This document shows, piece after piece, positions 1 through 33,525 of a stretch of DNA of 33,525 nt. The notes under the pieces were generated by a model. That model was not told the DNA's origin. It made no database searches and worked only from the letters and a program-made list of their open reading frames with translations. The stretch comes from a virus, in the IMG/VR virus record IMGVR_UViG_2756170196_000002, positions 1-33,525 of that record; one strand, given 5' to 3'. A program made the translations under genes and the position numbers. Within the stretch, counting starts at the first letter, position 1; each line of letters opens with the position of its first letter.

Positions 1-1023
1 ATGCACGACGAACCAGTTAACCCTGAGATCGCAGTCGAAGAGTTTCTCGAGAGTAAAGAGCCCGAAGTTAGTGACTCGACAATCCAGAACCTGAGGTACC
101 GGCTGAAGCAATTCCGTCTCTGGACAGACGAAGTCGGGATCGACGATATGCGCGAACTCGACGGACGGGACTGTGAGAAATGGAAGTTAGCGCGGAGCAG
201 CTCCGGGTTAGCGCCGATCACGATGCGACACCACATGCGAACTTTCCGCCAGTTCGTTAGATGGTGCGGTATAGTCGGCTACTGCGAGCCTGATCTCCAC
301 GAACTCGTCCGAGTGCCTTCCGTGAAAAAAGCGGATCGTCGTAGTGAGGACTCGATTTCGTACGAACGAGCAAATCGTATCAAGTCGTATCTCAATAAGC
401 TCGAGTACGGCACTAGACAGCACATCATCTTCGGGCTGCTCTGGCATACCGCCATGCGCACAGGTAGTGCTCGAGCGCTCGACTGCTCTGACGTTAAATA
501 CGCGGATGACGGGACGATGTACCTCGCTGTCCGTCACCGGCCTGAGACAGAAACACCACTCAAGTTAGCAGATGAGGGCGAGCGTAACGTCACGATCGGC
601 GATCCCGAGCTCGCGTCCGCGATCGAAGACTGGATCAATCACAAACGGCCCTCTGTCGAGGACGATCATGGCCGGGTGCCACTCTTGGCGACGAATCGAG
701 GACGTGTGTCAAGATCGACACTGCGGATAGATATCTATCAGGCTACGCACCCCTGCCTGATAGATGACTGTCCACACGGAGAGGATCGTGAAACATGCGA
801 TCATGTTGGCCACGATCAGGCGGGAGGGTGCCCATCAGCGGTGGGGCCCCATGCGATCCGTCGCTCGTCAATCACATCTCATCTCGATCAGGGAGTCCCA
901 AAGGAGATCCTCTCGGAAAGAGCCAGTGTCAATGTCGATACTCTCACCGAGCACTACGATGTCCGGACGGAGGAGCAAGCCCGGACAACCCGACAGGAAT
1001 ATATCGGTGATTTGAGGTTCTGA
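1..1023 (+). CDS. int: Tyrosine recombinase/integrase (haloarchaeal type with Cys/His cluster)
   Basis: Catalytic R153 (AMRTG), K in TPLK, H284-x-x-R287 (HAIRR), Y319 (EHYD); SAM-like N-terminus; C..CPHG..C..C cluster typical of haloarchaeal virus integrases. Confidence 0.93.
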   Translation: MHDEPVNPEIAVEEFLESKEPEVSDSTIQNLRYRLKQFRLWTDEVGIDDMRELDGRDCEKWKLARSSSGLAPITMRHHMRTFRQFVRWCGIVGYCEPDLHELVRVPSVKKADRRSEDSISYERANRIKSYLNKLEYGTRQHIIFGLLWHTAMRTGSARALDCSDVKYADDGTMYLAVRHRPETETPLKLADEGERNVTIGDPELASAIEDWINHKRPSVEDDHGRVPLLATNRGRVSRSTLRIDIYQATHPCLIDDCPHGEDRETCDHVGHDQAGGCPSAVGPHAIRRSSITSHLDQGVPKEILSERASVNVDTLTEHYDVRTEEQARTTRQEYIGDLRF

Positions 1024-1106
1024 CACTGTTCCTCAACAAAATGACGAAAAGAGAGAAAATAGAGAAAATAGAGAAACAGAAGGACTACCTACAGAATCTG
1101 TAGTAT

Positions 1107-1568
1107 CTATATATCGTCTAATTCGCAGTCCTCTTTCCACATATTGTATCTATCACGTTTCGACTTTGGAACTCGTTCCTTTTCTGTTCCCAGTTGCTGC
1201 TCAATTTCCTCTAATAGTCTTAGAAACCTCTGGAAAGTCTCTGAACGGATGTGAACCGTGCCAGACTCTAAATCGTCGATGGAGTCTATGTCGAGATTCT
1301 CGCTCGAGATTTCGACGGAGAAGGTATTTGCCTCATCAGTATCAGACTCCCCGATCAACCGTCGTCGGAGATCGGTATTTTCCTTTCGTAGTTCTCTATT
1401 TTCTTTTTTGAGGGTATTGATACTCTCGACATCTTCTGGACTGATGTTTCCCTTCTCGAGGAAGTGACGAAGATTATCATCGACACCCGGGAGAGAGGGT
1501 GACTCCTCATCAATAAAGACTTGAAGTGGCTCGAGATCGGCCTTCTCCTCAATCTCATCATCTGGCAT
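1107..1568 (-). CDS. Hypothetical acidic coiled-coil protein (AT-rich accessory gene)
   Basis: 153-aa acidic ORF with heptad stretch INTLKKENRELRKENTDLRRRL; lower GC than the backbone. Confidence 0.6.
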   Translation of the reverse strand: MPDDEIEEKADLEPLQVFIDEESPSLPGVDDNLRHFLEKGNISPEDVESINTLKKENRELRKENTDLRRRLIGESDTDEANTFSVEISSENLDIDSIDDLESGTVHIRSETFQRFLRLLEEIEQQLGTEKERVPKSKRDRYNMWKEDCELDDI

Positions 1569-1681
1569 TGTGCTCTACCATCTCAATCACAGTACAAACA
1601 ATCTTTTGGCTAATTGGGGTATGAAATTTAATATTGAAAGAAATAAGTTCGTTACCTCTACTTTTTCTCTTCCACTCTCAC

Positions 1682-2269
1682 TCACTCCACGTCAGGCTCA
1701 GGCATCCGCATGTAGCGCTCAGTCGATTTGATGGTGTAGTTTTGGTGCGTTTGGCCCGAAGCGGGACTCTCCTCGAGGTTGCTCTCTTGACAGACGACGT
1801 CGCTTTTCATCCATCCGTAGAACTCCACCACGTTGCCTTGTACACTAGCTGCCACGAAGACGTCAGCCTCCTCGTGCGAGAATCCTTGCTTGACGAGGAG
1901 CCAGGGCTCATCATACCTACTCGACTTAATGTCGACGCTGTGCAGCTCGTCTCCGATCAGCACTTCGGCGTCGGTTCCGTCGTCACCAGAGGCACTAATC
2001 GAGCGATCGATCGAACCCTCCTCGTAGATTTTTGCAAACGCTTTCTCAGCCTTGATCCCGGTAATATGGACATCCTCGCCACTCGAGTCCGTGTAATTAG
2101 TGTCGGACGTCCGGCCCGCCTGGTAGCTCTGATTCCGAGCTTCCGCGATCTCCTCTACGTCTTGGAGATCTTCCCCATCGAGGACGACGGTGATCGTCTT
2201 GGCGTCGACGAGGCCTCGACAGTCAGTGGTAGACAATTCGACAGTTTCGCTGCTAGCAGAAGCAGACAT
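1682..2269 (-). CDS. Hypothetical protein, probable PD-(D/E)xK nuclease fold
   Basis: Spacing GIKAEKAF...GDDGTD...SVDIKSS fits the E...D...D-x-K motif; acidic, backbone codon style. Confidence 0.65.
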   Translation of the reverse strand: MSASASSETVELSTTDCRGLVDAKTITVVLDGEDLQDVEEIAEARNQSYQAGRTSDTNYTDSSGEDVHITGIKAEKAFAKIYEEGSIDRSISASGDDGTDAEVLIGDELHSVDIKSSRYDEPWLLVKQGFSHEEADVFVAASVQGNVVEFYGWMKSDVVCQESNLEESPASGQTHQNYTIKSTERYMRMPEPDVE

Positions 2270-2281
2270 GCGACAGACGGA

Positions 2282-2332
2282 GAGTCTTAACCAACACTGA
2301 AGCTGGAAGGAGTCGCCTGTTGGTTAAGACTC
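2282..2332. repeat. Perfect 15-bp inverted repeat with 21-nt spacer
   Basis: GAGTCTTAACCAACA (2282-2296) and TGTTGGTTAAGACTC (2318-2332) are exact reverse complements. Confidence 0.95.
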
Positions 2333-2440
2333 GTCGATCAGGTAGCTCAGCAGCGAGCATACCAGAAAAACAGCCAGTCCGACGTGGACTGCTGATATTA
2401 GGGCGATAATGATGATTGCGATAGGAGCCGGGATCGTCAT
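2324..2440 (-). CDS. 38-aa hydrophobic micro-peptide (below the ORF-track cutoff)
   Basis: MTIPAPIAIIIIALISAVHVGLAVFLVCSLLSYLIDES*; its ATG overlaps the TGA of the upstream gene (ATGA coupling). Confidence 0.45.
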   Translation of the reverse strand: MTIPAPIAIIIIALISAVHVGLAVFLVCSLLSYLIDES

Positions 2441-2910
2441 TCGAGGCACCTCTGAATGGTGTTGAGTTCCTCAGTGATGCTCCAAGTGTCTGCAGTCCGA
2501 TCGCGCTGCACCTCGCGCTCGATTAAGCCGACATCGTGGAGGGCCGTGAGTTCCGCAGCCGAAAGATCGAAATCGGAAGCCTCGAACTCGATGTCAGTCG
2601 AGTCAGGGAGCATCTCGATCACCTCTCGATTGTTGTCGACAGTGTACGCCTCTCGCTCGTCGACGATGTGGATGTCATCCTCCCGGAGTCCGTCGAGGAT
2701 CTCCCGCCCTCGCTCTGTAAGCTGGTAATCGATCACACGGCCAGTGTCGATCGGGGCCTCCTCGAGGATACCCTCCAGCCGGAGGGAGTAGACAGTCCCT
2801 CGAGAGACGTCGTCGAGTTGCTTGATCCGAAAGGTGGAGCCCTCGACGCCCTCGAGGAAATCCTGGTGCTCGTGGACGATCGCGATCTGGAAAAGAGTGT
2901 CAACCGACAT
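2437..2910 (-). CDS. Putative winged-helix DNA-binding protein (possibly two wHTH units)
   Basis: VSRGTVYSLRLEGILEE...YQLTERGREIL resembles PadR/ArsR-like wHTH; second similar unit LTALHDVGLIERE...WSITEE. Confidence 0.6.
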   Translation of the reverse strand: MSVDTLFQIAIVHEHQDFLEGVEGSTFRIKQLDDVSRGTVYSLRLEGILEEAPIDTGRVIDYQLTERGREILDGLREDDIHIVDEREAYTVDNNREVIEMLPDSTDIEFEASDFDLSAAELTALHDVGLIEREVQRDRTADTWSITEELNTIQRCLE

Positions 2911-2993
2911 GCGACAATTGGGGAGAACTTCTCTCAGTTTCCCCTCTCGGTTCTTCTGTAGTCGGGACGGGTACTTAAGGAGGAAACTAAGTT

Positions 2994-4064
2994 TTAGCTG
3001 AAATCAGAAATCGCTTTGTTAGCCGTGTATCGGACGTAATCTGTGCGTTTTCGAGCCTTCTCTCGCTTCGCGATCGACGAACTCATAAAGATACGCTCGA
3101 TCCCACTCTGCTCGAGCTCGAAGTCGAACATATCGGCCTCGATCCCCCACCAAGCGATCTTGGATAGGAGGCTTATGTCGCACCGACTCCTGTCTCGATC
3201 CCACTTTGCGGAGTTCCACGCCGACTCAGCATCGTTGTAGAGGAGCGCGAAGTCGTCAGAGTGCTTCACACCAGCATCGACTACCTCTTGCTCTCGATTA
3301 GTGAGATCGTCGTAAGTGAGACGGCCTGGTACTCCTGAAGCGTCAGTCCCAGTCCACTCTGCGTCCACCTCTCCACTATCATCGGTGGTTTCCACGGGAG
3401 AGTTGGTATCGGACTCGTCCATGTACGTCGCCTGCCAGGCAGCGATGATTCCGTCCGGAGCCTGGTTGATCTCCTTGGGGGTACCACGGATCCAGCGCCC
3501 GGTAACGGTGAAGAATCGATCTCTATCGTAGATCTCGAAGCCGAGATCATCGTTCTTGTTCTGGTAGTCGCCGTCGAGAGCGTCTTCATCGTAGCAGAGG
3601 CTGTGGGCCCCCGTTCCGGATGGAGACACCTCGGCGAAGCTCTTGATCGACGTGAGCACCGTGTGGGCCCACTCGTCCATCACACCATCCTCGTCGATCA
3701 CGTCGTCGAAGTCGAGGCCGACGACGTCGTTCTCCTCGAGGAGTTGGAAGCCGACACCGTCGAACCCGTCGTCTCCGTTGATCTGTTTCGACTTGTCGAC
3801 TGCATTCATCGCAGTCTCGAAATCGACGCCGTAATCAGGATTCGTGGGATCACAGTTCCATACCTTAGCAGGGTGCTCCGGATTCTTTGGAACCTTCTTC
3901 CATTTATCGTCCTCAGGTTTGTATTTAGCTCTATAACAGATCCAGTATTCCATTTCTTTCAGTTCATCTGGCACACAGAACTCCCCTTCCTCAATCATTC
4001 GTTCGTTGATAGCTTCCTGTTCCACTTCGACAGTAGATGCACTCGAGTTTTCGGTAACAGACAT
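2994..4064 (-). CDS. NrS-1-type primase-polymerase (AEP domain plus helix-bundle domain), no helicase
   Basis: Motifs YWICY..KWKKVP, GVGF..VGLDFD, FAEVSPSGTGAH, FEIYDRDRFFTVTG, and C-terminal DRSRCDISLLSKIAWW...IFMSS...R..Y...T..KA. Confidence 0.85.
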   Translation of the reverse strand: MSVTENSSASTVEVEQEAINERMIEEGEFCVPDELKEMEYWICYRAKYKPEDDKWKKVPKNPEHPAKVWNCDPTNPDYGVDFETAMNAVDKSKQINGDDGFDGVGFQLLEENDVVGLDFDDVIDEDGVMDEWAHTVLTSIKSFAEVSPSGTGAHSLCYDEDALDGDYQNKNDDLGFEIYDRDRFFTVTGRWIRGTPKEINQAPDGIIAAWQATYMDESDTNSPVETTDDSGEVDAEWTGTDASGVPGRLTYDDLTNREQEVVDAGVKHSDDFALLYNDAESAWNSAKWDRDRSRCDISLLSKIAWWGIEADMFDFELEQSGIERIFMSSSIAKREKARKRTDYVRYTANKAISDFS

Positions 4065-4100
4065 CGTTTGCGACGTAAACGGAAATTGTTTAGAAAGCGA

Positions 4101-4364
4101 TTACTGCCAACCCATCCAGAACATGGAGGTTTTCGTCTTCTTCGAGCCAAGCGTAGCGTTGCTCGAGGACTCGGCCTCCGGGGCCGTCCCGAGCTCACCA
4201 TCCTCCAGGGCTGGCTCATGATCGTGCTCGAGTCCGATCTCGTCGTCTTCTCGATCATACCGAGGGAGTTCCTCGTCGAACTCCATCTGATCGTCTCGAG
4301 CAGCGCTTGGTTGGTTGTGAGCGTCAATCGCCTCTGCAGGAATCTGGTACCTCATTTGCGACAT
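4101..4364 (-). CDS. Small acidic hypothetical protein
   Basis: Acidic part starts at the internal ATG 4364 (MSQMRYQ...) of track ORF 4101..4439; directly upstream of the prim-pol gene. Confidence 0.5.
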   Translation of the reverse strand: MSQMRYQIPAEAIDAHNQPSAARDDQMEFDEELPRYDREDDEIGLEHDHEPALEDGELGTAPEAESSSNATLGSKKTKTSMFWMGWQ

Positions 4365-4454
4365 CGGAAGAGAACTGCTCTCAGTTCCCCCAAGGCAATC
4401 CGTCAGTAGTCCGCGCGAACATATAAAAGATAATTCCAATATGGATCTATGTCA

Positions 4455-5204
4455 TCAATCTTCTTCGCGTTCATCAAAAACCTCAAGCGCCTTTATTCCA
4501 AGATCTTCGGAAATATCTCTGGCAAGACTCTTCGTTGACTGGTAGGTAGAATACGTAGATCCACCGTCAAGACGCATAGATTGGCTTTGTTCTGCCTCTT
4601 GTAGCGCCAACCATGCTTTGTCAAGGAACTCATCATCTGTTTTTTCGATAGCTTCAATATATTCGCTAAGGTTTTTCCAACAATACTCTTCTAAATTCTC
4701 TCTTAGATCGTCACGGTTTTCTGTTGTTATGAATGGGATATAGAAATACTTTACCCACTCATCTACAGTAAAAATACCACCTGATTCTTCATCACGTACT
4801 AACGAAAGAGTTGTCTCTTCTCCATTTCCATTAGCGTAATCTGTGCCTTCAAACACCTCTTCCACATAATATTTGTATATTGGCATAAACCGTTCAAGGC
4901 TATTCAATTTTGATTCCAGCATAGACATTCGGCCACCAATATGGGATTTTCCCCTGAACTTTTGATAGGCGTCAAGTTCTCTATAGACATCTTTGAACAT
5001 CCCACTCAATGGATCATATGGTAACTCTCCATGAGTGCCGATCCTATGCGTTTCATCAAAGATTGGCCGGAGAACTGTGTCTCTTGTATCTCGCCATTGG
5101 GCATACTTATGCTGGAGTGATGCTCCAATAACAGAACCAGCAATTGCTGAGGTTCCTGCAACAACAGCACTCATTGGGATATTCGAGAGAAGTCCACCAA
5201 GCAT
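4455..5204 (-). CDS. AT-rich accessory membrane-anchored protein (moron-like)
   Basis: 249 aa, N-terminal hydrophobic helix (AVVAGTSAIAGSVIGASL), markedly lower GC; TATA-like TTATATGT on the minus strand about 50 nt upstream. Confidence 0.7.
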   Translation of the reverse strand: MLGGLLSNIPMSAVVAGTSAIAGSVIGASLQHKYAQWRDTRDTVLRPIFDETHRIGTHGELPYDPLSGMFKDVYRELDAYQKFRGKSHIGGRMSMLESKLNSLERFMPIYKYYVEEVFEGTDYANGNGEETTLSLVRDEESGGIFTVDEWVKYFYIPFITTENRDDLRENLEEYCWKNLSEYIEAIEKTDDEFLDKAWLALQEAEQSQSMRLDGGSTYSTYQSTKSLARDISEDLGIKALEVFDEREED

Positions 5205-6281
5205 ATGATTGATTCTTCGTTAGAAATCTATGAGTCTACTGATTACATATAAGTTGTCTACCAAAATACACGATAGAGGGTGTGTGCCTTTCTTTTCATC
5301 AGTGTACATATCTGTACATCTAAAACAAACTATTAGACGTCCAATCTCGAGGGAGCGAGGCCTGCTCGAGGGGGATTAGACGGCCAAATATCGGCTCGAG
5401 AACGCATCCTGAGCCGGCGACGTCGACTCCGATGGAGAGCCCTCGGGGAGAAACAGAGCCGAATAGCCACCGAGCTGCAGCCTCGAGTGGGCTCAGAGTA
5501 TGTCGACGTAGTCGGCGATCGGCCTCGAGGCGTAGAGTGGGGATCGCTCTTGGGAGAAACAGGCAGATCTCCGCTCGAGGATCACAGTGGGGATCGAGAA
5601 GGCCATAGTCCGCTCTAAGGACGACGTTGTCGCTCCTGGGGGATCCGGCTGTGCTACTGCTTGAGTGGGCCCTCGTCTGCGCAAAGAGCGTCACGATCCC
5701 GTCCTGGCCAGCGTCGACGTCCACATCAACTCGAGTGCTCTCCTAAGGGATCGGGCGAGCTCAGACAGGAGTGGGGATCCAATCGGTACTTAGACGTCGA
5801 TCGATGTCCGCGCCTGCTGGCTGACAATGGAGAGACTAGCACTATCGCTGGTGGTATCTACAGTGGAACGATCTCCTGTCGCGTCCGTGAGTCGATGTCT
5901 CGATTGGATGGTGTACCCTGTGGGGGAGGACTCCTTAATGGTAGCTGTGGAGTGAGCCCCATGGGGAGAGACTGTAGTACTGCTGGGACTGTAATTGCTA
6001 CCAGAGTCACCAACACCCCGTGAGCCCTCGGCTCCGTACGAGCCCGCTCGTCGGGATATCTCGCAAACCGCGCTCGATAGGGCCCGACGAGCGAACTCGT
6101 GCGGGCCTCGCCCTCACAGTCCACCAGGCGTCGCGTCCGTCTGCTGGGGCAGACGAACGCTCCTCTACCGCAACAGGATAGGCCCCGCTGGAGGGGAGAG
6201 AGGGAGAAGTGGAGTGATTGACGTGATCCACCACAACGATCGTAACCTGAGTCCGCCAGAACTGTAATTGAGATTCAGCCC

Positions 6282-6716
6282 CTATACTGAAGTCCCGACA
6301 GTTTGCTCGAGCGGGGCACCTCTCCCAGTGGACTCGAGTTCCCACGGAAGGTTTTTGTAGTGCTCGAGTCCGATCCACTCCGATGGGTGGTTATTATCAG
6401 AAAGTGAAGAGGATTCAGACGAACTAAACAATCTGATAGTTCCCCGAAACTCGAGACTCGAAGCTGTTAACGAATACTGTTTACAACTATGGAGCCAGAA
6501 CAATCCTGCCCAGAGTGTGAAAGTGGTATCATGATTCCAAGTAGCGGTTGCAGTTACTGCCGATCGTGTGGCTATTCTCCCTGCAAGTAGCAGGCTCGGA
6601 TCCCACCTATAGTCACAGTCCATTCTGAGGGGGCTCACGTCGCTCGAGATCGATCGCACTCCCTTCCGAATGGTTTCCATCGTCGCAATATAGAAATCGC
6701 TCAGATCGTCTCCCAT
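6282..6716 (-). CDS. Possible short gene or remnant (uncertain)
   Basis: ATG at 6716 with an AATTAA box about 25-32 nt upstream and some CTC-GAG (LE) codon pairs, but the product is not acidic. Confidence 0.2.
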   Translation of the reverse strand: MGDDLSDFYIATMETIRKGVRSISSDVSPLRMDCDYRWDPSLLLAGRIATRSAVTATATWNHDTTFTLWAGLFWLHSCKQYSLTASSLEFRGTIRLFSSSESSSLSDNNHPSEWIGLEHYKNLPWELESTGRGAPLEQTVGTSV

Positions 6717-6890
6717 AGCTTCTGAGTGGAATTGCACTGAAGTTAATTCTACTACGTTGCTAAATCGACGCCGACGCCCACTTGTCTGAAAGCTCTCAGT
6801 GGCCTCATAAGAGATTCCTCGAGTCCGGAATGTGGTTGCCTTTCAGCGCCCCACGGATCGCACTGAGTCGACTGTGAGCACGCTCAGATT

Positions 6891-7739
6891 GGATCCCAGC
6901 GGGCATCGATAGAGCCGATCCCCGGCCTGGCTCGAGCAGGAGGGGTGTCCACTCTCCTGAGCAACCCCCGGGGGCCACTACGTTCTGTTACAATACAACA
7001 GTAGTACTATTAGTATTGTATTGGGGGTTGTCACAGTGTAGGTGTAGTTGTTGATAGTGGATAGCTGTAGTGTAGGATACTACTGCTGTTTCGTTCAAAC
7101 GTACTACGATCCGTTCTATACTACAGCGACAGCTACCGCTACGGAGAGCACTGCATCAAAGATACAGTGGCTCTCCTCACCGCAACATAAGGAGTGGCCC
7201 CTGTTGAAGAGGGAACAACACCAGCAACGGAACGCTGTACTCTCCAAGGGGAAGGCAGTGGGCCTGGTGTCAGCTCCGCCTCGAGGGCTGCACTGATCCG
7301 CCTCAAGCGTCGACGTCGTCGTCGGCCTGGACTGCGAGCTCGCTCCGTCCCGATCTCCGAGATCTCCAGCCAGAACGGAGTCCAGTCGTTAACGAATACT
7401 GGTTACGCACTTCCGTCAACAGATACTGATTACACCCCTCGAGTAGCCTCCTACCAGATTCATTTAGTGCTAAGCAATGTGGTAGTTTCGCCTCTACTGG
7501 TGGCTCTTGTCAGAAAGGAGAGGACTACCTCCTCGAGTGTGAGCTGTGCATCCCCCTCCCCCTCGAGCCGGCGTCCCCTGTCCAATGCTACAGGATCACC
7601 ATCATCTCTTATCATCAACTGTGGAAACTGCTGTCGCCGTCTCTCTACCCTCGAACCCTGGCCCTACTCCGCTCGAAGGGGGATCCACTCCGCTACAACC
7701 AGGCCGGGGATCGAGCCCGCTATAGCCAGCCTGGGATCC
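6891..7739. repeat. Bipartite inverted repeat with arms 6891-6930 and 7699-7739
   Basis: GATCCCCGGCCTGG (6917-6930) pairs exactly with 7699-7712; GGATCCCAG (6891-6899) pairs with 7731-7739; internal spacers 17 and 18 nt. Confidence 0.8.
6961..7145. other. Candidate replication origin or structured element
   Basis: CCCCCGGGGG palindrome (6965-6974), nested inverted repeats CAACCCCC/GGGGGTTG and TACAATAC/GTATTGTA, AT-rich core, GTAG cluster switching to CTAC cluster at about 7077. Function is inferred. Confidence 0.35.
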
Positions 7740-8176
7740 AGTCGCCCTCGAGCCGGCGCCCTGGGATCTAACAGTGCGACGACGTCCGACAGTACTGTGA
7801 GCTCGCGACGCCGTCGACGTCCTCCGAGGAGTGGCTATTTTATTCATCTTCTAACTGTCCGATACTTTTCTTACATACCAACCTGTGGGAACTGCTGTCG
7901 CTGTCTGTTACGATCAGAGTGCATTCCCTCCGCTCGAAGTCCTGGCCCTCGTACGCTCGCAGCTCGAGGAGATCTCCAGTGCACCCATTCGATCGAATTA
8001 TTGCTCGCTCTTTCTCGAGCGTCGACGATGTCGCGATCTATCGCGCTCGAGTTCGCTGTCAACTGAGCGCGCTCACTGTCGACGTCGATGTTGTTCACTC
8101 GATTGGTTGACGACATCGCCCTCGAGCTCGATCCGATTTTGGGCAGAATCTTTCGCTCTCGCCCTCTTTCGATGCC

Positions 8177-8215
8177 CGCTCTGCAGTGGTGCTGAAATAT
8201 GGATGGGGGTTTTCT
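8177..8215. repeat. Boundary direct repeat, copy 1
   Basis: CGCTCTGCAGTGGTGCTGAAATATGGATGGGGGTTTTCT; near-identical to 9227-9264. Confidence 0.9.
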
Positions 8216-8243
8216 AATTTGGTGGTTACTATGGGCCCAGAAG

Positions 8244-9104
8244 TCAGGAGTGATACTCTTTAGATATCCCTTCTATTGATTCCTCACACTTCTCGTAGAT
8301 ATTTGGATTGTATCTTTTAACTTGCTCCGCAAAAGTAATGTACCCTGCTTTTTCACTAGCCTCTGAAGTATCTAAACCTGATTGCCTCAACTCTATGGCC
8401 TCCTTTCTGTCCCTGTATTTCTCGCGGAAATCAGTGCCCCCACTACTGAACATTCGACAACGTTCCATATCATAATACTCCTCGCTTAAACATTCTGTAG
8501 CTTTCAATATTTTTGGATCTCTCTTTACCTTTCCGAGCGGGAGGCATACTTCTACGGAGACTGTATTAGTGAATTCTATATTATAAAGTGATGGCACTTC
8601 CAAGTCAACTAACTTATTGTTCACTACAGAAGCATACATTTCCGCATTATCAGCTATATGGTTGAAATTATGATTAGTTGGTGTGAAGAGGAGTTGGAAT
8701 TCTACTTTCCCTGGTATATTGAAGTCAGTTCCTTCATAAAAATACCGCCTCATTTTGTTAAACTGGCGTATAATCTCATTTGCACCTGTTGACTCCTTTA
8801 CCGCCTGTTCAGATTTCACTTCTGTCACTATTCCTTTCATCGGATACGGCCAGGCTTCTATCGGTTCTGGATCTACCTTATGTTCCCAGACATTATCCTC
8901 ATACTCGTATAATTGGTAGAGATCTACTATTCCTCGTGTTCCATAATGGTTATAATGATACTCTGGATAGACAGAATATTCCACATTAGATTTGAACTCT
9001 TCAGGATATATGTCCTCTACTGGATATCTATTTTCCAATCCATCTGTCTCTTCTCTCCCAGACTTGATCAAATGGTTTGTAATATCATCTTCCGTGATAC
9101 TCAT
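8244..9104 (-). CDS. AT-rich PD-(D/E)xK-superfamily nuclease-like protein
   Basis: EYHYNHYGTRGIVDL...VTEVKSE...GANEIIRQF..M.RYFY matches the E...D...E-x-K...Q pattern of a haloarchaeal hypothetical family; strongly AT-rich. Confidence 0.75.
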   Translation of the reverse strand: MSITEDDITNHLIKSGREETDGLENRYPVEDIYPEEFKSNVEYSVYPEYHYNHYGTRGIVDLYQLYEYEDNVWEHKVDPEPIEAWPYPMKGIVTEVKSEQAVKESTGANEIIRQFNKMRRYFYEGTDFNIPGKVEFQLLFTPTNHNFNHIADNAEMYASVVNNKLVDLEVPSLYNIEFTNTVSVEVCLPLGKVKRDPKILKATECLSEEYYDMERCRMFSSGGTDFREKYRDRKEAIELRQSGLDTSEASEKAGYITFAEQVKRYNPNIYEKCEESIEGISKEYHS

Positions 9105-9226
9105 ACGACTTCATGTAAGTGGTTCATAACAGAAATGTTTTGCCCAATTATCTAACAAGTGGTGGCATCTTATCTGAATAGAATCTCGTTGGGGAGAATA
9201 TTCCCAAGAAGGGTAATCTCGATATT

Positions 9227-9264
9227 CGCTCTGCAGTGGTGCTAGAATATGGAAGGGGTTTTCT
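9227..9264. repeat. Boundary direct repeat, copy 2
   Basis: CGCTCTGCAGTGGTGCTAGAATATGGAAGGGGTTTTCT, directly after the stop codon of the HTH gene. Confidence 0.9.
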
Positions 9265-9265
9265 C

Positions 9266-9835
9266 CTACAGCTCAACCTCGATGTCGAACGTGTGTCTTG
9301 GTGCGTGTGGACTGTTAGGATCATCTTCCTCCTCCACCAGGTGGCTGTGAAGATAGAGATCAATCTCGAGCCCGTAGCAGTTGAGCTCGTCCGTGAGAAG
9401 GGTGGCCACTTCCTCCTCGAGTCGAGCCATATTTCGATCGAACTGATCGTAGTCGGGATCTCCATTCCGATCCTTCGGTACTGGATTGATATCATCGTAC
9501 CCAGAGACGCCTGCTCGCTCTTCGAGAGTGTACGTCTCGTCGATTCTGATAGTAATACGGCCGTCCCAGGTTCGATTTTCGATCACTTGTGGTGCTGCAT
9601 ACTCGGAGATCACGTCTTCGAGAATATCGAGGATAACTTTCGCATTGGATATATTCGTAAATTTCCCCCGAGCGGAACTCACGTTCTCAGAGACAGCTTG
9701 CTGGCTTACTCCCCGACGATCTCCCCAGTTCTGTTGCGACTCACCGTACCATTGGACTGCGACGTAGTCGACAGCTTCGGCTGGAGTTAGATCGGTTTCT
9801 TCGACGAGTGTCAGCACGAGTTTGTCTTCCATCAT
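9266..9835 (-). CDS. HTH transcriptional regulator (sigma70 region 4-like HTH) with acidic C-terminal domain
   Basis: LTPAEAVDY...SQQNWGDRRGVSQQAVSENVSSA helix-turn-helix; divergent from the late operon. Confidence 0.75.
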   Translation of the reverse strand: MMEDKLVLTLVEETDLTPAEAVDYVAVQWYGESQQNWGDRRGVSQQAVSENVSSARGKFTNISNAKVILDILEDVISEYAAPQVIENRTWDGRITIRIDETYTLEERAGVSGYDDINPVPKDRNGDPDYDQFDRNMARLEEEVATLLTDELNCYGLEIDLYLHSHLVEEEDDPNSPHAPRHTFDIEVEL

Positions 9836-9870
9836 TACAAGCTATGCTTGTACTCCCCTAGTTAAATATC
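9836..9870 (-). promoter_or_regulatory. Leaderless promoter of the HTH gene with a 7-3-7 palindromic operator
   Basis: TTTAA on the minus strand at 9862-9866 (about -27 to -31); TACAAGC-TAT-GCTTGTA (9836-9852) lies between the TATA box and the ATG. Confidence 0.6.
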
Positions 9871-10022
9871 TGTTGGGAACCGCATGGGTGGTTTCCGTTG
9901 GATGGATATCTTTCTCTACCAATTGACAAAGTCTACCCCGAAAAGAACCAGTTTGATAGGACTATGATCCAAGATTCAAACAGAATCGGCAGTAGGCGTC
10001 GGGACAGTTAGAATCGAAAGGG

Positions 10023-10063
10023 AGTACGATAGCCTCGTATAATTAATTATATCGACTCGTACT
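10023..10063. promoter_or_regulatory. Palindromic TATA-like element
   Basis: Perfect 14-bp palindrome TATAATTAATTATA (10038-10051) flanked by AGTACGA/TCGTACT inverted arms. Confidence 0.5.
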
Positions 10064-10270
10064 ACGCAACCTGTTCTCTCAAATCCAGTGCCCTCTGTTT
10101 CGATCGGGTAGATATCAGTCTATCAATAACTCTTTCTCCCGTGCCAACTCAACGTCGTAGTGGATCATGGCGCCGATCGTCCTCAAGGCCGTGCGCTTCT
10201 GTTCGAACAACCACCGTCGCTGCGGGAGCGGTGCCCCCTTACTCTGGCCCCTATCCTTCTGCGGTTCCGA

Positions 10271-10308
10271 GAGGCAACTTCTGAATCTCCGATTCAGGAG
10301 TCTGCCTC
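10271..10308. other. Long hairpin in a non-coding region
   Basis: GAGGCA-ACTTCTGAATC-TCC-GATTCAGGAGT-C-TGCCTC: 17 pairs including one G-U, with a 1-nt bulge. Confidence 0.6.
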
Positions 10309-10877
10309 GACGAGGGAGCGGAGATATCTTCGATATCTGCGCGCCCGTTGTGCTGTTCCTGTTCTTCTATAAACGGAATATCCCTTCATTCAAAACGAAC
10401 ACGTAGTTACGTCCCATTAGAATATTTTTCTTCCAGTAAAAGTGCGACAGTACGAAGGGAAAGGAAAAATGGAGACTGGAGAGTGCGCCCTGACGTCCCT
10501 ACACCAATGGATCGACGTCGAGAAGAAAGCAGACGTCGGATCCAAAGACGGGCTGTCGAGCCCGACGTGTTCCTCCTGGGCCAGTACTTCATTCCTGGCG
10601 CCCCAACACGGCTTCGGGAAACCTTGTACCCTCGAGAATGCAGTAGGATACGTGGTTTACGCGAATACGGCGCGGGCTTACTTTACTGCGACAGTGCGAC
10701 GTTGCGACGTAGGAGATGGGAGTGGTGAAGGGTGATGTCGATCACCGATCCCGAGTGCAACTGAGTCTAGGGCTTCGACTAATATAAGTGTTCTGCATAG
10801 ATGAAATACGGCTTAACTTGAGTGAAAGATTTGTAATCTCAACACCACCGAAGTGTAAGGTGACTGTAACCCCTAAT

Positions 10878-11207
10878 ATGAATAGAAGAAGGGTGAATCG
10901 GCCTGTTACCTCTTTCGACTACATAATCACGATCCCATCCCGGGATGCTGATGATTTCGTCCAAACGACAACGGAGATCTTCGATATGGCGATCCAGCTC
11001 CCCAATACCTACGTTACGATCGATGTGGAGTCTGAAGACACCATCATCGGGATCGCTCGAGAGGACGTTGAGATGTATCCTGGTATTGTCGAGCACATCC
11101 TCGGCACTGTTCACGAGTACGAGAAGATGATCGACGCTCGGGAAACACACAACCGACACGCTGAGGATTTCGATTTCGACGATTATCGCGACTCCGACGA
11201 CGAATAA
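10878..11207 (+). CDS. Hypothetical acidic protein
   Basis: ATG at 10878 (in frame with track ORF 10788); acidic; first of a closely spaced run of genes. Confidence 0.65.
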   Translation: MNRRRVNRPVTSFDYIITIPSRDADDFVQTTTEIFDMAIQLPNTYVTIDVESEDTIIGIAREDVEMYPGIVEHILGTVHEYEKMIDARETHNRHAEDFDFDDYRDSDDE

Positions 11208-11215
11208 TATACACT

Positions 11216-11527
11216 ATGTCTGTTACTGAACCCACTGGCGACGAATCGGAACTGGACGACTACGAGATCAACGACTACGACGTTACGATCCCTGTCGACA
11301 TCACTGCGTTCGATTCCTACGAGGAACTCGAACTCACTGTTGTCGAGACAGCAGCGGATTCGATCGTCGATTACGTCGACGAACTCGACGCTGACGACAG
11401 ATCGTACGTGACGACGAAAGTTGATCTCAATTCGGAGGAACTCGAGGACGTCTTCCAGACGGATGACGACGACGTCGAGATCGTCAACGTCCAGACTCGA
11501 ACCCGACTCGGAATTGTGGGTGAATAA
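11216..11527 (+). CDS. Hypothetical acidic protein
   Basis: 103 aa, very D/E-rich, ACTATG start context. Confidence 0.7.
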   Translation: MSVTEPTGDESELDDYEINDYDVTIPVDITAFDSYEELELTVVETAADSIVDYVDELDADDRSYVTTKVDLNSEELEDVFQTDDDDVEIVNVQTRTRLGIVGE

Positions 11528-11529
11528 CC

Positions 11530-11844
11530 ATGTCTAAAGTCGAATGTGAATACTGTGGTGACGAATTTGAGGAACAAGGACTGGCGACTCATCAGCGCTT
11601 CTGTGATGAAGCTCAAGAGGCTGACTCCGAAGGAGATGTAGAGTACTCGGAACTCGAGGAAGCCGTCCTCGAGCGCGATGAGCGCTCCTGTGAGCGATGT
11701 GACGACGAAGATCACCTCGTAGTACACACGATCGATGAGCGATACGACGACGATATCCGGTATCTGGTGACGCTCTGCGAGGACTGCGAGGCCGAGATCG
11801 AGGGCCTCCATCCCCGGACGAAGCGGACGAAGATCGACGAATAG
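11530..11844 (+). CDS. C2H2 zinc finger plus degenerate HNH-like domain protein
   Basis: CEYCG...LATHQRFC; VLERD..SCERC...VVHTI...YLVTLCEDCE; located just upstream of terS. Confidence 0.75.
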   Translation: MSKVECEYCGDEFEEQGLATHQRFCDEAQEADSEGDVEYSELEEAVLERDERSCERCDDEDHLVVHTIDERYDDDIRYLVTLCEDCEAEIEGLHPRTKRTKIDE

Positions 11845-11850
11845 CCCGCC

Positions 11851-11878
11851 TGTTACCTCAATCCACGAGAATTGTAAT
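11851..11878 (+). promoter_or_regulatory. Bipartite intergenic motif TGTTACCTC-N8-AGAATTGTAAT, copy 1
   Basis: Exact arms and spacer length repeated at 19259-19286; both copies are intergenic, upstream of late gene blocks. Confidence 0.6.
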
Positions 11879-12029
11879 AATGCCAGAGGACGAATTAAAC
11901 GATAGAAGCCGACTCTACGCCCACTGCTCCGAGTGCGATCGAGTCTTCGAGAACGAGCTCGTTCTGCAGTACCACGAACGGACTGTGCACGGCGTGGACA
12001 ACTACTGACTACGTTCGAATCTACTACAA

Positions 12030-12467
12030 ATGTCTGAGAATAAGGGTGGTGCTCCTGAGAATAACGGGAACGCCGAGACTCATGGACTGTACAGTGATCG
12101 TGAAAAACTCTACCAGCGTCTGAGTGATAACGAGCAGCAGCTCGTCGTTCAGATCAGCACTGATCTCATCGACAAAGTCGACGGAGAGATCGACGCCTAC
12201 ACTCGAGAGGCGATCCGGAATATCGCTGTCGACACTGTCAAGCGGAATCGAGCGAACGAGCACATCGTTGCCGAAGATCTTGTTCGAGACGGTTCCGAGC
12301 GATCCGATCGTGTTCAGCAGGCCTATTCTCGCCTTGTTCGGGACACGACTCGGGAGATGGAGAAGCTCGGACTCCTCGATCAGGGCCCTGAAATGAAGAA
12401 AGCGGAGGCTCAGGAGGGCTGGATGAGCCAGATTTCGGACGCAAAAGACGCGTCTGACGACGAATAA
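12030..12467 (+). CDS. Terminase small subunit (probable)
   Basis: Position directly before terL; helical 145 aa with the C-terminal pattern MEKLGLLD..PE.KKAE as in halovirus TerS-like proteins. Confidence 0.7.
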   Translation: MSENKGGAPENNGNAETHGLYSDREKLYQRLSDNEQQLVVQISTDLIDKVDGEIDAYTREAIRNIAVDTVKRNRANEHIVAEDLVRDGSERSDRVQQAYSRLVRDTTREMEKLGLLDQGPEMKKAEAQEGWMSQISDAKDASDDE

Positions 12468-12478
12468 GAGGCCAAAAT

Positions 12479-12576
12479 AACCCGATTTTCGGCCGTTTTC
12501 ACCCCGATATCAGGCCGATTTCAGGCCGATATCACCCCGATTTCACCCCCTAAATCCGGCCATTTTCGGCCGTTTT
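12479..12576. repeat. Degenerate ~11-bp tandem repeats between terS and terL
   Basis: ACCCCGATATC/AGGCCGATTTC/AGGCCGATATC/ACCCCGATTTC (12501-12544) plus ATTTTCGGCCGTTTT at 12485 and 12562. Confidence 0.9.
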
Positions 12577-12590
12577 GACGCTCTGTCGCA

Positions 12591-14120
12591 ATGGATTCGG
12601 AACAGGAACACCCCCTTCAGCCCTACGTATCTGGGAAAGATCGGTACGTAAACTTCGCCCAGGACGTCCTTGGAGTCAATCTTGCCGAGGTTCAACAGCG
12701 AATTCTCCGGGCTGTCACCCAGAACAAGCACCTCATCATCGTCTCAGGCAACGGTGTTGGGAAGTCGTTCGCTGTTTCTGTTCTGAATCTCGCGTTCCTC
12801 TACACGAATCCGAACTCGACTGTCCTGATGACGTCTGGCTCGTATAGCCAGATGACTGAGGCGACGTTCAAACCGATGACGTCGCTGCTGAAGCAGGCTC
12901 GGAACAACGGAGTTCCGCTCGAGGGCCAGACGAAGAAGTCGCCACCGAGAATCGAATTCGAAAACGATCCCGAGCACTACTTCCGCTGTGTCTCCGGACG
13001 ATATCCGGACAACCTCGAGGGCCGTCACAACGAACGTGTCCTCGTTGTCGTCGACGAGGCCGACAAGCCGGACATCTCGATGGAGCACTTCGACTCCGCC
13101 CAGTCCTCGATCACTGACGACAAGGATCGGATGGTTGTGATCGGGAATCCACCTCGAGACGAGGGTAATTCCCTGTACGAACTGATGACGGATCCACGCT
13201 GGGAAGTCATCCAGTTCTCCTCGTTCGACTCTCACAACGTCCAGGTGGACGCTGAGATCGTCGAGGGGGAGAAGCTTCCTGGCCTCGTCGATCTCCAGCA
13301 GATTCGTGAGGACTGGAGATCTTGGAACCGGAGCAATTTCCCTGGCGTCGAGGACTGCCTCGAGATGCTCGAGGAGGATGACGAAACAGGAATCCTCACG
13401 GCCTCGGATTCCGGGCTCGATGAGCGATTCTATCGTCGTCGACTCGGCGTCATCCCTCCAGATGGATCGAAGTCCGTACGTCCGTTCTACACAGAGGACG
13501 TCACATCGGCTGAGAACGCCTGGCAGTCGATCGAAGACGAAGAGGTAGTGTACGACGCATACGGCGTCGACGTCGCTCGAGGAGGCGGTGATCGGACTGT
13601 AATCGTCGGGATTACTCCCGAACGTGTCGACGTGCTCGCGAACGTCGAGAGTCCAGGCGATCACTCTGTCAACAAGCGACTCGTCGAGCGTCACGTCCAT
13701 GACGAGACTACGCCTGTAATCATGGACGCGATTGGTGAGGGTTCCGGACTCGCAGACGAGCTCAATCGGACGTACAACGTCACTCGATTCAAGTCCAGTG
13801 AGAACGCTCGGCAGAAAACCAAGTACAATGACTGTCGTACTGAGGCGCTCTGTGAGTTCGGAAAGTGGCTCGAGAACGGCTCCGTCGAACCGCAGAGTGA
13901 TCTCACTACGGAACTCCGTGCAGCGTCGCGACACATCGAGCTCACTGAGAAGGAACTGAAGTCCGGGACGACGTGGAAGGCGACGTCGAAGTCGAATCTC
14001 AAGCAGAGCGATTCTCTCGGACGGAGTCCTGATCTTCTCGACGCTGCGACTCTCGCAGCGTGGGGACTGAACGTCGAACAGGCTACCTCGAACGCCGGCT
14101 ACGGATTTTACTCGTACTGA
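12591..14120 (+). CDS. terL: Terminase large subunit
   Basis: Walker A SGNGVGKS, Walker B VVVDEA, coupling motif IGNP, RNase H nuclease motifs GVDVARGGGD, MDAIGEG, RSPDLLDA. Confidence 0.95.
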   Translation: MDSEQEHPLQPYVSGKDRYVNFAQDVLGVNLAEVQQRILRAVTQNKHLIIVSGNGVGKSFAVSVLNLAFLYTNPNSTVLMTSGSYSQMTEATFKPMTSLLKQARNNGVPLEGQTKKSPPRIEFENDPEHYFRCVSGRYPDNLEGRHNERVLVVVDEADKPDISMEHFDSAQSSITDDKDRMVVIGNPPRDEGNSLYELMTDPRWEVIQFSSFDSHNVQVDAEIVEGEKLPGLVDLQQIREDWRSWNRSNFPGVEDCLEMLEEDDETGILTASDSGLDERFYRRRLGVIPPDGSKSVRPFYTEDVTSAENAWQSIEDEEVVYDAYGVDVARGGGDRTVIVGITPERVDVLANVESPGDHSVNKRLVERHVHDETTPVIMDAIGEGSGLADELNRTYNVTRFKSSENARQKTKYNDCRTEALCEFGKWLENGSVEPQSDLTTELRAASRHIELTEKELKSGTTWKATSKSNLKQSDSLGRSPDLLDAATLAAWGLNVEQATSNAGYGFYSY

Positions 14121-14148
14121 CTGACGACTGACGGTTTGACTACTAATT

Positions 14149-15666
14149 ATGAGTTTTCGAGAACGAATTACGAACGGTACGAAGAATTTTACCGAATCTA
14201 TCCTCGGCTACGGGGATCCAGACGTCCAGACGGAGAACCGTCGAGGAGACTATGCACTCTACTCGTACGGTGACGATGTCGGAAAGGTACGCCCCAACAA
14301 GGGAGATCTCGAACACTACTGGGATCAGTACCTCACAAGTCCACTAATCCGGGTTCCAATCCGGATGTATGCGGAAGACATCACGGAACCTGGGTATCGC
14401 GTCGATGCTGACGATGATGAGCTCGAAGCCGAACTCGAGAAGTGGCTCTCCCAGTCTGCAATCATCGCTGGTGAGAGTCACCGGGACTTCTCCGAAATTC
14501 TCGAGGGTGCGATCATCCAGAAGGAAGTCCGGGGAACTGCCCTCGCTGAAGTTGTCCCGAAGAGGGACGATCCGAATGGTATCTGGGGCTTCCGTCTGAT
14601 CAACGTCTCGACTGTCAACGCCTACACCTACGAGGATAAGGCTGTACTTGTTCGTCCTGAAGACACTGAACTAGACGGTGTCCAGCTGAACCAGCGTGGT
14701 GAGGCAGCTGCATACGGACAGTGGGACGACGGTGCGATCTCGGGCCCGTTCCCTGACAGGACTACGGTTCCCCTTTCACAGAACGATCTAGTCAAGATCG
14801 TCCAGGATCCGGACACGAGCGACATCTTCGGCTCCTCGACGATCGCTCCTGTCTCGAAGGAGATCGACGATCTCTATCGAATGCTCGACGATCTCGGTGA
14901 GGCAGTCCACATGAAGGGCTATCCGCACTGGATTTTCAAACTCGGAGAGCCCAACGGGGATGTTAGCCAACCTCGAGCCGGAATCTGGCCCGAGGAGGAG
15001 ATGAAGAACTACCGAGACTCCCATAAAGAAGGAGATTGGGAAGTCGGGCAGAAGGACTTCGTCCCTGGTGACGTAGAGGTTGAAACGATCTCGAGCGACG
15101 TTCCCGAAGTTCAGGAGGTGCTCGACTGGTACGTCGAAGAGATCGTCAGTGCGATGCCGGTTCCGAAGTACAAGGTTGGGTTCGCTGGCGAGATCAATCG
15201 CGACATCACTTCCGAACAGTCTCCCCAGTACGAGCGGAAGATCGAGAAGGAGCGCCGTCGACTCGAGAACGTCTTCGAGCCCGTCCTCGAGCGGAAAGCG
15301 AAGGAACTCGGGTACGGTGAGAACGCTGTCGATAGCATCCGACTCCGGATTGAGGAACCACACGAGCAGAACCCACTCCAACGCGACGACTTCGCCGTCG
15401 ACGATTTCTCGAAGTTCGCACAGGGACTCAACCGTGCGTCCGGAGGATCGCCTCAGGAGATCGTGAGTCCGGATGAGGTTCGAGATATGCTCGGCCTCCC
15501 ATCTCGAGACGAAGCCGATCAGTTCGACGGAGACGAACTTGACGAGGAAACTGAGGAGTCCCTCGACGCCTACTTCGAGGAGTTGTACGACGAGCCCGCT
15601 GTCCCAGACTCGATTGAGACTGAGGACGGAGGTGAGCTCGAGGAAGACGAAGAATCTAACGAATAA
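14149..15666 (+). CDS. Portal protein
   Basis: Follows terL; 505 aa; GTALAEVV, FGSSTI.PV..EID, I.SAMPVP motifs; acidic C-terminal tail. Confidence 0.88.
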   Translation: MSFRERITNGTKNFTESILGYGDPDVQTENRRGDYALYSYGDDVGKVRPNKGDLEHYWDQYLTSPLIRVPIRMYAEDITEPGYRVDADDDELEAELEKWLSQSAIIAGESHRDFSEILEGAIIQKEVRGTALAEVVPKRDDPNGIWGFRLINVSTVNAYTYEDKAVLVRPEDTELDGVQLNQRGEAAAYGQWDDGAISGPFPDRTTVPLSQNDLVKIVQDPDTSDIFGSSTIAPVSKEIDDLYRMLDDLGEAVHMKGYPHWIFKLGEPNGDVSQPRAGIWPEEEMKNYRDSHKEGDWEVGQKDFVPGDVEVETISSDVPEVQEVLDWYVEEIVSAMPVPKYKVGFAGEINRDITSEQSPQYERKIEKERRRLENVFEPVLERKAKELGYGENAVDSIRLRIEEPHEQNPLQRDDFAVDDFSKFAQGLNRASGGSPQEIVSPDEVRDMLGLPSRDEADQFDGDELDEETEESLDAYFEELYDEPAVPDSIETEDGGELEEDEESNE

Positions 15667-15673
15667 GATACAT

Positions 15674-16822
15674 ATGTATAATAACTACTTTACCAATCAT
15701 GGAAGTGGGGGAGAGGTTCGAGTATATGATAATACTGGAACATATGTAGACTCATACGGTTACTCAAATTTTGGACAGTATGGGGCAGAATTCACTGTAC
15801 AAGATGACTCTAACGGATTTTATACAATCTATTATAATGGAGAGGATAAACTAGCAAAACACGATAAATCAAACTCGTTATCTAACGTCTGGGAAGTTAG
15901 TACTGGTGTTAATCCTAAAAGTCTATATCTTGGTGGAAATGGAGAATATTTACTCATATCCGGACACGACAATGATCTTATAGCCAAATCTGCAAGTGAT
16001 GGATCTGAGTTATGGTACACTACTCTTGGATATACAGAAACTGATATTACAATATCAAGCACTGGCGATATTATAGCCACTGATGGCAGCGATATTTATG
16101 AGTATGATAGTAGCGATGGATCAGAGATAAAATCAATAAGTCCAGATCAGGGTATAACTGCTATCACCCGAGACGATGATGATAATTATGTCATTGGAAC
16201 ATCTGGAATTGGTATTGCTAAAATAGATAGATCAGATGGATCTACTATCTGGGAAATTTCCCCCAACTATGGTAGTCTAGATTCACTGTATAGGGACGAT
16301 ACTGGAAGATACTATGGTTATACAGAAAACGCAGACATTGGTGTTGTTGACGACACTGGATCTAAACTTTGGTGGGAGCAGTACGACTATAACGACGATC
16401 CAGGAGGGCCACTGAAACCGTTAAGAACATCTAGTGGTGACTATAAGGCAGTATATTATAACTCAAATTACGGGGATACAATTTATGTAGATCCAGAAAC
16501 TGGGGGTGAAGATACAAGAATATCAGGAACTGCTAATTGGGATGATTATACGACACATCCAAACTATACGGCTCAACCCGATTCATGGATAAAAACTACT
16601 AATTTCTCCGGTACAGTGAAGTTAGATGGATCGGGTGTCGAGGGAGCAGAGATTATCCTAATTGAAGATGAGACTGATGAAGTCCTTACTCGAGTATCGA
16701 GTAACCCTGATGGAACCTGGAGTGCTGAGGTGAAAGATACGACAATCCACGCAGTAGCCCAGTACAAAGACAGTAATGGGAATATCTACAACTCCGAGAG
16801 CTACCCGTACGTCAATGAGTAG
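15674..16822 (+). CDS. AT-rich PQQ/BamB-like beta-propeller protein with C-terminal carboxypeptidase-regulatory/transthyretin-like domain (putative adhesin)
   Basis: ATG at 15674; repeats of the type D.SDGS..W...; C-terminal FSGTVKLDGSGVEGAEI.L......V.S..DGTWS. Confidence 0.75.
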   Translation: MYNNYFTNHGSGGEVRVYDNTGTYVDSYGYSNFGQYGAEFTVQDDSNGFYTIYYNGEDKLAKHDKSNSLSNVWEVSTGVNPKSLYLGGNGEYLLISGHDNDLIAKSASDGSELWYTTLGYTETDITISSTGDIIATDGSDIYEYDSSDGSEIKSISPDQGITAITRDDDDNYVIGTSGIGIAKIDRSDGSTIWEISPNYGSLDSLYRDDTGRYYGYTENADIGVVDDTGSKLWWEQYDYNDDPGGPLKPLRTSSGDYKAVYYNSNYGDTIYVDPETGGEDTRISGTANWDDYTTHPNYTAQPDSWIKTTNFSGTVKLDGSGVEGAEIILIEDETDEVLTRVSSNPDGTWSAEVKDTTIHAVAQYKDSNGNIYNSESYPYVNE

Positions 16823-16827
16823 ACAAG

Positions 16828-19224
16828 ATGACGTATTCTCCACCAGCGAACGATAGTATTGACTTCGAGATCTCCCAGACGTCTTCGACGTCGACGGATA
16901 GTCTCAACTTCGACTTCACAGATTCTGTAACGAAGTCTGCGAGCGTCTCCTCGACGTCTGCATCTGCTGCCCCTCAGACTGCTACCGGATCAATCTCTGC
17001 GTCTGCAGCATCGACAGCTACGAGTGCTCAATCCTCTCTACTAACCACTACCGCTGGTGTTGGAGTGGGGGCCTCCTCGACAGCTACGAGCGCTCAGTCC
17101 GGAACACCAACAGCACAGGCTACTTCTGTTGCAGTTCCATCACTATCTTCCACTGGTAGTGCAACAACGTTTGACACCGTTTCTACCTCGAGTCAGACGG
17201 TGATCTCTCCGACTGCCACGTCGAGCTCATCTACCCCAATTAGTGCTGATGGTAGTATCGGACTCAATGCATCGGCTTCCACAACGGGTGCTATCGGATA
17301 CACCATCCAACCTGGAGTTGCACACGGGTTAGTTGCTAGTACCAGTGATCCGCAGGGCGTCTCTGACTTCGATACTCCGTCTGTTCTCTACGGTGGACAG
17401 CCTGTTGAGTCTGAGTACAGATTCGCGTTCGTCAGAAACGACGATATCCTCCTCAAGCTCGACGAAACAGGATCCGAGGTTTGGAGAACGAGTATAGATT
17501 ACACTCCATTCGATGCAGACGTAGACGTTGATGGGAATACCTACATTGTAGACTACAATGGAGATCTCATCTCCTACGACGCTGATGGAAACAAGCGTTG
17601 GGGCCCGACTAATACGTCTAATTCCTACTACAGAGTCAAGGTTAGCGAAAACGGAGGCGTCTACCACCTCGACAGTGATAATTACCTCCACAAAGTGAAT
17701 CCCGAGACTGGTGAGCTCGAATGGAGCGACGTCGAGATCCCCAAACGATACGCTGATACTGACGGTGTATTCCAACCCACTAATACTGGACGTGTTCTTA
17801 CTGCAACGTACAACGATACTCATGATTCGTGGTTCTACGGTGAGATCGATAGTGATGGGAATAAACAACTGGAGGTAGAGGTTACTGAAACTAGTATAGA
17901 GGAATTCATCGTTGAGGATGAGACGTACGTGACTGTCATTGGAGATCGTCACTGTAAGATCAACAGAGATACTGGTGAGGTGGCCAACGATCCCACTACC
18001 ATCCAGAATAGTGGTAACTATGCTACTGACGTAGATAGTAATCGAAATTACTACTACGTCACAAATGAGGAAGTTGTAAAATATAACATCGATAACGGGG
18101 AAGAGTGGAGAACGAGTCATCCATATCCACCATGGAGGATGGATGTTACTGACTACGGACGGCTCTACGTTGCGTATAGGAATGACTCGTCTAACTGGGT
18201 GATGCGAGCGTACGATACTGAGACTGGAGATGTCTTATTAGACGGACACGAAGCTAACTACAGGTACGCTCCTGCGATGTACCCCGATGCTGAATCGAAT
18301 CTTGGGGCATGGAGGACAACGTACTCTGCAAGTATTCAGACGAATAGAGTCAATGGTTCTGGATCTACAGCAAACCCCTCGAGTATGGGGATTGCATCTT
18401 CAGAGAGTACTACTACACCGTCGAGTGGAAGTCCGACTGCCACTGACGTCACCGCAGGGGCTTCCACAGGTAGTGAAGTGGTTGGAGGCTCCGGCACTCC
18501 ATACTCACCAGGCGCGTTCGTTCTCTCGAACGCTGAACCATCGTCTATCAGTGGGACGTCGTCGATCGATAGTCCGGACGCCTTCACTGGGATGGTGGCT
18601 ACTCCGTCGACTGTGAACGCTCAGACGGCGTTCATTGCGATTGAGGTTGCAGCTGACGAGGCAAGTGTGTATGCTGTCAATGCCTCTGGATCCCCCCTCC
18701 AACCAACTGTGACGTCTCAGGTGAATCCTGAGAGCGATCTCTCGACTGCGACGTCTGGTGTGATCGGAATCGATGGGTTCGCTTCGAGCTCGATCACAAC
18801 GTCGACGATCTCCTCGAGCGCAACCCCCGTAACTGTATCCGGACACCGCATTGTTGGGGGAGTGTCTGGGATCACTGATGCTATCGGATCTGTGATCACG
18901 TCTGACGCGACGAGCCTGGCCAGCCCTACTACTGAACCAACCATCGCGTCGTCAAAAACCACTTCACCTCCCGTGGCAACCTCCGCTGTTGTGGAGAGCA
19001 CTCCTTACAACAGTACGGGTGTCACAGTTACATCGGATGGAGAAGGGAAAGTAACGGCGTTCTCGGAGACACAGAAGGCCATCACATCGTTTGTTACTGC
19101 ACTCGAGTTCACTACCCCAATCCGAACACTCGGCTCCTCAGCGAACAATCTGACGCTCTCTGAAGGCAACGAGAGCACTATCAATTCGAGTCAGAACTCG
19201 ATGGATGTGGATAAGTCTCAGTAG
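16828..19224 (+). CDS. Ser/Thr-rich fibre-like protein with central beta-propeller (putative adhesin)
   Basis: N-terminal YSPP..IDF..NFDF; S/T/A-rich quasi-repeats flank a lower-GC propeller with blades D.DGN.Y....G....YD.DG..RW. Confidence 0.75.
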   Translation: MTYSPPANDSIDFEISQTSSTSTDSLNFDFTDSVTKSASVSSTSASAAPQTATGSISASAASTATSAQSSLLTTTAGVGVGASSTATSAQSGTPTAQATSVAVPSLSSTGSATTFDTVSTSSQTVISPTATSSSSTPISADGSIGLNASASTTGAIGYTIQPGVAHGLVASTSDPQGVSDFDTPSVLYGGQPVESEYRFAFVRNDDILLKLDETGSEVWRTSIDYTPFDADVDVDGNTYIVDYNGDLISYDADGNKRWGPTNTSNSYYRVKVSENGGVYHLDSDNYLHKVNPETGELEWSDVEIPKRYADTDGVFQPTNTGRVLTATYNDTHDSWFYGEIDSDGNKQLEVEVTETSIEEFIVEDETYVTVIGDRHCKINRDTGEVANDPTTIQNSGNYATDVDSNRNYYYVTNEEVVKYNIDNGEEWRTSHPYPPWRMDVTDYGRLYVAYRNDSSNWVMRAYDTETGDVLLDGHEANYRYAPAMYPDAESNLGAWRTTYSASIQTNRVNGSGSTANPSSMGIASSESTTTPSSGSPTATDVTAGASTGSEVVGGSGTPYSPGAFVLSNAEPSSISGTSSIDSPDAFTGMVATPSTVNAQTAFIAIEVAADEASVYAVNASGSPLQPTVTSQVNPESDLSTATSGVIGIDGFASSSITTSTISSSATPVTVSGHRIVGGVSGITDAIGSVITSDATSLASPTTEPTIASSKTTSPPVATSAVVESTPYNSTGVTVTSDGEGKVTAFSETQKAITSFVTALEFTTPIRTLGSSANNLTLSEGNESTINSSQNSMDVDKSQ

Positions 19225-19258
19225 ACTGATGCGCTGATAGTACGCTACTGAGGCTTGA

Positions 19259-19286
19259 TGTTACCTCGATATGGCAGAATTGTAAT
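19259..19286 (+). promoter_or_regulatory. Bipartite intergenic motif, copy 2
   Basis: TGTTACCTC-GATATGGC-AGAATTGTAAT. Confidence 0.6.
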
Positions 19287-19391
19287 GTAATTATAGCCCC
19301 TAAGGGTAGGTACGGAGCGTTTCTTCTCTACTGTCGCAGGCAAATCCTGTCGAGATCTCGATAGACACGAAACTACGTTTTCAATTCATTT

Positions 19392-19781
19392 ATGCCACAT
19401 CTACACAACGAAGGAGAGCTCCTCGTTCTCAACGGCGCGTTCGATGGACGTGAAGTTGAGGCAGGGCTCTATAACGATGCAACGGACGCCCTGTCCGATG
19501 GTAGTACGTACAGCGATATCACTACGGAGCCCTCCGGTTCTGCGTATGCTACGCAGAGCGTCACCGGGCCCTCGGTTTCCCAGAACGCTGACAACGACGC
19601 CCAGGTTGATCTCGGTGAACTCAGCTACGATGTGAGCGACTCGTCGCAGAACGTCGACGCTGTCTACGTTCGAGACGTTTCGAGCGGTGATCTGATCTGG
19701 ACGAGTGCTCTCGATCAGGAGTACGATCTCGGTTCGATCGATACCCTCGATCTCTCGAGCCCCGGAATGACGCTCGACTAA
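19392..19781 (+). CDS. Small virion structural protein (tail-fibre-associated beta-sandwich type)
   Basis: GLYND..D.L...TEPSGSAYATQ motif recalled from phage fibre-associated proteins; lies next to a BppU-like gene. Confidence 0.55.
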   Translation: MPHLHNEGELLVLNGAFDGREVEAGLYNDATDALSDGSTYSDITTEPSGSAYATQSVTGPSVSQNADNDAQVDLGELSYDVSDSSQNVDAVYVRDVSSGDLIWTSALDQEYDLGSIDTLDLSSPGMTLD

Positions 19782-19796
19782 TTCTGGTGAAATCTG

Positions 19797-20117
19797 ATGA
19801 GTGAGTTGTTCCACCTCAAGGCCGACGACACTGCCCCTGCACTAGAGGCGACTCTAACGGACGCAGCGGGCAACTCTGTCGATCTCACTGGAGCGGAGGT
19901 TTCGTTCCGACTCCTGAAGCCTCGAGGTGGAGAGACGGTTGTGGACTACGGAGCAAGTGTTCCTTCCCCCGAGGAAGGCCGTGTCCGCTACGTCTGGAGA
20001 GATGAAGATACTGGTGAATCGGGCCGGTATCGGGCCGAATTCGCTGTCGTATATCCAGATGATTCTGTCGAGACGTTCCCGAACGACGGGTTCCACGACG
20101 TCGTTATTACTGAATAA
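19797..20117 (+). CDS. BppU N-terminal-domain-like protein
   Basis: KADDT.P.L..TLTD..G..VDLTGA.V.F...G.V.Y.W...DT...G.Y.AEF.V.Y.D..VETFPN.G. Confidence 0.75.
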   Translation: MSELFHLKADDTAPALEATLTDAAGNSVDLTGAEVSFRLLKPRGGETVVDYGASVPSPEEGRVRYVWRDEDTGESGRYRAEFAVVYPDDSVETFPNDGFHDVVITE

Positions 20118-20123
20118 ATAGAT

Positions 20124-21266
20124 ATGACTACTGATACTACTGACACCGCCGAGACTGAGCATACCGTCCAGCCTGAGACTCCGACTGGAGTCGCACGGTG
20201 TGCTGAGCTCGACGGCCAGTCTGCGCCCTATACTGTCCACGGCGTCGCCATCGGGGCTGACGAGGTAACCTACGGACAGAATGGTGCTAAGTTCTGGCCC
20301 GCAGAGGAACTCCAGCGTTCTGTACAGTCGCTCGTCGGTGTCCCGCTTACGAAAAACCACGTTGACGATCGCGTCGAGAGCGTTATCGGTGAAGTCGTCG
20401 ACGCTGGCTTCGAGGAAGACGTCGGTGTCGTCTTCGAGGCCGAAGTCGACGACGAGGAGATCGCGACGCAGATTGCTCGAGGCCGACTCGAGGTGTCGAT
20501 CCACGCAGTCCACACGACTGCTGGTGAGACTGCAGACGGCGCACGGATTGTCGAGAACATCCGGTTCCTCGATCTCTCCGTCGTCCCCCGTGGTGGCTCG
20601 CCGAGCAACACTGTAGAGGCGGGATCCAGCCCGAGCGAGGCAATTGCGTCGCTCTCTGCCGACGATGTGGCTGGTATGCTAACTGAGGACACTATGACTG
20701 ACGAAACTGAGGAAACCACGGACGAAGTCGACACTTCGGCCGAGGAATCCGAACTCTCCGAGGAGCCCGAAGACGTTCAGGAGGAAGCAGAGGCCTCTCA
20801 GGCCGACGCAGAGCCCGAGGACGTCGAAGAGGAGGCTACCATCGAGAGTGAGGACGAACCGGCTGAGGAGACGGCTGAACTCCGTGAACGTATTGCTGAG
20901 CTTGAGGCCGAAAATGAGGAACTCGAAGCGGAACTCGAGAGCGTTCGGATGGAATACGCCGAGCGTCTCGCAGAGGACACTGAGTTCTTCGAGGCCTCCG
21001 AGCTGGCAGAGAAGTATCGCTTCGAGGAATTGAAGGAGAAGTTCGACGAGGCGGAGGCCTCCCTGGCCCCCGAGCCCACCGAACAGGAGGAGTCGGTTCC
21101 GGCTCCCCAGACTGGTGACGTCGAACAGTCCGAACTCTCCACTTCGACTGACGAGTCTGTCGAGGCGGAGATCAGCGAACTCGAGGAGAAGATCGAGCAG
21201 TACGATCGGATGGGCTTCGATGCTGCGAAGTCCGAAGCAGAGCAGCGCCTCGCTGAACTTCGGTGA
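20124..21266 (+). CDS. Prohead protease (HK97/DUF2213-like) fused to an acidic scaffold domain
   Basis: W.AEEL...L.GVPL..NH, EVSI, LSVV.RG motifs; the C-terminal half is a highly acidic coiled coil; directly upstream of MCP. Confidence 0.85.
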   Translation: MTTDTTDTAETEHTVQPETPTGVARCAELDGQSAPYTVHGVAIGADEVTYGQNGAKFWPAEELQRSVQSLVGVPLTKNHVDDRVESVIGEVVDAGFEEDVGVVFEAEVDDEEIATQIARGRLEVSIHAVHTTAGETADGARIVENIRFLDLSVVPRGGSPSNTVEAGSSPSEAIASLSADDVAGMLTEDTMTDETEETTDEVDTSAEESELSEEPEDVQEEAEASQADAEPEDVEEEATIESEDEPAEETAELRERIAELEAENEELEAELESVRMEYAERLAEDTEFFEASELAEKYRFEELKEKFDEAEASLAPEPTEQEESVPAPQTGDVEQSELSTSTDESVEAEISELEEKIEQYDRMGFDAAKSEAEQRLAELR

Positions 21267-21284
21267 GTTCGCGTTGAACTCACC
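21262..21284 (+). terminator. Hairpin over the protease stop codon (terminator or processing site)
   Basis: GGTGAGTTC-GCGTT-GAACTCACC, perfect 9-bp stem. Confidence 0.4.
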
Positions 21285-21403
21285 AATGCTAGGCAATTCT
21301 ATGTAGAATCGCCTAACTTCGCGAATAGTCTCGCGTTATAAATCACTGATTCTGCGAGCACCGGGCTCGCGTCGAAACTGACAACTTACTTAGGTTTACT
21401 ACT

Positions 21404-22240
21404 ATGGCAGTTACTGGAGACAACGTCATTGATCAGGAAGCGGTTCGAGCTGAAGTCGAAGAGTACGCGCAGGAGAACCTCGTTTTCCGCCGTGCCTTCC
21501 GTCAGATCGACAGTACCAACATCGACAACAACACCGTTGAGATCCCCGTTCTCGACAACGATTCGACGGCAGCCGGTGTCGTCGACGAGGGTACTGCGTA
21601 CCCCTCGGGTGCGGACTCCACTCGCAAGGTTTCCGTCAACCACGACAAGTACGGTGTCGAAGTCGAGCTCACCTACGAGGCGATTCAGGACTCGCTCCTG
21701 GACGTCATCGCGATGCATACCGAGGAGAAGGCGCAGGATCTCGCCACTGCGCTCGACGCTGCTGCGTACAGCGTCATCACGGCCGACTCGGATGGTGATG
21801 GTAACTTCGACAACCTCCAGAACACCGTTATCGGTGACGCTGGTGGCTCGCTCGGTTACGGGGAAGTCATCGACGCGATGACGGCCCTCGAGTCGAACGC
21901 GTACGAGCCCGATCTCCTTATCGTCTCGGCTGAGTCGAAGGGCGATCTGATGAAGAGCCCCGAGTTCACTCGTGCCTCTGAGATGGGTGACGAAGTCGTC
22001 CGTGACGGCGCCTTCGGTGAGGTTGCAGGTATCCCCGTCTACGTCTCGAACACTGGCGATCTCGGTGCCGGTGAGGCCGTTATGTTCGACTCCGATCGCT
22101 ACGGGATCGAGTCCCAGCGTGAGGAGATGACGTCGATGGAGTACGAGAAGGAGTCGGAGAACAAGCGTGTCATTCAGGTTCGCACCCGGAAGGGATGGAA
22201 GTGCATCCGTCCTGACGCTGGCGTCAAGATCGAAGGATAA
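21404..22240 (+). CDS. Major capsid protein (HK97 fold)
   Basis: E-loop region VDEGTAYP, KYG....LTYEAI.DS, 'GE..G.PVYVSN', position after the protease. Confidence 0.92.
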   Translation: MAVTGDNVIDQEAVRAEVEEYAQENLVFRRAFRQIDSTNIDNNTVEIPVLDNDSTAAGVVDEGTAYPSGADSTRKVSVNHDKYGVEVELTYEAIQDSLLDVIAMHTEEKAQDLATALDAAAYSVITADSDGDGNFDNLQNTVIGDAGGSLGYGEVIDAMTALESNAYEPDLLIVSAESKGDLMKSPEFTRASEMGDEVVRDGAFGEVAGIPVYVSNTGDLGAGEAVMFDSDRYGIESQREEMTSMEYEKESENKRVIQVRTRKGWKCIRPDAGVKIEG

Positions 22241-22279
22241 CGCCCCTACTTGGGGAGATTATCCCCATTCTAACCTACT

Positions 22280-22606
22280 ATGGCACGAATCAATCATCAC
22301 GATGTCACTGAGGTGCTCGAGACTGATCTCGATGAGGCCGAGCTCACTACGTTCATCGAGGACGCTCATCGAGTCGTCGAGGATCGGTGCTCCGATCACA
22401 CTGACGACGAAGGGGCTCTAGCCACGATCGAGACGTATCTCGCAGCACACCTCGCGACGTCCAAGGATCCACGAGTGACGTCGGTTACCCACGAGGGTGT
22501 TGATGCTGAGATCGGAACGAACTCCGATCGATATTGGCACCAAGCCCTCATCATCGATCCGACGAACCGTCTCGGCCGTCCAGGTGGATTCGCGATCACT
22601 ACATAG
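22280..22606 (+). CDS. Head-tail adaptor (probable)
   Basis: DVTEVLETDL...FIEDA...IETYLAAHL, helical; first gene after MCP. Confidence 0.7.
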   Translation: MARINHHDVTEVLETDLDEAELTTFIEDAHRVVEDRCSDHTDDEGALATIETYLAAHLATSKDPRVTSVTHEGVDAEIGTNSDRYWHQALIIDPTNRLGRPGGFAITT

Positions 22607-22622
22607 GGAACTCTCGATGCTG

Positions 22623-22844
22623 ATGAGTGAGCCGTCTGATGACGATTCTGAGCTACCGTCTACAGTAGATCAGTGCGACGACGACATGGACGTTGAACAG
22701 TATGCGTTCCCACCCGGCCTGATGCCCTCATCTGACTACGAATTCTCCCACATTCAGGGAGACGAGATGTACGCCGTCTATCAGGACGGAAAGAAGCTCG
22801 ATACTATACTGAAATCCGATACATACGAACCTATTTCCCGATAA
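22623..22844 (+). CDS. Small acidic hypothetical protein
   Basis: ATG at 22617 or 22623 in track frame 22497..22844; acidic; fills the gap in the operon. Confidence 0.55.
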   Translation: MSEPSDDDSELPSTVDQCDDDMDVEQYAFPPGLMPSSDYEFSHIQGDEMYAVYQDGKKLDTILKSDTYEPISR

Positions 22845-22846
22845 TA

Positions 22847-23170
22847 ATGGCTGGAATTACGTTCTCTGGACTGTCTGCCGTGCTCAATAGCCTCGATTAC
22901 GAGGGCTTTGGGACGGCTAAATACGCCGTCAAAGCAGACGTCGAGTACGCTGTTTACGTCGAATTCGGTACCTCCAGGAACGAAGCGCAGCCATATATGC
23001 GCCCTGCAGTCGCTGAGGCTGTTCGGAACATCGATCAGCACGTTGAAGGCGCTGATAGTGCCGATGAGATCGCTGAGTCGCTTGCTAACGCGATTGCTGA
23101 CTCTGCGAGGGATAGGGCCCCAGTCGACACAGGAGCGCTTCAGAATAGCATTACGGTGGAAGAAGCATGA
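22847..23170 (+). CDS. HK97 gp10-like tail completion protein with permuted motif order
   Basis: Contains YAVYVEFGT..AQPYMRPA and APVDTGALQNSI. Confidence 0.8.
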   Translation: MAGITFSGLSAVLNSLDYEGFGTAKYAVKADVEYAVYVEFGTSRNEAQPYMRPAVAEAVRNIDQHVEGADSADEIAESLANAIADSARDRAPVDTGALQNSITVEEA

Positions 23171-23556
23171 ATATTGGAGATCAGGTGAACTCGGCACTTC
23201 GTCGATCTCACAAACGACTCACTCACGAATTTACCGTCTACAACTTCACCTGGAATCCGGACGGTGGATCGAACGAATATGCAGACGGTGATTGGGACGA
23301 TCGAGACGGCTACCCCCGGGATGTAGAGGCGACGATCCGCCTTGACACCAACGAGGGTGAGTCCGGCCCCAGTGGGGCCGACGTCGCAGCCGATGTATTG
23401 ATCTACGTCGATCCAACTGATGTCGACGTTCTCCCTGGTACGGAAGACGAATCTCGAGCAACTGAGTTCGTCGACAGTCGGACTGGGGCCCGATACAAGA
23501 CAGTCGACGTCTATCACCAGGATTCACTGCTCGAAGTCTACTGTGAGGAACTCTAA
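23167..23556 (+). CDS. Head closure/stopper protein (probable)
   Basis: Position, size and beta-rich sequence; ATGA overlap with the upstream gene. Confidence 0.55.
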   Translation: MNIGDQVNSALRRSHKRLTHEFTVYNFTWNPDGGSNEYADGDWDDRDGYPRDVEATIRLDTNEGESGPSGADVAADVLIYVDPTDVDVLPGTEDESRATEFVDSRTGARYKTVDVYHQDSLLEVYCEEL

Positions 23557-23558
23557 CG

Positions 23559-24044
23559 ATGCCTGAGACGATCAACAATATCAAGCTAACTCTTCGAGAT
23601 CTCCTTCGATCCAACTGGAACAACGATAACGTCCCGGTTGCTCTCGACGACACCGACATCCATACTGGATGGTACGAGGACGGCAAGGGGTTCCCACAGG
23701 TTGGAATATATAGCAACAGCGAGGGCCCGTTTGGAGGAGGGCGTACTGGTTTCAGTGCGATCGCTGGTGATGGATCTGGGGCTATCCAGAGTCGCAGTGG
23801 TACAGTCTACGTGACTGCCTTCGCCGGCTCTCGAGACGACTACGACGAGGCCGGCCTCGAGGAGTACCAGGCCGAACAGATGGCCAAGGAGATCGAGCGC
23901 ATCATCGGCCGGAATCAGTCGCCTGGTGAACTCGAAACACTGGCCGTCAACTCCAGATCCGATCAAGTCGACACTGACGCGAATCCACCGGAGTACAACG
24001 CTCAGTTCGGGATTCTCTACACCTGGATGAAGACGCCACCGTAG
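23559..24044 (+). CDS. Tail terminator protein (probable)
   Basis: Position before the tail tube gene; ..P.V.I...E, V.V..FA pattern. Confidence 0.6.
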   Translation: MPETINNIKLTLRDLLRSNWNNDNVPVALDDTDIHTGWYEDGKGFPQVGIYSNSEGPFGGGRTGFSAIAGDGSGAIQSRSGTVYVTAFAGSRDDYDEAGLEEYQAEQMAKEIERIIGRNQSPGELETLAVNSRSDQVDTDANPPEYNAQFGILYTWMKTPP

Positions 24045-24110
24045 CCCCGTCACTCGAGTTGCATCGCGTTCTAACTGACTGCTTTCATTTCATACTACTT
24101 ATAACTTACA

Positions 24111-25310
24111 ATGTCGAACCAAGCTACTAACGCAGATAGTGCGTTTCGCAACCACCGTGTTGAGTTCGTCCGTGAGGATGAGCCCGGTGTTGCACCGGCT
24201 GATCCCGAGTGGGAACTCTTCTCGGACACGCTAGATACCGCTCTCGTCTGGGAAGCTGACGCCCAGTACGAAGCCCAGCGCGGGATCGGTGACTACGAAA
24301 TCCAGAACCACTTCTCCGGCGCAGAAGATCACACTGCGTCGATCGGATACCACCTCCAGCGCTTCTTCGTTGACGGTGACAACAACCCCGTTGATCCCGC
24401 TGGTGACGCGATCCTTCGCGATAGTGAGGGTGACGTCCAGAACACTCACACTATTGTCGATCGAGCCGACTACGGTGACACTCGAACCTACGTCGTCGTC
24501 CGTGGTGGCTATCCGAACATCGATGAGATTTCCGGTGATCCTGGCTCGGGCCTTCCGATCGTCCTCTCGCTCGCTTACGAGGCCAAGAAGGGCCGTATGT
24601 ACAAGGTTTCGCAGCCGTCCGGTGAAACCCTCTCGGTGAAGTCGACGAGCGCTGACGACACCACGCAGACGCTTACGATCGAATCTGACGGTGGTACCAC
24701 GACGGCCGAAGTCTCCCTCGACGGGACGACTGAGGTGACGACGACGGATCCGTTCGACTCGATCGATGCGTTCGAGCTCGACGAGAGTACTGCTGGTGAC
24801 GTAGTTATCGCTGACTCGGAAGGGAACGAGCTCACTCGACTCCGAGGGGAGAACACCTACGATGGTGCTGAGGGAGATCTCGGTATCCCTGCTCTCGGAT
24901 CCGGTTCCCACGCTGATCCGATCGGAGAGAGCTTCGAGCGTTTCCTCGACGACGAGATTACCAAGGGTGGCACCCAACTCGCTGCCGAGGTTCGCTCGGC
25001 CTCGTTCAACGTCTCGAACGGATACGAGAAGAGCGCTGTCATGGGGACTACTCAGCAGGCGATTCATACGGGCCCGCAGGAGATCGAGTTCACTGCAACC
25101 GTTGCTGGTGACTTCGAGCACCATGAGAACCTCGCGGATCACCTCGAGGGCAACGAGTTCGATCTCGTCTGGAAGTTCGATGGAGGGCAGATTACCTTCA
25201 CCGGATCCGCTCTGACTGGCGTTGGGAGTGTTGGCCCGGAGAGTGGGACTGTCATCTCGACGATTGACAACACGTTCACTCCAAAGTCGATCGAACTCTC
25301 GGCCAACTAA
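24111..25310 (+). CDS. Major tail tube protein
   Basis: 399 aa, canonical position; C-terminal tube-like strands (SASFNVSNG, EIEFTATV); internal Thr-rich beta insert. Confidence 0.8.
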   Translation: MSNQATNADSAFRNHRVEFVREDEPGVAPADPEWELFSDTLDTALVWEADAQYEAQRGIGDYEIQNHFSGAEDHTASIGYHLQRFFVDGDNNPVDPAGDAILRDSEGDVQNTHTIVDRADYGDTRTYVVVRGGYPNIDEISGDPGSGLPIVLSLAYEAKKGRMYKVSQPSGETLSVKSTSADDTTQTLTIESDGGTTTAEVSLDGTTEVTTTDPFDSIDAFELDESTAGDVVIADSEGNELTRLRGENTYDGAEGDLGIPALGSGSHADPIGESFERFLDDEITKGGTQLAAEVRSASFNVSNGYEKSAVMGTTQQAIHTGPQEIEFTATVAGDFEHHENLADHLEGNEFDLVWKFDGGQITFTGSALTGVGSVGPESGTVISTIDNTFTPKSIELSAN

Positions 25311-25415
25311 CCGAGCTGATCTTCCTTTTATCGTCGCGCTGCATCGTATTACCATTAATCTTGTGACAACTGCGGTGAGCCGTCCCCAGGCTCAATCCTA
25401 ACGAGACTGACTACA

Positions 25416-25865
25416 ATGACTGACGAAAACGAACTTTCGATTGCTGAGCCCGATGACTTCTTCGTTACTCGAGACGACGAGGACGAACTCCAGCCTGTAA
25501 CGCAGCCCCTCCCTGGTGTGGAGGAACACATCCGCGTCATTCCGATGACGATGGGTGATCTCAACAAGTACGGTGGCCAGGCTGGCCAGCTGAACCCTGG
25601 CGAACTTTCGCCTGAAGAGCTGGCGGAGATCCTCAACGAACACTGGTACGACGTTCGAGAGAAGGACGACTTCGAAGTGACGGCTGAGATGGTGGAGGAT
25701 GATATGATCGGCTTCGGACGAGATGCACTGATCACTGGTATTCTCCGAGCATCCGGGTACGATCTCCAGCAGGGCATCAACATGGAGAACCTCGAGATGC
25801 TCGAGCAGGTTGATGACATGGGAAAGTTAGAGAAGATGATGGAGCTGGCCGAGAAGCAGAGCTAA
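25416..25865 (+). CDS. Tail assembly chaperone (gpG-like)
   Basis: Between tail tube and tape measure genes; ends with slippery G GGA AAG at 25820-25826. Confidence 0.85.
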   Translation: MTDENELSIAEPDDFFVTRDDEDELQPVTQPLPGVEEHIRVIPMTMGDLNKYGGQAGQLNPGELSPEELAEILNEHWYDVREKDDFEVTAEMVEDDMIGFGRDALITGILRASGYDLQQGINMENLEMLEQVDDMGKLEKMMELAEKQS

Positions 25866-26116
25866 GAGACAAAGCACTCTGGGTGAAGCAGCTCCACGAT
25901 CAGGGGTACAGCTTCATCGGCGACGAATCTTTCTACAAACTTTCACTCCCCGAAACGAGGGTTCTCCTCGAGGGAGTCAACGCTCAGAACGAGGAAAAGG
26001 CCAAGAATTCCGGCCAAACCACTGGTTCTGGGCCCCACGAACGCACTCCTGGCCAGCCCCGAGAATCGGACAAAGAGTGGGTGAAGAATCTGAATAGTGA
26101 GCAAAACAACATCTGA
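25416..26116 (+). CDS. Tail assembly chaperone long form (gpGT-like, -1 frameshift at 25820-25826, about 233 aa)
   Basis: The -1 frame is open from 25820 (GKVREDDGAGREAELRDKALWVKQLHD...) into track ORF 25883..26116. Confidence 0.8.
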
Positions 26117-26135
26117 TATTTTTGTAACATAACTA

Positions 26136-28967
26136 ATGGCTTTCACTCCAAGTGGTGATCAGGAGCTAGCGATCGAGATCACTGCAGAGGATAATGCATC
26201 TGCTGCGTTCGCTAGTGCTGAGAGTTCCGCTCTCGACATGAAGACTGCAGTAGCGGGAGCTGGTGCTGTCCTCGCAGGGGCTGGTGTCGCTGGGCTGGCT
26301 GGCGCAGCGAGCGCTGCTGCTGATTTCGAGAGCGCGATGGTAGAGGTTGAGAAGGTAACGAACCCGGAGACAGCGGAGGAAATGTCCGGTTCGATCCGGG
26401 AAATGGCCGAGACGATCCCCCTCGCTCAGAAAGAGCTTGCAGGGATCGCAGCCGACGCTGGCCGGTTCGGTGTCGAAGGGCCTGAGAACATCGAGAAGTT
26501 CACTGAAGCGACGGCGAAGATGGCCACTGCGACTGATATGAACACCCAGGAGGCTGGGCAAGCATTCGCGAAGCTTGCCGAACTAACTGGGACGCCTATC
26601 TCCGAAGTCGAGAACCTCGGTTCTGCCATCAACGAACTCTCGAATAACACTGCAACGAGTGCCCAGGAGATCTCCGACTCGATGATGCGCTCCGCTGGTG
26701 CGCTCTCCCAGATGGGGATGACTCAGACGGAGATCGCTGGGATGTCCGCAGCTCTGAACGAAGTGAGTGAATCCTCCGAGCGTGCCGGGACTCGAATGCG
26801 TCGTCTCGGACAGGAGATGATGAATCCGAAGAAGACAGAGGAACTGGCCTCTGCGCTCGGAATGACGAAAGAGGAGTTCAAGACGATGCGAGAGGAGGCC
26901 CCCGACGAGCTCATGCTCCAGATGGCGGAAGCCATGAAGAAGGGTGGGGACGAAGCAGACGCCCTCAAAAACTCCCTCTCGACGACGTCGAGGCAGGCCC
27001 TTACTGGAATGGCCCAAAACATCGATGGGACTCGAGAAGCCCTCGAGATGTCCAGTACGGCCTACGAGGAGAACACCTCCGTCCAAAAGGAGTTCAACGC
27101 TGCCTCTGACACCTTCAACAAGAAGCTTCAGACGCTGAAAAACCGTCTGACGAACATTGGCATCGTGATGGGGAGTCAGATTCTCCCTGTCCTCATCACT
27201 GCGATGGAGCGGGTGTCCCCGTTGATCGACTCGTTCGCCGAGATGAACGAGAAGATGAACGGGATGCCCGCTCTGATCACCACCCTGGGGGTTGCGCTTA
27301 CTGGACTTGGAGCGATCGCTGTCTCGGTTGGCCCCGCTATCGTCGGTGCACTCTCCCCGATCCTCGCTCCTGTTGCAGCCATCACGGCTGCTGTTGGAGC
27401 GCTCTACTACGCCTGGACGAACGATATCGGTGGAATCCAAGGGAAGACACAGGAAGCCTGGGATACTCTCAAACCGATTCTCATCGGTATCAAGGACACT
27501 CTGATGCAGGTGTTCGAGCAGTATGCGCTCCCGATGCTCAAACGCCTGCGACAGGTATGGGAGAACCAGTTCCAGGCTATTGTTGAGGAAGTCATCGAGA
27601 CGTTAGAAGTGATCTCGAATCGGATCCAACCCGTTCTCAACTTCCTCGAGTCGTTCTGGCAGTCCCACGGCGACTCCGTGATGACGATCGTCCAGACGGT
27701 GTTCGATGCGATTGAGCTCATCGTCACGACGGTTATGCGGTTGATCTCTACGCAGATCCAGATTGTCCTCAACATCATCCAGGGTGACTTCGATGAAGCT
27801 CTCAAACTTTGTCTGGACTTCTGGAAGACGACGTTCAACGAGATACTCTCCTTCCTCACTGGATCCTTCACGAAGGGGCTCAAGGCCGGATTGAAAGCAA
27901 TCTTCGGCTTCATCAAACAGATATTCGTAGGAATCTACAACTTCCTGATTGGAAATTCGATCGTCCGTGATACCTTCAACGAGATCATCTCGTTCATCAA
28001 GGGAACCTTCTTCAAGAAGCTGAAGACGCTCTTCACGTCGATCTTCAACTTCTATAAGACGATCTGGACGAAGATCTTCAACTTCTACGTCAGCACCTGG
28101 CAGTCGATCTTCACGCAGACGAAGAAGTTCCTCACGAAGGCCTGGAACTTTATCCGATCCACTCTCAACAAAATCTTCACCTTCTACAAGACGATCTGGA
28201 ATAAGATATTCAACTTCTACGTGGGAATCTGGACATCGATCTACAACAAGACGTCGAAATGGCTCGGAAAGGCGAAAAGTACCCTCCAAAACACCCTCAA
28301 ATCGACTGCTCGGTGGGTGAAAACCACCGGAAAATCCCTCCTCACAGGCGGATTTGAGGCCGTAAAAGACGCTATTTTAGGGGTATTTGACACCCTGAAA
28401 ACGGAGGCATTCGACACCATCGTCTCCCTTGGACAGGAGGTTCTCGACGAAATTCGGGAGATTATCTCCGATCTACAGGAAACCTTCAACGATGCGATCC
28501 CGGACGAACTGAACGTCCCTGAGATCACTGTCGGTGGAGGTGAGATCGACATCCCATCGAAGTCGGTTGATAAGCCGGATTGGCTCGGTGGTGGTAGTGT
28601 TAGTGTCGGTGGCGGAGATATCAATATTCCGAGTGAAGATGTTGGTGGCCAGTCCCTGGATATGCCCCAGCTGGCCGACGGTGGTATCGTCGATAGTACG
28701 ACGATCGCGATGATCGGTGAGGCCGGACAGGAGGCCGTTGTTCCGCTCCAGAAGCTGAGCAACTATCTGGACACGGCGTACGAAGTTGGCCGTCAGACAG
28801 CAACTGAGCCGGCCTACAACGAAAGTACTGGTTCCAGTTCCTCTTCGATCACTGCTCGACTCAAGATCGAGGGTGACGGCCAGCTCGCAGAGATCATTCG
28901 CGAACATGCTGAGCTCGTCGTCGAGGAGAACGAGGCAGAAAAGAGCGCCCGAATCAGCCGACTGTAG
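26136..28967 (+). CDS. Tape measure protein (TP901 family core)
   Basis: AADFESAMVEVEKV TP901 motif, 11-residue aromatic repeats, C-terminal LADGGIV...IGEAGQEAVVPL. Confidence 0.93.
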   Translation: MAFTPSGDQELAIEITAEDNASAAFASAESSALDMKTAVAGAGAVLAGAGVAGLAGAASAAADFESAMVEVEKVTNPETAEEMSGSIREMAETIPLAQKELAGIAADAGRFGVEGPENIEKFTEATAKMATATDMNTQEAGQAFAKLAELTGTPISEVENLGSAINELSNNTATSAQEISDSMMRSAGALSQMGMTQTEIAGMSAALNEVSESSERAGTRMRRLGQEMMNPKKTEELASALGMTKEEFKTMREEAPDELMLQMAEAMKKGGDEADALKNSLSTTSRQALTGMAQNIDGTREALEMSSTAYEENTSVQKEFNAASDTFNKKLQTLKNRLTNIGIVMGSQILPVLITAMERVSPLIDSFAEMNEKMNGMPALITTLGVALTGLGAIAVSVGPAIVGALSPILAPVAAITAAVGALYYAWTNDIGGIQGKTQEAWDTLKPILIGIKDTLMQVFEQYALPMLKRLRQVWENQFQAIVEEVIETLEVISNRIQPVLNFLESFWQSHGDSVMTIVQTVFDAIELIVTTVMRLISTQIQIVLNIIQGDFDEALKLCLDFWKTTFNEILSFLTGSFTKGLKAGLKAIFGFIKQIFVGIYNFLIGNSIVRDTFNEIISFIKGTFFKKLKTLFTSIFNFYKTIWTKIFNFYVSTWQSIFTQTKKFLTKAWNFIRSTLNKIFTFYKTIWNKIFNFYVGIWTSIYNKTSKWLGKAKSTLQNTLKSTARWVKTTGKSLLTGGFEAVKDAILGVFDTLKTEAFDTIVSLGQEVLDEIREIISDLQETFNDAIPDELNVPEITVGGGEIDIPSKSVDKPDWLGGGSVSVGGGDINIPSEDVGGQSLDMPQLADGGIVDSTTIAMIGEAGQEAVVPLQKLSNYLDTAYEVGRQTATEPAYNESTGSSSSSITARLKIEGDGQLAEIIREHAELVVEENEAEKSARISRL

Positions 28968-28994
28968 CGAACAACAACTCCAATTTTCCTAACT

Positions 28995-29453
28995 ATGACT
29001 GACGTTTCTTGGCAAGTTCATACAGATACGTCTGGAACCATCACTGTTCCAGGTGCAATCGGTGGCTCTCTGCCCTCGATTGGCGTCGGTGACGATGTGA
29101 GTCTCACGTTTATCACGGACTCCATTTCCGACTCCGACTTCGAGGTGCTTCGAGAGTACGTCCGATTCGCGAACGGTTCAACGACGAATACTGGCATCGA
29201 CATTCGAGGCAAACCGTGGTATCACGAGTCGATTCATCCGCAGTCTGACTTCAGTTCCCAGCTGATCAAACTCGAGCCGAGTACCGGTGTCACTGATGCT
29301 CGAACGTGGTGGGCTGTTATCACTGGAGCATCATATTCATCTACCACTGTGGGAACCGGCCGTCGGATTACGCTCGATCTCTTCATCCTAGCTGAGGCTT
29401 CTGACTACTCTGGACGACAGTACGTCGAAGAAGAATTCGAGGGAGGACTATGA
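28995..29453 (+). CDS. Distal tail (Dit-like) protein (probable)
   Basis: First gene after TMP, 152 aa, beta-rich. Assignment is positional. Confidence 0.5.
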   Translation: MTDVSWQVHTDTSGTITVPGAIGGSLPSIGVGDDVSLTFITDSISDSDFEVLREYVRFANGSTTNTGIDIRGKPWYHESIHPQSDFSSQLIKLEPSTGVTDARTWWAVITGASYSSTTVGTGRRITLDLFILAEASDYSGRQYVEEEFEGGL

Positions 29454-31663
29454 GCTATACACTGACTATTGGTGCTCCACTCGGAGGGAGCCCCGACTAC
29501 GAGATTACTCGATTCGACACGCTCGATATTACAGAGGGGGCCTCATCGATGGGCTCCTGGACGGCGACTCTCCCTACTGAGCAAGCATTCGACACCAATA
29601 TCTACAAATCTATCTGGATCTACTTCAACGGAGATCTCCTCTTCAGAGGTGAACTCGAGTCGTACGAGACTGACTACGATGGATCCACGACTACGATCGA
29701 CGGCCGAGGCCTCCTCGTCGAGCTCGATCGGAAGACGACGATCACCTCGTACAGTAACACCACTGTCTACGACGCGCTGAATGATTTCTGGGGGAATCTG
29801 AACTACGACGCGACAATTCTCCCCCCGAACCGTGTTCACTTCGATAAAACGTATATCTCGAACAACGATCATAAACACCTCTGGAGCTGGAATCCTGGGA
29901 ATCCACTTCAGACAGACGGCGTCTACGTCGAGCGTAATCGGCTCGTCTTCGATACGACGAATACTGTCCTCGACGATCAGGAGCCTGATTCTGGTGATCA
30001 GAAAAATACGTTCGTCACTGAGACGACTACCGATCGTGTTGGATTCATTGTCGTCACGGACGAGCCGATTAGTTGGCTCAGAGCCGGCGCCAAGCAAATG
30101 GAGAACCAATGGGATATTGTAGAGGAGCAGTGGGACGTCGAGGATCACACCCACCCGCAGCGCGTCCACACCTTCGATCTCACGTTCTCCAGTGCATCCT
30201 ACGATCAATTCCGTCCGATGCTCGAGAGTGGATCGGAGACGTTTGAAGTACTTCGGACTGAAGTCTTCGCTCCTGATCAGGACGGCTTCGTGACGATCGA
30301 CGACACTACCCTCGAGGGAACTACGTTCGAGGTTGCCCAGGAACTCCACGAGAAGGGATCCTACCAGTTCGCAGTTCGAGACTACGAGAACCGTGGTGTC
30401 GACGCGTTCCCTGTTGGTGCAACGAAGGGAGAGCCCGACTGGCGAATCACATCATCGACGCAGTCGAAGGACTACACCGACTACGCGAACAAAGTCACTG
30501 TCAAGGGTGCTGAGCTCGACGATGGTTCCTCGTACACTGCGACGGCCTCGCACCAAGACGAGATCGATCTGATGAACAGTCGAGGGGTAGGGGATGACGG
30601 TGTCATCGAGAAATTCGAGAAGTCCCTCGATCTTGAAACGCAGGCTGAGGTTGAGGATCGAGCAGACGGCCTCCTTGAGGAGTCGATCAACGAACGTGAC
30701 GAGTCAGGATCGCTCGAGATCGTCCCCGAGATGGTGATGCCGGGGTACTCCTACAACGTGAGTGCCTGGGGGGATGCGTTCCCGTATGGCTCTCAGATCG
30801 CCAGCAACTCCCTCTATTTGGATGGGAGTAGCCACGTCGACTTCAGCTACGAATTCTCCACTGAGGACGGAACGGATCACCCTGGAGACTACTGGACGTT
30901 CGAGTACCTGATCCGTCCAGAGGGGCTTCCCGATCTTGGAGACGAGGAGTACTACGTCATCCATAGTTTCGGTGATCAGGATTCGTCGAACTGTGAAGTT
31001 CGACTCTACGGTGATGGGAGCATTCAGCTCTTCGATCCCGATCAAACGTATCGGACTCGGACTGGCCCAGGAATCATCGATAACGATTACGGGCAGCGGT
31101 TATCTATCATCTGGGGGCCGTCTGTTGACTACCGAAAAATCCTCGTCAATGGCCAGGTAGAGTGGGAGGCTACTATGGATGGGTATGTGACTGATGTCCC
31201 CTACGGAATGTACAAAGAGAACCGCCTGGGGGCCGATATGAATGGATCCAACAACTTCGTTGGTGGACTCGACGATGTTCGGCTCTGGACGTCTGCAGAT
31301 AGCGTCCAGTCTGATCAATGGATTTTCGAGCACGCATTCGAAGATCTCGTCAAAACGGAAACCAACCTCGAGGCAGCTGGCGTCTACTATCGATTCGACG
31401 ACGACTCAGATACCTCGAAAGCACCTAACTTCGGTGCTGCTCAAGCGCCGTATTCTGTAGGAGCTGATGGGGGCTCTGGTGGAGGCTCCGCAGCGTCGAT
31501 CAACGGTGTACAGTACCAGGGAAACCGTGGCCAACTAGACGAGATTCAGTATTCACTCGGAAGTGGTGGAACGCTCTCCCTGGACTTCGATATCTCTGGG
31601 AGAATCGATACCGAGCTGATCCTCGCAAAGCGCGAAGTTCGGAGAACGAGGAGCGTTCTCTGA
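29450..31663 (+). CDS. Tail hub/baseplate-like protein with inserted LamG (concanavalin-like) domain
   Basis: Hub-type N-terminus (W..TL, I..NG.L.F.G.L, I.GRG); DY.NKV.V.G; LamG motifs SLYLDG, WTFEY.IRP, LVNG, F.GGLDDVRLW, YYRFDD. Confidence 0.75.
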   Translation: MSYTLTIGAPLGGSPDYEITRFDTLDITEGASSMGSWTATLPTEQAFDTNIYKSIWIYFNGDLLFRGELESYETDYDGSTTTIDGRGLLVELDRKTTITSYSNTTVYDALNDFWGNLNYDATILPPNRVHFDKTYISNNDHKHLWSWNPGNPLQTDGVYVERNRLVFDTTNTVLDDQEPDSGDQKNTFVTETTTDRVGFIVVTDEPISWLRAGAKQMENQWDIVEEQWDVEDHTHPQRVHTFDLTFSSASYDQFRPMLESGSETFEVLRTEVFAPDQDGFVTIDDTTLEGTTFEVAQELHEKGSYQFAVRDYENRGVDAFPVGATKGEPDWRITSSTQSKDYTDYANKVTVKGAELDDGSSYTATASHQDEIDLMNSRGVGDDGVIEKFEKSLDLETQAEVEDRADGLLEESINERDESGSLEIVPEMVMPGYSYNVSAWGDAFPYGSQIASNSLYLDGSSHVDFSYEFSTEDGTDHPGDYWTFEYLIRPEGLPDLGDEEYYVIHSFGDQDSSNCEVRLYGDGSIQLFDPDQTYRTRTGPGIIDNDYGQRLSIIWGPSVDYRKILVNGQVEWEATMDGYVTDVPYGMYKENRLGADMNGSNNFVGGLDDVRLWTSADSVQSDQWIFEHAFEDLVKTETNLEAAGVYYRFDDDSDTSKAPNFGAAQAPYSVGADGGSGGGSAASINGVQYQGNRGQLDEIQYSLGSGGTLSLDFDISGRIDTELILAKREVRRTRSVL

Positions 31664-31693
31664 GGAAACTACACCTACCCTTTGTCGCAGAGT

Positions 31694-32110
31694 ATGTCGA
31701 AAGTAGCCCTCCCTATTGGCCTCCTGGATACGATAATCGCTCTCATAGTAGGGACTATTACGGCGTTACTGGGTATCATCTACCGTCGTCTTAGAAACCG
31801 AATAGAGGGCCTTGAAGACGATCTGGAGGGGCTTAAGGACAAGAAGGACGAATTGGACAATGAACACGCAGAAACCCATCAGAAGCTCGATACTGTCTTT
31901 GCATGGGCTTTTGGCAACGATGAAGACAGTACTGATCGAGGTGTCTCTGGGGATATCGAAGTACGGTTCGACGAGCTCACTGAGGAGTTGGAGCAAATCA
32001 GGGAGCAACTCGACGATCGTCACGAGGAAATCCGTAACAAGATCGATCAGCTAATCAACGCTCTCCACGACGAGGAGTCCCTCGAGTTCGATCGAGACGA
32101 CATCGAGTGA
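31694..32110 (+). CDS. Membrane-anchored coiled-coil protein (holin/lysis-like candidate)
   Basis: N-terminal TM helix (LLDTIIALIVGTITALLGIIY) followed by RRLRNR and a coiled coil; last gene of the late operon. Confidence 0.55.
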   Translation: MSKVALPIGLLDTIIALIVGTITALLGIIYRRLRNRIEGLEDDLEGLKDKKDELDNEHAETHQKLDTVFAWAFGNDEDSTDRGVSGDIEVRFDELTEELEQIREQLDDRHEEIRNKIDQLINALHDEESLEFDRDDIE

Positions 32111-32322
32111 GTTCCAGAACTCCGTGGAGTAGAGGTTCGGAGGTGGGGGTAGAAACGGTGATTCTTTTCCTACTATAATATAGTTATACTCACTGAACTA
32201 TTTCTCAGGATACCTATTAAAGCTACCGGATGTTCGCAGTCGCTATTACTCCCCGATGACGCTCCTGATGGGATAGGAGTTGAGGGGAACCCAGTCAGTC
32301 TCGATTAGGGTTGTTACAGTTT

Positions 32323-32859
32323 TTATGGTTGTACCCCAGCCTTAGCGATATCTTCGAGTCGTAATCCTCCCCAGATGGTTATTATTGCGCCAATTAAAGA
32401 CAAAATACATCCAAAGCCAATATACAAATCTGACGTACCAATTAACCAATTAATATAAAGAAGAGTGAGGAGTGCTACAATTAGTCCGATAACACCAAAA
32501 ATAGTACCCTGATGCTTCGGTATAGCATTAAAAAATAGCATTGAAACGACAATAATTGAACCTAATAGTCCGAAATATCCGTATCCAACTTGCGCGCCTG
32601 TTGCGGATCCAAGAGGGTTTGTTGCCCAGGGGAAAGCTGCTGCCACAAACATAAATAGGGATCCTGTCAAGACAGTTAGCTCGTATTTATTCAGTGACGA
32701 TAAAAAGCCACTTTCTGTTTCGTCTGAGTTTGGTGCAGGAGAGTTCTGATTTGCCCCACACTCAGGACAGAACTTTGATTCCTCTTCGATTGATTCACCA
32801 CACTCCCTACAAAACGTTTGGTTATTAATTGTCTCCTCTTCTAGAGCCATGTGTTCCAC
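32323..32859 (-). CDS. Zinc-ribbon plus multi-TM accessory protein
   Basis: FCRECG...KFCPECG followed by about four hydrophobic helices; AT-rich. Confidence 0.75.
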   Translation of the reverse strand: MEHMALEEETINNQTFCRECGESIEEESKFCPECGANQNSPAPNSDETESGFLSSLNKYELTVLTGSLFMFVAAAFPWATNPLGSATGAQVGYGYFGLLGSIIVVSMLFFNAIPKHQGTIFGVIGLIVALLTLLYINWLIGTSDLYIGFGCILSLIGAIITIWGGLRLEDIAKAGVQP

Positions 32860-32931
32860 GGTTACTAGTCAGTACATATGAATTATTTGGCGGGAAGCAT
32901 AGTTACCGTCAGAATCATAAAAATAGAGATG

Positions 32932-33525
32932 CTATATAGAACCAAGCAAAACGTCGACACCATGATCAAGTCCAACTGCACCTAGTTGAAGAGCGATTTG
33001 AGGTTGATATTCTCGAGCCGTGTTGAGGAGTTGTTCTAGCTTAGATTTGTCGGGATCTTCCTTTCCAATCTCTTCAGTGAATTCTTCGACAATAGCCTTG
33101 AGCTCCTTCTTATCGTCATCAGGCATCATCTGATGGTTAATCATCTCGATGATGTTCTCCACCGATACGGATTGCTCCACCTGTTGATTTGCTTCAAAAT
33201 GAATAGTAGTGAAACTCTCGGCCGTGGATGGTTCGCGAAAGTCACTCGTATCGAGTTCTAGTACATCAGCTATTTTTAGACAGTTCTGTTTGATCTTTTG
33301 TACGAATTTCGGATGGACGCTTTTGACTCCCCATCCATCTACACTAATAGGATCAATATTTTGTATCACTTCGTTATCTTTATACTCATTCTGGTAGGAC
33401 TCAAGGAGATCATTAAACTCTTCTACTAATGTTACTCCAACCATCCTTGCATCACCTCGGTTTTGTGCCTCCTGTGACTCGTCAAATATTCGTTTTAGAG
33501 TCTTCGCTAGATACTCATCATCCAT
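32932..33525 (-). CDS. AT-rich hypothetical helical protein
   Basis: 197-aa acidic ORF with start at the window edge; function not recognised. Confidence 0.7.
   Translation of the reverse strand: MDDEYLAKTLKRIFDESQEAQNRGDARMVGVTLVEEFNDLLESYQNEYKDNEVIQNIDPISVDGWGVKSVHPKFVQKIKQNCLKIADVLELDTSDFREPSTAESFTTIHFEANQQVEQSVSVENIIEMINHQMMPDDDKKELKAIVEEFTEEIGKEDPDKSKLEQLLNTAREYQPQIALQLGAVGLDHGVDVLLGSI

What the first reader, a model, noticed from the sequence alone, without database searches (positions are those of the whole stretch)
8177..9264. Nuclease cassette bracketed by a ~39-bp direct repeat (cassette-capture boundary sequence)
An AT-rich 1-kb cassette encoding a PD-(D/E)xK-like protein is flanked exactly by two near-identical repeats, each just downstream of a minus-strand stop codon. 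One recombination between them would excise the cassette cleanly. This resembles boundary/linker sequences of lambdoid phage mosaicism or integron-like cassette capture. It suggests a defined slot for swapping accessory (possibly defence) genes; I do not know of this being described in haloarchaeal viruses.
Basis: partly seen in the sequence, partly recalled or inferred. Interest (0 to 1): 0.7.

Follow-up and report, generated by a model that had tools for sequence, protein, structure and literature searches.

The report
Foreign nuclease gene flanked by repeats
A 1-kb AT-rich piece of foreign DNA carrying one nuclease gene sits in a salt-loving archaeon's integrated virus, bracketed by a real ~40-bp direct repeat that most likely marks how it was inserted, and nothing shows a reusable gene-swapping slot.

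Summary
Window 8177-8215 and 9227-9264 are a 39-nt direct repeat (90% identical, one indel). It extends to 8169/9219 and, patchily, to 8139/9189. These are the only two copies in the 33.5-kb provirus. Their inner edges coincide within a few bases with GC change points at 8214 and 9226. The body between them (8216-9218) has GC 0.39 against about 0.52-0.55 around it.

The single ORF (8244-9104, minus strand, 286 aa) belongs to Pfam PDDEXK_18 (PF26437). It keeps the invariant D61/E95-x-K97 and models as a PD-(D/E)xK fold.

The "integron-like or boundary-sequence slot" reading is not supported. The repeat was found nowhere else: IMG/VR, JGI metagenome contigs, 152 Natrialbaceae genomes and 401 sampled Halobacteria genomes. 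It has no hairpin. No empty or alternative allele exists in the data. The one related provirus found (Natronosalvus hydrolyticus) is non-homologous across this region and carries a 40%-identical PDDEXK_18 gene at another position, in the opposite orientation.

In some other loci PDDEXK_18 genes ride on small mobile elements bounded by repeats. My best reading is a one-off insertion scar (attL/attR-like or Campbell-type) of a moron-like nuclease gene. This is ordinary mobilome biology and of modest interest.

The parts
8139..8215 (.). Left copy of the direct repeat. Strict core 8177-8215, ungapped core from 8169, weaker extension block 8139-8155. It sits in GC-rich virus DNA.
8216..8243 (-). 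28-nt AT-rich tail between the nuclease stop codon and the left repeat. Part of the foreign insert.
8244..9104 (-). 286-aa PDDEXK_18 (PF26437) family protein with a PD-(D/E)xK nuclease fold. Invariant E48, D61, E95-x-K97 and TGANEIIRQF are kept. Acidic, pI 4.8. It has three insertions relative to the ~200-aa homologs.
9105..9218 (-). 114-nt AT-rich upstream region of the nuclease gene (GC 0.39), part of the insert. TATA-like TTTCTGTTAT at 9126-9135 and BRE-like GCAAAAC at 9136-9142 lie 22-38 nt before the ATG. The promoter is inferred from sequence only.
   Evidence: reading of the sequence
9189..9264 (.). Right copy of the direct repeat. Strict core 9227-9264, ungapped core from 9219, weaker extension block 9189-9205, which lies in AT-rich insert DNA.
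9266..9835 (-). Neighbouring virus gene: 189 aa, acidic, HTH-like N-terminus. First gene of the leftward unit. Only two homologs are known (53% and 38% identity).

Best explanation
A single horizontally acquired, moron-like gene unit has been inserted into the hypervariable left arm of a haloarchaeal tailed provirus. The unit comprises its own AT-rich upstream region, a PDDEXK_18 nuclease gene and a short tail. It lies immediately downstream of the 189-aa HTH-like gene. The two repeats are the duplicated junctions (attL/attR-like) left when a circular or repeat-bounded donor carrying a ~50-77-bp matching segment recombined once with the virus copy of that segment. The recombination was either Campbell-type homologous or site-specific, probably within the 17-bp identical block CGCTCTGCAGTGGTGCT. 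The repeats are a one-off insertion scar, not a standing cassette site, although recombination between them could delete the 1,050-bp unit precisely. Shown: the repeat, its exact fit to the compositional boundaries, the foreign composition, the nuclease family and fold, and the mobilome habit of that family. Inferred: the circular intermediate, the enzyme responsible, the promoter, and any function of the nuclease (superinfection exclusion or defence is only a guess).
For: The repeat is significant and unique. GC change points at 8214 and 9226 fall on its inner edges. The anatomy fits what a single crossover of a circle predicts: the extension block next to the left copy is GC-rich virus DNA, and its homolog next to the right copy is AT-rich insert DNA. 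Mismatches are clustered rather than scattered (2/13 identity at 8156-8168 beside a 17/17 block). That fits two diverged homologous sequences brought together, not a fresh target duplication that later decayed. Elsewhere the gene family travels with mobile elements bounded by repeats. L027 has nuclease plus tyrosine integrase alone between 29-bp tRNA-3'-end-like repeats (2.1 kb). L030 has the nuclease beside an integrase at the end of a 5-kb unit between 94-bp repeats. L025 is a 5.8-kb contig with identical 119-bp ends holding tRNA-Ser. L006 has the nuclease in a low-GC island that starts at an integrase. L007 has the nuclease between two 764-bp IS-fragment copies. The family gene usually has lower GC than its flanks. 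The related Natronosalvus provirus has a 40%-identical copy at another site and in the opposite orientation, so the gene moves independently of the virus backbone.
Against: No empty site, donor or circle was observed, so the insertion event is inferred from one genome. The 1,050-bp unit contains no integrase. The provirus integrase (1-1023) is 7 kb away, and the att candidate of its 81%-identical relative is a tRNA 3' end unrelated to the repeat. None of 28 other PDDEXK_18 loci tested has a short repeat hugging the gene, so this architecture is not a hallmark of the family. The block-wise conservation of the repeat could equally reflect a duplicated regulatory element.
Confidence: 0.55

Rival explanations
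1. PeSL-like regulatory or boundary module. The repeat plus its extension is a promoter/leader or operator element placed ahead of successive leftward units. Homologous recombination between such modules shuffles genes in and out, as in T4-type phages and as proposed for halovirus HGTV-1.
For: Conservation is block-wise with a variable spacer, like protein-binding or promoter elements. In gene sense each copy lies upstream of a unit. Precedents exist: PMC2839356 (PeSLs and mini-circles) and PMC3950731 (HGTV-1 motifs). Three weak 19/27 matches to the first 27 nt occur elsewhere in the window, which is borderline (about 3% of shuffled patterns give as many).
Against: Only two full copies exist in 33.5 kb, whereas PeSL-type motifs precede many ORFs. 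There is no stem-loop (fold z-scores -0.6 to +0.2; no terminator-like site). The nuclease has a better-placed TATA-like element 22-31 nt before its ATG, 90 nt downstream of the repeat. The DNA following the left copy has no convincing gene (ORFs with pI 11, Ser/Arg/Pro-rich).
Confidence: 0.2
2. Free-standing homing-endonuclease-like selfish gene. The nuclease cuts cassette-less alleles of related viruses and is copied in by repair.
For: It is a single intact nuclease gene with conserved catalytic residues, inserted in an intergenic position of a virus with its own upstream region. PD-(D/E)xK homing enzymes are known (general knowledge).
Against: Homing does not create 40-77-bp flanking direct repeats. 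The family was not found in IMG/VR viral contigs or GenBank phages. It is mostly in cellular chromosomes and megaplasmids, in a few loci beside integrases or IS copies. No presence/absence polymorphism is available.
Confidence: 0.08
3. Dedicated cassette-capture slot (integron-like), served by the provirus tyrosine integrase and used repeatedly for different accessory genes.
For: The direct repeats are of att-like size. A tyrosine integrase is present in the provirus and is 35-37% identical to the integrases that sit beside PDDEXK_18 genes in L027 and L030.
Against: There is no array, no third copy, and no other cargo anywhere searched. There is no attC-like fold. The repeat does not resemble the tRNA-type att candidate of the related provirus. 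Other low-GC islands in the same virus (4455-5204, 15473-16822) have no such flanks.
Confidence: 0.07
4. The repeat is unrelated to the insertion: chance similarity, or a local duplication that predates the gene's arrival.
For: There is only one instance, and no comparative data exist.
Against: The statistics argue against chance. So does the coincidence of both inner edges with the two GC change points within a few bases.
Confidence: 0.03

Closest known systems
Morons of tailed phages (extra transcription units inserted between backbone genes; Hendrix/Juhala concept, from general knowledge)
   Same: One accessory gene with its own upstream region and deviant base composition, inserted between backbone features of a temperate tailed virus.
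   Different: Morons are not defined by flanking direct repeats. Here a 39-77-bp duplication marks both junctions. The promoter is only inferred and no terminator was found.
att-flanked integrative elements of haloarchaea and integrase-less derivatives mobilised in trans (CIME-like)
   Same: Direct repeats of att-like length sit at both junctions. The same nuclease family sits in integrase-bearing units bounded by 29-119-bp repeats (L027, L030, L025).
   Different: There is no integrase inside the unit and no tRNA or gene 3' end as target. The repeat is unrelated to the tRNA-type att candidate of the related provirus. Mobility has not been observed.
PeSL mobile regulatory cassettes of T4-type phages (PMC2839356, PMC4122927) and PeSL-like motifs of halovirus HGTV-1 (PMC3950731)
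   Same: A small accessory ORF is bracketed by direct repeats in a hyperplastic region, and recombination between the repeats could yield a mini-circle.
   Different: PeSLs are composite promoter plus stem-loop terminators present in many copies. Here there are two copies, no stem-loop and no demonstrated promoter.
Pfam PDDEXK_18 (PF26437) / PD-(D/E)xK nuclease superfamily; nearest solved folds are XisH (2okf), AF1548 (1y88) and NucS (2vld)
   Same: D...ExK motif on the second and third strands of an alpha-beta-beta-beta-alpha-beta core. All 86 homologs found are annotated PF26437.
   Different: No member has been characterised. This protein is 286 aa against about 200, owing to three insertions. 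The structural Z-scores (8.4-6.5) show the fold only, not the function.

Membership tests
PD-(D/E)xK nuclease superfamily, Pfam PDDEXK_18 (PF26437) | Sequence membership in the Pfam family | tested here: inconclusive
   The local Pfam copy lacks the model, so the protein and five homologs give no hit. However, all 86 homologs (E down to 2e-30, 46% identity) carry a precomputed PF26437 annotation. The ESM Atlas cluster matched by structure (TM 0.72 by row) is 100% PF26437 PDDEXK_18.
PD-(D/E)xK nuclease superfamily, Pfam PDDEXK_18 (PF26437) | Catalytic D ... (D/E)xK motif conserved | tested here: met
   D61, E95 and K97 are invariant in 25 sequences, together with E48 and TGANEIIRQF.
PD-(D/E)xK nuclease superfamily, Pfam PDDEXK_18 (PF26437) | Restriction-endonuclease-like alpha-beta-beta-beta-alpha-beta core fold | tested here: met
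   The model has pLDDT 80 and pTM 0.81, with D61 on strand 2 and E95/K97 on strand 3. The top VIA-align rows are almost all PD-(D/E)xK nucleases: XisH Z 8.4, AF1548 7.3, NucS 7.0, Can2, BstEII, FokI. Foldseek hits are weak.
Integron gene cassette | attC site: imperfect palindrome folding into a bulged hairpin at the cassette end | tested here: not met
   Both strands of both copies fold no better than shuffles (z -0.55 to +0.17). No inverted repeat lies at the ends.
Integron gene cassette | Adjacent IntI-type integrase with attI, and usually an array of cassettes | tested here: not met
   The only integrase is a phage-type tyrosine recombinase 7 kb away. There are two repeat copies and one cargo gene.
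PeSL-type mobile regulatory cassette | Composite promoter plus stem-loop terminator, repeated before many ORFs of a hyperplastic region | tested here: not met
   No stem-loop. Only two full copies in the window. Promoter activity cannot be tested with these tools.
Site-specific integrative element (att-flanked) | Direct repeats (attL/attR) at both junctions of foreign DNA | tested here: met
Site-specific integrative element (att-flanked) | Element-encoded integrase, or demonstrated use of one in trans | tested here: not met
   The 1,050-bp unit has one ORF, the nuclease. Action in trans is not testable here. The repeat is unrelated to the att candidate of the sister provirus.
Homing endonuclease gene (free-standing) | Presence/absence polymorphism among close relatives, with a cleavable target in empty alleles | not testable with these tools
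   No relative shares the locus.
IS element / MITE | Terminal inverted repeats, short (2-15 bp) target duplication, transposase | tested here: not met
   There are no terminal inverted repeats. The duplication is 39-77 bp and imperfect. There is no transposase.

The most novel reading that the evidence does not exclude
PDDEXK_18 nuclease genes are the core of a class of miniature mobile cassettes in haloarchaea. In this reading the nuclease itself, or a resident integrase acting in trans, promotes insertion and excision at short matching sequences, so that viruses and small integrative elements exchange these units as 1-2-kb circles. The weak structural resemblance to XisH, an excision-controlling factor, would then be meaningful.
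Probability: 0.1. Interest if true: 0.65.

Novelty: new member of a known kind. Interest (0 to 1): 0.3.

Why it matters
It gives a clean, base-resolved example of how an archaeal tailed virus picks up an accessory nuclease gene, with both junctions preserved. It also shows that the uncharacterised PDDEXK_18 family is a recurrent passenger of haloarchaeal mobile elements: small integrase units, IS-bounded segments, megaplasmids and two related proviruses. If the repeats still recombine, the locus would be a convenient natural test case for gain and loss of a moron in an archaeal virus. As it stands, it does not reveal a new recombination system.

Tried and rejected
- **tRNA or known RNA in the repeat:** none found (ARAGORN; Rfam at E<=1).
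- **Hairpin, attC or terminator:** rejected.
- **IS or MITE:** no terminal inverted repeats.
- **More copies of the repeat:**
  - The exact 17-mer search of IMG/VR gave two hits whose flanks do not match, so they are chance.
  - The degenerate 23-mer in JGI metagenome contigs gave no hits.
  - Searches allowing up to 3 mismatches in 152 Natrialbaceae genomes and 401 sampled Halobacteria genomes gave no hits.
- **Virus relatives that might show an empty site:** the 189-aa protein, primase, terL, P0088 and P0089 in IMG/VR all gave nothing. GenBank phages by DNA and by protein gave nothing. Plasmids gave only a domain-level hit.
- **Flanking repeats as a family hallmark:** rejected, 0 of 28 other loci. 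The long repeats found are IS copies in L007, and in L008 the repeat pair is joined across a scaffold gap.
- **Similarity of the cassette's non-coding parts to the flanks of homologs:** none.
- **Repeat as a secondary att site of the virus integrase:** no similarity to the candidate att core of the sister provirus.
- **Sequence-level link of the family to solved structures or NCBIfam:** none.
- **Literature on PF26437:** none.

Full report
**What the window is.** The window is a 33.5-kb IMG/VR provirus record of a haloarchaeal tailed virus. It encodes a tyrosine integrase at 1-1023, a primase at 2994-4064, the large terminase at 12591-14120 and the portal at 14149-15666. Real genes here encode acidic proteins (pI 4.1-4.8), as expected for halophiles.

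**The observation.** The sequence, the repeat finder, a self-BLAST of the whole window and a pairwise alignment agree. Positions 8177-8215 and 9227-9264 are a 39-nt direct repeat, 90% identical with one single-base indel. Ungapped similarity starts at 8169/9219.
- A 31-nt degenerate consensus hits only these two sites, and no shuffle reaches two hits.
- A test of the upstream flank against the downstream flank scores 24, against a null maximum of 10-13.
- On the same diagonal a further block, 8139-8155 / 9189-9205, matches 13/17, where 1,100 background positions never exceed 10/17.
- Homology therefore spans about 77 bp in blocks. A 17/17 block (CGCTCTGCAGTGGTGCT) lies beside a 13-nt stretch with only 2 matches.
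- The body between the copies (8216-9218) has GC 0.39. The flanks have 0.50-0.55.
- The best GC change points are 8214 and 9226, at the inner edges of the repeats.
- The right copy ends one base before the stop codon of the 189-aa ORF (9266-9835). The left copy ends 28 nt after the nuclease stop codon.

**The cargo.** ORF 8244-9104 (minus strand, 286 aa, P0001) has no hit in the local Pfam, PHROG, PADLOC or NCBIfam libraries.
- It has 86 homologs, with E down to 2e-30. All are annotated PF26437, which Pfam 38.1 names PDDEXK_18.
- In an alignment of 25 members, E48, D61, E95, K97 and the helix TGANEIIRQF are invariant.
- The start codon is right, because MSITED... matches the homolog N-termini.
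- The AlphaFold model (pLDDT 80, pTM 0.81) has the alpha-beta-beta-beta-alpha-beta core, with D61 and E95/K97 on adjacent strands.
- An exhaustive structural search returns almost only PD-(D/E)xK nucleases: XisH Z 8.4, AF1548 7.3, NucS 7.0, then Can2, Card1, BstEII and FokI. Foldseek alone is weak.
- These Z values establish the fold and not the function. The gene looks intact and functional. Its protein is acidic, so it comes from a halophile despite a GC3 of 0.37.

**What the repeat is not.**
- It is not a tRNA or a known RNA.
- It is not a hairpin. All four folds are no better than shuffles, and no terminator-like site is found.
- The unit has no terminal inverted repeats and no transposase.
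- No further copy exists. IMG/VR gave two chance 17-mer hits with unrelated flanks. JGI metagenome contigs gave none. The 152 Natrialbaceae genomes gave none at up to 3 mismatches. The 401 sampled Halobacteria genomes gave none.
- Weak 19/27 matches inside the window are borderline.
- The repeat is therefore neither a common terminator nor a widespread cassette site.

**Relatives of the virus.** Single-protein searches of IMG/VR with the 189-aa protein, the primase, the terminase and the two known homologs of the 189-aa protein found nothing. GenBank phages also gave nothing.
- One related provirus turned up by accident. Locus L005 (Natronosalvus hydrolyticus AArc-curdl1) begins with an integrase 81% identical to the window's. 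A second contig of that genome carries a terminase about 80% identical and a portal 67% identical.
- Synteny holds for integrase, primase operon and late genes. Window 4455-10400 has no counterpart there. The 189-aa gene is absent.
- That provirus carries a PDDEXK_18 gene, 40% identical, directly after the primase operon and in the opposite orientation, without flanking repeats.
- Its candidate att core is a 25-bp tRNA 3' end (GCAGTTCAAATCTG...), found beyond the integrase and again at the far end. It shows no similarity to the repeat.
- No empty or alternative allele of this site is therefore available. The nuclease gene evidently moves independently of the virus backbone within a hypervariable region.

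**Habits of the gene family.** Nine genome loci and 38 metagenome loci were fetched.
- The gene usually has lower GC than its flanks.
- A short repeat hugging the gene is not a family trait: 0 of 28 loci tested.
- The family does keep mobile company:
  - L027 has the nuclease and a convergent tyrosine integrase alone between 29-bp repeats that look like a tRNA 3' end. No whole tRNA was called.
  - L030 has the nuclease 134 bp from an integrase, at the end of a 5-kb unit between 94-bp repeats.
  - L025 is a 5.8-kb contig with identical 119-bp ends that contain tRNA-Ser.
  - L006 has the nuclease in a low-GC island that begins at an integrase.
  - L007 has the nuclease between two 764-bp copies of an IS fragment (rve_3).
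  - L008 has a low-GC insert between 78%-identical ~440-bp repeats, but these are joined across a scaffold gap.
- Eleven haloarchaeal megaplasmids carry members, including pHV4 of Haloferax volcanii.
- No family member was found in IMG/VR or in GenBank phages.
- The window's integrase is 35-37% identical to the L027 and L030 integrases.

**Most likely mechanism.** The arrangement is virus DNA + extension(GC-rich) + repeat | AT-rich body | extension(AT-rich) + repeat + virus gene. This is what one crossover produces between the virus and a circular DNA carrying body + extension + repeat. The clustered mismatches fit two diverged homologous segments brought together. They do not fit a fresh target duplication.
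- The data cannot say whether a tyrosine recombinase or homologous recombination made the crossover.
- The unit has a TATA-like element 22-31 nt before its ATG (sequence reading only) and deviant composition. Functionally it is a moron.
- The DNA to the left of the left copy has only basic, Ser/Arg/Pro-rich ORFs. This agrees with an earlier first-reader note that 5205-8240 may be non-coding. The insert therefore sits between the last gene of a leftward unit and a gene-poor region, where insertions are tolerated.
- I put this reading at 0.55.

**Rivals.**
- A PeSL-like regulatory or boundary module (0.2) has a precedent in T4-type phages (PMC2839356) and a proposal for HGTV-1 (PMC3950731). It would explain the block-wise conservation. 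It is weakened by the presence of only two copies and the absence of a stem-loop.
- A homing-type selfish nuclease (0.08) does not explain the duplication or the family's cellular, mobile-element-associated distribution.
- Chance is excluded for practical purposes.

**Verdict.** The feature is real and neatly preserved, and the explanation is ordinary: a foreign nuclease moron with its insertion junctions intact. It adds a mobilome context for an uncharacterised nuclease family. It does not add evidence for a new capture system. That prevented inspection of the only contig likely to show the empty site.

Noticed in passing
L064 (G001:C20:1-13500), L065/L066 (G001:C28): Natronosalvus hydrolyticus AArc-curdl1 carries a related provirus split over two contigs: integrase 81%, terminase about 80%, portal 67% amino-acid identity. 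The region between the primase operon and the late genes is unrelated to the window. A candidate 25-bp att core at a tRNA 3' end lies at C20:12638-12662 and C28:1628-1652.
   Followed up: partly
L027:99-2239: A 2.1-kb unit contains only a PDDEXK_18 gene (388-987) and a convergent tyrosine integrase (1025-2245). It is bracketed by 29-bp repeats resembling a tRNA 3' end, with a third partial copy at 2361-2384. It may be a minimal integrative element.
   Followed up: partly
L025:1-5956: A 5.8-kb metagenome contig has 100%-identical 119-bp ends that contain tRNA-Ser, and it carries a PDDEXK_18 gene. It is either a circular element or an element bounded by att copies. No integrase was detected with the queries used.
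   Followed up: no
L007:4160-7121: In Saliphagus infecundisoli a 401-aa protein with an N-terminal PDDEXK_18 domain lies in a low-GC insert between two 764-bp, 97%-identical copies of an IS fragment (rve_3). Longer forms (367-386 aa open frames) also appear in L009, L011 and L054.
   Followed up: no
window 4455-5204 and 15473-16822: Two further low-GC islands (GC 0.41-0.42, GC3 0.33-0.37) each hold one acidic ORF without family hits. Neither has flanking direct repeats.
   Followed up: partly
window 5205-8168: All ORFs directly left of the cassette (for example 7871-8116, 7602-7847, 7194-8066) encode basic (pI about 11), Ser/Arg/Pro-rich products unlike the acidic real genes. The region has internal ~264-284-bp spaced repeats and a 27-nt tandem repeat at 7679-7740. 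It is probably non-coding.
   Followed up: partly
window 9266-9835: The 189-aa neighbour has an HTH-like N-terminal region (residues about 8-75) that recurs in proteins of varied length in nine Natrialbaceae genomes. Full-length homologs number only two among 5.8 billion proteins.
   Followed up: partly
window 28041-28242: A 70-nt near-tandem duplication (85% identical, 132-nt spacing) lies inside the tape-measure gene.
   Followed up: no
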